A DNA stretch of 64,000 nt from Cyanobacteriota bacterium (GTDB taxonomy: Bacteria; Cyanobacteriota; Cyanobacteriia; Cyanobacteriales; Nostocaceae), in assembly GCA_046045965.1 (NCBI GenBank), contig JBJOKS010000001.1, positions 160,001 through 224,000 of the forward strand. The letters are read 5' to 3'. Under the pieces are notes generated by a model, which worked only from the letters and a program-made list of their open reading frames with translations, had not been told where the DNA came from and searched no databases. Every line of letters starts with the position of its first letter. Positions within the stretch are counted from its first letter, which is position 1. This document shows, piece after piece, positions 1-64,000 of this stretch. The position numbers and the translations under genes were made by a program.

Positions 1-186
1 AATACCAGCGGCTGCTAAGTATAACAGCAATGGTGAACCGAGTCCACCAGTACCTATACATAATACACTGGCAGCTTTGAGGCGTTTTTGTCCTTCTAAC
101 CCGACTTCGGGCAAGATTAAATGACGGGAGTAGCGTTCGTAGTCGTCTTTCGTTAACTGGATTTCATCCAGATTAGGATTTAGCAT
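1..186 (-). CDS. moeB: MoeB/MoeZ-family molybdopterin-synthase adenylyltransferase (E1-like), N-terminal part; runs off the window
   Basis: Manual translation from ATG at 186: [62 protein letters not shown] (RYSRH and GxGGLG motifs). Not in the ORF track. Confidence 0.92.
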
Positions 187-308
187 AAGAGGAAGATGCA
201 GAATCTCAGAGTATTAATACTAACTCAAAGTTGGTTCAGTTTATAGGTTCTATTTTTTGGGCTGGGGGAATTATATCACATTGGCGGCTGGGAAAGGGGC
301 GATTGGCT

Positions 309-333
309 ATGGCTTACGCCACGCTACGCTATC
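309..333. repeat. Very small dispersed repeat (SDR-like) in a split-HIP1 context
   Basis: ATGGCTTACGCCACGCTACGCTATC lies between GCGAT and ATCGC; a 24/25 identical copy is at 29084-29108. Confidence 0.7.
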
Positions 334-549
334 GCCAGCGCCGTAGGCGATCGCACTTTTTGAGGTTGAATGATTTTAGCTCACGCAGAAGCGAAAAAGC
401 GTAAAGAATAAAAAAGTTTTAATAAGTCTAAGTTAATTTTAATATCTCTGTGTTCTCTGTGCCTCTGTGGTTCGTTATTTCATACAAAAATTGTTTTTAC
501 CCAAATCAAATCATTAATAATACATTGTTTTTATCGTATAAATCCTGAT

Positions 550-1008
550 TCAGACAACCTCTATTATTTCACCTTGAAACTGATGATTATCATCCAGAGA
601 AAAACTATTTAATTCACCCGCTTTCCCCTGTGCAACTGATACAATAATATAAGAATATTCTGCCCAAGCATAGAGTCTATCACATTCTGAAGGAATAGCA
701 GGATAATCAGGATGGGAATGAAAAATACCAATAATATTTAAATTGCGATTTCTCGCTTCTTTCTGTATTTGTAACATAAATTGAGGAGCGATCGCATATC
801 TTCTTCTGGTACTATATGATTCTTTGTCCTCTGTAAAATTAGCCTCCTCCGTATTCCACACATTTTCTGCTGGTATTACTTCTACAACAGTTTTTACCCC
901 ATTACTGAGATAACCCAGTATTAACCCACAACATTCATCAGGGTAGGTGTTTTCAGCATGAATGTTGATAATTTGCAAGTGTTCTGGGTAGATTTTTAGA
1001 TGATTCAT
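550..1008 (-). CDS. JAB/Mov34/MPN (M67) metallopeptidase, Mec-like
   Basis: YPDECCG and FHSHPDYPAIPSECD (HSHP...S..D JAMM motif); upstream of moeB. ATG at 1008 preferred over the TTG at 1029. Confidence 0.9.
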   Translation of the reverse strand: MNHLKIYPEHLQIINIHAENTYPDECCGLILGYLSNGVKTVVEVIPAENVWNTEEANFTEDKESYSTRRRYAIAPQFMLQIQKEARNRNLNIIGIFHSHPDYPAIPSECDRLYAWAEYSYIIVSVAQGKAGELNSFSLDDNHQFQGEIIEVV

Positions 1009-1214
1009 AGAAATTGAACTAAAACGCAAATATATCCATTAATTGCACAATTCTGAAAATAGTATCAATACTGCTACACAAAAATTTTTCTCTTTCGCAA
1101 GTTAGAGCAAATAAACTACTCAAAAGATAGAAGAAAATAAAATATAAATCTTATAAATTACAAATAAACATAAAGAGGTAATCAAGGCTAATTTTTGTCA
1201 TTACCATATTAATC

Positions 1215-1373
1215 CAATACTGTTCGGTTAAGGATTTTTGTAGGTTGGGTTGAACAAAGTGAAACCCAACAAACCCTTGTAAACGTTGGGTTTCGTTCCA
1301 TTGCTTCGCAACGCTAACGCGAACAACCCAACCTACGTGATTTCGTTGTTTTGAGTTTAACCGAAAAGTATTG
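1215..1373. mobile_element. 159-bp MITE with 17-bp terminal inverted repeats and 10-bp target duplication (Nezha/IS4-like architecture)
   Basis: CAATACTGTTCGGTTAA ... TTAACCGAAAAGTATTG (1 mismatch); CATATTAATC duplicated at 1205-1214 and 1374-1383. Confidence 0.85.
1240..1336. repeat. GTAG-type REP doublet (REPIN/BIME-like) nested in the MITE
   Basis: GTAGGTTGGGTTGAACAAAGTGAAACCCAAC ... GTTGGGTTTCGTTCC[insert]CAACCCAACCTAC. Confidence 0.8.
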
Positions 1374-1425
1374 CATATTAATCTCTATGTTCAGTTTGGT
1401 TGATTAGTTTTGTTTAGGGAGTTTT

Positions 1426-2256
1426 TTGATGTTTAATAAATCTGATTTTAACCATTTTAAATTCATTCCAAACCTGAATAAAATTCCAGTCATCATTGCT
1501 TTAGGAGCGATGGTGATAATGCTTCCAGCTTGTGAATTTGAAGACAGGAGAGAAGCCTTTGAACCTGTACCACCAGCAGATGTTGTTACTGAGACAGTTA
1601 CAGATCAAACAGATCAACTTATTGGAAAAACAGTCACAATTAGAAGTCAACCTATTAGGAAAATTAGCCCTTCAGCTTTTACAATCATAGATGAGGATAT
1701 GTTTGGTCCACAAAATATCCTCGTTATTAATGCCACAGGTGAACCTTTTCAGTTACCTGAAACAGCGAATACAGAAGTTCAAGTTACAGGACCAGTGCAA
1801 AGATTTAATCTAGCAGAGATTAATAGAAATTACAATTTAAATTTGCAGCCAAACTTGTATCAAGAATATGAAAATCAACCTGTGATTATTGCCAAATCTT
1901 CAGCACTATCACCCACACCAGGAGAACTCACTACCAACCCCAGCGCCTACTATGATAAAACATTAGCAGTCAAAGGCGAAATTAAAGACATACAAAGTCC
2001 AGTTGTATTCACATTGCATGAAGAGAAGTTACTAGGAACAACAGGCTTATTAGTATTACAAACTAAATCCGAACCAAGAGTCAATCAAGGAGATAAGGTA
2101 GTTGTAACAGGTGTATTGCGTCCATTTGTGGTAGCTGATTTGCAAAGAGATTATAATCTCACCTGGGATTTGAATTTACAAAGAAAGCTAGAAGCTGAAT
2201 ATCGCAATAAACCCGTGTTTGTGGCTACAGATGTTTACCTCAAAGCAGCTCGTTAG
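1426..2256 (+). CDS. Hypothetical lipoprotein with two internal repeat domains
   Basis: Hydrophobic stretch plus LPAC lipobox; duplicated unit (VQVTGPVQRF...RNYNLNL / VVVTGVLRPF...RDYNLTW). Confidence 0.75.
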   Translation: MMFNKSDFNHFKFIPNLNKIPVIIALGAMVIMLPACEFEDRREAFEPVPPADVVTETVTDQTDQLIGKTVTIRSQPIRKISPSAFTIIDEDMFGPQNILVINATGEPFQLPETANTEVQVTGPVQRFNLAEINRNYNLNLQPNLYQEYENQPVIIAKSSALSPTPGELTTNPSAYYDKTLAVKGEIKDIQSPVVFTLHEEKLLGTTGLLVLQTKSEPRVNQGDKVVVTGVLRPFVVADLQRDYNLTWDLNLQRKLEAEYRNKPVFVATDVYLKAAR

Positions 2257-2278
2257 TAAAGTTAAATGCTGGGGTTTT

Positions 2279-3013
2279 TTAGGAAATAAAATTGACTCTA
2301 CCAGTGTTAATATCATAAAAAGCACCAACAATTGTTAATCTACCTGCGCTGATTAATTTAGATAAAACTGATGAATTTCTTTGCAATTTTTCACTTTGAA
2401 ATTGAATGTTTCTAATGACAGCATTTTCATCATCATTCGTGTCACTTGTTCTCTGTTGGTTTTGATTTAAAGTCGGTTTAATGCCATCAACAACAGTACC
2501 AATGTTTCCTGGAACTGGTTCATTTTTTATAGCTGCTGCAACTGCACCACAGTTTTTATGACCCAAAACTACTATTAGTTGTGTTCCTAAAATAGCAGCA
2601 GAATATTCTAAACTACCAATAACTTCATCACTAGCAATATTACCAGCTATACGCACAACAAATAAATCACCAAGTCCTTGATCAAAAACCATTTCTGGTG
2701 GTACACGAGAATCTGCACATCCTAATATTGCTGCATAGGGATATTGGGTTTGAGAAACTGATTGTAAACGTCTTTTTGATTGGTTAGGATATCTACGATT
2801 TTGATTAACAAATCTTCTATTTCCTTCTATTAATCTTCTTTGAGCTTCATTTGCACTGACTGGGTTAGGATTAGGATTAGTTTCAGGAATTGTAATTTCT
2901 GGTCGGTTGGTAATTATGCCATTACAAGCAGTAATACCACCAATACTTAAGGTAGTAAAACCTGCGATTTTTAAGAAGTTACGACGACCTATAAAACCGT
3001 TAATTCTACTCAT
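2279..3013 (-). CDS. Beta-class carbonic anhydrase with Tat/lipoprotein signal (EcaB-like, exported)
   Basis: GCADSRV, DLFVVRIAGN and GHKNCGAV zinc motifs; N-terminal GRRNFLK and ITAC. Confidence 0.92.
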   Translation of the reverse strand: MSRINGFIGRRNFLKIAGFTTLSIGGITACNGIITNRPEITIPETNPNPNPVSANEAQRRLIEGNRRFVNQNRRYPNQSKRRLQSVSQTQYPYAAILGCADSRVPPEMVFDQGLGDLFVVRIAGNIASDEVIGSLEYSAAILGTQLIVVLGHKNCGAVAAAIKNEPVPGNIGTVVDGIKPTLNQNQQRTSDTNDDENAVIRNIQFQSEKLQRNSSVLSKLISAGRLTIVGAFYDINTGRVNFIS

Positions 3014-3197
3014 AAGTCTACCTGAAAACTTCTAAATGGTTGCCAAGAAGATATCAGATTTGACAATGAGGTGAGAGTACCTAATTACACGGTTTAAGGG
3101 TTATTTAATCTTTTGCTTAAATACCAAACAATATATTGACAGTATGGACTATAATTCTTGCATTCTTCTTTGCAAATTTGCGTGAGAAAAAATATCT

Positions 3198-3926
3198 TTA
3201 ATGTCTTTTTCCTGCACCCAAATATAATTCTCCCACCTTGGGATCATTTAACAATTCCAATCCCGGACCAGTTATAGCATCCCTTCCTGATTCTAATACA
3301 CAACCACGATGTGCCATTTCCAAAGCTTTTCTCGCATTTTGTTCTACTAAAACAATAGCAGTACCTGATTGATTAATTTGTTTAATTTGTTCAAATACTT
3401 GTGTCACCAAAATGGGAGATAAAGCCGCAGAAGGCTCATCTAAAAGTAGTAGACTGGGTTCTAACATCAAAGCTTTTCCCATTGCTAACATTTGTCTTTC
3501 ACCACCTGATAAAGTTCCTGCACGTTGACGACGGCGATCGCTCAATCTCGGAAACATTGCAAATATCTGATCTTTCAATGGTTTCAAGGGAACATTCCGC
3601 ACAAAAGCTCCCATTTCTAAATTTTCTTCTATTGTTAAAGATGGAAAAACATTAGCGATTTGGGGAACATAACACATTCCCTTTTTCACAATTTGATCTG
3701 ATTTTAACCCATTAATTTTTTCCCCTTTAAAAGTAATAGTACCTGTATGGGGTGTCAACAATCCAAAAATTGTTTTTGCTAAAGTAGATTTACCAGCACC
3801 GTTAGGACCAATTACAGTTACTAATTCTCCTGGTTCAACCCGAAAATTAATACCTTGCAAGATATCTACATCTTTAATATATCCAGCATGGACATTTTCA
3901 ACTTCTAATAAATAGTTATTAGTCAT
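3198..3926 (-). CDS. natE: Branched/neutral amino acid ABC transporter ATP-binding protein (LivF/NatE type)
   Basis: Walker A GPNGAGKST, LSGGERQMLA, LLLDEPS, VEQNA. Confidence 0.85.
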   Translation of the reverse strand: MTNNYLLEVENVHAGYIKDVDILQGINFRVEPGELVTVIGPNGAGKSTLAKTIFGLLTPHTGTITFKGEKINGLKSDQIVKKGMCYVPQIANVFPSLTIEENLEMGAFVRNVPLKPLKDQIFAMFPRLSDRRRQRAGTLSGGERQMLAMGKALMLEPSLLLLDEPSAALSPILVTQVFEQIKQINQSGTAIVLVEQNARKALEMAHRGCVLESGRDAITGPGLELLNDPKVGELYLGAGKRH

Positions 3927-3947
3927 TAGTTATTAGTTATTAGCAAT

Positions 3948-4068
3948 AGGGAACAGGGAACAGGGAACAGGGAACAGGAAATAGGGAACAGGGAACAGGG
4001 AACCTGTAATTACTCATTGGTAACAATAATCTTCTGTCACCTGTCACCTGTCACCAATCACCAATCCC
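3948..4068. repeat. STRR heptamer tandem repeats (GGGAACA; CCTGTCA/CCAATCA)
   Basis: Tandem 7-mers directly visible. Confidence 0.85.
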
Positions 4069-4296
4069 CTAATCTGCTATTTTTTGCAATTCAGGGCGTT
4101 CTTCTGGCAAAATAGCCCCTTCTACTGGGCAAACTTGTAAACAGATGCCACAGTCGATACAGGTAGCAAAATCTATCCAGAACCAATCTGTACCTTTGAC
4201 GTTTTTGCCTGGTCCTTCATGAATGCAAGCTACAGGACAAGCACTTACGCAGTCAGCAACGCCTTCACAAACGTCAGTTACTATTGTGTGTGGCAT
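4069..4296 (-). CDS. Bacterial-type dicluster Fe-S ferredoxin
   Basis: CEGVADCVSACP and CIDCGICLQVCP motifs. Confidence 0.9.
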   Translation of the reverse strand: MPHTIVTDVCEGVADCVSACPVACIHEGPGKNVKGTDWFWIDFATCIDCGICLQVCPVEGAILPEERPELQKIAD

Positions 4297-4360
4297 TTTT
4301 CATTCCCCTCTCTTGATTGAATCAGCAGTTTCTAGCTTAACAATTTGTAATATTAGCCTG

Positions 4361-5572
4361 TCAACGGACTGCTTCAATAGTGGGTGTACCATCGGAGTTA
4401 ATCCAAGCGATTTGGGCAATAGAGCGATCGCGTGCATAGTTCCGAATCGCTTCTGCATCCCTTCCACCTAAATCCATTTCTACCCGCACTAAATGAGTAG
4501 ATTCACGTAATTTTTGCGCGTAAGCAAAGGCAGGAGCATCAGCATTTTTGTTTTCCGGTACTACTAACCAGTTACTTGCGGGGATATTTTGCGGTAATTG
4601 CTGAGTCGATGCCAAAACTTGGTATAAATCATCAATACTCAATTCAAAGCCAATGCCAGGAATATTTTCCCCTTGGGGATGATATAGCCCTAAAAGTTGG
4701 TCATAACGACCACCGCGCCCTAAAACCTGTGCTTGACCATCAATATCACTGACTACTTCAAACACAATACCTGTATAGTAGTCAATGGTTTGAATTAAAC
4801 TCAGGTCCAGAATTAAAGAAAACTTACCTTCTGATTCTAGTAATTCTACCAGAGATTTCAGGTGATTTACCGCCGCTTGTTGGTCTGCATCCAAATTTAA
4901 ACTGCTGACTTTTTGCAACACATCGGCACTATTGCCACGCAAATCTAACATGATTCTAGCGCGTTGGTGCAGTTCTTCACTTAAAGCCAAAGTATCGAGA
5001 GTTACACGATCCAAATTAGCGATCGCATTTCTCACCTGACTTCTGATATGAGCGGGAAAAGCATCAAGCAGAGATTTAGTAATTCCCGCTTCACCTAAAA
5101 TCAGATGCCATCCGCGCAAATCCAAAGCTTCTAAACAGTTAGCCACCAACAACAGCACTTCTGCATTTGCCAGTAAACCACTCGATCCGAGCAACTCCAC
5201 CCCAGCTTGATAATACTCTTGCTGACGATTATGACGCTTTTCCCAGTTGCGGCGAAATACATTAGCATTGTAATACAACCGTTGGGGATATGCCGTTTCC
5301 GCCATGCGAGTAACTACAGTCCGAGCAATGGAAGCTGTGAGTTCTGGACGTAAACCCAATTCTTCATCTTGCCCATTTTGCAATTGTATTACCTTATGGC
5401 GCTGAATCGCTTCCCCAGCCATCAGCGTATCCATCCGTTCCAAAGTTGAGGTAATAATCCTGTGATAACCCCAACGGTGAAAAACTTGTTGTAACCTATC
5501 TTCAATCCAGCGTTTTTGAGCCACATCTAAGGGTAATAAGTCCCTAGCTCCCGCTGCTGGTTGATACACCAT
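4361..5572 (-). CDS. hisZ: ATP phosphoribosyltransferase regulatory subunit
   Basis: HisRS-like: GARDLLP, LRPELTASIAR, EYYQAGVELLG, YYTGIVFE, GGRYDQL. Confidence 0.92.
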   Translation of the reverse strand: MVYQPAAGARDLLPLDVAQKRWIEDRLQQVFHRWGYHRIITSTLERMDTLMAGEAIQRHKVIQLQNGQDEELGLRPELTASIARTVVTRMAETAYPQRLYYNANVFRRNWEKRHNRQQEYYQAGVELLGSSGLLANAEVLLLVANCLEALDLRGWHLILGEAGITKSLLDAFPAHIRSQVRNAIANLDRVTLDTLALSEELHQRARIMLDLRGNSADVLQKVSSLNLDADQQAAVNHLKSLVELLESEGKFSLILDLSLIQTIDYYTGIVFEVVSDIDGQAQVLGRGGRYDQLLGLYHPQGENIPGIGFELSIDDLYQVLASTQQLPQNIPASNWLVVPENKNADAPAFAYAQKLRESTHLVRVEMDLGGRDAEAIRNYARDRSIAQIAWINSDGTPTIEAVR

Positions 5573-6489
5573 TATTTTTTCTTCCCACCAAACAAACCAC
5601 CAAACAAACCACCACTTCCAGACTTATCTGGTTGCGTATCTCCATTATCAGCAGATTTCTTCACCTGATGAGTACCGGATTGATTCCCTAAAACTTTATC
5701 AACTTTAGGTTTCCATTCCAAAGCCAATTTCTCATTGGGATCTAATTTCAGTGCATTGTCAAAGTGAATTTTAGCCATTTTTAGCTGATTTTGCCGTAAA
5801 TATACGATTGCCATCAAGCTATGGCAGCGACTATTTTTCGGCTCCAGCTTCAAGGCATCCTGTAATTCTACTTTGGCCTGGGCAAATTGGTTATTTTCAA
5901 TCAAAGTTTGAGCGCGACGTTGGTACTGTTCCACCACGGAGTCTTCTTTTGGTGGTGGCGGTGTTCTAGAATTAACAGAGGTTTTAACAGCTTGGGGCGT
6001 GGTCATTAACCGCCCTGCACGCCGCATCAAGTAAACTAAATTCAATTCGCTAATTTGGGCAATGAATTGGGGTGTTTGCAGCAACTCATCAAATTGGATT
6101 TCAGCAATTTTAGCTAATTCTTTTGTGTACAATAAATCAACATTGGTTGCGATCGCTAATTGCTTGGACACCTCAGTTGTGAGTACCAACTCCACTGACT
6201 CTTGTGCTAGACGCTTGCCTATTTGCGACAAAACCAGGATATATTCAGCACGATTACGTTCTACAGATAGTTTTTCATAAGCAGGATTAACCAGCTTAGA
6301 TAATAATTCAGTGGCAATATCTTTTTCATGACTGTTGATCACAGCAGAGCTATCTGGGTGCAAGCGACGGGCAATTTTGAGATAACGTTTGCGGACTTCG
6401 CCAGCACTCGCGTCAACAGGAACACACAAAACTGCGTGATGATCTATAAAATCATATTTGAATAAGCCGCCATCTATTTTGATAGACAT
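5572..6489 (-). CDS. J-domain (DnaJ) protein with C-terminal TPR
   Basis: RLHPD J-domain motif; TPR-like helices (AKVELQDALKLEPKN...). ATG at 6489 preferred. Confidence 0.85.
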   Translation of the reverse strand: MSIKIDGGLFKYDFIDHHAVLCVPVDASAGEVRKRYLKIARRLHPDSSAVINSHEKDIATELLSKLVNPAYEKLSVERNRAEYILVLSQIGKRLAQESVELVLTTEVSKQLAIATNVDLLYTKELAKIAEIQFDELLQTPQFIAQISELNLVYLMRRAGRLMTTPQAVKTSVNSRTPPPPKEDSVVEQYQRRAQTLIENNQFAQAKVELQDALKLEPKNSRCHSLMAIVYLRQNQLKMAKIHFDNALKLDPNEKLALEWKPKVDKVLGNQSGTHQVKKSADNGDTQPDKSGSGGLFGGLFGGKKK

Positions 6490-6576
6490 ATACAAGTGTT
6501 GCACCCAAGCAGCAATTTTTTATAGTTTACCCTGTCAGTAATATGGAGATAACAGTTATTAGCAATTTTCCTGATG

Positions 6577-7386
6577 TCACCAAGCTGACAAAGGCGGAAC
6601 TCCCATGAGTTCTTGACTGAGAACGTGATGAATATAACCATTAGTAGCCAGGATTCTACCGGAATCAATTTGTAAATCACCACGATCATAAGCCGTGACT
6701 TTACCACCCGCTTCCTGCACCAAGATTATACCAGCAGCCACATCCCAAGGTGCAATACCTCTTTCCCAATAGCCATCGACACGGCCACAGGCAACATAAG
6801 CTAAATCTAAAGCAGCAGAACCGCCTCGCCTCACACCTTGGGTAAGATGGGTAAGATGACAAAATTCTGCATAATTATTATCAGTAGTTTCCCGGCGGTC
6901 ATAAGCAAAACCAGATGTTAATAAGCTTTTACTCAATTCAGAAGTTTGAGACACTTTCATAGGTCGGCGGTTGCGTGTTGCACCTAAACCAGCAGCAGCC
7001 CGGAATAGTTCATTATGGAAAGGGTCATAAATTACACCAACTTGTGGTACACCCTGAATCAATAACCCAATGGAAACAGCAAAACAGGGATATTGATGGG
7101 CGTAGTTAGTTGTACCATCCAAAGGATCAATTGCCCATAGATATTCACTGGCTTGATTTCCCAGTTTACCTGACTCTTCTGCCAGAATAGAATGTTGGGG
7201 AAAATGACGGTTGATGATTTCCAAAATCACCTTTTCCGAAGCCTTATCAGCTGCGGTAACTAAATCACCAGGTCTTCCTTTTTCGGTAATCGCATCTTCT
7301 ACTTTACCTAAATAATCTTGCAAAATTACACCAGCAGCCAAAGCCGCTTCAGTAGCTATATCGAGAAAAATTTGTAAGTTAGTCAT
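6577..7386 (-). CDS. suhB: Inositol monophosphatase family protein
   Basis: DLVTAAD, IDPLDGTTNYAH, GSAALDL, WDVAAG. Confidence 0.9.
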   Translation of the reverse strand: MTNLQIFLDIATEAALAAGVILQDYLGKVEDAITEKGRPGDLVTAADKASEKVILEIINRHFPQHSILAEESGKLGNQASEYLWAIDPLDGTTNYAHQYPCFAVSIGLLIQGVPQVGVIYDPFHNELFRAAAGLGATRNRRPMKVSQTSELSKSLLTSGFAYDRRETTDNNYAEFCHLTHLTQGVRRGGSAALDLAYVACGRVDGYWERGIAPWDVAAGIILVQEAGGKVTAYDRGDLQIDSGRILATNGYIHHVLSQELMGVPPLSAW

Positions 7387-7411
7387 TGGTAAGGAGTCAG
7401 GAGTCAGGAGT

Positions 7412-7505
7412 TATACTTCGCAAGGTCATAATTTGAGCTTTTGCTTAAAGAGAATATAGAGGATATATGGATGTAAAAACGCAAGTTATGAATTTTTCAA
7501 GTATA
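7412..7505. mobile_element. ~94-bp imperfect palindromic (MITE-like) element, copy 1
   Basis: TATACTTCGCAAGGTCATAATTTGAGCTTTTGC ... GTAAAAACGCAAGTTATGAATTTTTCAAGTATA; about 26/35 matching positions between the ends. Confidence 0.7.
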
Positions 7506-7512
7506 ACAGAGC

Positions 7513-8823
7513 CTAGTGCGGCGTATAAAACGCAAAATTATTCTTCCCAGACATCTTGACGGAATACATTGCATTATCAGCATTGTTCAATAGGTCTTCA
7601 GGAGTTATAGCGTGATCAGGAAATATGGAAATGCCGATACTTGAACCAATATGGATAAGATCCTCGTTATAGCAAATCGGTTGAGCGATCACGTCAACCA
7701 ATTTTCGAGCGATGATTGCGACATCATCGTTCTTAACATCATGAACAATGACAAGAAATTCGTCACCGCCCAAACGTGACACAGTATCTTCTTGTCGAAG
7801 GCAATGAAGCAGACGTTCAGATACTGCCTTGAGTACATAGTCGCCAGCGTCATGTCCAAATGTATCATTAGCCACTTTGAATCCATCTAAATCGATAAAT
7901 AGGATAGCTGTCTTCGCCCCGCATCGCGCCATGTGAGTGCTGATCATTCTCAACCGGTCAATTGCCAAGCGACGGTTTGGTAATCCTGTTAGAGAATCAT
8001 AATTTGCCATATATTCAGTTTGAGCATTGAGTTGAGTCAGCTCTTGGTTTTTTTCCTTGATTGTAGTGATAAAGTTCTCAAGGAGTAGGCCAATAGCTTT
8101 GTGATAGGCAATTTCCAAATCAATCTTGACTTGAAGTCCCTTGTTGCGCCAGATAAGAGTTTCAATTTCTGCTGGACTCAATTTGGTGGTATGTCCAAGT
8201 TGAAGGCTGTTGACTCGGTCATCCAAGTTTTGGCTAATGGCTTTGGATTTTAAGCGGAATCTGACAGTCAGCGTGGTATTGTTGAATAATGGATTGGGTT
8301 TATACTGCTCATTGGTTGCCTCGATATCTACATATTCCATATCATCGAATAGCACGCAGCCACCATAAAAGACTCCCCTTACAAAATCAGGAGGTAGTGG
8401 CGTGATATTCTCATAAACCGCGATGCCTGCATCTTTATCAATCGACTGAAGAATGCACCAGCCAATTTCATCTTTTCCTCCTCCACGTACTACGGAGTTA
8501 TATCCACCACTCTCTTGGTTAACATAAAGCCAATCCATTCCAGAGTGAATCATAGTTTTCCCCAGTCCATTTTCGTACCATATTCGCAAAAAATTGACGC
8601 CCGCATAGAATAATATGATTGCAGAGTAATCAAGAGTCTGTTGGATACGATGCAGGATATCAATCAGCATAGAATACGGATACCACTGATCTGGACTAAG
8701 TTCGTCGATTTGTAATTCTTGTGGAAGAATGTTCATGTTAGAGAATGATGCAATAAGACCAAGCAAAAATGAGCCAGAAACCTCACCTTTTGCTGCCTCA
8801 TGATTATCAGTGCGTTTTATCAT
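7513..8823 (-). CDS. Diguanylate cyclase (GGDEF) with unrecognised N-terminal sensor domain and coiled-coil linker
   Basis: YDSLTGLPNR, FIDLDGFK, GHDAGD, RLGGDEF, SIGIS. Confidence 0.92.
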   Translation of the reverse strand: MIKRTDNHEAAKGEVSGSFLLGLIASFSNMNILPQELQIDELSPDQWYPYSMLIDILHRIQQTLDYSAIILFYAGVNFLRIWYENGLGKTMIHSGMDWLYVNQESGGYNSVVRGGGKDEIGWCILQSIDKDAGIAVYENITPLPPDFVRGVFYGGCVLFDDMEYVDIEATNEQYKPNPLFNNTTLTVRFRLKSKAISQNLDDRVNSLQLGHTTKLSPAEIETLIWRNKGLQVKIDLEIAYHKAIGLLLENFITTIKEKNQELTQLNAQTEYMANYDSLTGLPNRRLAIDRLRMISTHMARCGAKTAILFIDLDGFKVANDTFGHDAGDYVLKAVSERLLHCLRQEDTVSRLGGDEFLVIVHDVKNDDVAIIARKLVDVIAQPICYNEDLIHIGSSIGISIFPDHAITPEDLLNNADNAMYSVKMSGKNNFAFYTPH

Positions 8824-8848
8824 AGTGTGATTTTTGGCGTTGCTGATA

Positions 8849-8934
8849 TATACTTCCCAAAGTCACAATTTGAGCTTTTGCTTAAAGATAATTTTATGGA
8901 TATCAAAACGCAGATTATCACCTTCTCACGTATA
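8849..8934. mobile_element. ~86-bp imperfect palindromic (MITE-like) element, copy 2, in direct orientation to copy 1
   Basis: TATACTTCCCAAAGTCACAATTTGAGCTTTTGCTTAAAGA ... CAAAACGCAGATTATCACCTTCTCACGTATA. Confidence 0.7.
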
Positions 8935-8988
8935 GGAGTCAGGAGTCAGGAGTGAAGTGAATATCTTCCCCCTGTTCCCTGTTCCCTG

Positions 8989-9582
8989 TCACCTGTTCAT
9001 CCGACGAAATTCACCAGGAGTCTGACGCATGGGTTTTTCTGGGTTCCAGATGCCTTGTCCCATGAGTCTAGCCCAATGCTGGGCATTTTCTAAGCGGTCG
9101 TCGTATTTGTGATTAGGCGATCGCCCTACAAATAAAGCATACCCTTGTTTGAGGACTTGTTCATTCAAAAACATCTGATTTTTCCAAACATAAGCCAAAG
9201 TCCGTCCAAATTTGTCTTTGTTTTCCAAGTCAAACTCTAACTTGACAGATTTTTCCTCATCACCAATCAACTTTTCTATCAATGCTTTACCATCTTCTCC
9301 CCAAGGACGCTGACGCAAATCAGGTGCATCTAAACCAATTAAGCGGACTTGGGAAATTAAATTTGGTTGTTCACCTATCCCCAGCACTTCCAAAGTTTGT
9401 CCGCTGACAACCCGCGCTACTTTCACCTCAGCAGTGATATTTACCGGCTGATTTTTGGCTTGGCAACTGACCAACAACAACAAACAGGTTAAAATTGTCA
9501 TTTTTTGCGCCAAGATGCCCAGAGCGGGTACTAAAGCGGCGATTTTACCCTGTAAGTATCTGCACCCTGGTACAATTTTCAT
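8989..9582 (-). CDS. Thermonuclease (SNase-like) lipoprotein
   Basis: VRLIGLDAP, DKFGRTLAYVW, LNEQVLKQGYA, GIW; LVSC lipobox. Start uncertain. Confidence 0.88.
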   Translation of the reverse strand: MKIVPGCRYLQGKIAALVPALGILAQKMTILTCLLLLVSCQAKNQPVNITAEVKVARVVSGQTLEVLGIGEQPNLISQVRLIGLDAPDLRQRPWGEDGKALIEKLIGDEEKSVKLEFDLENKDKFGRTLAYVWKNQMFLNEQVLKQGYALFVGRSPNHKYDDRLENAQHWARLMGQGIWNPEKPMRQTPGEFRRMNR

Positions 9583-9591
9583 TTTTGTCCT

Positions 9592-9960
9592 CTAATCTTC
9601 ATCTAAGGGTAAACCCGCTTTGATTTTGCCCTTACCAAAAAAGCGCCCAAATTGAAGTTCATATACTTCATCTTCGTCCTGTGTTTCTACTTCTAAGTCA
9701 GAACGTGCATAACTCACACACAACAAAGCGTAACCTTGACGGCGTAAATCTGGGGATAGTCCAATGGCTTCCGGTTGGTAAATTTCTCCTGACAGCACCC
9801 TAACAGCGCAGGTTGTACAAGCACCATTTCGGCAAGAAAAAGGCATTTCTATGCCATTATGCTCGGCTGTGTGCAGGATATAACGGTCTTCTGGTACTTG
9901 CAGGGTGTGTGATACGCCTGTTTGGCGGTTGTGAACTCTGATTGTGTGGGTCTGAACCAT
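9592..9960 (-). CDS. Plant-type 2Fe-2S ferredoxin with C-terminal extension (Fed2/FdC2-like)
   Basis: CRNGACTTC...LLC motif; tail YELQFGRFFG. Confidence 0.9.
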   Translation of the reverse strand: MVQTHTIRVHNRQTGVSHTLQVPEDRYILHTAEHNGIEMPFSCRNGACTTCAVRVLSGEIYQPEAIGLSPDLRRQGYALLCVSYARSDLEVETQDEDEVYELQFGRFFGKGKIKAGLPLDED

Positions 9961-10066
9961 CTTGATTTTTGCTTGGGAATTTGGGATTTTTATTCATTGT
10001 AAAAATATCTTGTGAAATATTTGCATTTTTTGGGTTTTTGTTTTATTATTGAAATTCATGGCACCT

Positions 10067-10153
10067 GGAGAGGTGGCCGAGTGGTTGAAGGCGCAGACCT
10101 GGAAAGTCTGTTATGCAGAAATGTATACGAGGGTTCGAATCCCTCCCTCTCCG
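10067..10153 (+). tRNA. tRNA-Ser (GGA)
   Basis: Acceptor GGAGAGG/CCTCTCC-G; anticodon arm CAGAC-CTGGAAA-GTCTG; long variable arm; T-arm GAGGG-TTCGAAT-CCCTC; CCA not encoded. Confidence 0.96.
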
Positions 10154-10182
10154 TTTATAAAGCAAATTTGAATATTTAAGTT

Positions 10183-10220
10183 GACCCAGATTGGTAAAAG
10201 CCGTCTGGGTTAATTTTTTA
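10183..10220 (+). terminator. Putative intrinsic terminator after the tRNA
   Basis: GACCCAGA...TCTGGGTT stem followed by a T-run. Confidence 0.6.
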
Positions 10221-10359
10221 TTGGGTAAAATGTGATCCGAAAATAAACGCTAAAATTGACCTTTCGCTCTAAAAAGTGGCGAAAATTACCTTATTAACGT
10301 AATTTATCAGGCTGCTATGTGGTACATTTATGAAATATTTGAAATAACAGCCTGGTACT

Positions 10360-10743
10360 ATGTCGGACACATCCAATTTTCAAATTACCATTGCTTTCAC
10401 TGATACAGACTTAGACAACGAAGACAAAAATCAGGAAGTGCAGAAGCTACTGAGTCAAATGCAGAAGCTAGATGAAATAGAAGACGTTAACCGCGTTCTT
10501 GACCCCAACCCCCCGGAGGGAAACAAAGCTGGAGGAGGTTTTTTACCCGGACTACTAACAGCACAAGTTAACCCAGCCAACTTTTTGAAATTATTTGGAT
10601 TTTTGGCAGAACGTTTGGGTAACAAACCGATTAAACTCAATGTTAAAGCCCCAGATGGTCGGGAAATAAACGTCGAAGCCAGCAGTAAAGAAGAATTTGA
10701 ATTTGCTTGGCAAAAAGCACAAGATTTTATTAATAACAAATAA
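10360..10743 (+). CDS. Effector-associated constant component (EACC1)-like protein
   Basis: Acidic helix, P-PEGNKAGG turn, hydrophobic hairpin, then beta strands; ends 9 nt before a caspase-domain gene. Family assigned from pattern and context. Confidence 0.6.
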   Translation: MSDTSNFQITIAFTDTDLDNEDKNQEVQKLLSQMQKLDEIEDVNRVLDPNPPEGNKAGGGFLPGLLTAQVNPANFLKLFGFLAERLGNKPIKLNVKAPDGREINVEASSKEEFEFAWQKAQDFINNK

Positions 10744-10752
10744 GGCTGGACA

Positions 10753-12525
10753 ATGGCGAGAATTGCACTATTGATAGGAGTAAGTGAATATGAACCAGGC
10801 TTAAATCGACTGGCTGGGGCTGTAAAAGATGTGGACGCAATGCGGCGAGTTTTACAGCATCCAGAAATGGGTGGTTTTGCTGAGAGTGAAATTATAGTCA
10901 TGCAAAATCCCCAACGACAGGATATGGAAAATGCTATTGAAAAGCTTTTTGCTAACCGTCAGAAAGATGATTTATTGTTGCTTTATTTCTCCGGTCATGG
11001 AATTACAGATGATAGTGGGAGGTTATATCTAACTAATAGCCAAACTCACAAATATGACAATGGTAATTTAGTTATAACTAGTGCTACTTCTGCCAGTTTA
11101 ATACATCAATTTATGGACAATGGGCATTGTAAGTCTAAACGACAGGTGATTATTCTTGACTGTTGTTATAGCGGAGCTTTTGCGGAAGGGATGAAAGTAA
11201 AAGATGGTGGTAGTGTAGATATTAATAAGCAATTAGGAGGAAAAGGTAGGGCAGTTTTGACTTCTTCCTCTTGTGGCGAATATTCTTTTGAACAAAGAGG
11301 AGAAGAATTATCAGTTTATACCCGTTACATTGTTGAAGGTATTGAAACTGGTGCGGCTGATACTGACAACGATGGTATGATTTCTGTGGACGAATTACAT
11401 GAATATGCCTTCAAAAAAGTGCAGGAAGCAGCACCAGCAATGAGTCCAAAAATTTATGCTGTGGAAGAAGGTTATAAAATTAAGGTAGCAAATGCACCTG
11501 TTGGTAATCCCAAATTAAAATATCGCAAGGAAGTAGAAAAATATTTACGAGATGGTAAAATTTCAACTATTGGTAATCGAATTTTAAAACGTTATCAAAA
11601 TGAATTGGGTTTATCAGATGATGAAGTTAAGGAAATACAGGATGAAGTTTTAGAACCTATTCGTAGATATCAAGCTAATTTGAAAGAGTATGAAGAAGCT
11701 TTGCGAGAAGCTTTGGAAGATGAAACAAGTCTTAGCCAAGAGACACAAAATGAGTTAAAACACTTTCAGCAAGTTTTACAACTTAGAGATGAGGATGTAG
11801 AACCTATTCACGATAGGTTAATTTTGTCTTCAAATCATCCCTCAGAACAAACAATCATTGCACCTCCTCAAACTACTCAACCTTTAGAACTGCTTAACTC
11901 ATATCTTGGTTCTCAACCAAACATTTCAGCAGTTGAGGCTGGAGAGATTATTAAGTCAGGTCAAAATATACAAGCTCCTACTCAAACAGATGACCTGTCA
12001 TCAGAAAGAGGCATAGACTACACCACACTGCGCGACTTACTAGCAGCACAAAAATGGCAGGAAGCAGATACAGAAACCTACGAAGTAATGATTAAAGCTG
12101 TAGGTAAAAAGTCTGGGGACTGGTTTACAAGTGATGAATTATTAAATTTCCCATGTAAAGACCTCCGCACAATTGACCAATTGTGGGTAAAATACAGTAA
12201 TGGACGATTTGGGTTTAGCGTCCAAAAGGAAATTTACTTGAGTGTTGGTGGTAAGCCTGATGGCGAGTATGACTCAGTTGCCTGGGTTAGATTTGCTAAA
12301 AAAGTAGGATGGAAAAACGAAGAAGATAAATGGATAGAAAAGGTAAAATTTTATACCTCAGCCCCGAAAGGACACTTACCTGTAAGTTTGGATTGGAGAT
12401 TAAGTTGGATAGAGGATGAATGGGAAGGATTAGAAGGATTGAGTTGGGAGTTATGGGAAGTATGGATGAGTTGGGTGGTTGGTTTCTCTTCTCTCGCATC
12501 GAGACTTGTAAACTGTAACATCTAA
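10753..12525 (+). CDS. Caspase-like (peptidase C14) protein with helical linker and C-terminal GUN4 domain
   Basis: ALLIGVSEY; YFSGHG (His) and ILDCCYSG (Cys) dyad; GUN4 motifs DYTTLRDLLAAQKWQEADTET, FPCKDLRTIDQLWVKYSNGRFGFSVQ, APKGHLP. Confidence 0.92.
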   Translation: MARIALLIGVSEYEPGLNRLAGAVKDVDAMRRVLQHPEMGGFAESEIIVMQNPQRQDMENAIEKLFANRQKDDLLLLYFSGHGITDDSGRLYLTNSQTHKYDNGNLVITSATSASLIHQFMDNGHCKSKRQVIILDCCYSGAFAEGMKVKDGGSVDINKQLGGKGRAVLTSSSCGEYSFEQRGEELSVYTRYIVEGIETGAADTDNDGMISVDELHEYAFKKVQEAAPAMSPKIYAVEEGYKIKVANAPVGNPKLKYRKEVEKYLRDGKISTIGNRILKRYQNELGLSDDEVKEIQDEVLEPIRRYQANLKEYEEALREALEDETSLSQETQNELKHFQQVLQLRDEDVEPIHDRLILSSNHPSEQTIIAPPQTTQPLELLNSYLGSQPNISAVEAGEIIKSGQNIQAPTQTDDLSSERGIDYTTLRDLLAAQKWQEADTETYEVMIKAVGKKSGDWFTSDELLNFPCKDLRTIDQLWVKYSNGRFGFSVQKEIYLSVGGKPDGEYDSVAWVRFAKKVGWKNEEDKWIEKVKFYTSAPKGHLPVSLDWRLSWIEDEWEGLEGLSWELWEVWMSWVVGFSSLASRLVNCNI

Positions 12526-12558
12526 GGCTTTCAGAAATCTGTAAATATTTATTACAAC

Positions 12559-13314
12559 CTACTTTCCCACGGAAGAATCAACATTTGCGAATTTCGTTAC
12601 CTGGCACGGCGGGGTTATCTCCTGCACCTCCGTACTTTCTGTTACCCTCTGCTTATCCCAAGGTAAACTCATCTGTCCTGGTGACTTCTTGCTTTTACCG
12701 CTTTTCTTCATCGACGGTAAAAACCGACTTCCCCAATAGTTTCTTTTTTCTGGTTTGGCCTTTGGTTTATACTTCTTGCAAAACCGCCGATATTTAGCTG
12801 CACATTCTTCCAGAGTCCTCCCCAATTGCAAAAATGCCGGATGCCATTGAGTGATACCATCATTACTCAAGCGGTCATGAGTACCATAATTACTAAAATC
12901 ATAAAAAAAGCCTTGTTGTATTCCTGCTGCTTTCGGGTTAGCGTGGATATAGCGTAAAGTATTTAAGGCACGACGATAATCTGTATTTTCAAACCCTGTA
13001 CTGTGGTATCGCTTTTCCCAAAAATGACCTGTACGGTTCAGCATCCGATTAAAACACATAGCAGTGTACCAGTTTAACCAGTGCATAACTTTTGGTAATT
13101 CTTCTGGCTGTTTTGGTTCTAGGAGATAATGAACATGATTACTCATAATGCACAGTGCATAGAGTTTAAAACCATACTTTTGTTGTGCTTTTTTAATCGC
13201 ATAAAGAAAAACTTCACGACATTCTAACCGTGTAAGTCGAAATTCGCGGTTATTGCAACGGGTAGTGATGTGATAACAGAAACCTGGTTGAAAATTGCGT
13301 TTTGGACGAGACAT
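12559..13314 (-). CDS. Y1 HUH transposase/nuclease, REP-associated tyrosine transposase (RAYT)-like
   Basis: YHITTRCNN, CIMSNHVHYL (HUH), GHFWEKRY, YIHANP (catalytic Tyr), FSNY. ATG at 13314 preferred. Confidence 0.88.
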   Translation of the reverse strand: MSRPKRNFQPGFCYHITTRCNNREFRLTRLECREVFLYAIKKAQQKYGFKLYALCIMSNHVHYLLEPKQPEELPKVMHWLNWYTAMCFNRMLNRTGHFWEKRYHSTGFENTDYRRALNTLRYIHANPKAAGIQQGFFYDFSNYGTHDRLSNDGITQWHPAFLQLGRTLEECAAKYRRFCKKYKPKAKPEKRNYWGSRFLPSMKKSGKSKKSPGQMSLPWDKQRVTESTEVQEITPPCQVTKFANVDSSVGK

Positions 13315-13327
13315 GGAGATAACAATT

Positions 13328-13483
13328 TTAGGCAAATAATTCACCACCAGCAGACCGGGGTATGATATGCTCAAATTCAAAAGTTGTAACTGTTAAATAT
13401 TCAGCAGTACGACAGTAAGCACAACAATCTGAAAAACAATGACGAATTTTTGTTTGTAATTCAACAGAAATATAAACACTCAC
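13328..13483 (-). pseudogene. Truncated HNH endonuclease
   Basis: Manual translation MSVYISVELQTKIRHCFSDCCAYCRTAEYLTVTTFEFEHIIPRSAGGELFA*: has CxxC and EHIIPxSxGG but lacks the N and second CxxC; GTGA overlap with the upstream gene. Confidence 0.85.
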
Positions 13484-13821
13484 GCTACTCTAGATTTGTT
13501 TTGAAGTTGGTTTAATGTATATCTTGCTCTAGTTTTAAGAATATTCAATTGATCAATCTGTGCTATTAATCTTTCTAAAGTTTCACTTTCTTCATTTGAC
13601 AATTGATTCTCAGAATTTTTCATTAATAACTCATCTAATCGAATCTGACTTTTAAGAGACAAAGAAGTTTCTGCTAAAGCTTGCAACTCATCCAAACTTA
13701 AACCAATCAATAATTCAGTATCTGCTGATAAATTGGTTAGCTGTTGGTAAGTTTCCAGATTTAACAATACACCAACTTTTTCTCCCTGGGTATTAGTTAT
13801 ATACTGCACTGATTCAGACAT
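13480..13821 (-). CDS. Hypothetical antitoxin-like partner of the HNH gene
   Basis: 113-aa ORF translationally coupled to the HNH remnant; C-terminal RLDELL...LKTRA helix. Confidence 0.7.
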   Translation of the reverse strand: MSESVQYITNTQGEKVGVLLNLETYQQLTNLSADTELLIGLSLDELQALAETSLSLKSQIRLDELLMKNSENQLSNEESETLERLIAQIDQLNILKTRARYTLNQLQNKSRVA

Positions 13822-13930
13822 GGTTTGGCTGTTGTATGATTAGTTGTATTGTAACTTTTTATAAAAATAAAATTTTATAAGATGTAACAAATATTTATAA
13901 TCAAAATATCTAGGAAAACTATCTAAAAAT

Positions 13931-14320
13931 ATGAGTAACCAAATCACAATTACTCTACCAGATGACGTTTACCAAAAAGCTGAACACTTCGCACGTTTAG
14001 CAAACCGTGATTTAGCCAGCGTCTTAATTGAGACTATCCAATTATCCATCCCACCTGTTAGCCAAGAAGCAGCAACCCTTGAACCTGTATCAACACTTTC
14101 TGAGCAGCAAGTTTTAGCTTTGACAGAATTACAAATGAAATCTGAAGAAGATAGCCGTTTGAGTGAATTGCTAGACAGACAACAAGCTGGTATTCTCACA
14201 GATTTAGAACATTCTGAATTACAAGCACTCATGCAAATTTACCAAGAAGGTTTATTGCGAAAAGCTACTGCATTGAGTGAAGCTGTAAAACGTGGGTTAA
14301 TTAAAAAGTTAGATGAGTGA
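13931..14320 (+). CDS. Hypothetical antitoxin-like protein (RHH-like N-terminus), distant paralog of 13480-13821
   Basis: QITITLPDDVY N-terminus; RLSELL...LRKATA C-terminal motif resembles the neighbour. Confidence 0.7.
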   Translation: MSNQITITLPDDVYQKAEHFARLANRDLASVLIETIQLSIPPVSQEAATLEPVSTLSEQQVLALTELQMKSEEDSRLSELLDRQQAGILTDLEHSELQALMQIYQEGLLRKATALSEAVKRGLIKKLDE

Positions 14321-14337
14321 GTTCTAGGAGAGAAAAA

Positions 14338-14502
14338 ATGAGCGTTTCAATTGAGCGTATTTTAAGTGAAATTGATCAATTGACTCTAGTAGAACAGATG
14401 CAAGTATTAGAGCATTTGGTGAAGCAGATGAAGCAATCTGTAGAAGCTGTAGCGGTAACTCCAAAGCCTAAGTATGGAGGCAGCCTTAATGAAGCTAAGT
14501 GA
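14338..14502 (+). CDS. Short hypothetical protein, possibly a truncated antitoxin-like gene
   Basis: AGGAG RBS then ATG; MSVSIERILSEIDQLTLVEQMQVLEHLVKQMK helical pattern. Confidence 0.4.
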   Translation: MSVSIERILSEIDQLTLVEQMQVLEHLVKQMKQSVEAVAVTPKPKYGGSLNEAK

Positions 14503-14723
14503 TGCTTTTGCAGAGGTAGCAAAGGGGATATCAGCTATACCGAAATTCTCAATGATCGTAAAATCGGCTAAAATGGCAAAATGTCATGAAAAACCGATTA
14601 TCCAAATATAACTATAATTTTACCCAGTCATCCCCATTCTGAACACTAACGCACCAAGTGAAATGTTGTAGCGGGGGAAAATCAAGTTAAAAATAAGTAG
14701 GTTAAAGAAACGGGGAAACTAAC

Positions 14724-16154
14724 GTGAGTTCTGGATTTGATTACGATTTAGTGATTATTGGCGCGGGTGTAGGTGGTCATGGCGCAGCCCTACACGCTGT
14801 CAATTATGGTCTGAAAACAGCGATTATTGAAGCAGCAGACATGGGGGGAACCTGTGTTAACCGAGGTTGTATTCCCTCTAAGGCGCTTTTAGCTGCTTCC
14901 GGAAGGGTGCGGGAGTTACGCAACGCTCACCACCTGAAATCTTTGGGAATTCAAATTGGTAATGTAGAATTTGATCGGCAAGCGATCGCAAATCATGCTG
15001 ATAATCTTGTTTCTAAAATTCAAGGTGACTTAACCAACAGTCTCAAACGGTTGGGAGTCGATATTATCCGGGGTTGGGGAAAAGTCGCTGGTTCACAAAA
15101 AGTCACCGTCTCTACAGATAGCGGTGAAAAAACCATCACAGCCCAAAATATCATTCTTTCCCCCGGTTCTGTTCCCTTCGTTCCTCCCGGAATTGAAGTA
15201 GATGGCAAAACAGTATTTACCAGCGACCAAGGGGTAAAATTAGAATCTCTACCCCAGTGGATAGCAATTATTGGTAGTGGTTACATCGGTTTGGAATTTT
15301 CTGATATTTACACTGCTTTGGGTTGTGAAGTCACAATGATTGAAGCCCTAGATGTGTTAATGCCAGGATTTGACCGTGATATTGCTAAACTGGCAGAACG
15401 GGTTTTAATTACTCCCCGCGATATTGAAACCAAAGTGGGAATATACGCAAAGAAAATCATTCCTGGTTCTCCAGTGGTGATTGAATTAGCAGATTTCCAA
15501 ACTAAAGAAGATTTAGAAGTGTTGGAAGTTGATGCTTGTTTAGTAGCTACAGGTCGCATCCCCGCTACTAAAAATCTGGGTTTAGATTCTGTGGGTGTGG
15601 AACTGGATAAACGGAATTTCATCCCTGTTAACGATGGAATGGCCGTACTTTCAGCAGGTGAAGTAGTCCCCCATCTGTATGCAATTGGTGATGCTAACGG
15701 GAAAATGATGTTAGCTCACGCGGCTTCGGCTCAAGGTATCATTGCGGTAGAAAATATCCTGGGTAAAAACAAAAAAGTAGACTATCGCAGTATTCCCGCA
15801 GCAGCTTTTACCCACCCCGAAGTTAGTTATGTGGGTTTAACAGAACCAGCTGCTCAAGAATTGGGTTTAGCTGAAGGCTTTGAAATTGGAACAAGTAAGA
15901 GTTACTTCAAAGGCAATTCTAAAGCTTTAGCAGAAAATGAAGCTGATGGTATCGCTAAAGTGATTTATCGTAAAGATACAGGTGAAGTCTTAGGTGTGCA
16001 TATTTTCGGTTTACACGCTTCTGATTTGATTCATGAAGCATCCGCCGCAGTTGCTAACCGTCAATCTGTAAAAGACCTCGCTTATTTAGTTCACGCCCAT
16101 CCTACACTATCAGAAGTGTTAGATGAAGCCTATAAACGAGCGATCGCAAGTTAG
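14724..16154 (+). CDS. lpdA: Dihydrolipoamide dehydrogenase
   Basis: [27 protein letters not shown]. Confidence 0.97.
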
Positions 16155-16313
16155 GTGATTGGTGATTGGTGATTGGTGATTGGTGATTGGGAATCATAAA
16201 AATTGATTACCCAGTCCCTATCTTCCCAGTTCCCAGTCCCTATCTTCCCAGTCCCTATCTTCCCAGTCCCCAGTCCCCAGTCCCCATTCCCCATTCCCCA
16301 TTCCCCAGTCCCC
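16155..16313. repeat. STRR arrays (GGTGATT; CCCCAGT/CCCCATT)
   Basis: Tandem heptamers between lpdA and trpC. Confidence 0.88.
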
Positions 16314-16316
16314 AAA

Positions 16317-17201
16317 ATGCAAATCCGTCGTCGTTCACCTAGTCCCGCTATTGATGTATCTATTATTCGCTACCAAGCAGTTTTAGATGATGCAGCGCCA
16401 AATCATATTTTAGAAGAAATTGTTTGGCAAAAAGAAATAGAAGTTGAGCAAATGCGGGAAAAGCTGCCTTTGCCAGAATTGCAGAAAAAAGCTCTCACAG
16501 CACCGCCAACCCGTGATTTTATCGCTGCATTACGTCAAGGTAAAACCAAACCCGCCCTAATTGCAGAAGTTAAAAAAGCTTCTCCTAGTAAGGGAGTTTT
16601 ACGGGCAGATTTTGACCCTGTAGAAATTGCTAAAGCCTATCAAGACGGTGGTGCTAGTTGTCTTTCAGTTCTCACAGATACAAAGTTTTTTCAAGGTAGT
16701 TTTGAAAACTTATCTCTAGTACGTGCTGCCGTAGATTTGCCATTGTTATGTAAGGAATTTATCATTTATCCTTATCAAATGTATTTGGCGCGAATTAATG
16801 GTGCAGATGCGGTTTTATTGATAGCGGCAATTCTCAGTGATCAAGATTTACAATACTTTGTCAAAATTGCTAATAAGCTAAATATGGCTGCTTTGATAGA
16901 AGTCCATAGTTTAGAAGAACTTGACAGAGTTTTATCCTTAGATGGTGTTTCTTTAGTTGGTATAAATAATCGCAACTTAGCAGATTTTTCCGTTGACTTA
17001 CAAACTACCTGTCAATTACTCAAAGACAGAGGTAGTCAATTACAAGCTAAAAATATTCTGGTAGTGAGTGAATCAGGAATTCATCACCCAGAGGATTTAA
17101 GTGTAGTAGAAACAGCCGGCGCAACAGCTGTACTCATTGGTGAGTCTTTGGTAAAACAACCAGATCCGAAATTAGCAATTACTAATCTTTTTGGTAAATA
17201 G
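16317..17201 (+). CDS. trpC: Indole-3-glycerol phosphate synthase
   Basis: [31 protein letters not shown]; the ORF-track N-terminal extension is STRR-derived. Confidence 0.96.
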
Positions 17202-17293
17202 GACTGGGGACTGGGGACTAGGGACTGGGGACTGGGGACTGGGGAATCAATTTTATTTTTCCCAATTACCAATGCCCAATGCCCAATGCCCAA
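17201..17293. repeat. STRR arrays (GGGGACT; CCCAATG)
   Basis: Tandem heptamers. Confidence 0.85.
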
Positions 17294-17361
17294 ATCTTTT
17301 TTATTATGTAACAATTTATTGAACAAGATAATCAGATAAAATCTCGCATTGGCAATCTTAT

Positions 17362-17619
17362 ATGAATTTCATGGAGCAACTTCCTTTACCAGCGCCTATC
17401 CACTATGAACTTATACTGCAACTGTTAGAAAAGCAAACAATGAGTGCTGTAAATAATAACCAGAACTTACGGCACGAAGTCAGTCAGCTAATTATTACCC
17501 TGCGAAAAGCTGCCGCACAACAAAAGCGATTAGAGGAAATTTGTCAAGCTTCTTCTTTCGCTGTAGACCATCGGTGGTCCATCAATCATCAGAGCGGAAA
17601 AACTGTTACTTCTGATTGA
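17362..17619 (+). CDS. Conserved cyanobacterial small protein (DUF5340-like)
   Basis: LPLPAPIHYELILQLLE...LIITLRKA pattern recalled from this family. Confidence 0.65.
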   Translation: MNFMEQLPLPAPIHYELILQLLEKQTMSAVNNNQNLRHEVSQLIITLRKAAAQQKRLEEICQASSFAVDHRWSINHQSGKTVTSD

Positions 17620-17752
17620 TACCTAGAGCAGATGTCACGCTCTGTTGGTACTATAATCTGATGAAATTGGTAAATGAATATCTACAATTTGCCATTGGAT
17701 TTAACCATCCTCACACAATTTTGACTCTTATTGGATTTTTAGGATAGAGATA

Positions 17753-18901
17753 ATGGACAATAAGTTAATGTTGATGATTCCTGGACCTACACCAGTTCCA
17801 GAAGCGGCCTTGCTGGCATTGGCCAAACACCCCATCGGACACCGTTCAGGTGAATTTAGCAGTATGATGGGGGAGGTGACAGAAAACCTGAAATGGCTGC
17901 ACCAAACCCAAAGTGATGTGCTAATGCTGAATGTTAGCGGTACTGGTGCGGTAGAAGCAGGGATAATTAATTTTCTTTCCCCAGGCGATCGCATTTTAGT
18001 GGGTAATAATGGTAAATTCGGTGAACGTTGGGTAGAAGTCGGTCAAGCTTTTGGTTTAAATGTGGAAGCTGTCACCGCAGAATGGGGACAACCTTTGGAC
18101 CCTGCTAAATTTGGGGAAATATTACAAGCTGACACCAACAAAGAAATTAAAGCTGTCGTTATCACCCACAGCGAAACTTCCACAGGTGTAATTAATGATT
18201 TGGTAGCTATTAACAGTCATGTAAAAGCACATGGACAGGCTTTAATTATTGTTGATGCTGTCACCAGCTTGGGTGCTTATAATGTTGCTGTCGATGCTTT
18301 GGGTTTGGATGTCGTTGCGTCCGGTTCTCAAAAAGGCTACATGATACCCCCCGGTTTAGGGTTTGTGTCTGTGAGTCCTAAAGCTTGGGAAGCTTACAAA
18401 ACTGCGAAATTACCAAAATATTATTTAGATTTAGGTAAATATCGCAAAGCAACTGCTAAAAATACCACTCCTTTCACTCCCCCAGTTAACTTAATTGTGG
18501 CATTACACACCACCTTGGGGATGATGAAAAAAGAGGGTTTAGAGTCAATTTTTGCTCGTCATGAACGCCAAAAAAATGCGACTCGTGCGGCGATGAAGGC
18601 TTTAAATTTACCGTTGTTTGCAGCTGATGAATGCGCTAGTCCGGCTATTACCGCTGTCTCAGTACCAGGAATGGAAGCGGATAAAATTCGCTCATTGATG
18701 AAAAAACGGTTTGATATTGCTTTAGCTGGTGGACAAGACCATCTGAGTAATAAAATTTTCCGTATTGGACATTTGGGATTTGTGAGCGATCGCGATATTC
18801 TTAGCTGTATAGCATCATTGGAAATTGTGCTTTCAGAACTCGGTTATGAAAACTTTACTCCCGGTGCTGGTATAGCCGCAGCAGGGAAAGTTTTTGGATA
18901 A
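17753..18901 (+). CDS. Class V PLP aminotransferase (alanine/serine-glyoxylate aminotransferase type)
   Basis: MIPGPTP, THSETSTG, VDAVTS, SGSQKG (PLP Lys), FRIGHLG. Confidence 0.92.
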   Translation: MDNKLMLMIPGPTPVPEAALLALAKHPIGHRSGEFSSMMGEVTENLKWLHQTQSDVLMLNVSGTGAVEAGIINFLSPGDRILVGNNGKFGERWVEVGQAFGLNVEAVTAEWGQPLDPAKFGEILQADTNKEIKAVVITHSETSTGVINDLVAINSHVKAHGQALIIVDAVTSLGAYNVAVDALGLDVVASGSQKGYMIPPGLGFVSVSPKAWEAYKTAKLPKYYLDLGKYRKATAKNTTPFTPPVNLIVALHTTLGMMKKEGLESIFARHERQKNATRAAMKALNLPLFAADECASPAITAVSVPGMEADKIRSLMKKRFDIALAGGQDHLSNKIFRIGHLGFVSDRDILSCIASLEIVLSELGYENFTPGAGIAAAGKVFG

Positions 18902-18959
18902 GGTAGGTGACTCTTTACTGGGGACTGGTGACTGGGGAGAATATATATTACTTTCTTTA

Positions 18960-19040
<81 letters not shown>

Positions 19041-19043
19041 ATT

Positions 19044-19077
19044 AAAAAGGCGAGTTGTTTGAACAGCTCGCCTTTTT
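19044..19077. terminator. Bidirectional intrinsic terminator
   Basis: AAAAAGGCGAGTTGTT-TG-AACAGCTCGCCTTTTT between convergent genes. Confidence 0.8.
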
Positions 19078-19276
19078 ATTTTGGATATCAATGAGTAAAA
19101 ACTGTCTGAGTTAATCTTTCTATCTATCAAACTTTGCACAGGGCAGAGTTGAATTGACATACCTCAATTCTCCTGAAGTAGCTCAACCGTTTCACATTGA
19201 ATTTGTATACAGTTAGCCCACAGAATATTTACCAGAATATTACCAGCAATAAATTTTCTGGGTTTACATTGCTTAC

Positions 19277-19468
19277 CTATGCAGTTTCCAACCAATCATA
19301 AATTTGTTCTAACTGCTCTAGGGTAATCAATCCATACTGCCACAGGATCATGGTTAAAGAGCCTGTATCTTGCTCACGATGACGCAAAGCCACGGACAAA
19401 GAAGCTGCGGAAATTGCCAAATCTTCTTGGAGAAAATTAATTAAACGAGAATATCTTGATGGTGCCAT
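19277..19468 (-). CDS. DUF2949-family small protein
   Basis: LINFLQEDLAIS...MILWQYGLITLEQLEQIYDWL; GGAGG RBS upstream of ATG 19468. Confidence 0.8.
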   Translation of the reverse strand: MAPSRYSRLINFLQEDLAISAASLSVALRHREQDTGSLTMILWQYGLITLEQLEQIYDWLETA

Positions 19469-20055
19469 TTGTATCTCACCTCCTTGGGTAGAGTGTATTA
19501 TCATATATCCTTCCTTGATTTCTCAGTGATCTAAAGCCAGTATTTGATGTGTCACTGTCCCATGATTGGATTAATTTATGAATTAACCACCAGCACAGTT
19601 GATGACAGTTGATTTTTTATTTCTCTGAGAGCAGTTTATGTTCACTTCTGCCAGAGTTTGTGACAAAACAGCAATTTTCTTACTGCTTATTTCCCCCCAT
19701 CAGAACTAGTATTAGCACTGAGTTAAATCGGCTTCATCATGTTGAGTCTTTTGTGCTGGATGTAATTGCATTTGGAGTAAAAAAGATTCCATAGCCTATA
19801 GTCCTCTATGGATGACTATTTACACTTATGTCAAAAGAAGGATTTTTCTGATTAAACTTTGAAGCCAGGATTTTAGGTATGGAAAAGCCAGGTCTGATGT
19901 CAAGAGAGCTACTGGTAAATATTAACCTCTTTTTTTTACGGAATAGTTTTCTTACCACAGTATCTTTATACAAGCTTGACAGATTCTTCACAAAGGGTCA
20001 GTTGTCAGTCTCAAAAGGCAAAAGACTGAAAGTTAATTTCCCTATCCCTTGATCA

Positions 20056-20589
20056 CTAGCTAGGTTTTAAGAATTCAATTTTTACCTTGTCACCTACTTG
20101 TAAACCTAATTCTTTAGCTCGTTTGGACCTGAGTTCAATTACTTGGTCTATTGGTACGTTCGGTCCGTAGGTGGGACAAGGTTCACTCTGACAAGGAGGT
20201 GCAGAAGTCTGAATATACTGAATTACCCCCTTGTGGAGAAATACCATATCTAGAGATACGGGTACATTCTTCATCCAGAAACTGACTGGTTGTGCTGAGG
20301 GAAATACAAACAACATTCCCCGGTCATCTGGTAAAGCTGGTCGATACATCAACCCCATCATTTGCTGTTCTGGTGTTTTTGCTACTTCTAGGTTGATTTT
20401 TGTGCCGTTGGGAAGGATAGCTTGAGCAGATATTGGCAATTTTTGACCTTTAAATGTTTGTGTTTGAATTTGAGAAGTTGATGTAGCAGCGGGTTCGGCT
20501 GTGGTTGGGGAAGAACAACCGATGAGTAATATACTCAGCAATATAGAAAACAAAGCTGGCTGACGCAACATAAGCAATTGGAAATTCAA
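20056..20589 (-). CDS. DUF192-family lipoprotein
   Basis: GLMYR...GMLFVF...FWMKN...LDMVF...VIEL; LIGC lipobox. Confidence 0.88.
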   Translation of the reverse strand: MNFQLLMLRQPALFSILLSILLIGCSSPTTAEPAATSTSQIQTQTFKGQKLPISAQAILPNGTKINLEVAKTPEQQMMGLMYRPALPDDRGMLFVFPSAQPVSFWMKNVPVSLDMVFLHKGVIQYIQTSAPPCQSEPCPTYGPNVPIDQVIELRSKRAKELGLQVGDKVKIEFLKPS

Positions 20590-20851
20590 GGTTTTTTGAA
20601 TTTAGATTTCGATTTTACAGAAATTTCCATAAAATAGCCCGTTATTTGCAATTATTTTTCGGACATTAAAATTTATATAGGGCTTAAGTAGGTAGGAGGC
20701 AGGAGGCAGAAGGCAGGGGGCAGGAGGCAGGAGGGAATTTAAAAATTTCTTTTCCGTTTCTCCAACTCAACAAAAGTGTAAGGTTTTTGAGACTCTAGAG
20801 GGTATATCGAAAGCACCTACTTTCCTGTGTGTCAGCCTAAAACCTTTGATT

Positions 20852-20964
20852 TATAGCAATCCTATTTGATTTATGAATGGAGTTTTTAAAACGAACCGCT
20901 CCAGACGCAGAGAGCGCAGAGGTAGAGAAAAAGAGGTGTTCATATCTTATTTAGGATTGCTATA
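20852..20964. mobile_element. TA-flanked MITE (IS630-like ends)
   Basis: TATAGCAATCCTA ... TAGGATTGCTATA perfect 13-bp inverted termini. Confidence 0.8.
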
Positions 20965-21023
20965 TCTGGGTCTTATCTTTTTTCAGCAAGCCCTAGATAA
21001 ACTATTTTTAGCTGCTTCTAATT

Positions 21024-21068
<45 letters not shown>

Positions 21069-21069
21069 A

Positions 21070-22851
21070 CTAAAAAGGTCTATATTCAACAGAGAAGTAA
21101 AGACCATTTTCTTGTAAAGTATTTCCGGTTCTATCGACGTTAACTAAGGGAATACCCCAGTCAAATCGGGCGTTAAAATTTTGACCTACTAATAAACGCA
21201 AACCTACACCCACTGAAGATAAGGTTTGCTGTTCAATATCTACATCAGAACTAGAGTGATTCCAAACAGTACCAAAATCAAAAAAGGGACTTAATTCTAA
21301 GGTGGTTTGCCATTTAGGAATGCGAAGAATTGCAGTCCGAACTTCTGCGGAAGCAAATAGGCCATTATCGGCTAATAAAGAATCCTGTCGATAACCGCGT
21401 ACACTTTGTTGACCACCGGCGCTAAATTGTTCTAGTGCGAGTAAGGGGCGATCGCTCAGTTGAATATCTGACCTTAATAATAATGTTGTATCTGGAGTTA
21501 ATAGACGTAAATATTGAGCTTGTCCACGCCATGCCAAAAATTGACTATCAGGCTCTGTATCATTATTTGTGGCGTTAAAAGTATTAATTCCTAAGCTCAA
21601 TTGCGATCGCAATGCAAAAACCTGTTGACTATCTCGCTGTGTATATTCCTGAAAAAAGCGGAGTGCAGAAATTCTTACTTCTCCTTGATCATTTGCACCT
21701 GGAGATAAGGGAAAACCTTCACCTAAGAGTGTGGTTTCTGATTCTTGTCTTGAACCTGTTAAACCCAATATAAATTCTTTGGTGGGGCTTTGGTAAAGGG
21801 GTTGACGGTAGGTAAGTTGATAGTTGCGGGATGCAGATTGAATATCTAAGACGTTAAAAGGATCTTCAATAATGTTGGTTCGGGTGCGACTGTAGCTAAA
21901 GCCGATAGTACCGTTGTGAGGGTTAATGGGGAAAGTGTAGCTGAGATTATCAAGGGAGTTGCTACCGTCAGTATTGATATAACCGACTTGAAAGCGATCG
22001 CCAAATCCGAAAAAATTATTGTGATTAATTTGCAATTGACGACGTACACTACCAACACTGGGCGATCGCTGATTATCAATACTGATCTGCGTTGAAAAAG
22101 CGTCAGCTTCTCGTACTTTAATGTCTAATACGCTTACTCCAGCACTAGACCCGGCGGCTAATTCTGCTGATAAATTAGCAATGAGCGGATCAAGTTGTAA
22201 CATTTGCAAAGCCTGAAGCAAGCGATTTTGATCCAAAGGTGCTTTTGTTGCTAATGCTAGTCTACTGCGAACATAACCAGGACGCAATCTGTTTAACCCG
22301 GAAATATTAATTGCTTCTACTTTACCTTCAATTACTGCAATTTTAACTACTCCATCTTTTAATTCTTGGATAGGAATAAAAGCTCCAGAAGTGATATAAC
22401 CACGCTCTATATATAATTCATTAATAGCTTCCTTAGCTTTCAATAATTCAGCAAAAGAAATAGGGGTATTTGTAAACTCTTTAAGTTTATTTGCCAGTTC
22501 TTCTTGACTGAAAACCGTACTCCCAATGATTTCAAACTTTGTCACTGTAATTGTTCCAGGAATATCTCCTATTGATGGTTGGGGAGTCGTTGGAGTTGTC
22601 TCTGGTTTGGGAAGTAATTCTTCTAGGGGTGGTAAGGGTGTTTCTGGTAGAGGTTCGAGATTAGGTAATACTGGCGGTTGTATTTCTGTTTCCCTAAATT
22701 GCTCAGGTGTTTGTGTTACAGTTTGGCTAATTATTTGAGCGTTGACTGGTAATACAAAACTGGGAAGAAAAAATTTCCCAGCAAAAATCAAAAGATAAAG
22801 TATGGATTTTTTAAACTTTTTATTTTTAATTACCATGAGTTGATTTTTCAC
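21070..22851 (-). CDS. ShlB/FhaC/HecB two-partner secretion outer-membrane transporter (TpsB)
   Basis: POTRA (YIERGYITS, IEGKVE), VRGYRQD loop motif, C-terminal Phe. Confidence 0.92.
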   Translation of the reverse strand: MKNQLMVIKNKKFKKSILYLLIFAGKFFLPSFVLPVNAQIISQTVTQTPEQFRETEIQPPVLPNLEPLPETPLPPLEELLPKPETTPTTPQPSIGDIPGTITVTKFEIIGSTVFSQEELANKLKEFTNTPISFAELLKAKEAINELYIERGYITSGAFIPIQELKDGVVKIAVIEGKVEAINISGLNRLRPGYVRSRLALATKAPLDQNRLLQALQMLQLDPLIANLSAELAAGSSAGVSVLDIKVREADAFSTQISIDNQRSPSVGSVRRQLQINHNNFFGFGDRFQVGYINTDGSNSLDNLSYTFPINPHNGTIGFSYSRTRTNIIEDPFNVLDIQSASRNYQLTYRQPLYQSPTKEFILGLTGSRQESETTLLGEGFPLSPGANDQGEVRISALRFFQEYTQRDSQQVFALRSQLSLGINTFNATNNDTEPDSQFLAWRGQAQYLRLLTPDTTLLLRSDIQLSDRPLLALEQFSAGGQQSVRGYRQDSLLADNGLFASAEVRTAILRIPKWQTTLELSPFFDFGTVWNHSSSDVDIEQQTLSSVGVGLRLLVGQNFNARFDWGIPLVNVDRTGNTLQENGLYFSVEYRPF

Positions 22852-23374
22852 TTTTCCTCACACACTTTAATTTTAAACTAATGACTTAACAATTAAATAT
22901 TGAAGACTGTTGACAACGGAGATTTAAACACTACTGTAGTCAAATACCCTAGTGTAAGGTATTAGACCTTTTTCTTCCTGATCATTATGCTTTGCGTGTC
23001 TTTTTAGAAAATTGTTACTTTAATCATAGCAGTAAATGTAATTAGGTGATAGCTTGCTTGATTAGTATTTGACTCTAATTCATCAACAACCTCACAAAGA
23101 CAGCCTATATAGTCCCATAGTTTTGGCCTGCGGGTGATGGGATTATGGATAAGTAGAAAAAATTTTGATCTAGTTATAACTGCTGCATAATATCAGCTAT
23201 CAATAATATTGTTTTATAATTATTTAGTAATACATACTGCTAATTCTTCTATGTCAGCAAACACTATAACAATAAGGTATTTAAGGATACCTAAGTTGCT
23301 GTTACCAGTTGGAAAAAACAGGATGAAAAAATATAAAACTGGAAAACCAACTGCTATTCCTCTATCCTCTATAT

Positions 23375-23995
23375 TTATTGATCAATTTGCTCAGGTTTGG
23401 CGAAAATTGTGAGTAATACTGGACCTAATAAATAATAATGCCCTAAACATAAAAGTCCTGCATTAGACCCTAGTTTTTCACGTTGTTCTTGATGATAAAA
23501 TTTAACACTTGCTGGAGAATTTGCCATCAATTGAGATGCTAAATTATTAGCAGTTATATCAACCAAATAAAAGCGTCCACCGGCAGCAAGTACCCGCGCA
23601 ACTTCACTTAACACTCTTTCTGGTTGAGAATAATGTAAGAAACTGATAGTGTTAAAAACAGCATCAAATTGACCTTCAGCAAAAGGAAGTAATTCCGCAT
23701 TACCTTCAAGATAAATTAAGCGGGGACGGTGCTGATTACTTTGTCTAGCAACCCGCAACATTTGGGGAGATAAATCTAATCCTGTACCACGTAAATTAGG
23801 AAATTGACTTGCTAATCTATTGAGTAAGCGTCCAGTTCCACAACCTAAGTCAAGTACATTGGCATTTGCTGGAAGTTCAATTTTGGAAATTAATCTTTTA
23901 TGGATAGCTTGGTAAATAAAAGAAGGAAATGTCCAATCGTAACTTGGGGCCCAACGATCAAAGAGTTGTTTTTTATTATTGATAAATTTACTCAT
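23375..23995 (-). CDS. Class I SAM-dependent methyltransferase
   Basis: VLDLGCGTG, GLDLS, LPFAEGQFDAV. Confidence 0.9.
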   Translation of the reverse strand: MSKFINNKKQLFDRWAPSYDWTFPSFIYQAIHKRLISKIELPANANVLDLGCGTGRLLNRLASQFPNLRGTGLDLSPQMLRVARQSNQHRPRLIYLEGNAELLPFAEGQFDAVFNTISFLHYSQPERVLSEVARVLAAGGRFYLVDITANNLASQLMANSPASVKFYHQEQREKLGSNAGLLCLGHYYLLGPVLLTIFAKPEQIDQ

Positions 23996-24125
23996 AGGTG
24001 ACTGCTTGGCATAGCTATATTTACTTCTATTGTAATTTTAATTGGCATAATTAGGGGTATAATCAGGGGGAAATTTAAAATACCAGACTTCTCAAAAAAA
24101 GTCGGGTATCTTGTTACGCTAGTGA

Positions 24126-24725
24126 TCACAAAGTGGCTAAGAGTTCTTGTAATCTTTCCCTTCCGTCTCGAAATACAGACCAACCATCTCCGACTAAAAC
24201 TGCTTGTACTTTTGTTAATTCTGCTAATCTGCGAACTGAAGCAATAGCTTGTTCTCGATGTAGTAACTTGTTGTCTGCTAGGATGGTTAAGGTGTCGGCT
24301 GAAGGCGATCGCACTAAATCACCAATGATTAAAGTTGTTTCCTCTAATAACAAAGCTATTTCACCGGGAGTTTTTGAACCTTGCAGTTCCATCACTTTTA
24401 GTCCTGGGACTAATTCTTCACCATCACTCAACCAGCGATCGCACACTATTGGGAAATTTTCCTTCTCAGCTACAGGTCCGGCAATTTTTGAGTATGTTTG
24501 ATTAGCAATCTCCTTAGCTGCTCGTAGATGATCCGAGTTTGTCAGGACAATCCAAACCACACCACCGAGAGATTCTAGATGATTCCAGTCATGGTTTGAT
24601 AAAGCTACTGGATCAATTAAGATATTACCCTCTGGACGAATCCAGGCGAACCCATTGAAATCAATATTTCTTGTCGGGTTAAAACAAGACCAGGTATATA
24701 AATCGGGACGGTGCAGAGATTTCAT
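24126..24725 (-). CDS. Metallo-beta-lactamase-fold protein with degenerate metal motif
   Basis: ILIDP, LTNSDH, GSKTPGE, IIGDL, VGDG. Confidence 0.75.
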   Translation of the reverse strand: MKSLHRPDLYTWSCFNPTRNIDFNGFAWIRPEGNILIDPVALSNHDWNHLESLGGVVWIVLTNSDHLRAAKEIANQTYSKIAGPVAEKENFPIVCDRWLSDGEELVPGLKVMELQGSKTPGEIALLLEETTLIIGDLVRSPSADTLTILADNKLLHREQAIASVRRLAELTKVQAVLVGDGWSVFRDGRERLQELLATL

Positions 24726-25085
24726 GATGATTCTGGCTTGTGAACCTGCGATAGTGTGTGTTTATGACATCAGTATCAATAATCTATCATTCATATTCAC
24801 TTAGTTGCGAAAATTTTGCAATTTCCCTTATCTTAACCATTGGGAATTGAGCATGAGCTGGCTAAATACTGAACATTTTTATAACATCTATGTTTGAGAG
24901 TTTACTGATAGGAAATAAGTAAGTCGGTGGGAAAAAACCGAAGTATGTAACAAAAAGTAAATTCACCAAAACCCTCTTCCCTGTTAAGAGTTCCCTCTGT
25001 ACACAGATAATTTCAAAAATCAAATACCAGTCCTATATTTCTACATTTTTAGGGGTCAAGCACATTGCTAAATCCTTGTTTATTT

Positions 25086-25272
25086 GGCTCTTCAGTACCT
25101 AATATGCTAAATTGTTCTGATAAAATCTGAAAAGGCTTACCGTATAAGGGAAATAATGTTGGTTATTGAAGAAAATGGCTGAAAATGTCTAAATATTCCC
25201 TCTTAATCTCTGTTCCCTGTTCCCTGTTCCCTCGAACTCAGGTTAAATTAGCATAACAAGTACGGTAGAACC
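25086..25272. mobile_element. 187-bp MITE with imperfect ~28-bp TIRs and 8-bp target duplication (IS1/IS1595-like ends)
   Basis: GGCTCTTCAGTACCTAATATGCTAAATT ... AAATTAGCATAACAAGTACGGTAGAACC; GTTTATTT duplicated at 25078-25085 and 25273-25280. Confidence 0.78.
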
Positions 25273-25623
25273 GTTTATTTATGCAGTGGTAAAGATGTAA
25301 TTTATGATCAAAAATCAGCCAAAAGATAGACGGCAAAAAGTAGTTAATTGAAGTTAATCAATACTGTAATCAACAAAAGATGACCTTAGTATTGAGCTAA
25401 AAATAACTCTTTATTAAGACACCGAACTTAAAATCTGAGAGTTTGGAAAATACTGCCAAAGTAGCAATAAATTCTCTGAAGTTTTTGTTAATATTCATTG
25501 TTGGAATTATCGGCTGATAAATTCAGGGTTTCAAGCATTATTTACCCTGGAAAAAGTGGGAATTAATTTTGTATGAGTCCAATTCAGGACTAGAAATACA
25601 CATCAAAAAAACAGGAGTATTTT

Positions 25624-25989
25624 ATGATGATGATGATGATGACTGAATCTATGACTACCGAAATGCAAACTTGCATGAATGCTTGCATGGAATGTCATAA
25701 AATTTGCTTGGAAACCATGACTTACTGCATGAGTAAAGGCGGTAGGTACATGGATATGGGGATGATGAGCATCATGCGTGACTGCTCAGAAATGTGCATG
25801 ATGTGTACGAATATGATGATGAGTGGTTCCGAGTTTATGGATCGTACTTGTATGTTGTGTGCGGAAATGTGCGATCGCTGTGCCGCAGCTTGTGAAACAA
25901 TCAGTGATGATAGCAAGATGCTGGATTGTGCCGCTGCTTGTCGCAGATGTGCAGAAACTTGCAGATCCATGCAAATGGTGCGTGCTTAA
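25624..25989 (+). CDS. Four-helix-bundle copper storage protein (Csp3/DUF326-like), Cys/Met-rich
   Basis: Repeated CxxxC/CxxC (CMNACMECHKIC, CAEMCDRCAAAC, CAAACRRCAETC); AGGAG RBS; no signal peptide. Confidence 0.88.
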   Translation: MMMMMMTESMTTEMQTCMNACMECHKICLETMTYCMSKGGRYMDMGMMSIMRDCSEMCMMCTNMMMSGSEFMDRTCMLCAEMCDRCAAACETISDDSKMLDCAAACRRCAETCRSMQMVRA

Positions 25990-26146
25990 TTTGATGAACT
26001 AGCAGATTAACTAACATAACTTACTCTGCGACCTATTCAGGCGCTCAAGCTGTTTTAGTTTGGGTGCTTACTGTTTTTTAAACAGATTTTTCTGGATCTG
26101 AAAACAGAGGATGAATTAAAATGAGAATAAACAGCGAGTAGGAAAT

Positions 26147-26596
26147 ATGAGTAAAACATCAGTCAAAAATCTATACGAACAAGATTTTTCTCTTTGGGTT
26201 GAGGATACAGTCAGTAAATTAAAAGCACGAGACAATGATAATTTAGATTGGGATAATTTAATTGAAGAGGTAGAGTCTTTGGGGAAAAGTCAGCGTAAAA
26301 CTGTCAGGAGTTTTTTGGTGCGTTTATTGGAACATCTGTTAAAGCGGTGTTATGTACCAATGTCAGACTGTTATCGGGGTTGGGAAATTGAAATCAGGAA
26401 TTTTCGTCAACGTTTACAAATTGAGTTAGAAGACTCACCGAGTTTAAAAGGTTTTGTTTTAGAAATTCTTGATAAGAGTTATGAAATGGCTTTGGAAAAT
26501 GTCAGAGATGGTTATCCTGAAATTTATTTTTCTGATGTTTGTCCATTTCCCAGTGATGTAGATGCTTTGTTAACTAAGAAGTTGTGGGAAGAATAA
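26147..26596 (+). CDS. DUF29-family protein
   Basis: LYEQDFSLW, LDWDNLIEEVESLG, LLEHLLK, DSPSL, CPF. Confidence 0.9.
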   Translation: MSKTSVKNLYEQDFSLWVEDTVSKLKARDNDNLDWDNLIEEVESLGKSQRKTVRSFLVRLLEHLLKRCYVPMSDCYRGWEIEIRNFRQRLQIELEDSPSLKGFVLEILDKSYEMALENVRDGYPEIYFSDVCPFPSDVDALLTKKLWEE

Positions 26597-27043
26597 TGAT
26601 TATTTGTGGTAGGGGTTTAGCATAACGCAGCTTCATTAGCATAAAATCTCTTATTTGTCAATGCCTCAATCTCTAACCCTCAAACAACAGCATCGGATTT
26701 TGGCAAAATTTGTTTCAGAAGTCCTTGATTAATTTATTAAGTTTTGTATTATTTATAGTTTGCAATTTCTGAAGTGTTTATAGATAAAGGCTTTCAAAGT
26801 TATACTCTCAACTCAATCTTACAAATAGGCACAATAATCGAAATTACAAATTTTCATAAATCATAGCAGATCGCTGAAAGTATTGCAACCTCGTTGATAA
26901 ATAGAAATAATTTTCAATTAATTATTAAGAAAATATAAAGGAGAAATTCTGAAAATTATAAATTTTTAAACTATTTGGAAGTTATCATAAGCCTTGCTTA
27001 TTAAATACCCAAGGGAGTACGCTATCAGACATTTCTATTAAAC

Positions 27044-27092
27044 TAGAGGCAGAGCCTCTTAATGGCATTCCCAGCCGGAGACTGGGAACGAG
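27044..27092. repeat. Palindromic REP-like repeat of a second class
   Basis: AGAGGCAGAGCCTCT and TTCCCAGCCGGAGACTGGGAA hairpins downstream of patB. Confidence 0.55.
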
Positions 27093-27104
27093 AGGACGAG
27101 AAGA

Positions 27105-28694
27105 TTAAAGAATATTTAGAATCCTCCTTAATAAGGCTTGATCTTCTGGTTTAGGTTTAAGACGACCATTTTCTACATCTCGAATCCAACTTTGACTTTT
27201 ACCTGTCAGCTTTGCTAATTCCCTTTGGGAAATGTTGATACTTTTGCGGGCTTGTAAAACCTGTTCAGCTAATAAATCATCTGGGTTTTTGAGAACTCTT
27301 TTATTCCTCACATTACGCCGCTTTTTTTTCTCAGCTTCTGAACTTAACTGTTCCCATTCTGGAGGTAGTTCAAAAGATAAAATCCGGGCATTCATCAGCA
27401 TATTCCATTTACCACGGGGTCCGCTATCTGTGAGGCGATGATCACCACCACCGTCATTAATCCAAAATTCCAAAGCCTCATCTGGATCTTCGGGAATATC
27501 AACTAATTTAGCCCACAAAGGTTGGATTTCTGTTGGGTAGGTAACAGGGTCAAAAATTGCCTTGACTCCATAATGATTGAGAACTTCCAAATCATTTTCA
27601 AATGTTCGCAATAAACGTTTACGTTCATCCCGTAATCTGGAAGCTAGGTTAATTTTTTCCTCGCCATAAGCAACACGCAGTAAAGTAGGAACAGTGATGC
27701 GTTGCTCTCTACCCATTTTGGTTTTAAAAAGTAACCATAACATCAATCTTACTGCACCTTCATGTTGCTGCCAAAGACTCATAACTGTAGTTAACAGCGT
27801 TTTTGGTAGACTACCATATTGATAGAAACCAGTACGCTCTTTACAGCCTTGTTTATTTAAGAAATGCTGCGACCAAATACCGGCTTTGACTTTAAATGTC
27901 AACCCGATCAGATATTTACACCCTTGGTTATCTTCTTGAAAGTGATGCTGAATATCTGTTAAATTCCACAAACGACTTTCTTGCACAGAAAAGCCGGGAA
28001 CTTTACCCCGTTGCGGCCAGTCAATGGAAACAACAAGTGAGCAAGCTTGTTGAACGATGTTCTTGATTAAACATAGCTTGGCGATTTTATTGAGGTCTTT
28101 GCGTTTTTCTAACCCCAAGTATTTTTCAATTTGGCGTTCATCAATCGCAAATTCTTGTTCCCACGGTTGATCTAAGGCTGTAGCATGGGCAGCAAAAATC
28201 AGATGAATACAAGCAGCACGAATATCAAGATTTTCAATTGCTTGTACATTTTGAGCTAGGTTGCTAACTTGAAATGAGTCCTGGATGTGAAAAGAAATTG
28301 TACCCCGACCTTGATTAACTTGTCGGCTATAGTGTAAATTACCTTCTGCATCTGTTTCCCAATTTAATGATTTACGTTGTGCTAGTAGGTTGCAAGCTTC
28401 CCAGATAACTATAGCCGAAGCAAAGGGGTGATTTTTGCCATTAGAAAACAAATCAGGGCTGGTAGGTTCTCGCGCTTCAACTTTGCATCTGCCTTTTTTT
28501 GCTTGCCAAGGTATAGGAGACTTTGTTGGACAAGCAATTACACATTGCGGTTCTGGATAGTAACCCTCGCAATTGTTACAAAGACAAGGATCTATCCAAT
28601 ATTCGTTATTTTCGATTTTGATTGCACCCGTAGGACATTGGGGGCGGCAGTTATTACATCCATCGCAATTTTTGTTAGGAATTGTATAAGGCAT
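27105..28694 (-). CDS. patB: PatB/CnfR nitrogen-fixation transcriptional activator
   Basis: N-terminal 4Fe-4S motifs (CDGCNNCRPQCP, CNNCEG...CVIACP) and C-terminal XRE HTH (SQRELAKLTGKSQSWIRDVENG); 529 aa from ATG 28694; neighbours fdxB and cox. Confidence 0.92.
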   Translation of the reverse strand: MPYTIPNKNCDGCNNCRPQCPTGAIKIENNEYWIDPCLCNNCEGYYPEPQCVIACPTKSPIPWQAKKGRCKVEAREPTSPDLFSNGKNHPFASAIVIWEACNLLAQRKSLNWETDAEGNLHYSRQVNQGRGTISFHIQDSFQVSNLAQNVQAIENLDIRAACIHLIFAAHATALDQPWEQEFAIDERQIEKYLGLEKRKDLNKIAKLCLIKNIVQQACSLVVSIDWPQRGKVPGFSVQESRLWNLTDIQHHFQEDNQGCKYLIGLTFKVKAGIWSQHFLNKQGCKERTGFYQYGSLPKTLLTTVMSLWQQHEGAVRLMLWLLFKTKMGREQRITVPTLLRVAYGEEKINLASRLRDERKRLLRTFENDLEVLNHYGVKAIFDPVTYPTEIQPLWAKLVDIPEDPDEALEFWINDGGGDHRLTDSGPRGKWNMLMNARILSFELPPEWEQLSSEAEKKKRRNVRNKRVLKNPDDLLAEQVLQARKSINISQRELAKLTGKSQSWIRDVENGRLKPKPEDQALLRRILNIL

Positions 28695-29072
28695 AAGGCT
28701 TTTTCCTACTCCAATTGCTGAGATGTTTGGCTCAAGTCTCCCCTCCATGTCTCTTCTTGATTCATAACTTGCTACCAAATTATCTCCATGACCAGAAAAG
28801 TGATTCTCGCCTCACTAATTACTGACATCCAAGGATGTTATTTTGTATCCAATGGGAAGCTATTTAAGTCCTTGAAACTCAGGCTTCATTGCTTCTTCAT
28901 TAACTATACATTTCATAAAGATTTCAATAAGAGTGTTCATCATGAGCTTGGGATGATTTCTTAATCTTTGCCTAAATTTTTAGGCTCGTTATCGCTTATT
29001 TTTGACATCAAAATATCAGCAAATTGTTTTTGATTAACATCTTGAATTATTCGGAGTAGGGGAAATTTAACT

Positions 29073-29188
29073 TACAGCAGCATATGGCTTACGCCTCGCT
29101 ACGCTATCAGGAGTCAGGAGTAAAACTGGCGAATGTGTATAGGTTTAAATTTAGATTGTGTACCTCATTGATCTGTAATCTGCTATAA
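29073..29188. mobile_element. Degenerate TA-flanked MITE carrying a nested SDR-like element and STRR units
   Basis: TACAGCAG ... CTGCTATA ends; internal ATGGCTTACGCCTCGCTACGCTATC and CAGGAGT units. Confidence 0.5.
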
Positions 29189-29466
29189 TAATGTTATTAA
29201 CCCTTAACGTAATCTTGTTTTTGCCATTAAAGGTACAGTATTTTCTAAAATGTATAGCAGTTAAAAATTTTCGTTATCAACAAGCAGGAGGGAAGAGGAT
29301 AATATAAAATTAGGTGTACCGAATTTTTTAAATGATCAAATAGAAGTCCTATCTTTGATTGGGAAAATTACTCATCTTTCCCAGAAATAATGAGACTTAA
29401 ATCAGTTTAAGTTTAGCCAAGTTTTGTATAGCAAAAATGGTCAATGCTTGTCCTTGTCCAATCAGG

Positions 29467-29829
29467 TTAAAAAACTGGTGTTTTACTCCGCAAAGCTTTC
29501 AGGCTTTCAGCTTGCTTGATTACACGTTCAGTAATGCGATCGCACACTAACTCACAAACTTCAAAAATCATCGGATCAGCAATCTCATAAAAGGCACTTG
29601 TACCTTTGGTCTGACGAGATAAAATTCCTGCTTGAGTCAACACTTTCAGATGCTTGGATAAATTTGCTTGCCCCAAACCAGTCACTTCCGCAATTTCCAT
29701 CACATTCATTGCACCTGACTTCAGACAAGTCAAAATCTGTAACCGACTCGCCTCTGATAGCACTTTGAAATAGTCAGCAACCGCCAAAAGAATGGCTGGA
29801 TCAGCATCGGATGGCTTCGTTTTTGGCAT
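29467..29829 (-). CDS. ArsR/SmtB-family transcriptional regulator
   Basis: FKVLSEASRLQIL, NVMEIA...QANLSKHLKVL...GIL, FYEI winged HTH; C-terminal CELVC. Confidence 0.92.
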   Translation of the reverse strand: MPKTKPSDADPAILLAVADYFKVLSEASRLQILTCLKSGAMNVMEIAEVTGLGQANLSKHLKVLTQAGILSRQTKGTSAFYEIADPMIFEVCELVCDRITERVIKQAESLKALRSKTPVF

Positions 29830-29996
29830 AGAACAACTCAATCCTTAGTACAATAGTTATTTCATAACTAATTAGCATTATAACTAACTGTTAATTCACT
29901 GCGGTGAAAAAAAGTCAAACTGATCTGCTAAGATTACTGTAAAGTTATTTAGTTAATAAGTCGATAACTGTCTTATTTACAAAATTGTAAAAATTT

Positions 29997-30710
29997 ATGG
30001 ATGTAAAAGAAATTTTAAACCGTTATCAGGCAGGAGAGCGCAGCTTTCAGCGCATCAATCTACAAGAAGCAGAGCTAACAAATGCTAACCTCACAGGAGC
30101 AGATTTTAGTTACGCTGACTTACGTCAAACACGACTTGGTAAAAGTAACTTCAGCCAAGCTTGTATGCGCGAAGCAGACCTAAGTGAAGCCATCCTGTGG
30201 GGAACAGACTTGAGTTCCGCAGACTTGTATCGTGCCATTTTACGTGAGGCTGATTTGACTGGTGCAAAGCTTATTAAGACCCAACTAAATGAAGCTAACT
30301 TAATCAGAACAAGTTTATGTGGTGCTAATTTACATGGTGCAGAACTCTCTCGTGTGCTGCTAATTCAAGCAGATTTACGTCCCAGTTCTGATCAGCGCAC
30401 AGACTTAGGATATGCGATTTTGACAGGAGCAGATTTGAGTTACGCTGACCTAAGAACCGCTTCACTGCACCATGCTAATTTAGATCATGCTAAGTTATGT
30501 CGAGCTAATTTAGGTCGAATCATTCAATGGGGAGATGTTACCACAGATTTGACTGGAGCTAGTTTACAAGGTGCGGATTTAAGTTATGCAAATCTCACTC
30601 ATGCAATTTTGCGAAAAGCAAATTTACAAGGAGCAGATTTAACAGGAACAATTCTTGATGATGCTGATTTAGAAGGGGCAATTATGCCTGATGGAACAGT
30701 AGCGAGTTGA
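29997..30710 (+). CDS. Pentapeptide repeat protein
   Basis: A(D/N)Lxx repeats throughout; RYQAGERSF N-cap, MPDG C-cap. Confidence 0.93.
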   Translation: MDVKEILNRYQAGERSFQRINLQEAELTNANLTGADFSYADLRQTRLGKSNFSQACMREADLSEAILWGTDLSSADLYRAILREADLTGAKLIKTQLNEANLIRTSLCGANLHGAELSRVLLIQADLRPSSDQRTDLGYAILTGADLSYADLRTASLHHANLDHAKLCRANLGRIIQWGDVTTDLTGASLQGADLSYANLTHAILRKANLQGADLTGTILDDADLEGAIMPDGTVAS

Positions 30711-30993
30711 CATATTACAGAGGACAAAGAGTTTAAGCAATCTTCCTTTCTTCCTTTGCTCCTTTGCGCCTTTGCTCCTTAGCGCCTACCCTTCGGGATC
30801 TCCTGACGGAGATTGCGCGAAATCATTTCTTCTAAAAAAACGAAGTTGGGTTAAAAACAACCCAACCCAAATCATTTAACTTACCTTTGGGGGTGAAAGT
30901 CCCCGGCTTCTACAAGCAGCGGGTTTTGCGTCGGGGTAAAATCCCCGTTGCAAAACGTAATTCTACATTCTAAATTCTCAATTCTTCATTCTT

Positions 30994-32049
30994 TTAACGC
31001 ACAGTTCCCCGTAAAGCTTCCGTATCAATCGGTTTAATTAAATAAACAAGTAGAAGATTCCAAACAATTGCTATTATTAAAGGCAATTTACGGATAAATT
31101 TCACTACTTTAGGTTGAGAACTACGCTCAATTGCTGAGATTTGCAAATTGTAATCAGAGCAGTTTTGCAGACGTGGGAAAAACTGAGGATGTTCAGTATT
31201 TAACATCACCGGAAAAGCGCGTCCCGCAGTTTCATTAGTGTTGCGAACCACTTCGTGATCAAATTCTGTGGGTTCAAGTCCCAGTAAATGGTAGAAACTA
31301 CCTCGTTCGTGAACCGTCAAAGTATGGGTAGCAAATACCGATAACAAGAAAAACCGACTCCAGAGTTTTGATTTCCAATTATTCCAGAGTTTGGGTTGAG
31401 AACGTAACAAAGCCTTGAATATATCCCCATGTCGGTTTTCGTCCTGACACCAACTCTCAAATTTACGGAAAATTGGGTAAAACTGATGCTCTGGATGCTT
31501 TTGTAAATGGTGATAAATAATGATGTAGCGCCAATAACCGATCTTTTCTGATAAGTAAACAGTATAAAGCACCCATTCCAGCGGGAAAAACGTATAGGTG
31601 CGGGTTTTCGTAACTTCACCTAAGTCCAGGGAAAGTTTAAAATCACCCATCGCTTTATTCAAAAATCCCGCATGACGAGCTTCATCACGCGCCATCAGTT
31701 GAAATATTTCCGCTAATAAAGGATTACGTTGTTTCAGCTTCCGTGATAATTCTTTAAATAGCAAAAACCCCGAAAACTCAGAAATACAAGAGCGTTCCAA
31801 ATACTCAATAAAGGATTTACGTGCTTCACCATCAATGTGTTCCCAGGACCGTTCAAACTCTTCATCCCGCACGAAGTGATGGCGGTTGTAGTCTGCTTGC
31901 ATTTCTGCCAACATTGCTTGTAGTTCTGTTTCTTGGGCAGAAAGATCCAAATTAGCAGCGGTTTCAAAGTCTGTGGTGTAAAACCGGGGAGTAAGTACGG
32001 TTTCTTGACTTGGGGTTTTAATTCCAGGCTTGGGTAGGGTATTAACCAT
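30994..32049 (-). CDS. acsF: Mg-protoporphyrin IX monomethyl ester oxidative cyclase (probably the second, low-O2-type paralog)
   Basis: LTPRFYTTDF, DYNRHHFVR, EFSGFLL, DEARHAG, EKIGYWRY, DENRHGD. Confidence 0.95.
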   Translation of the reverse strand: MVNTLPKPGIKTPSQETVLTPRFYTTDFETAANLDLSAQETELQAMLAEMQADYNRHHFVRDEEFERSWEHIDGEARKSFIEYLERSCISEFSGFLLFKELSRKLKQRNPLLAEIFQLMARDEARHAGFLNKAMGDFKLSLDLGEVTKTRTYTFFPLEWVLYTVYLSEKIGYWRYIIIYHHLQKHPEHQFYPIFRKFESWCQDENRHGDIFKALLRSQPKLWNNWKSKLWSRFFLLSVFATHTLTVHERGSFYHLLGLEPTEFDHEVVRNTNETAGRAFPVMLNTEHPQFFPRLQNCSDYNLQISAIERSSQPKVVKFIRKLPLIIAIVWNLLLVYLIKPIDTEALRGTVR

Positions 32050-32078
32050 GATTCCTCTATTTATTTGTTTAATACTTA

Positions 32079-32096
32079 CATAACTAAAAAGTTATG
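32079..32096. promoter_or_regulatory. Palindromic candidate operator CATAACT-N4-AGTTATG
   Basis: Perfect 7-4-7 inverted repeat about 30 nt upstream of acsF; related copies at 32228-32245 and 29854-29886. Confidence 0.55.
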
Positions 32097-32289
32097 ATAA
32101 CTATAGTTCTTTGACTAGATTCTGTAGCTAAAGCTTTACAAACTGATACAAAAATCCTAAAAATTACCAGCTTTTTCAAAGGTTCTGACTTGTTAAGTTT
32201 TGTATATTATTAATGGTTTTTTAGCTTAATAGCTATAGAGTTATGAATTGAAGTAAAAACTCTGCGTAAGAGATGAAGAGGTATTCAGC

Positions 32290-33348
32290 ATGAACCGTCA
32301 TTCAGAGAATCATCTGCAAGAATTCACAAGTCAAACCATAGTGCTTGCACCTCCAGTTAACGTAGTCAACACAGCACCTGTTAATTCTCGCCAAAGAGCG
32401 AAGCAGTTGATGTTAGACATACAGGATCAAATTTGTGCTGGTTTAGAACAACTTGATGGAGAAGCACGTTTTCGGGAAGACCTTTGGGAACGAGCAGAAG
32501 GTGGTCAAGGACGCACCCGTGTAATTCGGGAAGGACGGATATTTGAACAAGGTGGAGTTAATTTTTCAGAAGTGTGGGGAGATAGTTTACCTGCGGCAAT
32601 TTTAACCCAACGTCCAGAAGCGGCCGGACATGACTTTTTTGTGACTGGTACTTCAATGGTGTTGCATCCTCGTAGTCCTTATATTCCAACGGTACACCTT
32701 AACTATCGTTATTTTGAAGCAGGTCCAATTTGGTGGTTTGGTGGTGGTGCTGATTTAACGCCATACTATCCTTTTGTTGAAGATGCTGTTCATTTTCATC
32801 AAACTTTAAAAGCTGCTTGTGATGCTTCCCATCCAGAATATTATCCGGCGTTTAAACGCTGGTGTGATGAATACTTTTATTTAAGGCATCGTCAAGAACA
32901 ACGGGGTATTGGCGGTATATTTTTTGATTATCAAGATGCTAGTGGTAAACTTTACGTAGGTTCTCAACCAGATAGTCAAGCTGCACTCTACAGCCAGCAA
33001 GTTGGATCTGTATCTCGTAATTGGGAAGATATGTTTGCGTTTGTACAACGTTGTGGTGAAGCATTTTTACCTGCTTATTTACCTATTGCGGAAAGACGAC
33101 AAAATATAGAATATAGCGATCGCCAGCGTCAATTTCAATTATACCGTCGCGGTCGTTACGTTGAATTTAACCTAGTGTACGACCGGGGAACGGTGTTTGG
33201 GTTGCAAACCAATGGCCGGACAGAATCTATTTTAATGTCTTTACCACCGCTAACACGCTGGGAATATGGTTATCAACCAGAACCAGGAAGTCCCGAAGCT
33301 CAACTTACGGAAATCTTTCTTCAGCCTCAAGATTGGGTAAATAGGTAA
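32290..33348 (+). CDS. hemF: Oxygen-dependent coproporphyrinogen III oxidase
   Basis: [46 protein letters not shown]. Confidence 0.96.
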
Positions 33349-33403
33349 TAGGTAATTGGTAATTTCATCTATTACCAATAAAAATTTTGTGAGGATTGTA
33401 ACA

Positions 33404-34252
33404 TTGAATTTGTCATTAAATCAGCCAGACAACCATCAACCTCTGCGTCTTCATTGGGTGTCTGTGGTATTTTTCGGTACTATTCATGGACTAGCATTGC
33501 TGTCACCCTGGTTTTTTTCTTGGGGTGCTGTGGGTGTAACTTTGTTTCTGCACTGGCTGTTTGGCAGTATTGGAGTTTGTTTAGGTTATCATCGTTTGTT
33601 GAGTCATCGTAGTTTTAAAGTACCCAAGTGGTTAGAGTATGCGATCGCTATTTTAGGTGCATTATCTATTCAAGGTGGTCCGATTTTTTGGGTTGCTGGC
33701 CATCGCTTGCATCATGCTTACACCGAAGACGAAAACAAAGATCCCTATTCTGCTCGTAAAGGTTTTTGGTGGAGTCATATCCTCTGGATTTTTTATCCCC
33801 GTTCCGAGTTCTTTGATTATGAGTGTTACCAGAAATTTGCACCTGATTTAGCGCGAGATCCTTTTTACATTTGGCTAAATCGTTATTTCCTGCTGCTACA
33901 AATTCCCGTTGCATTGCTACTGTATGCCCTGGGAGGCTGGTCATTTGTGATTTATGGTGTGTTTTTGAGGTCTGTGATTCTTTGGCACACCACCTGGCTG
34001 ATTAACTCAGTAACCCATATGTGGGGATATCGTACCTTTGAAAGTGATGATAATTCCCGAAATCTTTGGTGGGCTGCTATTCTTACCTACGGTGAAGGTT
34101 GGCACAACAATCATCATGCTTATCCTCATGTAGCTAAATGTGGTTGGCGTTGGTGGGAAATTGATATTACTTGGTGGGTGATTGGATTATTGAAAACATT
34201 AGGTTTGGCGAAAAATGTTAACCTCCCACCTCATAATATCGTTTCACATTGA
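33404..34252 (+). CDS. desC: Delta-9-type acyl-lipid desaturase
   Basis: His boxes HRLLSH, HRLHH, HNNHH; start uncertain (TTG 33404 vs 33356). Confidence 0.88.
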   Translation: MNLSLNQPDNHQPLRLHWVSVVFFGTIHGLALLSPWFFSWGAVGVTLFLHWLFGSIGVCLGYHRLLSHRSFKVPKWLEYAIAILGALSIQGGPIFWVAGHRLHHAYTEDENKDPYSARKGFWWSHILWIFYPRSEFFDYECYQKFAPDLARDPFYIWLNRYFLLLQIPVALLLYALGGWSFVIYGVFLRSVILWHTTWLINSVTHMWGYRTFESDDNSRNLWWAAILTYGEGWHNNHHAYPHVAKCGWRWWEIDITWWVIGLLKTLGLAKNVNLPPHNIVSH

Positions 34253-34548
34253 GGATGTTTGCAAAGTATCAAACTGAATTTATATCCCCCCTAGCCTCTT
34301 TGAACAAGGAGGAATTTAGGGGGATTTACCAGTTTTTTATACAAGAAAAAGGCAAATCATTATTGTTAGGAAATAATATCATTTAAGATGATTAAAATTG
34401 GCAATTATTATCAATAATCAAAAAAATAATCAAGTCATCAAAACTTGATAAAAAAGTTAATTTTTATTATCAAAACTAAAAAATTTTAGGCTACTATTAA
34501 GATTAAATCACCAACTAATTTGTAAGCAAAATTGCTGAGGATAGATTC

Positions 34549-34842
34549 ATGGCAACATTAACAGGAGTAAGATTTGGCGGTGGGACTTGGACACCTAAAT
34601 TTGCTACAGAAATTGACAAGGATAAATGTATCGGTTGTGGCAGATGTATTAAAGTATGTGGTCACAATGTTTTAGGTTTGATGGCCTTGAATGAAGAAGG
34701 TGAATTTGTTGAAGACGAAGATGATGAAGAAATTGAACGCAAAGTGATGGTAGTTGCTCATCCAGAAAACTGTATTGGTTGTGAAGCTTGTTCTCGGATT
34801 TGTCCTAAAAATTGTTATTCCCATGCAACATTAGACAGCTAA
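34549..34842 (+). CDS. fdxB: Ferredoxin III, nif-specific
   Basis: [11 protein letters not shown] and [12 protein letters not shown] with an acidic insert; WTPKF N-terminus. Confidence 0.92.
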
Positions 34843-35333
34843 AACTTTTGGGAATTAACTCAAGTCAGTAAATGAGAAGGAGACATTGTTTAAATCCGTA
34901 GTTCATCCTAGCCAGGTAATTAGAGGGGAATACTCAATCCTTACTTAAATTAGTTAAAACAGTTATTTAAAAATTAGTTAAAAATTAGTTAAAAAGTTCA
35001 TAATAAACAAAAATATAAATTAGAAATTGTTATTACTTAACCAAATTGAAAAACAAGATTTCCGATTTCTTTGAGATGTCGGGAATTTGATTATTTCAAT
35101 TTTCACCGGAGGAAAATATAATTTGTAATATTTCCGGGGAGAGATATGAAAAAATATGGAAGTTTCGCGATTTTTGATTAGGTGCAAGTTAAAACGGTAA
35201 TAAGTGAAAATCAAAAATGTAAGAATTCAGGAGTCAGGATTCAGGAGTTAGGAGAACGATAAATTATGACCTGTTCCCTGTTCCCTGTTCCCTGTTAAGA
35301 GTTCCCATTGATAACTGATAGAGAACAGGTAGT

Positions 35334-36287
35334 ATGCAAAAAGTTCCTGTGTCGTTATGGACGCTGTTAGCGGGGATGATAATTTCCCCTATCAGTATTT
35401 GGATTGGTCAAAATCATCATTTATTGCCTGTACAAGCATCGCAACAAGCACCTTTGGTAGACGGATTATTTAATATCATGTTTACCATTGCGATCGCTCT
35501 TTTCTTAGTAGTTGAAGGTACAATTCTCATTTTCCTATTTATCTATCGTCGCCGTCCAGGAGACAATAGTGATGGTACACCCGTAGAAGGTAATTTAGCC
35601 TTAGAAATCTTTTGGACAGCAGTACCCAGCGTCATTGTAATTGTTTTGGGTATTTACAGCGTCAATATTTATAACCAAATGGGAGGTTTAGAACCAGGTA
35701 GTCATCCTCATGGCCATGTGGCGATGGCTGCTAGTATGAATGATGGTTCTCAATCTTTAGCTGTTCCTAATATTGGTATTGGTGGTAGTCCTCAAACTCA
35801 AAATAAACCAGCAGATTTGGTAGTTGATGTTAAAGGGATTCAGTTTGCTTGGTTATTTAACTATCCCGAAACAGGTATTGCTGCTGGTGAATTACACGTT
35901 CCTGTTGGCGCTGATGTGCAGTTGAATTTATCCGCAGATGATGTAATTCATTCTTTCTGGGTTCCTCAATTTCGCCTCAAACAAGATGCTATTCCTGGTG
36001 TCCCCACAGAACTCAGATTTGTCGCTACAAAACCTGGTACATATCCCATAGTTTGTGCAGAATTGTGTGGTGGTTATCACGGTTCCATGCGAACACAGGT
36101 AATTGTTCACAGCCAAGAAGATTTTGATAACTGGTTAACAGAAAATCAGTTAGCACAAAAGCAAGGACAGCCTCAAATTGTAGCAGTAAATCCTGCTAAT
36201 TTATCAACTTCTGATTTTCTCATTCCCTATGTTAAGGATATGGGAATAAGTGCAGAGAATATTCAGTCATTAGTTATTAGTCATTAG
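35334..36287 (+). CDS. coxB: Cytochrome c oxidase subunit II (heterocyst cox2-type by context)
   Basis: DVIHSFWVP and CuA motif CAELCGGYHGSM. Confidence 0.95.
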   Translation: MQKVPVSLWTLLAGMIISPISIWIGQNHHLLPVQASQQAPLVDGLFNIMFTIAIALFLVVEGTILIFLFIYRRRPGDNSDGTPVEGNLALEIFWTAVPSVIVIVLGIYSVNIYNQMGGLEPGSHPHGHVAMAASMNDGSQSLAVPNIGIGGSPQTQNKPADLVVDVKGIQFAWLFNYPETGIAAGELHVPVGADVQLNLSADDVIHSFWVPQFRLKQDAIPGVPTELRFVATKPGTYPIVCAELCGGYHGSMRTQVIVHSQEDFDNWLTENQLAQKQGQPQIVAVNPANLSTSDFLIPYVKDMGISAENIQSLVISH

Positions 36288-36365
36288 TCATTAGTCTTGG
36301 TTATTGGTTATTAGTAAATGATAACCAAAAAAATCCAAAATCTAAAATCTAAAATCCACAATCGA

Positions 36366-38048
36366 ATGACACAAATAGAATTTCCACCAAATACACCACC
36401 AGAAGATAGTCAACAACAAACTGTAATGGTGTCTCACACTCAACATCACCAAGCATGGAAATTGAAGGATTACTTCACCTTTAATATTGATCACAAAGTA
36501 ATTGGGATTCAATATTTAGTGACGGCCTTTGTATTTTATTTGATTGGTGGGTTGATGGCGATCGCTATCCGCACCGAATTAGCTACACCAGATTCTGATT
36601 TTCTTGATCCAAATCTGTATAACGCTTTCATGACAAATCATGGAACAATCATGATTTTTTTATGGATCGTTCCCAGTGCAATTGGGGGATTTGGTAATTA
36701 TCTAGTTCCCTTAATGGTGGGTGCTAGAGATATGGCATTTCCTAAATTAAATGCGATCGCCTTTTGGTTAAACCCACCCGCAGGTTTACTATTATTAGGT
36801 AGTTTTATTTTTGGTGGTTCTCAGTCAGGTTGGACAGCTTACCCACCTCTAAGTTTAATTACCGCCAACAACGCTCAAACAATGTGGATTTTAGCCATTG
36901 TTTTAGTAGGAACTTCCTCAATTTTAGGTTCACTTAACTTTGTCATCACCATTTTGATGATGAAAGTTCCTAGCATGAAATGGGATCAAGTTCCCCTATT
37001 TTGCTGGGCAATTTTAGCAACCTCCATCCTCGCACTTTTATCTACCCCAGTATTAGCAGCAGGTTTAATCTTGCTGTTATTTGATATTAACTTTGGCACT
37101 TCTTTCTTCAAACCAGATGCAGGTGGTAACGTCGTTATTTACCAACATTTATTCTGGTTTTATTCCCACCCAGCGGTTTATTTAATGATTCTGCCGATTT
37201 TCGGGATCATGTCCGAAGTAATTCCCACCCATGCACGAAAACCTATTTTTGGTTATCGAGCGATCGCTTATTCCAGTGTCGCTATTTGCGTCGTTGGTTT
37301 ATTCGTCTGGGTACACCATATGTTCACCAGTGGAACACCCGGATGGATGCGGATGTTCTTCACTATTTCCACATTAATAGTAGCCGTTCCCACAGGTGTC
37401 AAAATCTTCGGTTGGGTAGCAACACTTTGGGGTGGAAAAATTCGTTTTACCACCGCCATGTTATTTGCAATTGGCTTACTTTCCATGTTCGTCATGGGTG
37501 GTTTAAGCGGCGTAACAATGGGAACCGCTCCCTTTGATGTTCACGTCCACGATACATATTATGTAGTCGCACATTTCCACTACGTTTTATTTGGTGGTTC
37601 TGTATTTGGTATTTACGCAGGTATCTATCATTGGTTCCCCAAAATTACAGGCAGAATGATGAACGAAACATGGGGAAGAGTTCACTTTGTTCTGACATTA
37701 ATTGGGACTAACTTAACATTTTTACCCATGCACAAACTCGGTTTACAAGGAATGCCTCGCCGAGTTGCCATGTATGACCCCCAATTTATCAGCTTAAACC
37801 AGCTTTGCACCATTGGCGCATTCATTTTGGGTATTTCTGTAATTCCCTTCGCTTACAACGCCTTTAAAAGCTGGACAGAAGGCGAATTTGCAGGTGATAA
37901 TCCTTGGGAAAGTTTAACTTTAGAATGGACAACTAGCTCCCCTCCAATTATTGAAAACTGGGAAGTTTTACCTGTCGTCACTCATGGACCCTATGACTAT
38001 GGCCATAACCATGATGAATCTTCATCGGTGACAGAAGCAATAAGTTAA
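36366..38048 (+). CDS. coxA: Cytochrome c oxidase subunit I
   Basis: DHKVIG, HGTIM, WFYSHPAVY, WVHHMF, VAHFHYV, GMPRR. ATG 36366 preferred. Confidence 0.96.
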   Translation: MTQIEFPPNTPPEDSQQQTVMVSHTQHHQAWKLKDYFTFNIDHKVIGIQYLVTAFVFYLIGGLMAIAIRTELATPDSDFLDPNLYNAFMTNHGTIMIFLWIVPSAIGGFGNYLVPLMVGARDMAFPKLNAIAFWLNPPAGLLLLGSFIFGGSQSGWTAYPPLSLITANNAQTMWILAIVLVGTSSILGSLNFVITILMMKVPSMKWDQVPLFCWAILATSILALLSTPVLAAGLILLLFDINFGTSFFKPDAGGNVVIYQHLFWFYSHPAVYLMILPIFGIMSEVIPTHARKPIFGYRAIAYSSVAICVVGLFVWVHHMFTSGTPGWMRMFFTISTLIVAVPTGVKIFGWVATLWGGKIRFTTAMLFAIGLLSMFVMGGLSGVTMGTAPFDVHVHDTYYVVAHFHYVLFGGSVFGIYAGIYHWFPKITGRMMNETWGRVHFVLTLIGTNLTFLPMHKLGLQGMPRRVAMYDPQFISLNQLCTIGAFILGISVIPFAYNAFKSWTEGEFAGDNPWESLTLEWTTSSPPIIENWEVLPVVTHGPYDYGHNHDESSSVTEAIS

Positions 38049-38060
38049 ACCGCAGAAATT

Positions 38061-38161
38061 GTAGGTTGGGTTAAGCAACAGCGCAACCCAACAAACCACC
38101 CAAAATATTGGGTTTACTTCTGTTCTCAAATGTTGGGTTTCCTCACATCAACCCAACCTAC
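38061..38161. repeat. GTAG REP doublet inside the cox operon
   Basis: GTAGGTTGGGTTAAGCAACAGCGCAACCCAAC ... GTTGGGTTTCCTCACATCAACCCAACCTAC. Confidence 0.8.
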
Positions 38162-38182
38162 ATTTATTACTAGGAAAATAGC

Positions 38183-38779
38183 ATGACTGCAATTACAACC
38201 AGTGAACATCACGAAGCTGGACACGAACATCATCCAGATTTAAGAGTTTGGGGACTATTAACTTTCTTAGTTTCTGAATCATTAATGTTTGGTGGATTTT
38301 TCGCTACCTACATATTTTTTAAAGGTACTACCGCAGTTTGGCCACCAGAAGGAACAGAAGTAGAATTATTTATTCCCACAATTAACACCATCATTCTCGT
38401 TTCTAGTAGTTTTGTCATTCACTTAGGTGATATGGCAATTAAAAGAAATAGTGTTGGTTGGATGCGGTTTTGGTATTTTATTACCGCAGTTATGGGTGCT
38501 GTATTCCTAGCCGGTCAGGTTTATGAATACCAGAATTTAGGCTATGGTTTAACTACCAACGTCTTCGCTAATTGCTTTTATTTAATGACTGGTTTCCACG
38601 GGTTGCACGTATTTGTGGGACTGTTATTAATTTTAGGTGTTTTGTGGCGTTCTTTCCGTCGTAATCATTATTCTGCTGTTAAACATACAGGCATCGAAAT
38701 GGCGGAAATTTACTGGCACTTTGTTGATATAATCTGGATCATTCTCTTCACTTTGGTTTACATTCTGAACGCATTTTAA
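38183..38779 (+). CDS. coxC: Cytochrome c oxidase subunit III
   Basis: FLVSESLMF, TGFHGLHV, YWHFVD. Confidence 0.95.
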   Translation: MTAITTSEHHEAGHEHHPDLRVWGLLTFLVSESLMFGGFFATYIFFKGTTAVWPPEGTEVELFIPTINTIILVSSSFVIHLGDMAIKRNSVGWMRFWYFITAVMGAVFLAGQVYEYQNLGYGLTTNVFANCFYLMTGFHGLHVFVGLLLILGVLWRSFRRNHYSAVKHTGIEMAEIYWHFVDIIWIILFTLVYILNAF

Positions 38780-38854
38780 TTTGGTAATGGGTAATTGGTA
38801 ATTATACACCCATTACCTTTTACCTGATCATACATCATTCACAATTGTAAAAAT

Positions 38855-38938
38855 ATCATCCAATCACATCCTGTAAATCCTTAAATCCTGAAAATCCTGA
38901 TTCAGACAAATAAAATCCTGAAAATCCTGATTCTGAAA
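38855..38938. repeat. AATCCTG-type repeat cluster, including a 27-bp direct repeat (copy 1)
   Basis: ATCATCCAATCACATCCTGTAAATCCT, then AAATCCTGAAAATCCTGATTCWGA twice. Confidence 0.8.
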
Positions 38939-38948
38939 TTATTTAACC

Positions 38949-39515
38949 TTAATCAAAAATCTGTGAAGCTTGTAAATTCAGACTATTAAATTGTGGAGAA
39001 ATAACTAAATCATCACCAGAAAAAATCCCAATTTCATGATAAATTTCATTAATTAATTCTAAAACTAATATACTTTTGGTTTGGGGGTCAATAATCCAAT
39101 ATTCAGGAATGCCACAATCTTGATACTGTAGACGTTTAGCAATAAAATCTCTATCTCTTTGTAATTCCCCAGGACTAACAACTTCAACAACCAATAAAGG
39201 TGGTAACATTGAGAGGCGAATAGTATTCCGGTTTGCTAATTGTTGAATATGCTCTTCTCTAATAATAGTCAGGTCAGGATAACGGTTTCTCGGTTCTCCT
39301 CTTACTTCCAATTCCAAACCATGTCCCCGCACTCTATCAATGCCTATTAACAATGCAAAAATGAGAAAAAGACGATTAGCAATCTGCACATTAATTCCTG
39401 ACTCTGGTGGCATTTCAATCAACTCCCCATTAAACAATTCATACAAATTATCTGTGCCATCATCATAAGATAAATATTCTTCAAAACTTGCAAATCTATG
39501 TTTAGTTTGTACCAT
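38949..39515 (-). CDS. Uma2-family (DUF820) PD-(D/E)xK-like protein
   Basis: [39 protein letters not shown]. Confidence 0.92.
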
Positions 39516-39574
39516 GACATTTACTCCATGATTACTGATGGTTTAATTTTAACATTATTTATAAGTATTAAAAC

Positions 39575-39611
39575 ATCATCCAATCACATCCTGTAAATCC
39601 TGATTCTGAAA
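39575..39611. repeat. 27-bp direct repeat (copy 2) followed by GATTCTGAAA
   Basis: 39575-39601 is identical to 38855-38881. Confidence 0.8.
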
Positions 39612-39667
39612 ATTAGCCGTAATTCTGCTATAATTATAATCACTTCAATGTAATTGGTGACAGCATA

Positions 39668-40237
39668 ATGATTACCACTGTTGATCGTCGTTATAGTTTA
39701 GATGAATATCGCGCTATTGAAGAAAAAGCAGAAGGACGCAACGAATATCATGATGGAGAAATTGTACCAATGCCAGGAGGATCACTAAACCATAGCCGTA
39801 TCGGTCGTAATATATTAACATATCTTACATATCTGCTGCGTGATAGTCAATTTGAGCCAATTAATAGTGATTTACGTTTATGGATACCTGAATATAGAAG
39901 GGGTTTATATCCAGATGTGATGGTTTTTGCAGGTGAACCACAACTTAATGAAAATCGCAACGATGAAGTTTTAAATCCTACCCTAATTATAGAAGTATTA
40001 TCCCCCTCTACCGCAGATTATGACCACAAAGACAAGTTTAGAATGTATCGTTCAATTAGCAGTTTTTGTGAATATTTATTAGTTGCACAAGACGAAATTT
40101 TTATAGAAAAATATAGTAAACAATCTCAAGGATGGTTATTAAGTGATTTTAATAATTTAGAAACATCTATTACTTTGGAATCAATTGGGGTTGAATTACC
40201 AATAGCAGAAATTTATCGTGGTGTTGTTTTTGATTAG
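39668..40237 (+). CDS. Uma2-family (DUF820) protein
   Basis: EYHDGEIVPMPGG, YPDVMV, IIEVLSPST, EYLLV. Confidence 0.92.
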   Translation: MITTVDRRYSLDEYRAIEEKAEGRNEYHDGEIVPMPGGSLNHSRIGRNILTYLTYLLRDSQFEPINSDLRLWIPEYRRGLYPDVMVFAGEPQLNENRNDEVLNPTLIIEVLSPSTADYDHKDKFRMYRSISSFCEYLLVAQDEIFIEKYSKQSQGWLLSDFNNLETSITLESIGVELPIAEIYRGVVFD

Positions 40238-40328
40238 ATCCCGGACTTCTCAGATCAATCCTCTAATTCATGATAAAATTATCAAAGAAGTTGGGGATAT
40301 TGGAGTTAAAAATTATGAGACAAAGATT

Positions 40329-40784
40329 ATGAAAACCACATTACCAACCTTATCAGAATCTCTCTACAATCAAGATTTTCATCTTTGGGTAGAGTCAACC
40401 ATCAAAATATTACAACAAAAAAGATTTGATCAATTAGATATCGAAAATTTAATTTCTGAAATAGAAAGCATGGGGAATAATGATAAAAAATCAGTTAAAA
40501 GTAACTTGAGAATTTTATTAATGCACCTACTAAAATGGCAATATCAACCAGAAAAAAGGACAAATAGCTGGCGTACTACAATTCAAGAACATCGTAACAG
40601 ATTAGAGGATGATTTTGCGGATAGTCCTAGTTTAAGAAATTACTATTTAGAAATATTCAATGAATGTTATCAAAAAGCGAGAGATTTAGCTGCTTCAGAA
40701 ACAGGTTTATCTATATCTGTGTTTCCTGGGGAATGTCCTTTTCATTCTGACTTAGTTCCCAAATCTGATTTTTTCCCAGAATAA
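40329..40784 (+). CDS. DUF29-family protein
   Basis: LYNQDFHLW, LDIENLISEIESMG, HLLKWQYQP, DSPSL, CPF. Confidence 0.9.
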   Translation: MKTTLPTLSESLYNQDFHLWVESTIKILQQKRFDQLDIENLISEIESMGNNDKKSVKSNLRILLMHLLKWQYQPEKRTNSWRTTIQEHRNRLEDDFADSPSLRNYYLEIFNECYQKARDLAASETGLSISVFPGECPFHSDLVPKSDFFPE

Positions 40785-40824
40785 AAAGCGGGTTTTTATC
40801 TATTTGATCACTATAACTATATAT

Positions 40825-40905
40825 GTAGGTTGGGTTGACGTGAGGAAACCCAACATTAATAAAATTTAGGGTTTGAGTTGGGTTTCGTTCCTCAACCCAA
40901 CCTAC
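40825..40905. repeat. GTAG REP doublet
   Basis: GTAGGTTGGGTTGACGTGAGGAAACCCAAC ... GTTGGGTTTCGTTCCTCAACCCAACCTAC. Confidence 0.85.
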
Positions 40906-41002
40906 ATTTACAACCCACATTCCGCGTTCATCCGCGTTCCTGTCCTGAAAATCCTTAAATCCTGGACATCCTGATTCAGACAATTTATCATGTTTCAAAA
41001 TT

Positions 41003-41488
41003 ATGCAAACTTCCCAAAACAAATTCTCCTGGTTTGACGTATCCGATGAAGTTAAAGAACTATTGATATTAGCCGCCAAAACCTGGGAAAACACAGAAGA
41101 ATCAGAAAAATATATGCAACAAGCATTAGCTAAAACAGAAGATAACACAGATGTTTTAGTAGCAGCTTACAGATATTTTTATTACAAAAATAATTATTGT
41201 TTAGCACTGACAACAGCAGAAAAAATAATTGCTAAAATTAAAGAAGTCGAGAAATTACCCGATAACTGGGAAGAACTTAAACCCATCTTAGTTCAGCGAC
41301 AACAAGAAACCAACATCAGATTGTTCTTAAATGCTTATGCTGCTTCAGGTTTAGTATTAGCTAAACTAGGAAAGTTAGAAAAAGCTAAAGAAATCAGTAC
41401 CCAAATTAAAGGTATTGATGATAAAAATGATTTTGGTGCTGGTATTCTTCTGGATATTTTAACACGTCCCCCAGAAGAAGATGATTAA
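41003..41488 (+). CDS. Conserved helical/TPR-like hypothetical protein in the nif/cox neighbourhood
   Basis: AAYRYFYY, GLVLAKLGKLEKAKEI, DFGA; co-oriented with the cupin and ArsC-like genes. Confidence 0.7.
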   Translation: MQTSQNKFSWFDVSDEVKELLILAAKTWENTEESEKYMQQALAKTEDNTDVLVAAYRYFYYKNNYCLALTTAEKIIAKIKEVEKLPDNWEELKPILVQRQQETNIRLFLNAYAASGLVLAKLGKLEKAKEISTQIKGIDDKNDFGAGILLDILTRPPEEDD

Positions 41489-41786
41489 TAACTCGTAATT
41501 CGTAATTATCAATACATTTATTAAAGAGTATATATTGGGATTTATTGAATCTTGGAAACTGTGTTAATATTGGAGAAATCACTAATCACCAATCATAGAA
41601 TCATCATGAATAATTGGTTATCTACCCGAATTGCTGATTATACTTTCTCAGTATCTACTAATAATAACATTATCCTACCAGGACTTCCTGAATCTCCTAT
41701 GGCTCCTGTAACTAAAATGCCTCAAGCAAATCCTCCCATGCTATTTTTACCTCAAACTTCACAGTTTAGATTATAGTATATAAATT

Positions 41787-42398
41787 ATGCAAGGAAAGGA
41801 TTGGTTTGTCGCTGAAAATGGAAAGATTAAACTCTGTAAATCAGCGAGAGAATGGGATTTATTGCGTGATAATTATCGCCTATATCGGTTTCTAACTGAG
41901 ATAGAAGATGTTCTCAATAATGTTGAGGATGAATCAACTTGTCTTTCAGAAATTAGAATGTTAGTGAGACGATTGATTATTAATTCCTATTGGGTACAAA
42001 GCCAATTTTTAGAACCAGATCCAAAAACAGGAAACTCGGTTTTATTGTTATACGATGAATTAGGATTTCCCTTAACTGTGCAAACAGTGACATTTGCACC
42101 AGGAACAACTTCTAATATTCATAATCATGGAACATGGGGAATAGTCGCAATATTAAAAGGTCAGGAAAAAAATACATTTTGGCGACGAAATCCCACCCCA
42201 GAATATCCTGATAAAATTGAAAAAGTGGAAGAAATTGATTTATATCCAGGAGACTTAATTAGTTTTAACCCAAAGACAATACATCAAGTTCAAGCAGTGG
42301 GAGAAGAACCAACAGTTACATTTAATATTTATGGAGAAACAGACCCCAAAACCAGATTTGAATTTGATGTAATTAACCATATTGCTAAAAAATTTTAA
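41787..42398 (+). CDS. Cupin (cysteine dioxygenase-like) protein
   Basis: IHNHGTWG, GQEKN, IHQV, FNIYG. Confidence 0.85.
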   Translation: MQGKDWFVAENGKIKLCKSAREWDLLRDNYRLYRFLTEIEDVLNNVEDESTCLSEIRMLVRRLIINSYWVQSQFLEPDPKTGNSVLLLYDELGFPLTVQTVTFAPGTTSNIHNHGTWGIVAILKGQEKNTFWRRNPTPEYPDKIEKVEEIDLYPGDLISFNPKTIHQVQAVGEEPTVTFNIYGETDPKTRFEFDVINHIAKKF

Positions 42399-42517
42399 AT
42401 GTAGTTGTAAAAAACATCAATAACAGATTATTGTGTTAAATATAATAATATCTGCGTTCATCTGCGTTGATCCGCGTTTAATTATTTTCGATCTAGAAAT
42501 TAATCGGAGAAATAACA

Positions 42518-42991
42518 ATGGCCAGAGTAATTTTCTATGAAAAACCAGGCTGTAAAAACAACACCAGACAAAAAGTATTACTCACAGCAGCAGGTCATCA
42601 AGTGATAGCATATAGCTTATTAACAGAACCGTGGACAGTGGAAAGATTAAAATCATTTTTTGGCGATCGCCCCGTCATTGAATGGTTTAACAAAGCCGCA
42701 CCTCGGATAAAATCTGGAGAGGTGAACCCTGAAAACATCGACGCTGAAACCGCATTAGTAATGATGCTCAGAGATCCCTTATTAATTCGTCGTCCTTTAT
42801 TGGAAGTAGGAGATCAACGGGAAATAGGCTTTGATACCGAGAAAATCGAGGCATGGATAGGCTTAAAACCCGTGGATGACTCTTTTAAAGAAATGAGTGA
42901 AAATCTCATGCAGCAGGACCTTCAAGGCTGCGCTCATGGCAAAAATCACGAACACCACCATCATGGTGAAGGTGGTTGTAAACATCATTAA
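42518..42991 (+). CDS. Nitrogenase-associated ArsC/Spx-family protein
   Basis: IFYEKPGCKNN, PLLIRRPL, IGFD; His/Cys-rich tail. Confidence 0.88.
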   Translation: MARVIFYEKPGCKNNTRQKVLLTAAGHQVIAYSLLTEPWTVERLKSFFGDRPVIEWFNKAAPRIKSGEVNPENIDAETALVMMLRDPLLIRRPLLEVGDQREIGFDTEKIEAWIGLKPVDDSFKEMSENLMQQDLQGCAHGKNHEHHHHGEGGCKHH

Positions 42992-42999
42992 AAAAAACA

Positions 43000-43038
43000 A
43001 GATCCCTGACTTTTTAGATTAGAGAAGTCGGGGATTTG
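43000..43038. repeat. AGATCCCCGACTTC-type palindromic dispersed repeat
   Basis: AGATCCCTGACTTTT...AGAAGTCGGGGATTT; related copies near 24080, 35056, 40236 and 46672. Confidence 0.65.
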
Positions 43039-43380
43039 AGCTTTCAGAAAAGCGATCGCAGTCCTCGATCACAACTTAATAATTTTAAGTAAGTCGGCAA
43101 GAAAAAACCGATGCAATACAATATGCAAAAGTTGTGCAATAAGCTAGAATTCTTTGTTACAAGATTTTAATATCTGCTCAAAAATTTTAAAAAACGTAGC
43201 GTTTTTAGTAGATAAACATGACAATCAGTAAATCAAGTACAAAATTGAGTGACAAAGCCATGTAACAATAAGGTTTTTATGCTGACTAATTAACGCTGAT
43301 TGCTGCCTGCTGTCAAACGTGGTAGAGTTACAGTATTAATACTGAAAAAGCCTGTTGCACAAAACCACGTGCAACACAAG

Positions 43381-46300
43381 ATGAAAATACCCAAAAGTTG
43401 CAACTCATCTACCCAACTGGATATACAGCAAATGAGAAAAAAATGGCAGCAACAACTTTATAAATTCAGCATAGCAACTGGGTTAGCAATAACAGGACTG
43501 TTCACCAATTTCCAGCAAAGTGTCTTCGCGCAACTGCAACCAGATCAAACATTAGGAGCAGAAAGCTCAGTTGTTACACCCATTGACGCAGTGAGCGATC
43601 GCATAGAAAGAGGTGCAACCAGAGGCGTGAATTTATTTCACAGCTTCACAGATTTTAATATTGATGCCAATAGAAATGTTTATTTTGCTAATCCTGTAGG
43701 AATTGAAAATATATTAACTCGTGTTACTGGTGCTAATCCCTCCCATATTTTAGGAAAACTAGGAGTAGAAGGAACAGCCAACCTATTTTTAATTAATCCC
43801 CACGGTCTGATTTTTGGAGAAAATGCCAGCTTGGATCTTCGCGGTTCATTTATTAGTAGTACAGCCAGTAGTATCCAATTTGCTGATGGGTTTGAATTTA
43901 ATGCCAATGGTAGCCCAATCACACCCCTATTAACCATCAGCGTTCCCCTGGGTTTGCAGTATGGAGTGAACCCAGGGAAAATTCGAGTACAGGGTGATGG
44001 TAGCGGTATCAGAACGACATCTGAACTGATTGATACTACAGTAGGGTTGCGAGTAGAACCAAATCAAACCTTAGCCTTAGTAGGTGGTGATATTTTCCTA
44101 GAAGGTGCAACCCTGAAAACTGCTGGAGGAAGAATAGAGTTAGGAAGCTTGGGGGATAACAGTTTTGTCAGTCTCACCCCCATCAATAAAGGGTTTTCTT
44201 TAGGATATGAAGGAACTTCTGACTTCAAAAACATCCAATTATCCCAACGAGCAGCGGTAGATGCTAGTGGTTTGGGTGCTGGTGATATTTACATCAAGGG
44301 TAAGCGTGTAACTATTACTGGTGGTTCGCAGATCGAGTCATCTACTCTGGGGGCTGTATCAGGGGGAAGTTTAGTAGTGAATGCTACTGAATTGCTAAAA
44401 CTAATTGGTCGCAACAGTGCCTTGGGCGCTGTAGTTTACCAAAATGCAATAGGAGATGGAGGAAGCTTAACAATCAACACTAATAAATTGCTTGTAGAAG
44501 ATGGGGCGCAGGTTGATACTACTACATTTGGTGCAGGGAAGGGTGGGAATTTAATTGTCAATGCCACTGATTCTATCCAACTTATTGGTATTGGTGATGG
44601 GTTTACTAGCGGCTTGTTTGCTTCATCTATAGGAGAAGGAGATGCAGGAAACTTGACGATTCACACTAGCAAATTACTCCTACAGGATGGGGCGCAGGTT
44701 TCTACTACCATATCAGGTACAGGTAAGGGTGGGAATTTAATTGTCAATGCTACTGATTCTGTGCAACTTTTTGGTATTGGTGCAGATAGGTTTCCCAGCG
44801 GCTTGTTTGCTTCATCTAGAGGAGAAGGAGATGCAGGAAACTTAATAATTAATACTAGTAATTTACTCGTACAGGATGGGGCGCAGGTTTCTACTACCAT
44901 ATCAGGTACAGGTAAGGGTGGGAATTTAATTGTCAATGCTACTGATTCTGTGCAGCTTATTGGTATTGGTAATGGGTTTACTAGCGGCTTATTTGCTTCA
45001 TCTTCAGGTGAAGGAGATGCAGGAAACTTAATAATTAATACTAGCAAATTACTCCTACAGGATGGGGCGCAGGTCTCTTCTGACACATTTGGTGCAGGAG
45101 ATGCAGGAGACTTGACGATTAATACCAATAAATTGGTTTTACAAGATGGGTCGCAGATTTCAAGTGGCACAAGAGGTGCAGGGAAGGGTGGAAACTTAAC
45201 TGTCAATGCTACTGTTTCTATACAAGTTATTGGTATTGATGCAGATGGGTTTCCCAGCGGCTTGTTTACTCCATCTGAAGGAGAAGGAGATGCAGGAGAC
45301 TTAACGATTAATACCAATAAATTGGTTTTACAAGATGGGTCGCAGATTACAAGTGGCACAAGAGGTGCAGGAGATGCAGGAGACTTGACGATTAATACTG
45401 ATCAGTTGCTCGTACAAGATGGGTCGCAGGTTTCTACTGGCACATTCAGTGCAGGGAAGGGTGGAAATTTAACTGTCAATGCCACGGATTTTGTACAAGT
45501 TATTGGTATTGGTACTGGTGAAAATGCTTTTCCCAGCGGCTTGTTTGCTTCATCTAATGGTGAAGGAGATGCAGGAGACCTGACTATTAATACTGATAAG
45601 TTACTTGTACAAGATGGAGCGGGAGTTACTACTGGCACATTCAGTGCAGGGAAAGGTGGAAATTTAATTGTCAATGCCACTGACTATGTTCAACTTATCG
45701 GCAATAGCGGCTTGTCTGCTGCATCTGGTGGGGCAATGTTCAGTAATCCCAACACAACGGGAAACGGGGGAAACTTGACCATTAACACCAGTAAATTACT
45801 CGTACAAGATGGCGCTATTGTAACTGTAAATGCTATTGGCAACGGCAATGCAGGTAATATAGAAATAAATTCTCGCTCTATTCGCTTAGAAAACAACGCC
45901 ACCATCAGTGGTAATACCACTAGCATCACTACAAACCCCAATCAACCGCAAGCAACTATTAACATTCGTTCCCAAGATTTAATCTTACGTCGTGGTAGCA
46001 ATATCACTACCAACGCCCAAGGGGATAATGTCATTGGTGGTGACATCAACATTCAAACCGATGTCTTAGCCGCACTTAACAATAGTGATATTAGTGCCAA
46101 TTCCACTGACTTTCGCGGTGGTACAATAACCATCCAAGCTCAAGGTATTTTTGGTACAGAATTCCGGGATGCAATTACTCCTGAAAGCGATATTACCGCA
46201 ACGGGGGCAAATCCTCAGTTGAGTGGTACAGTGCAAATCATTACCCCTGATGTAGACCCCACTTCTGGGTTAATAGATTTACCAACTAATGTAATTGATG

Positions 46301-46659
46301 CAGAATCATTAGTAGGAAAAGATATTTGTTCAGCAGAACAACGTGCTAAGAAGAGTTCTTTTACAATTATTGGTAGGGGTGGTTTACCTGCTGAGTCTGA
46401 TGAATTAATTAGTAATTCTCCAGGCTTAGTAGAATGGGCAACTCGTTCACAAAATCAGGAGATTTCATCCGTTGTTCAGCGTCAGCAAGAAAGAATAAAT
46501 CATCAACAAGCAAATATTACTCACCGTGTAATTCAGGAAGCACAAGGATGGATCATTACTGCTGATGGTAAAGTGATTCTCACAGCAGCAGCGCCAAATG
46601 TAACACCTCAAAATTCTGGTTTAAATCATCCTAACTGTCATGTTTCTATTGGTAATTAG
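43381..46659 (+). CDS. Filamentous haemagglutinin-family TpsA exoprotein with beta-helical repeats
   Basis: TPS domain (NLFHSF, NILTRVTG, LFLINPHG); tandem GKGGNLIVNATDS...GEGDAGNL repeats; C-terminal GRGGLP and EAQGW. Start uncertain (43300/43381/43432). Confidence 0.92.
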   Translation: MKIPKSCNSSTQLDIQQMRKKWQQQLYKFSIATGLAITGLFTNFQQSVFAQLQPDQTLGAESSVVTPIDAVSDRIERGATRGVNLFHSFTDFNIDANRNVYFANPVGIENILTRVTGANPSHILGKLGVEGTANLFLINPHGLIFGENASLDLRGSFISSTASSIQFADGFEFNANGSPITPLLTISVPLGLQYGVNPGKIRVQGDGSGIRTTSELIDTTVGLRVEPNQTLALVGGDIFLEGATLKTAGGRIELGSLGDNSFVSLTPINKGFSLGYEGTSDFKNIQLSQRAAVDASGLGAGDIYIKGKRVTITGGSQIESSTLGAVSGGSLVVNATELLKLIGRNSALGAVVYQNAIGDGGSLTINTNKLLVEDGAQVDTTTFGAGKGGNLIVNATDSIQLIGIGDGFTSGLFASSIGEGDAGNLTIHTSKLLLQDGAQVSTTISGTGKGGNLIVNATDSVQLFGIGADRFPSGLFASSRGEGDAGNLIINTSNLLVQDGAQVSTTISGTGKGGNLIVNATDSVQLIGIGNGFTSGLFASSSGEGDAGNLIINTSKLLLQDGAQVSSDTFGAGDAGDLTINTNKLVLQDGSQISSGTRGAGKGGNLTVNATVSIQVIGIDADGFPSGLFTPSEGEGDAGDLTINTNKLVLQDGSQITSGTRGAGDAGDLTINTDQLLVQDGSQVSTGTFSAGKGGNLTVNATDFVQVIGIGTGENAFPSGLFASSNGEGDAGDLTINTDKLLVQDGAGVTTGTFSAGKGGNLIVNATDYVQLIGNSGLSAASGGAMFSNPNTTGNGGNLTINTSKLLVQDGAIVTVNAIGNGNAGNIEINSRSIRLENNATISGNTTSITTNPNQPQATINIRSQDLILRRGSNITTNAQGDNVIGGDINIQTDVLAALNNSDISANSTDFRGGTITIQAQGIFGTEFRDAITPESDITATGANPQLSGTVQIITPDVDPTSGLIDLPTNVIDAESLVGKDICSAEQRAKKSSFTIIGRGGLPAESDELISNSPGLVEWATRSQNQEISSVVQRQQERINHQQANITHRVIQEAQGWIITADGKVILTAAAPNVTPQNSGLNHPNCHVSIGN

Positions 46660-46754
46660 CTTTTTATACTGAAATTCCAGACTTCTCAAAAAAGCAAGGG
46701 ATCTTGTAAATTGTTATAGAATTAGAATTGTTGTGATGTTCTCTATTATCTAAA

Positions 46755-48587
46755 GTGTCTGAATCTCTACAAGATAAATACCTAGCATTAATTGATGAAA
46801 TAGTCGAAACCACCCTCAAGGGCAAAATTAGCTCTGTAGAACAGGTATATCAAATGTTACTCAAAGCTATCGCTTCTGGTACGGGGGAAATATTTGAGTT
46901 AGCATTGAGCGATCGCCTCAATACCATCCAAACCCAGGTAGACAGCGAAAAAGACGAACTCAAAAAAGCCAAAGCCACCCGTAGTTTAAGAGCCATTAAA
47001 ACCATTCAAACACAATGGCAACGCTGGCAAGAGCAAAACAAAGCCATAGAAGCCATCGCTTTAGCAATACGCGAAATTACCATTGCCAGCAATGATGAGC
47101 GTTTGTCTGTATTACTACGCTACACCGATCCTAATCAAAAACATCCCTTAAATTTATCGCAACTACAACAATTAGCCAAATCCTTACAACAATTTGGTGC
47201 AGCTAACACAGATTTAACGCAGATATCCATAGGTATTACTCAGGGTATCGCTTCTTGGCAACGTATCCAAGAAAACCTCCTCAGTTGGATGTATGAACAA
47301 AAAAATTCTCTCGGTTTTGGTGGAGTACCCGGAGAAAGTGGACCTTGGGCAAGTTGGGCAAAATTAGTTAAAAGCGAAATACCACAATCATTTTTTCACA
47401 CCTTAGCAATAGAACAATCTGCAATTGAATTTACCCAAAAACAACAAAACATTAACCTCAGCAATTGGGTAGAATTAGCAATAGTTTTACAATTCCTACA
47501 ACGGGGATTAATTACTTGGTTTGATCAACAAGCTTATGATATTCAAGCAGGTCCTAAATTATCCATTTCCACATTTTTAACCTTTGCCGTAATTTGGAGT
47601 CAATTAGCAAACGGTTTTCAAAATCAATCAATAATATATAGTAATGGTGCTTCACAAATAATGCTCCAAATTTTGCGAACCTTTGCCCAACGTCCTTATT
47701 TTCCTCTTTACGGTGGGATTTTTGCTTCCTTTTCTGGTAGTTATTTACGGGATGCACTAGATTATTTAGATGAACCTCTGCGTTCTGCGGAAGGAACACA
47801 AGAAAAAGCCAGAATTTTAACATTATTGGGTTATTCTCAACGAGCTTTAGGAAATTATCCACGCTCAATAAATTTCCATCAACAAGCTTTAGAAATATCT
47901 AGAAATGCTAGAGATACAGCTTGTGAAATTGCTAATCTTAATCATCTTAGTCGTACTTATCTCCAGGAAAAAAATTATGCTGAAGCCATTCACCATAGTC
48001 AAAGAGCATTAATATTAAGTAGACAAACTGGAGACAAAACTGGAGAAACTAACGCGCTGGTAAATTTAGGTTATAGTGAAGTTATTCAAGCACAGCAATT
48101 AGAAATCATCGACGCAGAAGTTTATGAAGCCGCAATTAATTATTTAGAACAAGGTTTAAAGTTAGCGGAAAAATTAGGTGATATTCAAACTCAATCTTTA
48201 TGTTTTAGCAGTTTAGGTATTGCTTATTTAGTCACTGCACAACACGAAAAAGCTATTAAATATCTAGAAATCGGTTTTAAAACCGCCCAAGTTTCGGGAG
48301 ATTTATATACTCAAGGTCGAAATTTAGCCTATTTATCAGAAGCATATTACAACCTATTAAATTTTGAAAAAGCCATTTATACTGGTGCTTTAGGAATGTA
48401 TTTATTAGAGCAAATTTCATCTCAAGAGTGGAAACAACCCGCAGGTTTATTAAGCACAATAAAAAGACAACTGGGAGAAGATAAATTCCAAGTTTTACTG
48501 CAACAAAACCGCCCCAAAATTATTTCTGTTATCGGTGTAGACGGTTATGATTATATTCCTGAATTATTGGAAAAATATCAGAATTAG
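46755..48587 (+). CDS. Tetratricopeptide repeat protein
   Basis: C-terminal TPRs (LTLLGYSQRALGNYPRSINFHQQALEI and similar). Confidence 0.85.
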   Translation: MSESLQDKYLALIDEIVETTLKGKISSVEQVYQMLLKAIASGTGEIFELALSDRLNTIQTQVDSEKDELKKAKATRSLRAIKTIQTQWQRWQEQNKAIEAIALAIREITIASNDERLSVLLRYTDPNQKHPLNLSQLQQLAKSLQQFGAANTDLTQISIGITQGIASWQRIQENLLSWMYEQKNSLGFGGVPGESGPWASWAKLVKSEIPQSFFHTLAIEQSAIEFTQKQQNINLSNWVELAIVLQFLQRGLITWFDQQAYDIQAGPKLSISTFLTFAVIWSQLANGFQNQSIIYSNGASQIMLQILRTFAQRPYFPLYGGIFASFSGSYLRDALDYLDEPLRSAEGTQEKARILTLLGYSQRALGNYPRSINFHQQALEISRNARDTACEIANLNHLSRTYLQEKNYAEAIHHSQRALILSRQTGDKTGETNALVNLGYSEVIQAQQLEIIDAEVYEAAINYLEQGLKLAEKLGDIQTQSLCFSSLGIAYLVTAQHEKAIKYLEIGFKTAQVSGDLYTQGRNLAYLSEAYYNLLNFEKAIYTGALGMYLLEQISSQEWKQPAGLLSTIKRQLGEDKFQVLLQQNRPKIISVIGVDGYDYIPELLEKYQN

Positions 48588-48659
48588 TCATTAGTCATTA
48601 GTCATTGGTCATTAGGGTTCTAATTTTGACTTTTGACTTTTGACTTTTGACTTGGGTTG

Positions 48660-49547
48660 TCACCTATTCCCCATCACCTTCTTCAAAAATTGGGGAATTT
48701 GAGCAGGATATTCAGCCACTGGAACTTGTGCAGCTTGGAAAGCAGCTAATTTATTTTGAGTCGTGCCAAAATTAGGATCACGTCTAACAACAGTTGCTAA
48801 ATTTCCTGTTTGATGCCAAGATTTAGTTGTTGGTGCGTGTCTACCAGCAATATAAGCAATAACTGGTTTATCAATAGCTTCAGTTATATACCGTGCAGCA
48901 GCTTCTTCACTTTCTCCCCCTGGTTGGCCGACTAAAACGATCGCTTCCGTAGTTTCGTCCTCATCGAGAATTTGTAACCATTGAGAAAAGGATGAACCAA
49001 CAATAGCATCACTACCAATACTGACACTAATTGACTGACCCAAACCAGCTTTAGTTAATTCCCAAGCTACTTCATAAGTAAGAGTGCTACTACGACTAAC
49101 AATTCCCACATTTCCAGGAGTATAAAATTCACTAGGTTGAGTTCCTAAAAGAATTTTGCCAGGAACAATAATTCCCGGACTATTAGGACCTACTACGAGA
49201 ATTTCATGACTTTCTGTTTTGCGGAGTAATGTCACCATATCCAAAGGTGGTACACCAGCAGAAATAATAATTATCTGTCTAATATTAGCAGCGATCGCTT
49301 CTAAGGCCGCATCCAAAACTTGGTAAGGATGTACACAAATAATCGTCGTATCAATTTGCCCAAATTTTGATATTGCTTCCTCTACTAAGTCAAACACTGG
49401 TAGATCGTAGATTTGCTTTCCACCAGATCCAGGATCAACACCAGCTAACAAATTAGTACCATAAGCTTTCATTTGAGCAATATGAGTTGCTGATATAAAT
49501 TCACAGAACCCTTGAATTAAAACTTTACTGTCTGGTTTTAAGTTCAT
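48660..49547 (-). CDS. sucD: Succinate-CoA ligase alpha subunit (divergent)
   Basis: KVLIQG, YGTN, VGPNSPGII, VSRSSTLTYE, GLGQS, KPVIAYIAG. Confidence 0.88.
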   Translation of the reverse strand: MNLKPDSKVLIQGFCEFISATHIAQMKAYGTNLLAGVDPGSGGKQIYDLPVFDLVEEAISKFGQIDTTIICVHPYQVLDAALEAIAANIRQIIIISAGVPPLDMVTLLRKTESHEILVVGPNSPGIIVPGKILLGTQPSEFYTPGNVGIVSRSSTLTYEVAWELTKAGLGQSISVSIGSDAIVGSSFSQWLQILDEDETTEAIVLVGQPGGESEEAAARYITEAIDKPVIAYIAGRHAPTTKSWHQTGNLATVVRRDPNFGTTQNKLAAFQAAQVPVAEYPAQIPQFLKKVMGNR

Positions 49548-49647
49548 AAAATTTAGTTATTGGTCATTAGTCATTGGTCATTAGTTATTAGTTATTAGTT
49601 ATTAGTTATTAGTCATGTAACTGATAACTGATAACTGATAACTGTTA

Positions 49648-50865
49648 CTACTTTTTGTAAGCTGGTAACTTAGCCAAACGAACTGCTTGTTTTACGGCCT
49701 CATCTAAATTTTCTACTACTATTAGCGTCTCAGCTTCTGGTTTGAGTGCAGCTAAATATTTCCTAGCATCATCAAAATCAGCCCCAGCCAGACGTATAAC
49801 CAACCTGGGTAAGTATTTGGGCAGATTTTTACTGCCATTGGTAAGATGAGATTTGAGTTCTTTGGGATCTAGTTGTATAAAATTAGCAATAACTTCCGGC
49901 ATTTGGGAAACTTGAGGAATAGTCCCCAAAAAGTTCATCAAAATTACTTGAATGCTTTTGTCAGCAGCTAAAATTTTTAGACCTGTTTCTAGGCGATCGC
50001 AAAAAGTAGTTGGTGCGGTATCAGTCAAAAAAGAATGTCGTAAATTCAAAGACACACCAAATTTACCACCTGCATTAACTACAGCATCCAAGGTTGTCAA
50101 CACTGAACCAGTACCATTGCCTAATATACCGATTTTGCTCTGGTTTCCCGATCCATTACTATCACCCAAGATGCTGTTAATCTTACTAATCTTATGACGA
50201 CCCAGCATTTTTGCCGCCATTTGAGCTATTTCTGGATGTCGGTTAATTGCTCTTTCATTGACTCTGACTTTACCATTGAGTGCCATCACTTGCCCAGAAG
50301 CACTAACAGCTAGAGGATTAATCTCTACTAAATCTAAATCCTTCTGCACAAATAACTGATACATTTTTTCCACAATATTGCTTACCGACTGCATCAGCGC
50401 ACCCTGTAAGCCCATTTTCAATCCCAATCTTCTGGCATAAAATGGCGAAAATTCCTGTTCTACAACCACATATTGCATTTTCTCCCCTGGAGATTCCCAA
50501 TCAATATCCGGTTCTTTGCAACCTAAAAGCACCGGACGACACAGGGCTGTATCTAGAACTACCGCCAGATAAAATTCATCCTTGGCATCATACTTAGTTT
50601 CCGCCAGTAAAACCTCTGGTAATTCTCCCCAAATAGGTAAATTAAAGATATTTTGAGCAGCTGCGATCGCATCAATAGTGGTTTCTACAATTCTGACACC
50701 ACCAGCTTTAGCCCGTTCATCTGCGTGTACTTGCGATTTTAGTACAATGGGATAGCGAATTTTTAACCGTTTTAAATCTGTAGGATGGTCAATTCGTTGA
50801 GATGGTAAGACAGGAATGCCCATCTTATTAAACCATTCTTTAACTTGGTACTCCAATAAATCCAT
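49648..50865 (-). CDS. sucC: Succinate-CoA ligase beta subunit (divergent)
   Basis: LLEYQVKE, VLKSQV, KAGGV, EFYLAV, LVEINPL, IGILGNG; adjacent to sucD. Confidence 0.88.
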   Translation of the reverse strand: MDLLEYQVKEWFNKMGIPVLPSQRIDHPTDLKRLKIRYPIVLKSQVHADERAKAGGVRIVETTIDAIAAAQNIFNLPIWGELPEVLLAETKYDAKDEFYLAVVLDTALCRPVLLGCKEPDIDWESPGEKMQYVVVEQEFSPFYARRLGLKMGLQGALMQSVSNIVEKMYQLFVQKDLDLVEINPLAVSASGQVMALNGKVRVNERAINRHPEIAQMAAKMLGRHKISKINSILGDSNGSGNQSKIGILGNGTGSVLTTLDAVVNAGGKFGVSLNLRHSFLTDTAPTTFCDRLETGLKILAADKSIQVILMNFLGTIPQVSQMPEVIANFIQLDPKELKSHLTNGSKNLPKYLPRLVIRLAGADFDDARKYLAALKPEAETLIVVENLDEAVKQAVRLAKLPAYKK

Positions 50866-51378
50866 TGACACACACCTTGTATTAACAATTCCAAAGCTGA
50901 TTCCTAGTGATGTCTAATCGTTTACACAGCACTTAGATTACATAATCACGCTTTGGTTGGCCAGAAAATTGATTTAGCACGAATCAATTTTATCGAATTC
51001 AGTAATAGTGGTAAATTCATTTTGAGAATCTCAACCGCTGCTATTTGGTTGATCAGACTTTTTGCTCCTCTTTGGTAAACTTGCCAGTCTCAAAAATTAC
51101 TAGGATCTTCTTGTATATTTTTCCCCAAATAATTTATACTCGCATTTGGATTGTCCAATTTATTATCTAGTAGTATAAAAAAGCCAAAGACAAAAACATC
51201 GCTGCTCCCTTGCTTACTGGTGATAGATAGAACTTTGTGCTTAGAAGTTGTTCTCTGGGACAGGTAACTGGGATTAGTAAAACTATGTATCCTTATGTAA
51301 CAAAGACCATTACTCTATTTCATCTGCTCCAAGATAATAAAAACTATAAAACTATATAGAACATTAGCAGTAGCCATT

Positions 51379-53400
51379 ATGAAAGTAACATTCCAAAAAG
51401 AAGATATCCAACTTCTAGCCAGTATTTTACAGGAACAAATACTGATGGAACTGCCATCTGTCCCTGTTCTCCAGGTTAAATGCGCTGTCCAAAATGACGA
51501 ACTGATGATTTTAACTCAACATCCTCCAGGTGTAGCAGTCGATACAGAAAAAATATTTACTATTCTTGAAGAATCGCTCCAGTGGCAATCTCAATACCAT
51601 GGTCAAAGGGTACAATTTTATGTCAGGGTTTCAGGAGAAAAGCTACCCTATGCTAAACATTCGATAATTATCAAAGCTAAGGGGATCGAGGCAGAACAGC
51701 ACATTTTGTTGCCGGAATCAAACAATGGCTTAGATCACAGTGCTGGTAAAAACCAGCTAATTTTTCCACCACTGGAAATTCCCGAACTCTCATCTGCTGT
51801 TGCGGACAATAATATTTTGGATCATCCATTTAGTTTACTAAAAGATGATCATATCTCGGATACTTCATTTAGTTCGCTAGAAGATGATCATAACTCGGAT
51901 ACTTCATTTAGTTCCCCAACTGATGACAATATCTCGGATCATCCATTGAGTTCAGACAGTTCATTTGGCTCAAATAACTCATTTAGCTCAGATACTCTAC
52001 TCAGACCAAATACATCATTTAGCCCGGATGCTACATTGAGTTCAGATAGGTCGTTTCTGGATGAGAGTGAGAATGATGTAGCGGCCGAAGAAAAGTTTGA
52101 CCCCTTTGCAGGAACAGAAAACCTACCAAAGCGCAGAAGACAGATGATATTACTGCCATCTTTACCCATCCTCTTAGGTGGAGTATTGGGGGTCAGTGTT
52201 ATTTTGGGAGGTGGTGCTTTCTTTCTTAACCGCGCTTGTGTGATTGGCGAATGTAAAGAATTACAAACAGCCGAGCAATTCAAAAGTGAGACTCAGCAAT
52301 TAATTCGTAAAGCTAAATCTCCACAAGAACTAATAGCAGTACAACAAAAACTAGATAAAATTATTTCTGATCTCAAAGTCATTCCTCAATGGTCTCCTCG
52401 TTATCAACCAGCGCAGGAACTGACGTTAAGTTTTTCTGACCACTCAAGAAAAATTGACCAGGTGGTAAAAGCTTTACAAGCAGCATCAGCAACAGAGCAA
52501 AAAACCCAAACTCCGGCAACTAGCTTGGATGAATTACGCAGCCGACAAGCTTTATGGCGACAAGTAATTACACCACTAGAATCTATCAAAGCAGGTGATG
52601 AACTCTATGGTCTAGTGCAGGGAAAATTGCCAAAATATAAAAGCAATTTACAAGCGATCAATCAGCAGTTGCTCAATGAAGAATCATGGCAGAAAAAACT
52701 TACCACAGCCAAAACTTTAGCTGATTCAGCCAGCAAACGCCAAGTTACTGCTAAAACTGGTAATGACTGGCAAAGAGTACAATTTGCTTGGCAAGAGGTT
52801 GTCAATAATTTGACAAGTATTCCCGCAACCAGCACAGCACACCAGGAAGCTAAAAACCTGTTAGTGGAATATCAACCGAAACTCACATTGGCACGCAATA
52901 TAGCTAAAAGAGAAACTACGGCAGCTACAACCTATCAAAAGGCTGTCAAATTGGCTAATCAGGCTAAAGTCTATGAAGCACAAAATCAATGGCAGACAGC
53001 AATAGCATCTTGGCGACAAGCTGTACAGACGGCTAAACAGGTTTCTCAAGATAGTTCCAGCTACAGTCAAGCACAGTCACTCATTCAAACCTATTCCACA
53101 GCCTTAACACAGGCACAGCAAAAACAGCAACTTTATGGGAATTTGGCACAAAGTCGCGCTGATTTAGGAAAAATATGTGTTAGTGGGATACGGTTATGCA
53201 CTTTCACAATTGAAGATAGAGGTATTATTGTCCGTCTAACCCCAGACTATGACCAACGACTACAAACTCCTAGTGCTGATATACAAAATCACTTCCAAAC
53301 TTTGCAACAGGCTCTAGGAGTAATTAGTGACAATGCCAACTTACCCATATTTCTTTATAATTCTCAAGGACAAGAAAGGTATATGAAAAAGCCACAATAA
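51379..53400 (+). CDS. Hypothetical membrane-anchored protein (Ser/Asp-rich repeat linker, one TM segment, helical repeats)
   Basis: 673-aa ORF; TM ILLGGVLGVSVILGGGAFFL; DDHISDTSFSS-like repeats. Confidence 0.75.
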   Translation: MKVTFQKEDIQLLASILQEQILMELPSVPVLQVKCAVQNDELMILTQHPPGVAVDTEKIFTILEESLQWQSQYHGQRVQFYVRVSGEKLPYAKHSIIIKAKGIEAEQHILLPESNNGLDHSAGKNQLIFPPLEIPELSSAVADNNILDHPFSLLKDDHISDTSFSSLEDDHNSDTSFSSPTDDNISDHPLSSDSSFGSNNSFSSDTLLRPNTSFSPDATLSSDRSFLDESENDVAAEEKFDPFAGTENLPKRRRQMILLPSLPILLGGVLGVSVILGGGAFFLNRACVIGECKELQTAEQFKSETQQLIRKAKSPQELIAVQQKLDKIISDLKVIPQWSPRYQPAQELTLSFSDHSRKIDQVVKALQAASATEQKTQTPATSLDELRSRQALWRQVITPLESIKAGDELYGLVQGKLPKYKSNLQAINQQLLNEESWQKKLTTAKTLADSASKRQVTAKTGNDWQRVQFAWQEVVNNLTSIPATSTAHQEAKNLLVEYQPKLTLARNIAKRETTAATTYQKAVKLANQAKVYEAQNQWQTAIASWRQAVQTAKQVSQDSSSYSQAQSLIQTYSTALTQAQQKQQLYGNLAQSRADLGKICVSGIRLCTFTIEDRGIIVRLTPDYDQRLQTPSADIQNHFQTLQQALGVISDNANLPIFLYNSQGQERYMKKPQ

Positions 53401-53510
53401 TTCATAATTCATAGTTCATAATTCATAATTGGGAATTAGGTGACAGGAGTCAGGAGTCAAAAGTTCTTTAATTTTGACTTTTGACTTTTGACTTGATTTG
53501 TCCCCAGTCC

Positions 53511-54419
53511 CTATAAACCCAGATGATTTTGCAATGCTTGGCGCATTTGGTCTACAGGCACTTCTTCCCTTTGCAACCAGATTTTTAATGCTGCTGCACC
53601 TTGTTGAACTAGCATTTCTAAACCATCAATGGGAATTGCACCTTGTTTTTCTGCCAGGTGTAAAAATTTAGTCGGTTTGGGGATGTAGATTAAATCATAA
53701 GCGATAGAATTTGCAGGTAATTTAATCATCTCCTCTGCACTCAAAGGCGATTCATTTACATGAGGATACATCCCCATCGGAGTGGTATTGACTAACAAAT
53801 TAGCTTGGGGAATTAAGTTTGGTAATTCTTCCCAAGTATGAATTTGAAATTTATCTGCAAAGGGTGAATTTTGCCAACTTTCGTTAAATGCTTTTAACTT
53901 ATAGATATTTCTTCCTACTACATGAATTTCTGCCAAACCTAGTTGAATACAACCGGCAACAACCGCCCTCGCTGCACCACCATTTCCTAAAATTACTGCG
54001 GTTTTCTGACTCCAATTTTGCTGATATGTTGTTTGTAAAGGAGCAATAAACCCTTCTACATCTGTGTTTGTTCCCACCCAAATGTCACCTTGACGAGTTA
54101 CAGTATTAACAGCACCTATAGCTTGAGCAATGGGGGAAATTTCTGATAATAAAGGTATTATTGCCTGTTTGTGGGGAATGGTGATGCTAAATCCTACTAC
54201 ACCAATACTAGCAAAACCTGCGATCGCTCTCTCTAAATTTTCTGGTGCAATGGGAAAAGGTAAATAAACATAATCTAATCCTAATTTACCCAATGCTGCA
54301 TTGTGCATGACTGGTGAAAGGGAATGTTCTACAGGATGGCCAATAACTCCCAAAAGTTTAGATTTTCCAGTAATCTTCTGACAATAATTATTTTCTTGTT
54401 TCTGATCTTGGTTATTCAT
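53511..54419 (-). CDS. aroE: Shikimate dehydrogenase
   Basis: HSLSPVMHN, TIPHK, GAVNT, NTDVEGF, GNGGAARA, DGLEML. Start uncertain. Confidence 0.95.
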   Translation of the reverse strand: MNNQDQKQENNYCQKITGKSKLLGVIGHPVEHSLSPVMHNAALGKLGLDYVYLPFPIAPENLERAIAGFASIGVVGFSITIPHKQAIIPLLSEISPIAQAIGAVNTVTRQGDIWVGTNTDVEGFIAPLQTTYQQNWSQKTAVILGNGGAARAVVAGCIQLGLAEIHVVGRNIYKLKAFNESWQNSPFADKFQIHTWEELPNLIPQANLLVNTTPMGMYPHVNESPLSAEEMIKLPANSIAYDLIYIPKPTKFLHLAEKQGAIPIDGLEMLVQQGAAALKIWLQREEVPVDQMRQALQNHLGL

Positions 54420-54678
54420 AAACATCATGTTTTTTAAAAAACGTATTGCAATTATACTTATTTTTGGTAACTTCCCCCAAAAAAATAGCCCAGTTGTATC
54501 AAACAACCAGGCTAAATGTCAGATATTAAATTTCTACATCAACCCAAACAACACTTCACACTTCCACTTCATCACCGATGATTAAATAGTAAATTACTTT
54601 GTAAAGATGGAGTATACAGAATACAAGATTCAGAATTAATTACTCCTGACTCCTGACTCCTGACTCCTTACCTAAATC

Positions 54679-55125
54679 TTAATTTTCTCCCAAATTGATT
54701 TTAACAACTTTGTTCTTTTCTTCTACCAATTTGGGCAGATTCAGATGCAAAATACCATCTTTATAATCAGCGGTGACTTTGGTATTTTGAATGGGTACAG
54801 GTAAAGGAATTACCCGTTGAAATTGACCATAATAAAATTCACTTCTGGTTTTAGCTTTCTCTTCTTCTTTGTGTTGAAATTTCCGTTCACCACTAATAGA
54901 AACAGAATCTTCTGTAACTTGAATGTCCAAGTCTTTTGCTTCCATACCAGGAACTTCTAACTTGAGAATTACTGCATCCTCAGTTTCAGTTATTTCCGCA
55001 GCAGGAATTCTAGCAACATTAGTTAAATCTTTTAAATTAGCTGGTACAATTTCTTCAAATAAGCGATTAAAGCGACGTTCTAAGGTGTCAATTTCTTTCC
55101 AGGGGTTGTAACGAATGAGTGTCAT
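54679..55125 (-). CDS. hspA: Hsp20/alpha-crystallin small heat-shock protein
   Basis: EVPGM, SISGER, YGQFQRVIPLP, ADYKDGILHLNLPK. Confidence 0.92.
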   Translation of the reverse strand: MTLIRYNPWKEIDTLERRFNRLFEEIVPANLKDLTNVARIPAAEITETEDAVILKLEVPGMEAKDLDIQVTEDSVSISGERKFQHKEEEKAKTRSEFYYGQFQRVIPLPVPIQNTKVTADYKDGILHLNLPKLVEEKNKVVKINLGEN

Positions 55126-55478
55126 ATACTTTTCCCTCTATATTGTTGGTTGTTTGTTGCTTTGAGTTGTTTTTTCAACTCTTTGATTTTTATATTAGTG
55201 ATGTTCAAAAATAATGTAAATTCGGTTTTTATCACTGATTAAATGATGATTACCGTACCGATATTTAAACCTATCAATTTTTCGGTTTACACTAATATTT
55301 CTGGTTCGGTTAACACTAAATATATAACAGTTGACAGAGTTTAAATTGTATTTATTTCCTCATATAAACTAAACCCCTGCTATTTTTAACATCAGGATAT
55401 TTGATTAAACCTGCTACTCAATTGGTAATTTGACTGCTAATCTAAGAATATTAACAATACTTAACATTGATTCGGATT

Positions 55479-56393
55479 ATGCAAACAACTATAGCACCCT
55501 CTACAACTCCCATTCCCGGACAATACTGGCAATGGCGAGGACATAATGTATACTATGTACAAGCGGGAGAGAAACAACCTCAGCGTCCTCCCTTACTTTT
55601 AGTACATGGGTTTGGTGCTTCTACTGACCACTGGCGAAAAAATATTACCGGACTTTGTGCAGATTTTCAAGTATTTGCTATCGACCTTTTAGGGTTTGGA
55701 CGTTCAGCAAAACCGAAATTACAGTATAGTGGAGACTTATGGCGTGAACAACTGCGAGACTTTATTAGTGAAGTTATTGGTGAAAAAACAGTTGTAGCAG
55801 GTAATTCTCTTGGTGGTTATGCTTGTTTATGTGTAGGTTCAAAATATCCTGATCTGGTTGCGGGGGTAGTATTACTTAATAGTGCGGGTCCTTTTTCTCA
55901 AACGGAAGGGGAACAAGTGCAAATGCAACCTCCACAAAACCCTTTACAGAAATTAATTGGTAAAACTGTCAAATGGACTTTTCAAAGGCGGTTAGTTCAA
56001 GCTTTATTATTTCAATATGTGCGTCAACGTTGGGTAATTCGTCGTACTTTAGAAAAGGTTTATTTAGATAAAACTGCAATTACTGATCAATTAGTTACAG
56101 AAATTCAACGTCCCGCTTATGATCAAGGTGCTTTAGATGTTTTTGTCTCGGTTTTTAGCACTCCTCAAGGGGAAAAGGTTGATGTTTTACTCAAACAATT
56201 AACTTGTCCTTTGTTGTTATTATGGGGAGAAGCAGATCCTTGGATGAAAGCGCGGGAACGTTCCCAAAAGTTTCATGAATATTATCCCCAATTAACTGAA
56301 TATTTTATCACTGCTGGTCATTGTCCCCATGATGAAGCACCAGATCAAATAAACCCTCTTTTCCGTAATTGGGTTTTCTCTATTATTCAATAA
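55479..56393 (+). CDS. Alpha/beta-fold hydrolase
   Basis: VHGFGAS, DLLGFG, GNSLGG, WGEADPW, GHCPHDE. Confidence 0.92.
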   Translation: MQTTIAPSTTPIPGQYWQWRGHNVYYVQAGEKQPQRPPLLLVHGFGASTDHWRKNITGLCADFQVFAIDLLGFGRSAKPKLQYSGDLWREQLRDFISEVIGEKTVVAGNSLGGYACLCVGSKYPDLVAGVVLLNSAGPFSQTEGEQVQMQPPQNPLQKLIGKTVKWTFQRRLVQALLFQYVRQRWVIRRTLEKVYLDKTAITDQLVTEIQRPAYDQGALDVFVSVFSTPQGEKVDVLLKQLTCPLLLLWGEADPWMKARERSQKFHEYYPQLTEYFITAGHCPHDEAPDQINPLFRNWVFSIIQ

Positions 56394-56401
56394 ACATCTA
56401 A

Positions 56402-56426
56402 AAACCTAGTCAGGGTTGACTAGGTT
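56402..56426. terminator. Hairpin/putative terminator
   Basis: AACCTAGTCA-GGGT-TGACTAGGTT. Confidence 0.6.
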
Positions 56427-56840
56427 CTAGCGAATTGAGAAGTTTCAAATTTTTAAGGTTAAGTAAGTGTTTGAAAGTCAATAACTAGGGGTGGACAATC
56501 TCACAAGTTTAGCATTTTCCTGTTTTTCCGCTTAGGGATTTGGCGCGACTATCAATAACAGTCGGAATGCCACTTTAAGTTGTAAATGCTAACAACTTGT
56601 TTGGGCTTTTGACAGGGGACACACAGGTCATTGCCCGTTGGGTTGGTTGTTTTTGTTCTGTGTCCTTATGAATATAATCTAGCAAACCTGAATTCAGATG
56701 CGATCGCTTGTTTACTAAACTTGATGTTTTGTTTCAATTAGCAACATTGAGGACTGGGGACTGGGAATAAAGCAGGGGAAGCAGGGGAAGCAGGGGGAGA
56801 ATAACTAATGAATTACCAATTACCCATTACCTATTATCAA

Positions 56841-57832
56841 TTACCATTCCCACATAATTCCGGTATTGTCGAAATGGTTGGTAACGATGCGGCCAATATT
56901 GTCTATTTGGGCTATTTCTTCGGGAGAAAGTTTGATTTCTGCGGCTTTAGCGTTATCTTGTGCTTGTTGGGGATATCTTGCACCAGCGATGTCTGACGAC
57001 AAGCCGCTTTGCGTCTACGCATTTGTTTGAGGTTGGGCAATTAACCATGCCAATGCTAACTGCGCTAAACTACAATTGTGATTTTCGGCTATGGGTTTAA
57101 GTTGCTCTAATGCTTGTTGAGCGCGTTCAAAATTCTCTCCTTGAAATAACCTATTTTTCGCTCGGTTATCTTCTGGATCAAATTTATGTCCTGGGGCAAA
57201 TTTACCAGTTAACAGTCCTTGTGCTAAAGGTGAATAAGCCAAAATCGAAATATTATTTTCCACACAGTATGGCATGGCATCGGTTTCTACATTCCGCCAA
57301 AATAAAGAATAAGGTGGTTGTAAACTATCAATTCTGCCATATTGGGCAGCTTCTGCTATTTGTTCACGGGAAAAATTAGAAACACCAATGGCACGAATTT
57401 TACCTTGTTCTTTGAGGTGATTTAAGGCGCTCATGGTTTCTTATATGGGAACGATTTCACTTTTAAAAGAACCAGATTGCCAATGAATTTGGTAAAGGTC
57501 GATATAATCGGTTTGGAGATTTTTGAGAGAACGTTCACAAGCTTCTATCACTTGTTGATATTTGAGATGATTGGCAAAAACCTTAGTAGCATATTCCACG
57601 CGATCGCGCACATCAGCCACGGCTTGAGCTACAATCTGTTCAGAATGTCCATCACCATAAATTTCAGCAGTATGTATAGTTGTTATTCCCGCTTCATAAG
57701 CAGCGCGAATGGTTTTAATTGAGTCTGCATCCTCTATTCCCACCCACATTCTCTTTCCAGCTTGCTAAGTTCCCATTAAAATGGGTGTAATTTTAACGGT
57801 GGATGTACCCACTGTGCGTTTTTCCTTTCCAT
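56841..57832 (-). pseudogene. Aldo/keto reductase pseudogene
   Basis: AKR motifs (TAEIYGDG, YIDLYQIHW, IGVSNF, YSPLAQGLLTGK, LALAW) split by a 5-nt duplication after the ATG, a TAG in place of the expected Trp, a TAA at ~57441 and a 27-bp stop-bearing insertion. Confidence 0.9.
56991..57017. mobile_element. 27-bp SDR-like element inserted into a HIP1 site
   Basis: GCGAT|GTCTGACGACAAGCCGCTTTGCGTCTA|CGC; removing it restores GCGATCGC and the reading frame. Confidence 0.85.
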
Positions 57833-57924
57833 AGTTTTTCTCTAAATTTCTACTCACAACTAACCATTAGACTTTTAACCTATTACCTGTAACCTGTCAT
57901 CTATCACCTGTCACCTAATAAAAG

Positions 57925-58524
57925 ATGCTCATGGAACTGACTACTACTTTTCATGCTCTCAAAGAATGGGCTGTGGCCGTAAATGCTTTAGAAAGCGGAC
58001 AAACAATTATGTTGCTGCGTAAAGGCGGCATCCATGAACGGGGAGGACGCTTTACTGTTGCCCATGAACAGGTTTTACTGTATCCTACTTACGAGCATCA
58101 ACAGTCGTTTATGCTTAAAGCTGAATATGCTAATTTGGTTTATCCAGTCACTTCAGGATGGCATCCAGAAACAATTCGCATTGGTAGTTGGGCGGAAATT
58201 ACGGATATTTTACCAGTTACAGAAGAGTCTATTGTCAGTGATTTATTGCCTTTTCATATTTGGAACGAGTATTTTATTAGCGATCGCCTGAAATGGAAAG
58301 CTCGTCAACCTTTATATATTCTTTTGTTACGAACTTATAAATTACCCCAGGTACAGTATATTCCTTATTTGCCTAAATACGGTGGTTGTAAATCTTGGAT
58401 TGATTTAGAGCAACAAATTTCTTTACAAGGTTCGGAAGCGGTTTTATCGGATGATGTTTATTGTCAGTTAGTTGATCAAATTCGGGGGATTATTGGCGAT
58501 CGCTTGTATGCTGCATCTTTATAG
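57925..58524 (+). CDS. DUF1802-family protein
   Basis: ALKEWA, LLRKGGIHE, LYPTYEHQ, YGGCKSW. Confidence 0.88.
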   Translation: MLMELTTTFHALKEWAVAVNALESGQTIMLLRKGGIHERGGRFTVAHEQVLLYPTYEHQQSFMLKAEYANLVYPVTSGWHPETIRIGSWAEITDILPVTEESIVSDLLPFHIWNEYFISDRLKWKARQPLYILLLRTYKLPQVQYIPYLPKYGGCKSWIDLEQQISLQGSEAVLSDDVYCQLVDQIRGIIGDRLYAASL

Positions 58525-58605
58525 TAAAGTTGGGTTAAGGAACGCAATCCAACATTATCCCTGTTGTTGAGATTTATTTGTTGAGTTTCATTTTATTCAA
58601 CCTAC
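58524..58605. repeat. Degenerate GTAG REP doublet
   Basis: GTTGGGTTAAGGAACGCAATCCAAC ... TTCAACCTAC. Confidence 0.55.
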
Positions 58606-58675
58606 AGCTAACCAGCTTTTGTAGCATACTGTAGTACAATTGGTGTGGCTGACATAACGATTGTTACTATTGACG

Positions 58676-59143
58676 ATGATTCGACTGACTACACCCGATG
58701 ACACAAACGCAATAATCGCCGTAGCTGAAACTATTGGCTTTCAGTCTCAAGAGCTTGATTATCTGAAAAAAATGCTGTCCGATTACTTTAAAGACGGCGA
58801 AACCGAAAGCTTTTGGATTACCTACGAAGAAAAGGAGCCTGTTGGAGTAGCTTACTGCGAACCGGAACGGATGACTCATCAAACGTGGAATTTGCTATTA
58901 ATTGCCATCCGAGAAGACCTCCAGGGACAAGGACGAGGTGGGAAACTGCTGCACTATGTTGAACAAACATTGATGGCGCATGGTGGACGTATGCTACTTG
59001 TGGAAACGTCAGGACTCCCGGACTTTGAACGCACGCGGGCATTCTACGTGAAGTGTGGCTACCAGGAAGAGGCTCGCATTCGTGATTTCTACGCGGCGGG
59101 TGATGATAAAATTGTGTTCCGCAAACTGTTAAATGCAGACTAG
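58676..59143 (+). CDS. GNAT-family N-acetyltransferase
   Basis: QGQGRGGKLL acetyl-CoA motif; TRAFYVKCGY. Confidence 0.9.
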   Translation: MIRLTTPDDTNAIIAVAETIGFQSQELDYLKKMLSDYFKDGETESFWITYEEKEPVGVAYCEPERMTHQTWNLLLIAIREDLQGQGRGGKLLHYVEQTLMAHGGRMLLVETSGLPDFERTRAFYVKCGYQEEARIRDFYAAGDDKIVFRKLLNAD

Positions 59144-59224
59144 ACAACGGTCTGGGGCAATGGGCGGCGGTGGGACTAATACAGTGCTTGTAAAATTTAA
59201 ACAGCAAAAAATTCCGCCATTTTT

Positions 59225-59389
59225 ATGAATGAAAAACTCCAAACCGAAAAAGACAACCTACAGGCAATTGATAGTATAAAGATAAATAAAGAAACAGAAA
59301 CCGAAAAAGTTCTCTGTTCTCATTGTCAGCGCACTGCTACAAACGGTATTAAATGTAAAGGTATATGTGTGGCTGATAATGACTATTAA
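59225..59389 (+). CDS. 54-aa Cys-rich small protein (below the ORF-track cutoff)
   Basis: MNEKLQTEKDNLQAIDSIKINKETETEKVLCSHCQRTATNGIKCKGICVADNDY*; CxxC + CxxxC. Confidence 0.65.
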   Translation: MNEKLQTEKDNLQAIDSIKINKETETEKVLCSHCQRTATNGIKCKGICVADNDY

Positions 59390-59512
59390 GGTATGAATTT
59401 TATTCCTATAATTTGGTACAAAATCCCGCCTAAATTTTTTTGATAAAAAGCAAAAGGGTAAAGGTTTACCCCTTACCCTCTTAACCAAGTAGTTTTGAGA
59501 TGCTATTCAAAA

Positions 59513-61957
59513 TTAACCAACTTTAGCTAACAGTAACTCGCGAGTTTCTGCTTTTCTCACTTTCACCTGGCCATCATCATCGACATCAACAATGGCTGTA
59601 TCACCTTCCAGAATGTGGTTAGATAAGATAGCCTCAGCCAGAGAATCTTCTAACAAGCGCATAATCGCTCTGCGTAAGGGTCTAGCACCATAACTAGGAT
59701 CATACCCTTCTCTGACAACCAGTTCTTTAAAGCTTTCTGTGACTTGGAGTTTAATTCCTCTGTCTGTCAAGCGATTAGCAACATCGCGGAGCATGATCTC
59801 AGCAATTTGCTTGACTTCCTCTTTGTTCAACTGAGTGAAGACGATAATTTCATCTAAACGGTTGAGGAACTCAGGACGGAAGTAATTTTTCAGTTCTTCA
59901 TTTACCAAGTTGCGGATACGCTGATAACTAGCATCAACTTGGTTATCAAATTCAAAGCCTAAACTCATACCACCTTTTTCAATTACCTTAGAACCAATGT
60001 TAGATGTCAAGATAATCAAAGTGTTTTTGAAGTCTACTTTCCGGCCTTTTGCGTCCGTAAGATGCCCGTCATCCAAGATTTGCAGCAGCATATTGAATAC
60101 ATCGGGGTGCGCTTTTTCGATTTCGTCGAAAAGTAACACTGTGTAGGGTTTGCGCCGCACGGCTTCGGTGAGTTGTCCACCTTCGTCGTAGCCTACATAA
60201 CCTGGAGGTGAACCGATGAGCTTGGAAACATTATGACTTTCCATGTATTCGGACATATCTAAACGAATCATGGATTCTTCAGATCCGAAGAAGTAAGCCG
60301 CTAATGCTTTGGCCAGTTCTGTTTTCCCTACCCCTGTTGGACCAGAGAAGATAAAGCTGGCGATGGGGCGGTTAGGACTCTTTAAGCCAACACGAGCGCG
60401 ACGAATAGAACGAGAAACGGCTGTAACTGCTTGTTCTTGACCGATGAGGCGTTTGTGCAGGGTGTCTTCTAAGTGCAGCAATAACTCGGATTCTGATTCT
60501 GTTAGTTTGTTAACAGGTACACCTGTCCAAGAACCAACAATCTCGGCGATGTCTTCTTCGTCAACAATGGCTTTAACGGTTTTCAGGTTGTCTTCTACGT
60601 CAAGTTTGGCTTGGAGTTCCAGTTCTTCTTGATGCAGTTTACTAGCTTTACCAAAATCTTGAAGTCGGATGGCTTCTGCTTTGTCTTTGGTGATGTTTTT
60701 GAGTTGCAGTTTGATTTCTTTGTTATTGACGATGCGGGAGTGACGCAAACGCACACGAGAACCGGCTTCATCAATTAAGTCTATGGCTTTATCTGGGAGA
60801 AAGCGATCGCTAATATATCGATCCGATAACTGTGCTGCTGCTACCACCGCTGCATCGGAGATAGTAACTTTATGGTGCTGTTCATAAGCAGAGCGCAAAC
60901 CGTAGAGAATATCAATAGTTTCTTCTACTGAAGGTTCTCCGACCAAAATTGGTTGGAAACGCCGTTCTAAAGCTGCATCCCGTTCGATGTGTTTACGGTA
61001 TTCATCCAAGGTGGTTGCGCCAATACACTGGAGTTCACCTCTGGCTAAAGCTGGTTTGAGGATGTTCGCTGCATCCAAACCGCCTTCTGTACCGCCAGCA
61101 CCGACTAAGGTGTGAATTTCATCAATCACAAGGATGATATTGCCTTCTGAGCGAATTTCATCCATGATTTTTTTCAATCGTTCCTCAAAGTCGCCACGGA
61201 AGCGGGTTCCTGCCACCAGTAAACCCATGTCCAGACTGATAACTTGCTTGTTGAGCAGAACTTCGGGTACATCTTGGTTAATGATGCGTTGAGCTAGACC
61301 TTCAGCGATCGCTGTTTTCCCAACTCCTGGTTCCCCGATCAAAACCGGGTTATTCTTTGTCCGGCGACCGAGAATTTGCACCGTGCGCTCAATTTCTTGA
61401 TGACGACCAACCACAGGGTCTAACCTGCCTTCCTGAGCGACTTTGGTGAGATTTCTGCCAAACTCTTCTATACTGAGGTTTTTATTCCGTCTGGTACTGC
61501 TACCGCCAGCAAAAACCTTTACATCTTCACCCAGGCGACTCATGACAGCAGCGCGGATGGTCTGCAAGTCAACTCCTAGATTTTGCAGGACTTTGGCGGC
61601 GACTCCTTCCCCAGCTTCAGTTAACCCTAACAATAAGTGTTCAGTGTTTATGTAGTTGTGTCCAAGACTATGAGCCTCTCTAAAAGACTGCTCAAACAGG
61701 TTTTTTACTTTGGGTGTAAAAGGAATTTCCGGTGGGACAAAACCAGAACCCCGACCAATAATTTTTTCTACTTCCCGACGCGCATCTTTGAGGGTAACGC
61801 CCAATTCAGCTAACACTTTAGCAGCAACGCCTGTTCCTTCTCCCATCAAACCCAGGAGAATTTGTTCTGTTCCTACAAAATTGTGTCCCAGTCGGCGTGC
61901 TTCCTCCTGAGCTAACATAATTACCCTAATGGCTTCGGACGTGAAGTGTTCAAACAT
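59513..61957 (-). CDS. clpC: ATP-dependent Clp protease ATP-binding subunit (ClpC type)
   Basis: Clp-N repeats, [34 protein letters not shown] at MFEHF. Confidence 0.93.
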
Positions 61958-62189
61958 AGCGGGTTCTTGCTCCCTTGCTGCTTGGACTTTGGGTGAGATA
62001 AAGTTCACCCTCATCTAAATTTTCTTGTATTTTCTTAAAGATAATGTATCTTTATTTAAAATTGGATGGCAGTGGTGAGAGCCGTATTAGCTCAGGTGTA
62101 GTTGCCGTCATTCGCCAATTATGGCTCACTAGGCGGAATGTTTAGCCTTTAATCTTGATCAATCCGAAATCCTATCATTAGTAAAATTT

Positions 62190-62486
62190 ATGACAGAATC
62201 TTCAGCAAGTAAAGACCAACAGCATCCTCTTTACAACCGCGATCGCCCCCTTATTAATAGTTTACTCGCTCAGGAGCCAACAGATTACAATTTGTCTGAA
62301 TTAGCCAGGTTGAAAATTCGCTATCAAGGCTTTCCAGGCGCAAGGGACATTCAAACGGACTTAGATAAAGTTTTGCAACGTTGGGGTTTAACGGAAGCAG
62401 AACTTTTCCTCAAAACCCGCCAACTCCATGAAGTTGGAGGCATTTATAAAAGTCAGGGCAAAAAAGAAGAGGAGGATTGGAATTAG
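62190..62486 (+). CDS. DUF3288-family protein
   Basis: DQQHPLY, ELARLKIRYQGFPGARDI, WGLTE. Confidence 0.82.
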   Translation: MTESSASKDQQHPLYNRDRPLINSLLAQEPTDYNLSELARLKIRYQGFPGARDIQTDLDKVLQRWGLTEAELFLKTRQLHEVGGIYKSQGKKEEEDWN

Positions 62487-62514
62487 GCAGGAGGCAGGAG
62501 GCAGAAGGCAGGAG

Positions 62515-64000
62515 TCAGTTGTTGTTCTCTCCCTGCTCCCCTGCTCCCTGCTCCCCTGCATCTTCCGATGGTGTAGGAGTTACTAAAGCTGGGACTAAAT
62601 CTGGTTCAATGATCATAAATTCTTTTGGATTTGGGGTAGGTGTGATCATTTTGGTTTGTTCTAAATCAGCTTTCAGGTTTGGGGTAGGTGTGATAACTTT
62701 GGGTTCATCAACAATTGCCTTGACTTCGGGAACGGGTGTGACAACTTTTGGAGATTTTTCTACAATTGCTTTTACTTCTGGAGTAGGAGTGATGAATGTT
62801 GATGGAGTTACAAAAGCTTGAGCTTTCCGGGGTGGAGTGGGTGTGATAACTTTTGGCTGATTGACAGATGCTTTGAGTGAGTCTAAGGTGACAGCTACCT
62901 TTGTTTGCTGCTGCATATCTTGTGTAGAAGATACCAGTTTACTCAGACCATTCACCAATTGCAGAAGATTTTGGCGGAATTTAGGATCGCCTGTCAATTC
63001 ATCGAGATCAGATGTAATTTTTTGTGTATTTTCAAATGTCACCCTGGCTGCATCTAGGGTTTGTTGTAGAAGGACGATATTTTTAGGATCATTTAAATTT
63101 TTAGAAGCATCCTTTAAATTAGCTGAAGCTTCCGCAGCGTTAGCAGAAAGAAGTTCTAAATTTTTCAATAATTCTCCTTCTGTTAAACGATTAACCGCAG
63201 GTGATAAACTGCTCACTGTTTGACGCAGTTGGTTACTGGTCTGGGTCATATTATTTAAAGTAGCTACTAAAGCAGAACGATTTGTGGTTAATAATTCATC
63301 TAAGTTATTTAAAAGCTGACTTGCTTGTTTTGCAGTTGTACTAAAATCGCTGGCTGTTGTACCTAATTGATTTGCGGTTTTTGTTGTTGTAGCTGTGAGT
63401 TCATTTGTTGCTCGTTGGATGGTGACAGCTGTATTAGAAAATGTTCCTAATTGTCCTTGAAAACTTTTGCTGACACTTTGCATTTCTCGACTTAGTTTAG
63501 CGACACTGGTAGCCGCATCCGCAGAGGTTACTAAAAGTCGATTCACGTTTTGATAAAATTCTTCGTTATTATATTGAGCAGCAAACTCAGATGATTGGCG
63601 AATTAGTTCATCAACGCTGATGCCAATATTACCTTTTAATTTACTGGATTCATTACAAATAATCAGACTGGGATTACAATCTTTATCTAAAGGTTTAGCA
63701 ATATCACTTCCAGTTTCTAGGGTGGTGTTTGGAGTGATATCAATAATACTTTCGCTGATTAATCCACTTTGATTGGCTTCTATTTTAGAATCAGCAGGAA
63801 TGAGCAAATTAGGATCATTGATTTCAATTTCTACGTCAACGGCATTTACTCCCGGCTGTATTTTGGAAATACTACCCACTTTCACACCACGATAACGAAC
63901 TGGTGCGCCTTTTTGCATTCCTCCAGCGTTGGCAAATTCGACCACTGCTTTATAAGAACTGCGTCCGGGAGTGATTCTATTTAACCACATAAGAATTACC
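62515..64000 (-). CDS. MlaD/MCE-family (Ycf22-like) protein; N-terminus lies outside the window
   Basis: GAPVRYRGVKVG and QSGLISE MCE domain, long coiled coil, Pro/Thr-rich repeat tail. Confidence 0.9.
   Translation of the reverse strand, partial: VILMWLNRITPGRSSYKAVVEFANAGGMQKGAPVRYRGVKVGSISKIQPGVNAVDVEIEINDPNLLIPADSKIEANQSGLISESIIDITPNTTLETGSDIAKPLDKDCNPSLIICNESSKLKGNIGISVDELIRQSSEFAAQYNNEEFYQNVNRLLVTSADAATSVAKLSREMQSVSKSFQGQLGTFSNTAVTIQRATNELTATTTKTANQLGTTASDFSTTAKQASQLLNNLDELLTTNRSALVATLNNMTQTSNQLRQTVSSLSPAVNRLTEGELLKNLELLSANAAEASANLKDASKNLNDPKNIVLLQQTLDAARVTFENTQKITSDLDELTGDPKFRQNLLQLVNGLSKLVSSTQDMQQQTKVAVTLDSLKASVNQPKVITPTPPRKAQAFVTPSTFITPTPEVKAIVEKSPKVVTPVPEVKAIVDEPKVITPTPNLKADLEQTKMITPTPNPKEFMIIEPDLVPALVTPTPSEDAGEQGAGEQGENNN

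Follow-up and report, generated by a model that had tools for sequence, protein, structure and literature searches.

The window, the whole 64,000-nt stretch of DNA that was analysed, holds the three genes claimed in a preliminary description. An EACC1-like gene (127 aa, 10360..10743) and a caspase (EACC1-associated type)-linker-GUN4 gene (590 aa, 10753..12525), the target gene, lie on the plus strand, and a Y1 HUH (TnpA-REP-like) gene of 251 aa converges on them from the minus strand (12559..13314, ATG at 13314, stop at 12559). The target and HUH stops are 33 nt apart, as described earlier; this gap is 52 nt in L031 and 66 nt in L032, which together with L027 are syntenic orthologs of the window locus. 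A tRNA-Ser(GGA) gene (10066..10154, plus strand) lies just 5' of the unit and was the sole match in an Rfam search. On the other side, a truncated HNH gene (13340..13486, minus strand; HNH_5 23.6 bits, under the cut-off of 27.5) ends about 20 nt ahead of the HUH start codon. Contigs of RNA run X3, whose library may include DNA, cover most of the region.

Comparison with homologous loci divided the 3' end of the target gene into distinct parts. The codons of a GHLP motif form the left anchor (12370..12381, plus strand), beyond which conservation falls to background. The variable tract that follows (12382..12484, plus strand) is 103 nt long, with 43 G, 32 T, 28 A and no C. Next comes a conserved cis block of fixed length (123 nt, 12485..12607, no strand assigned), which ends in a 10-nt tag, GTGCCAGGTA (12598..12607, minus strand).

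The 590-aa protein scored 166 bits against NF047832 ("caspase, EACC1-associated type"; cut-off 140) and was also over the cut-offs of Pfam Peptidase_C14 (PF00656) and GUN4 (PF05419). With His82 in an SGHG motif and Cys138 in a DCC motif, which we take to be the caspase dyad, the fusion of a caspase to GUN4 was confirmed. The EACC1-like assignment stood only in part: the ORF upstream of the caspase is present, but its product scored 17.4 bits (E 0.0046) with Pfam EACC1 (PF19953), below the cut-off of 23.6. PADLOC matched PD-T4-6 over the GUN4 part, as well as the caspase, by sequence likeness only. A GUN4 core fold is present (Z 18.7, rmsd 2.0, 143 aligned to 4XKC by structure comparison), and the model had low pLDDT, 51-59, over the tract-encoded residues. 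EACC1-like clusters occurred in 4/80 homologous loci. The caspase-GUN4 adjoined the HUH gene in only 7/80 loci by tblastn, and GUN4 proteins elsewhere carried kinase, TIR, AAA_35, NACHT, CHAT or trypsin domains, so that the earlier suggestion of a unit specific to the EACC1-caspase pair was not supported. The EACC1-caspase part is incidental to the module, and the constant unit is the GUN4 3' end, the variable tract, the 123-nt block and the convergent Y1 HUH gene.

The HUH protein matched Pfam Y1_Tnp (PF01797) with 69 bits (cut-off 23). His60, His62 and Tyr122 are intact in the window copy, and the HuH motif and the Tyr are invariant in 35 homologs. The protein scored below the cut-offs of the RAYT model NF047646 (72.3 bits, cut-off 80) and of NF033573 (23 bits, cut-off 55). 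Its long basic C-terminal extension, noted previously, is real, with many residues invariant in the 35 homologs and a QMSLP motif at residues 214-218; a Pfam HTH was sought in this poorly modelled extension and gave no match. The top fold match of the low-confidence HUH model (pLDDT 56) was the E. coli TnpA-REP 4ER8 (E 5e-4), and a sequence search of solved structures gave nothing significant. The window and L031 genes differ by 18 synonymous and 4 changed codons; the enzyme is under purifying selection. In the window copy, a 31-nt deletion near 12618 removes a conserved C-terminal helix, and judging by this loss the copy is probably impaired, which would fit its stable tract.

The preliminary description placed the start of a REP family over the HUH stop. 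The GTAGGTTG sequence is present there, but no palindrome follows it and it differs in the closest homologs; this stop itself exists only because of the 31-nt deletion and frameshift near 12618. The reported lack of REP doublets held, with no REP-like GTRG-plus-stem within 300 nt on either side of the window HUH gene. At homologous loci, REP-like elements were found at 8/75 upstream and 3/75 downstream positions (background 6.7%). With no flanking REPs, no palindrome and an unconserved overlap, a REP link of this gene was rejected. Both small inverted repeats reported earlier are present, and only the first is conserved, modestly. This 5-bp hairpin near the tract-proximal block edge (12492..12504, plus strand) was perfect in 29/65 elements, and a stem of at least 4 bp was kept in 69% versus 50% in column shuffles; the second (12540-12556) was perfect in 6/62. 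Folding of the block as RNA or as single-stranded DNA was rejected: no consensus structure emerged on either strand (mean z about 0), and the bases of the top covarying columns were non-complementary. No promoter or terminator was found within the block. Across 77 loci, no conserved DNA marked a left end 5' of the HUH start codon, and the search for terminal inverted repeats of the TIRYT type found none convincing.

The linkage count proposed in the preliminary description was positive. A convergent GUN4 lay within 1.5 kb in 69 of the 80 closest HUH loci (one of them a 28-residue fragment), which are related by descent and hence non-independent draws, and in 68 of the 75 with at least 1 kb of downstream sequence. 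GUN4 was upstream or on the same strand in 0/80. Random contexts with IS200- or REP-type ends, the outcome named there as contrary to its idea, were not the pattern seen: the loci had GUN4 linkage, no REPs and no conserved left end. Three distant RAYTs (32% identity) had neither GUN4 nor the tag. Inspection by eye of the 32 neighbour clusters that recur most often at the 80 loci showed no co-encoded polymerase or reverse transcriptase, and in a search for phage carriage of the module none of 50,697 phage records matched.

The 56 GUN4-end tracts measured were 15-147 nt long and fell into the three frames in numbers of 16, 24 and 16. Their base composition (A 0.15, C 0.14, G 0.39, T 0.32) was the same at the three codon positions. 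In-frame stops made up 11/1172 codons, compared with 52/1156 and 33/1132 off frame, and 48/56 tracts read through, showing that purifying selection acts against in-frame stops in the tract. Among the pairs listed with 80-95% identity over the upstream 300 nt, 29 had tract identity at shuffle level; one further case was a self-duplication. Three copies in genome G123 share 123/123 block bases and 589-596/600 downstream bases, but their tracts, 79, 90 and 19 nt long, are unrelated. The window locus and L031, L032 and L027, with blocks 87-93% identical, have four different tracts. The earlier idea that the adjacent GUN4 3' end is edited or swapped is supported in that the tract is replaced between relatives, but donor cassettes were rejected, as no donor of at least 25 nt exists for the tracts in this genome. 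In Synechocystis GUN4, the segment after GHLP holds Leu210, Arg214 and Arg217, according to passages of PMC1084334. Mapped through a canonical copy (contig C8), the tract appears to replace this porphyrin-binding segment. This suggests that the many kinase, TIR, NACHT and caspase proteins fused to GUN4 act as variable receptors, not as tetrapyrrole sensors.

The block was 123 nt long in 49/62 sequences. Its first ~40 nt encode a protein end and stop in each of the three frames, and the position of the stop is constant in 54, 55 and 50 of the 62 sequences, respectively. Since this constant segment ends the protein in any frame, junctions of any length are expressible.

The tag was found in 87/96 loci, on the wrong strand in 0/96 and upstream in 2/73, with a background of 6/561 windows. 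It lay outside the HUH reading frame in 20 of 22 small-genome relatives. Besides GUN4 genes, HUH genes of this clade, again accompanied by the tag, face genes for Nif11 (prochlorosin-type) precursors, for cyanobactin precursors of the anacyclamide type and for barrel-like proteins of picocyanobacteria, so that the tag is common to all four target classes. Among cyanobactin precursors collected by a family search, 15/26 carried the tag, 14 of them 122-127 nt past the stop. A 16-nt tag scan of metagenomes (80 loci examined) found it facing GUN4 (8), Nif11 (8), barrel-like (5) and cyanobactin (2) genes. The tag is a candidate recognition site of the HUH enzyme. A quick tree of the homologs, with motif-based N-terminal labels, nests the cyanobactin and small-genome clades, which have long branches, within the radiation that faces GUN4, a placement that is unsure. 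The module is also copied between paralogous target genes. The three-frame block, the tag and the RiPP precursors facing this clade are absent from the preliminary description.

From these sequence features, the module is predicted, with somewhat more confidence than doubt, to be a target-tethered nick-and-rejoin diversifier of the GUN4 tip. The enzyme would likely bind the 10-nt tag and nick single-stranded DNA near the tract-block edge; host polymerases would trim and re-extend the free end, and the enzyme would likely rejoin it afterwards, leaving a rewritten GUN4 ligand-binding tip. The QMSLP motif, which resembles a beta-clamp motif, could give the enzyme access to single-stranded DNA at the fork. 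The host may benefit, for example through new sensor specificities, but this is conjectural, as is the origin of the G/T-rich bases. Direct copies of the left anchor occurred in 10/56 tracts versus 1.8 in shuffles (maximum 7), and the top strand is favoured because tracts often repeat this anchor directly. Copies of the block start inside tracts (6/56 versus 2.6 in shuffles, maximum 7) were not above chance, and polar tract growth was not detected in 42 close pairs, where the first and last 10 nt were equally unconserved; the nick site and strand are therefore weakly constrained. Snap-back synthesis was rejected, as inverted flank copies in the tracts were at shuffle level. Repeated cutting at C|T, the cut site of E. 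coli TnpA-REP, was not supported either, as CT dinucleotides in the tracts were not depleted (odds ratio 1.03). The G/T skew was confined to GUN4 tracts; cyanobactin cores had A 0.26, C 0.22, G 0.21 and T 0.32, and Nif11 cores and barrel tails likewise lacked the skew, indicating that a single synthesis mechanism fails to cover all targets.

Several observations count against the diversifier. The tag and the variable zone are 105-155 nt apart, and this distance differs per target class, unlike the short reach known for IS608-type enzymes. In one homolog that faces procA, the catalytic Tyr is replaced by Thr. The L031/L027 orthologous pair partly shares its tract (0.50 versus 0.35). The window tract was letter-identical in contigs from three other studies (X3 whole, X4 and X5 partial), a contig-level comparison in which rare variants are dropped.

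The module may instead be a selfish, target-specific, one-ended mobile element, with the block as its end. It would insert into, or convert, the 3' ends of permissive genes, and the variation would be a tolerated scar of the untidy junction left each time, with no function for the host. Features of this kind also weigh against the diversifier: near-identical HUH-plus-block copies face different GUN4 genes in genome G123, and five plasmid records carry copies; the strain of plasmid NZ_CP060823.1 is an example of one with an intact module. Small-genome relatives have up to 10 matches per genome, two with equal scores; in 57 pairs, HUH genes at least 90% identical flank GUN4 cores 32-94% identical; fragments are many; and the window HUH gene abuts the truncated HNH gene. 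However, the DNA 5' of the start codon is unconserved in 77 loci, the gene is single copy in this genome, and random contexts were almost never seen. At the same chromosomal position in L031, L032 and L027, the tract changed and the element stayed. Two of the four target classes are, moreover, known for hypervariable cores. We regard this explanation as unlikely.

A less probable explanation, which we rate as distinctly doubtful, is that the enzyme merely spreads or anchors the module, and that host processes (slippage of G/T-rich DNA, G-quadruplex-induced breaks and paralog recombination) vary the tract under diversifying selection. Internal tandem repeats in 10/56 tracts and in-frame indels ~60 nt left of the anchor agree with it. 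Eleven other GUN4-type ends in this genome, which keep no more of the block than its initial 30-65 nt and have neither tag nor HUH gene, are equally variable, and these count against the diversifier too. The procA preprint itself notes that strong evidence for causality is absent (bioRxiv 10.1101/2020.03.09.984088). Gradual slippage, however, would not readily give tracts that are unalignable between copies with 97-100% identical flanks, and tag orientation and spacing are strict at four unrelated targets.

Ligation by the enzyme of short captured single-stranded fragments, from the cell or an invader, into record-like or templated tracts is very improbable: 7/12 of this genome's own tracts have a match in the rest of the genome that beats 90% of their shuffles (best 16-22 nt), foreign tracts do so in only 1/34, and HUH enzymes join single strands according to passages of PMC6006769, but ~30% of random native segments match likewise (60 plus 60 segments), no match scores as high as 25, and bulk genomic DNA has no such strong G/T skew.

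Extended from the GUN4 tip diversifier to all four target classes, the proposal is that one cyanobacterial clade of tamed Y1 transposases may be a general RT-free, tag-guided junctional diversifier of facing gene tips, yielding repertoires of GUN4 sensors whose constant end is frame-proof, as well as prochlorosin and anacyclamide-type cyanobactin hypervariable cores; on this broader claim our judgement is evenly balanced. Bacteria are known to have only a few mechanisms of targeted diversification, and the proposal bears on how cyanobactin and prochlorosin cores come to be hypervariable while their flanks stay fixed. One clade and one tag at four unrelated variable ends make the hedged single-family proposal directly testable. 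If true, it would offer a compact tool for localized library generation.

Among known systems, RAYT/TnpA-REP REPtrons share the Y1 HuH core with the HUH protein. Against passages and a table of PMC6006769, it has the features of subclass 2.1 (RAYT group 1), namely NHVH, FWE (W[EQ]), YIxxNP, a long protein and no REPs. Its low copy number here is a further trait in common with the RAYTs, whose groups are given in passages of PMC5581495. Unlike REPtrons, it has no flanking REPs, falls below the NF047646 cut-off, has no Pfam HTH match and is in fixed pairing with a coding target. IS200/IS605 elements have conserved ends on both sides, each with a subterminal hairpin. Here the DNA 5' of the HUH start codon showed no conservation in 77 loci, the block had no consensus fold and the HUH protein fell below the NF033573 cut-off; its gene is present once in this genome and in three near-identical copies in G123.

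As in diversity-generating retroelements, according to passages of PMC7517822 and PMC7159879, the variable part is a ligand-binding tip at the C-terminus of proteins of the kinase, caspase, TIR, CHAT or NACHT kind, and cis elements lie on its 3' side. In contrast to those systems, no reverse transcriptase or template repeat was among the recurrent neighbours, and the fold is GUN4, not C-type lectin. Retroelements make adenine-specific substitutions at fixed length, whereas tracts here change length in any frame (15-147 nt) and have no template in the genome. EACC1-caspase systems in the passages of PMC7159879 have the same order of an EACC1-like gene and an EACC1-associated caspase with a variable C-terminal domain; an anti-invader or cell-death role is a proposal there. 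Those passages treat GUN4 as a tetrapyrrole sensor and have 0 occurrences of "transposase", whereas here its porphyrin-binding segment would be the part replaced. The anacyclamide-type clusters sph (PMC6162287) and art (PMC4663559), whose papers, in the passages concerned, merely list a transposase, match loci L140 and L141 by layout.

The closest precedent is procA, which faces tnpA-REP in marine picocyanobacteria and for which diversifying recombination was proposed (bioRxiv 10.1101/2020.03.09.984088). That preprint assigned the procA-facing group to subclass 2.1, described the link as unique to picocyanobacterial lanthipeptides, named no tag and later hedged on causality. The procA tnpA-REP belongs to the same clade: the HUH protein and a procA-facing homolog (target of Nif11 type) are 51% identical over 225 residues, and by our own comparison the intergenic DNA of that homolog agrees with the preprint's hairpin consensus at 31/35 positions. 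Tail-to-tail layout, a conserved spacer and variation in the target's 3' part are also common to both. The diversifier proposal was thus published in 2020 for procA only; the GUN4, cyanobactin and barrel-like targets are additional, as are the shared tag, the three-frame block and the G/T-skewed tract.

The caspase-GUN4 gene of the window (10753-12525, + strand, 590 aa) scored over the cut-off with NF047832, Pfam caspase and Pfam GUN4, and the gene facing it (13314-12559, - strand, 251 aa) with Y1_Tnp. The gene identities given in the preliminary description thus stand for caspase, GUN4 and Y1 HUH, but the EACC1-like gene (10360-10743, + strand) scored below the Pfam EACC1 cut-off and the RAYT model fell just below its own. 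The convergent layout, with stops 33 nt apart, was described correctly, and both small hairpins at the junction are present. GTAGGTTG does lie at the HUH stop, but its proposed meaning as an overlap with a REP start is accidental, because a 31-nt deletion near 12618 shifts the HUH frame and the octamer is not the same in the nearest homologs. The same deletion takes away a helix that 71 of 76 full-length homologs retain. No REP enrichment was found in the flanks of the HUH family. GTAGGTTGGG-type REP doublets occur in the window at 1240-1336, 38061-38161 and 40825-40905, unrelated to its HUH gene, and the 10-mer GTAGGTTGGG has 138 matches in the genome. At 13340-13821 (- strand), an antitoxin-like gene is followed by an HNH gene truncated at about 49 codons, immediately upstream of the HUH start; since the syntenic ortholog L032 has another small gene there, this patch is variable and of toxin-antitoxin type.

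The HUH clade is linked to GUN4. Scanning genome contigs yielded 447 confirmed HUH relatives, of which the best 80 (69-97% identity, cyanobacterial wherever named) were kept. As the preliminary description had suggested counting, convergent GUN4 was scored with a profile made from those same loci and lay within 1.5 kb downstream in 69 of the 80, and in 68 of the 75 HUH loci with at least 1 kb of downstream sequence; in none of the 80 was it upstream or on the same strand. With only the window's GUN4 domain as the tblastn query the outcome was similar, and 9 of 9 proteins checked against Pfam proved to carry GUN4. For all locus counts, related genomes are not independent draws. The GUN4 fusion partner varies (caspase, kinase, TIR, AAA_35, NACHT, CHAT, trypsin), and therefore the EACC1-caspase pair, once taken as a specific part of the unit, is one front end of many. 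Of 251 genomes drawn from across the phylum, 31 contained the family (E 1e-15); it also occurred in 5 plasmid records, and none was found in phage records.

Conservation drops to background past the GHLP codons (12370-12381) and returns sharply at 12485, where the block begins (12485-12607). Its length is 123 nt in 49 of 62 non-redundant copies. In all three forward frames a stop codon falls at a constant position (54, 55 and 50 of 62), which yields three alternative protein endings, one of them like the canonical GUN4 end. The tracts between (n = 56) are 15-147 nt long, enter all three frames (16/24/16) and are G/T-rich, a skew not found in the other target classes. Their composition does not change with codon position, and stops are three- to fivefold rarer in frame than in the other frames; the bases thus look as if made regardless of codons, with selection acting on them afterwards. 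The window tract (12382-12484) has 103 nt and no C.

Tracts of close pairs were no more identical than shuffles. The sharpest case is genome G123, in which three copies have identical blocks (123/123) and share 98-99% of 600 downstream bases, with unrelated tracts. The window locus and its syntenic orthologs L031, L032 and L027 carry four different tracts beside blocks of 87-93% identity, with a partly shared tract in one of the six pairs. A second in-frame variable patch, in a GUN4 loop left of GHLP (12320-12370), has about 0.4 identity to L032. In genome G000, contig C86 (about 400-2000, - strand) encodes a kinase in which GUN4 occurs three times in tandem, every copy having its own tract and a block start differing in frame or version; contig C9 (near 159330-159480, - strand) has an orphan GHLP, tract and block start adjoining a REP, with no GUN4 core upstream.

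The predicted GUN4 domain resembles 4XKC (Z 18.7, rmsd 2.0, 143 aligned), with pLDDT 51-59 over the tract, and in the model the frame-shifted ending forms the final helix. Leu210, Arg214 and Arg217 bind porphyrin in GUN4 according to excerpts of PMC1084334, and by the residue numbers there the tract would occupy their place.

At its far end the block carries a 10-nt tag, GTGCCAGGTA (HUH strand, 12598-12607), found with at most one mismatch in 87 of 96 HUH loci (4 further loci being short or without C-terminus), on the wrong strand in 0 of 96 and upstream of HUH in 2 of 73, against a background of 6 of 561 windows. The exact 10-mer occurs twice in the window's genome. Searching metagenomes for a 16-nt tag pattern and nothing else yielded 119 loci; among the 80 examined, one of the four target classes (GUN4, cyanobactin precursor, Nif11 precursor or barrel-like protein) faced the tag in 23, only HUH was present in 4, and nothing was recognised in 53, which are probably chance matches. 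Short tandem duplications at the HUH 3' end take in the tag at loci L046 and L050, and 21-nt tandem-repeat arrays immediately precede the HUH start codon at L034, L039-L041 and L063.

More distant homologs retain the tag yet face genes other than GUN4. For those at 63-65% identity, the genes faced are tandem precursors of the anacyclamide type (TIGR04446 over cut-off), which lie between genes resembling PatA and PatF. Searched from the precursor side, 15 of 26 cyanobactin precursors with enough downstream sequence (6 short rows left out) had the tag, 14 of them at 122-127 nt from the stop. In small-genome cyanobacteria (45-52% identity), 20 of 22 had the tag, some 160 nt past the matched gene. 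The targets there were Nif11-leader precursors (6), barrel-like proteins (11, typed by motif, with one weak OMP match as Pfam support) and other genes (5). After their conserved motif, the barrel-like tails are unrelated to one another; those facing HUH at L132-L137 and L301-L329 are wholly different and often contain Cys. The cyanobactin-facing enzymes formed one clade and the small-genome enzymes another, both with support 100, in a quick tree of 102 proteins. In one Nif11-facing homolog (L131:563-1312, + strand), Thr replaces the catalytic Tyr. The short ORF that HUH and tag face at L161/L162 has a motif like a double-glycine leader and may represent another class of precursor.

The module is a real and unusual observation, and on balance we lean toward its working like a junctional diversifier. 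HUH enzymes cut single-stranded DNA and remain bound to the new 5' end (excerpts of PMC6006769), and a one-ended reaction is the most economical reading. The enzyme would be held at the tag, nick near the block's edge and shield the DNA on that side; the 3' end left free would be trimmed, re-extended and then rejoined. Direct repeats of the left anchor occur within 10 of 56 tracts (1.8 expected), which is consistent with slipped re-priming; inverted copies were not enriched in the tracts. A conserved QMSLP in the enzyme resembles the clamp-binding consensus quoted in the same excerpts and, if clamp-like, would put the enzyme at the replication fork.

Counting against a diversifier, the window tract is unchanged in contigs from runs X3, X4 and X5 of three studies, a further run, X1, being possibly the source; the window's HUH copy is probably impaired. 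The module is also copied between paralogs, and a serious rival is therefore a selfish element that leaves tolerated scars at its junctions. At eleven other ends in the window's genome the block stops after its first 30-65 nt and the tag is absent, and tracts differ even among these; they may be relics, trans-targets or a sign that the enzyme is unnecessary. Capture of short fragments is a possible source of the tracts. A REPtron, an IS200 element and a DGR were rejected by the features tested.

No publication on the GUN4-HUH pair or the tag was found among the matches listed, in which subscription literature is thinly covered. Excerpts of PMC6162287 and PMC4663559 list, without comment, a transposase lying between genes E and F; those of PMC7159879, PMC8195603, PMC7517822 and PMC10783134 mention GUN4 or transposases and contain no GUN4-HUH link. 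RAYT groups are defined in the excerpted PMC5581495 and PMC6006769. In a preprint, diversifying recombination was proposed for procA genes facing tnpA-REP, a link called unique to picocyanobacteria, with an added note leaving causality open (10.1101/2020.03.09.984088). That procA-facing enzyme belongs to the same clade as the window HUH. A diversifier of this kind has thus already been proposed for procA, and the GUN4 module would be a variant of that proposal.

Follow-up and report, generated by a model that had tools for sequence, protein, structure and literature searches.

The window analysed here, meaning the whole 64-kb stretch of DNA, contains at 10753..12525 on the + strand a gene for a 590-aa caspase-GUN4 protein, in which Peptidase_C14 occupies residues 3-224 (match 1.5e-24) and GUN4 residues 417-555 (1.5e-41). 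The protein is the sole member of its 90% cluster, and solved Gun4 structures can be aligned with it as far as GHLP+2. It scores 166 bits against NF047832 (caspase_w_EACC1), above the cut-off of 140, and thus pairs an EACC1-associated caspase with a sensor-type C-terminal domain, as in the EACC1-type caspase conflict systems, which are reportedly those of Kaur et al. 2020. Upstream, a small ORF of 127 aa (10360..10743, +) matches Pfam EACC1 at E 0.0046 and 17.4 bits, below the cut-off of 23.6, and as a weak EACC1-like adaptor may loosely fit the caspase's NCBIfam name, 'EACC1-associated type'. PMC7159879 lists GUN4 among the cyanobacterial domains of EACC1-type conflict systems.

Convergent with this gene, at 12559..13314 on the - strand, lies a RAYT-like Y1 (HUH) gene of 251 aa counted from MSRPKRNF (Y1_Tnp 6.5e-19); the listed ORF, which runs to 13380, starts too early, and conservation stops at the MSRPKRNF ATG. 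The end of the caspase-GUN4 gene itself has three parts. The GHLP codons (GGACACTTACCT, 12370..12381, +) form a left boundary at which strings shared between loci stop, and are followed by a private hypervariable spacer of 103 nt containing no C (12382..12484, +), unrelated to the spacers of orthologues, and by a conserved end block (12485..12525, +) made up of TCTCTTC, a hairpin and three TAA codons. The block continues as non-coding DNA (12526..12561, no strand assigned) to the Y1 stop codon, with column identity of 60-90% across loci and a small hairpin, TGTAA-ATATTTA-TTACA, at 12540-12556; no Rfam match at E<=1 was found in 12200-13500. An earlier reading of this DNA, made from the letters alone (the sequence-only reading), had included neither the convergent Y1 gene, nor the tail with one stop per frame, nor the three readings of the tail DNA.

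The C-free tract and the closing block

What the sequence-only reading had singled out was a C-free, in-frame tract, and its count is reproduced exactly: positions 12381..12485 form an uninterrupted run of 105 nt with G 43, T 34, A 28 and C 0, in frame within the ORF 10753..12525 and with stops present in both other sense frames. This is the longest C-free run in the window, the runner-up being 49 nt, and at the window's C frequency of 0.19 the iid expectation for a 105-nt C-free run in 64 kb is 2.5e-6. The 34 full codons at 12382-12483 encode the peptide VSLDWRLSWIEDEWEGLEGLSWELWEVWMSWVVG, for which the probability of having no C, with 1123 long ORFs of the genome as the codon-usage reference, is 10^-4.37 (~4e-5). 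Amino-acid composition, which had been named in advance as an explanation that would undo the case, therefore does not account for the tract. The short words reported as reused are real, recurring in direct orientation 39, 33 and 27 nt apart, each distance being a multiple of 3, and in-frame internal duplications of this kind explain part of the tract's length. A tandem-repeat origin of the window's tract was ruled out, since TRF found no tandem array in 12300-12560; the longest G run within the tract is, by reading, 3. Elsewhere in the genome there are 11 more C-free or G-free runs of at least 94 nt, 9 of them, by reading, short-period tandem arrays such as TTGGTAA heptamers, and a base-free run as such is thus not unique to this locus.

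The tract gives way, as had been described, to a pyrimidine run (TCTCTTC, 12485-12491) placed directly before the hairpin TCTCG-CAT-CGAGA (12492-12504), after which TAA codons occur at 12509, 12516 and 12523, 7 nt apart and one in each frame. The whole block, of ~60 nt, is conserved as DNA, and conservation between loci sets in abruptly at TCTCTTC, 7 nt 5' of the hairpin. Different genes read the block in three different frames, with frame classes of 47/26/16 among 89 spacers and 38/25/23 among 86 in a second sample; in the best orthologue the ORF stops ahead of the block, yet a 30-mer of the block is 30/30 identical. Conservation of the hairpin at synonymous positions, which the sequence-only reading had proposed to check, extends to its surroundings and holds even in all three frames. 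The 'normal-looking tail' of that reading, SSLASRLVNCNI, is encoded there, but it is merely one of three readings of that DNA. Counted by eye over 97 rows, the first block stop is TAA in 73, TAG in 15, TGA in 6 and a non-stop codon in 3, and the second is TAA in 93 and TAG in 4; the block's stop codons are kept through exchange among TAA, TAG and TGA. One stop per frame, maintained in this way, argues for an old length instability that selection has accommodated. The block hairpin has just 5 bp, and folding of the block in single-stranded form is no better than that of shuffles (z -0.4 and -0.05). This genome holds 10 block-like sites, 9 of them at the ends of GUN4 genes.

A recurrent end module with a private spacer

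The same arrangement, comprising GHLP codons, a private spacer, a ~60-nt block and often a convergent Y1 gene or remnant, recurs at the 3' ends of cyanobacterial GUN4-domain genes, and we found no published description of it in the literature. A GUN4 domain lies directly upstream at 102 of 119 block sites, and an independent second sample, drawn evenly from the order, yielded 92 sites in 61 genomes with a GHLP-type boundary at 86. Spacers range overall from 18 to 161 nt and are G/T-rich and C-poor (second sample: 23-161 nt; A 15.7, C 10.6, G 42.2, T 31.5%). Their mean C content is 11%, and 15 of 204 distinct spacers are fully C-free, that of the window being the longest of these; its C-freeness is the extreme of a general C-poor bias. 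Base composition within spacers is flat over codon positions, in contrast to the GUN4 flank. The frame in use is open in 83 of 89 spacers, against 36.3 +/- 4.3 in shuffles and 30 and 40 for the other two frames, and in 84 of 86 in the second sample (other frames 40 and 45), which shows that selection retains only in-frame-open fills, so that the variable peptide is produced. For simultaneous openness of the three frames, selection is weak (11/82 against 6.7 +/- 1.8).

One cause put forward by the sequence-only reading was strand-specific C loss, that is, deamination or hypermutation of a formerly normal coding sequence. The coding strand is indeed short of amino bases (C, A) and has a surplus of keto bases (G, T), and C is entirely missing from the window's tract, but it is G and not T that is enriched (tract G 41% and T 32%, window background G 19.6% and T 30.8%), and related spacers are either unalignable or differ by G/T/A exchanges and indels rather than by C-to-T transitions. 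These observations speak against simple C loss, as does the range of spacer lengths, and we regard it as very improbable.

Homology between loci stops at the GHLP codons, where the longest common strings end, and resumes at TCTCTTC, in agreement with the variable cassette between fixed boundaries that had been postulated from the sequence. Spacers are unrelated between paralogues as well as between orthologues, including orthologues of 82-84% protein identity, among which all three frames are used, and spacer similarity shows no rise with flank identity. Where flanks are 88-93% identical, the ordinary intergenic DNA upstream of Y1 cannot be aligned either, and orthologue comparisons at that distance therefore prove little. 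The case for wholesale replacement rests on two closer pairs of loci. L066 and L070 are collinear over 1.9 kb, with flanks 97% identical upstream and 95-96% identical downstream (including a non-coding Y1 remnant), and their spacers are just 33-43% identical, the random level beginning 2 nt past the GHLP codons; neither genome holds a second copy of either spacer, and both spacers contain 18-24% C, this young pair being not C-free. L149 and L186 have flanks that are 99.3% identical (2 substitutions in ~440 nt) and spacers that have their first 44 nt in common and then diverge into C-free stretches of ~41 and 76 nt. All 15 locus pairs with 100% identical flanks share their spacer, as does one pair at 97.3%. 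Exchange of spacers among paralogues was rejected, as only one pair among 133 unique junctions has a common prefix of >9 nt. These data show that whole spacers are replaced at a much higher rate than their flanks change, through events that stay within the slot.

Synteny between the window and its orthologues extends to either side (caspase gene, Y1, downstream gene), yet their spacers differ, which, together with the collinearity of L066 and L070, indicates that the spacer changes in place. This bears on a second explanation, in which GUN4 domain, spacer, block and Y1 spread as a mobile unit, and the spacer is junction filler made once per copy that then decays. Such a cassette would account for the near-identical unit of L149 and L186 (GUN4 domain, spacer, block and ~50 nt), set amid surroundings unrelated on both sides, for the Y1 3' remnants beside 25 of 119 blocks, as if every copy had once had a Y1 gene, for the internal blocks of tandem multi-GUN4 genes, and for GUN4 DNA identities of up to 94-97% between genera. 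Besides replacement in place, it has against it that Y1 is single-copy here and that no conserved second end was found past the Y1 start codon, conservation spanning the region from the block to that codon and dropping to ~45% beyond it. We consider a mobile cassette decidedly unlikely.

Within-population variation, which the sequence-only reading had looked to as a further check, did not appear: contigs of the same strain from two other samples and studies match at 100% over 12284-12441 and 12299-12467, and the tract shows neither variants nor indels, in a comparison of assembled contigs, where rare variants drop out. Loose contig ends at 12485/12486 (85% likeness; three upstream sequences compared) proved to be other GUN4 paralogues rather than variants of the locus, and two contigs that skip from 12216 or 12236 to 12485/6 were set aside as paralogue joins, both being single contigs with short sides. 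A metagenome scan using the window's own left boundary returned 0 matches.

How the slot may be refilled

We favour, with moderate confidence, the reading that a three-part GUN4 end module contains a slot for a hypervariable spacer and that the tract is what now occupies this slot, and propose a cause, a role for Y1 and a use alongside. In this module the GHLP codons and the private spacer are followed by a block that ends translation in whichever frame the spacer leaves. New spacer material would lean towards G and T and away from C, perhaps more strongly on the block side, consistent with the last 15 nt of spacers having 9.1% C where the first 15 have 14.0% (p 0.003), and 41.7% G where the first 15 have 35.3% (p 0.004). 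In a minority of cases part of the spacer comes from local duplication or from copying of nearby sequence, the GHLP boundary included: the spacer's own boundary motif is copied inside 6 of 133 spacers (0.2 expected), and at least 10 nt of upstream sequence inside 9 of 133 (2.2 expected). The polarity within the spacer and the boundary-motif copies count for a biased, template-switching refill. We infer that the DNA is repeatedly broken or nicked at the block's 5' edge, which would be followed by resection and a biased, partly template-switching refill, and linkage suggests as candidate nuclease the RAYT-like Y1 protein acting on the block hairpin. The product would be a GUN4 sensor domain, within an EACC1-type caspase conflict system, whose C-terminal tip varies, the variable tail possibly acting as a 'sensor tip', and the module may be an undescribed way to vary a sensor without a reverse transcriptase. 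A stronger version appears to us doubtful: that filamentous-cyanobacterial GUN4 immune sensors carry a dedicated diversification slot free of reverse transcriptase, at which a domesticated HUH (RAYT-like) nuclease nicks the hairpin block, in single-stranded form, at its 5' edge, a largely untemplated C-poor refill follows, and the heptad-built, stop-per-frame block finishes every protein, giving a sensor-tip repertoire that would be a bacterial analogue of junctional diversity.

The Y1 protein retains its HUH motif and the YIHANP tyrosine, and had no sequence match in the PDB. A convergent Y1 gene or 3' remnant lies within 400 nt of the block at 38 of 119 sites (13 full length, 25 remnants), and of another 16 Y1 copies that were examined, 8 face the end of a GUN4 gene. 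Spacer composition did not differ with the adjacent Y1 being full, partial or lacking (p 0.46 and 0.61), nor between genomes with an intact Y1 (18 sites) and those without any (56 sites; C p 0.51, G+T p 0.90). Among 62 genomes with blocks, 41 are without Y1 at E<=1e-20, and of 46 genomes with Y1, 25 lack any block at up to 2 mismatches. Y1 is intact, for example, at the orthologous locus L048 of Anabaena cylindrica UHCC 0172, and Anabaena azotica SJ-1 (L076) is a strain that has blocks and lacks Y1.

This independence of Y1, and the many genomes with blocks only, favour a passive hot spot, in which the residues after GHLP are dispensable, G/T-rich low-complexity DNA slips, duplicates and shifts frame, and selection just removes stops; the block would then be conserved for another reason, as an RNA 3'-end element or a Y1 binding site, and Y1 would be an unrelated selfish or tamed neighbour. 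The uniformity of same-strain contigs agrees with it, as do the internal duplications, the equally unalignable intergenic DNA at ~90% flank identity, and the genome's many C-free tandem heptamers, which indicate that a G/T/A-only slippage bias exists genome-wide. Harder to reconcile with a passive process are the sharp island of low identity between the closely matching flanks of L066 and L070, and the total divergence of 41-76 nt in L149 and L186 beside 2 flank substitutions. Recent internal repeats, moreover, are found in just 11 of 204 spacers, the window's tract holds no tandem array, and the stop in each frame is maintained by codon exchange. We regard the passive hot spot as possible rather than probable.

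To our knowledge, targeted hypervariation of bacterial proteins has so far been linked to the reverse transcriptases of DGRs, to gene-conversion cassettes or to slippage at simple repeats. In the present case, a sensor domain from an apoptosis-like conflict system bears a translated slot in which the entire content is exchanged while the DNA boundaries stay fixed, and the element closing the slot looks designed to cope with length changes of any size. Should the slot be written by a dedicated enzyme, it would represent a diversity generator of a new class, and a tamed HUH transposase would have acquired a new role; otherwise, it is still an unusual case, found across the order, of a gene end that has adapted to persistent frameshifting. 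In both cases culturable Anabaena and Nostoc strains provide a defined locus that can be put to the test.

Comparison with known systems

DGRs are the closest in setting, since cyanobacterial conflict-system sensors are known DGR targets, the multidomain proteins concerned having kinase, caspase or vWA N-termini and C-type-lectin/FGS ends (PMC7159879, PMC7517822 and PMC10907252). DGRs resemble the present module in that the hypervariable part of a conflict-system sensor lies at its C-terminus within fixed limits, a conserved element and a hairpin follow immediately 3', and a genome has several target genes for one enzyme gene. However, no second copy of the tract exists in the assembly (5.29 Mb, 92% complete), where matches outside the conserved tail are of 15-33 nt only (E 0.01-5.5). 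The sole RVT_1 gene (C75) has retron-type best PADLOC models (RT-Protease_XI, 449 bits) and no direct repeat of at least 40 nt within its 8-kb contig. A DGR or template copy is thereby ruled out in this 92% complete assembly, in line with the non-DGR origin suggested by the sequence-only reading, and the likelihood of a DGR acting in trans is negligible. Unlike the fixed-length variable regions in C-type-lectin or Ig-like folds that define DGR targets, the spacers here adjoin a GUN4 domain, vary freely in length between genes and in frame, and change in ways that are not adenine-specific; the module is without a DGR-type RT or template repeat, and its linked enzyme is an HUH Y1 protein.

REPtrons combine a RAYT (TnpA-REP) with REP hairpins (NCBIfam NF047646; Di Nocera 2013, PMC3733652). 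Like them, the module involves a single-copy Y1 HUH gene and a short conserved hairpin element that recurs several times at the ends of genes, and the elements persist in genomes without the enzyme; the Y1 protein scores best against the RAYT model REP_Tyr_transpos, at 72.3 bits below the cut-off of 80. In contrast to REPtrons, the hairpin lies on one side of the Y1 gene only and not on both, no GTAG or CGTC tag accompanies the block hairpin on either strand (block read by eye), and there are ~9 block copies instead of tens to hundreds, all within or at the end of one gene family and translated. With IS200/IS605 elements the module shares the Y1 transposase fold, a subterminal hairpin and a sharply defined end; unlike them, it has only one conserved end and a single-copy Y1 of 251 aa with a long C-terminal extension, which fails the IS200 model (23.2 bits, cut-off 55).

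V(D)J junctional (N-region) diversity is similar in outcome only, in that non-homologous, composition-biased filler lies between two fixed, site-specifically defined ends and is filtered for an open frame, a likeness that does not extend to the enzymes or to somatic variation. Contingency loci are similar in that length changes shift the frame of a surface- or immune-type gene, and the spacers of some other loci contain G runs of 7-12; the window's tract, however, has no simple repeat, whole fills are replaced rather than repeat units gained or lost, and in place of on/off switching all three frames here give a finished protein.

The C-free tract and the gene that carries it

The tract of 105 nt that the sequence-only reading had picked out as C-free and in frame is confirmed by a recount: positions 12381-12485 of the forward strand hold 43 G, 34 T, 28 A and no C. 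The second-longest C-free run of the window is 49 nt, and with independent, identically distributed bases and C at 19%, 2.5e-6 such runs would be expected in 64 kb. The tract keeps the reading frame of a caspase-GUN4 gene (10753-12525, forward strand) encoding 590 aa, with Peptidase_C14 at residues 3-224 and GUN4 at residues 417-555; the protein scores 166 bits against the NCBIfam model 'caspase, EACC1-associated type', whose cut-off is 140. The PADLOC model of the phage-defence family PD-T4-6 also matches the GUN4 domain (window 11941-12414, residues 397-554, E 6.9e-45); the match covers model positions 284-429 of 450, which puts a GUN4-like domain at the C-terminus of the family's model.

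Given the peptide and the codon usage of 1123 long ORFs of the source genome, codons with C would be avoided altogether with a probability of 10^-4.37, and the tract uses AGT for Ser four times, AGA for Arg, and TTR for Leu five times. The C bias is thus a property of the DNA and not of the peptide. The reuse of short words noted earlier is real and takes the form of in-frame direct repeats at spacings of 39, 33 and 27 nt, so internal duplication is the source of part of the tract's length; a tandem array was rejected, as a tandem-repeat check found none at the tract. Elsewhere in the source genome there are 11 runs of at least 94 nt without C or without G, nine of which, read by eye, consist of a short unit in tandem, for instance the heptamer TTGGTAA. 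Heptamer arrays (TTGGTAA, GGGTAAT, GGGATTA/GGTGATT), the bulk of the genome's long base-free runs, have one strand without C and lie on contigs C16:17171-17289, C18:65946-66044, C12:125178-125284, C35:14093-14238, C98:2976-3144 and C10:115957-116058. A G-free run of 187 nt built of an 18-nt repeat (C5:24620-24806) has an open frame, (VGVGEF)n, on its complementary strand, and non-tandem C-free runs occur at C63:8577-8685 (109 nt) and C13:46667-46769 (103 nt).

A DGR, which would have written the tract from a template copy, was rejected and carries little weight as its origin. The sequence-only reading had seen neither an RT nor a template repeat in the window; across the assembly, the tract is without a second copy, and the one RVT_1 gene, on contig C75, is retron-type by PADLOC and without a direct repeat. 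Its best PADLOC models are RT-Protease_XI and RT-TIR_XII (C75:5507-7691); a 335-aa ORF without a family match lies 3' of it, and an HNH nuclease gene upstream on the opposite strand. In passages of Kaur et al. 2020 (PMC7159879) GUN4 is listed as one of the cyanobacterial domains in conflict systems of this type, and FGS domains varied by DGRs are discussed; part of Vallota-Eastman et al. 2020 (PMC7517822) names GUN4-like as one of the domains that DGR targets carry at the N-terminus; portions of Doré et al. 2024 (PMC10907252) make no mention of GUN4. Full-text literature searches turned up no account of hypervariable tails on GUN4, of a gene end that is read in three frames, or of a connection between GUN4 and RAYT.

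A module with sharp boundaries and a conserved gene end

The tract is the spacer of an end module with sharp boundaries, which consists of the GHLP codons, a private spacer and a conserved end block. The gene's last 41 nt recur at other GUN4-domain gene ends of the source genome with 90-93% identity; pattern search gave 10 block-like sites there, all but one at the end of a GUN4 gene, and the segment before each copy differs and is unalignable between copies. A search of relatives with 1.2 kb of the window gave matches in 30 of 41 genomes, and scanning one genome per species for the exact pattern returned at least 118 stretches, making 119 sites with the window. Among the matches listed, a GUN4 domain lies no more than 400 nt upstream of 102 of the 119, and the remaining 17 are mostly truncated GUN4 ends or lie at contig ends; block conservation sets in abruptly 7 nt 5' of the hairpin, and upstream of that point G climbs to 43% and C drops to 9%. 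On the left, homology between loci ends at the GHLP codons. The 89 spacers with a clear GHLP-type motif among these listed matches measure 18-144 nt (median 56), with 18% A, 12.6% C, 37% G and 32% T, and their blocks fall into frame classes of 47, 26 and 16. A second, independent sample of 201 genomes drawn evenly from the order, scanned with up to two mismatches, had the pattern in 62 genomes and its reversed control in none. It yielded 92 sites, spread over 61 other genomes; a GHLP-type boundary was present at 86, whose spacers measure 23-161 nt (A 15.7, C 10.6, G 42.2, T 31.5%; frames 38/25/23). Fully C-free spacers number 15 of 204 distinct ones (23-103 nt, with that of the window at the upper end) and A-free spacers five; deamination, one form of the strand-specific C loss that the sequence-only reading had raised, is given little credence as the origin of the spacers. 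One of the 17 sites lacking a nearby GUN4 domain, on a contig of Scytonema sp. PMC 1070.18 (L107), has its spacer and block at the end of a long ORF for a STAND-type NTPase, upstream of which no GUN4 was detected, and the end module may not be strictly GUN4-bound.

The block is conserved at the level of DNA. Its 30-nt core has 0-2 mismatches in many genera, against 67-78% identity for GUN4 coding DNA, and in the best orthologue (L010) the ORF stops ahead of the block and the core is still 30/30 identical. Block DNA is translated in three frames across genes of the source genome: as SSLASRLVNCNI* in the window, C86, C13 and C34, as (S/Y)LLS(H/R)(R/P)DL*, the canonical Gun4 frame (...SLLSHPAWS*), in C10, C71 and C35, and as IFSRVETCGL* in C15. 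Its three TAA codons (12509, 12516 and 12523, forward strand) are 7 nt apart, and hence provide one stop per frame; the block looks to be built of heptads. By-eye counts over 97 rows of the order-wide sample gave TAA 73, TAG 15, TGA 6 and non-stop 3 at the first stop and TAA 93, TAG 4 at the second, changed codons being mostly exchanged for another stop, and the stops are under selection. The proposed hairpin TCTCG-CAT-CGAGA is real, but it is small and the region folds no better than shuffles; no Rfam match was found around the tract and block. In C86:400-2000 an 805-aa open frame (stop to stop) has three tandem GUN4 domains, and its internal block is translated through into the next domain. 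Several GUN4 ends, those of paralogues on C10, C15, C34, C71 and C9, are followed within 250 nt 3' of the block by one or two copies of a dispersed repeat of ~40 nt (GTCAGAATCAGGATAACCAGGATTAAAGGATGTACAGGAT and variants).

Spacers are translated, yet they are not shaped as coding DNA. Unlike neighbouring GUN4 DNA with its usual codon periodicity, their composition is flat over codon positions (G 0.38/0.34/0.40; C 0.13/0.13/0.115), and the bias acts at the nucleotide level. Selection favours read-through: the used frame is stop-free in 83 of 89 spacers, against 36.3 +/- 4.3 in composition-matched shuffles (maximum 51 in 1000), and the two unused frames are open in 30 and 40 of the 89. The second sample agrees (84/86 against 40 and 45). 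All three frames are open together in 11/82 spacers where 6.7 are expected, a slight enrichment only.

Replacement of the spacer in place

The alignment of the closest protein relatives (P0003, P0004 and P0005, 82-84% identity) ends at GHLP, and these have unrelated spacers and different block frames. In the window's syntenic orthologues L048, L076 and L032 the spacers measure 48, 56 and 49 nt and bear no relation to the 103-nt spacer here; L048 is 88.5% identical to the window in the caspase, 93.5% in Y1, the convergent gene 3' of the block, and 88.7% in the downstream gene. This comparison alone proves little, because intergenic DNA upstream of Y1 is equally unalignable at that distance, and closer pairs are more telling. 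Two such pairs reveal replacement in place between nearly identical flanks. The collinear loci L066 and L070 are 97% identical over 250 nt upstream and 95-96% over 275 nt downstream, which takes in a Y1 remnant, and 33-43% identical from GHLP+2 to the block. L149 and L186 share a near-identical unit of GUN4 domain, spacer, block and ~50 nt (flank identity 99.3%), in which the first 44 nt of the spacers are common and the rest, ~41 and 76 nt and C-free in both, diverges up to the block. Donor copies are absent: neither genome holds a second copy of the L066 or L070 spacer. Taking all pairs together, closer flanks do not bring more similar spacers; L149/L186 are the one pair in 133 unique junctions with a common prefix above 9 nt, and the same spacer is found in all 15 pairs with 100%-identical flanks and in one pair at 97.3%. 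That spacers are filler laid down at cassette duplication seems improbable to us.

Spacers offer hints about the process that made them. The 15 nt next to the block have less C (9.1% against 14.0%, p 0.003) and more G (41.7% against 35.3%, p 0.004) than the 15 nt next to GHLP, C-free suffixes average 17.6 nt and prefixes 11.3 nt (n=133), and C-free stretches of at least 30 nt are suffixes in 28/133 and prefixes in 14/133. A spacer's own boundary motif is duplicated inside it in 6/133 cases (0.2 expected), at least 10 nt are copied from the upstream 250 nt in 9/133 (2.2 expected), and the distant locus L198 has boundary and spacer start in four tandem copies; such copies are traces of local template switching. 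Apart from these, few spacers (11/204) have recent internal repeats, and the L066 and L070 spacers contain 18-24% C, new fills being not invariably C-free. Of the variable cassette between fixed boundaries that had been proposed, the boundaries and replacement in place stand, and refilling of the slot with biased or untemplated sequence is what we infer. We lean, with some reserve, towards a slot-specific turnover process behind the spacers; their passive instability is the less likely account, though a serious one. Breaks at the block's edge would drive the turnover, and the variable peptide might tune a sensor.

The within-population variation that had been envisaged was not seen in assembled data. 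Four public runs were compared over 11600-13500, one (X1) probably from the source sample; contigs of two runs from other samples and studies (X3, X4) agree with the window at 100% identity from 12284 to 12441 and from 12299 to 12467, and no substitution, insertion or deletion is listed in the tract. As contigs drop rare variants, this is consensus-level stability in the same strain, minor variants aside. Those loose ends at the block's edge that were compared with the source genome match its other paralogues.

The Y1 gene beside the block

Directly 3' of the block lies the convergent Y1 gene (12559-13314), encoding an HUH protein of 251 aa whose true start is MSRPKRNF, where conservation stops. 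Its best model is the NCBI REP-associated tyrosine transposase (72 bits, below the cut-off of 80), whereas the IS200 model scores poorly (23 bits, cut-off 55); no sequence relative was found in PDB. Part of Di Nocera et al. 2013 (PMC3733652) reports GTAG-tagged REPs in Anabaena and Nostoc. Y1 is present once in the source genome, and full-length copies keep the HUH motif and the YIHANP tyrosine; the gene physically linked to the module is, to judge from sequence, catalytically intact.

The linkage of Y1 and block is strong. Among the matches listed, 38 of the 119 blocks have a Y1 gene or 3' remnant no more than 400 nt away (13 full-length, 25 partial), and 37 more have a downstream flank too short to show one. 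In the order-wide sample Y1 is present at E<=1e-20 in 46/201 genomes, and several copies adjoin a block; a by-eye count of overlaps puts Y1 and block together in 21 genomes, Y1 alone in 25, the block alone in 41 and neither in 114. Of sixteen further Y1 copies, 8 face the end of a GUN4 gene whose block has diverged, 1 has a block-like end where its contig stops, and 7 have neither, 2 of the latter having under 300 nt available. Past the Y1 start codon there is no conserved second end. This linkage is the sole tie between Y1 and spacer variation: spacer composition does not differ with an adjacent Y1 (p 0.46 and 0.61), nor between intact-Y1 and Y1-free genomes (C p 0.51; G+T p 0.90). Y1 could be the maker of the breaks, and that it is the enzyme of the turnover process we consider doubtful.

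Two Y1 copies in other families (L204 and L205; G195:C74 and G169:C69) have no GUN4 gene or block downstream and share another conserved non-coding stretch. Past Y1, window 13480-14502 holds small ORFs, a first of 113 aa with weak RelB/Phd antitoxin matches (below cut-offs) followed by overlapping ORFs of 129 and 61 aa without a family, and the first two are syntenic in relatives.
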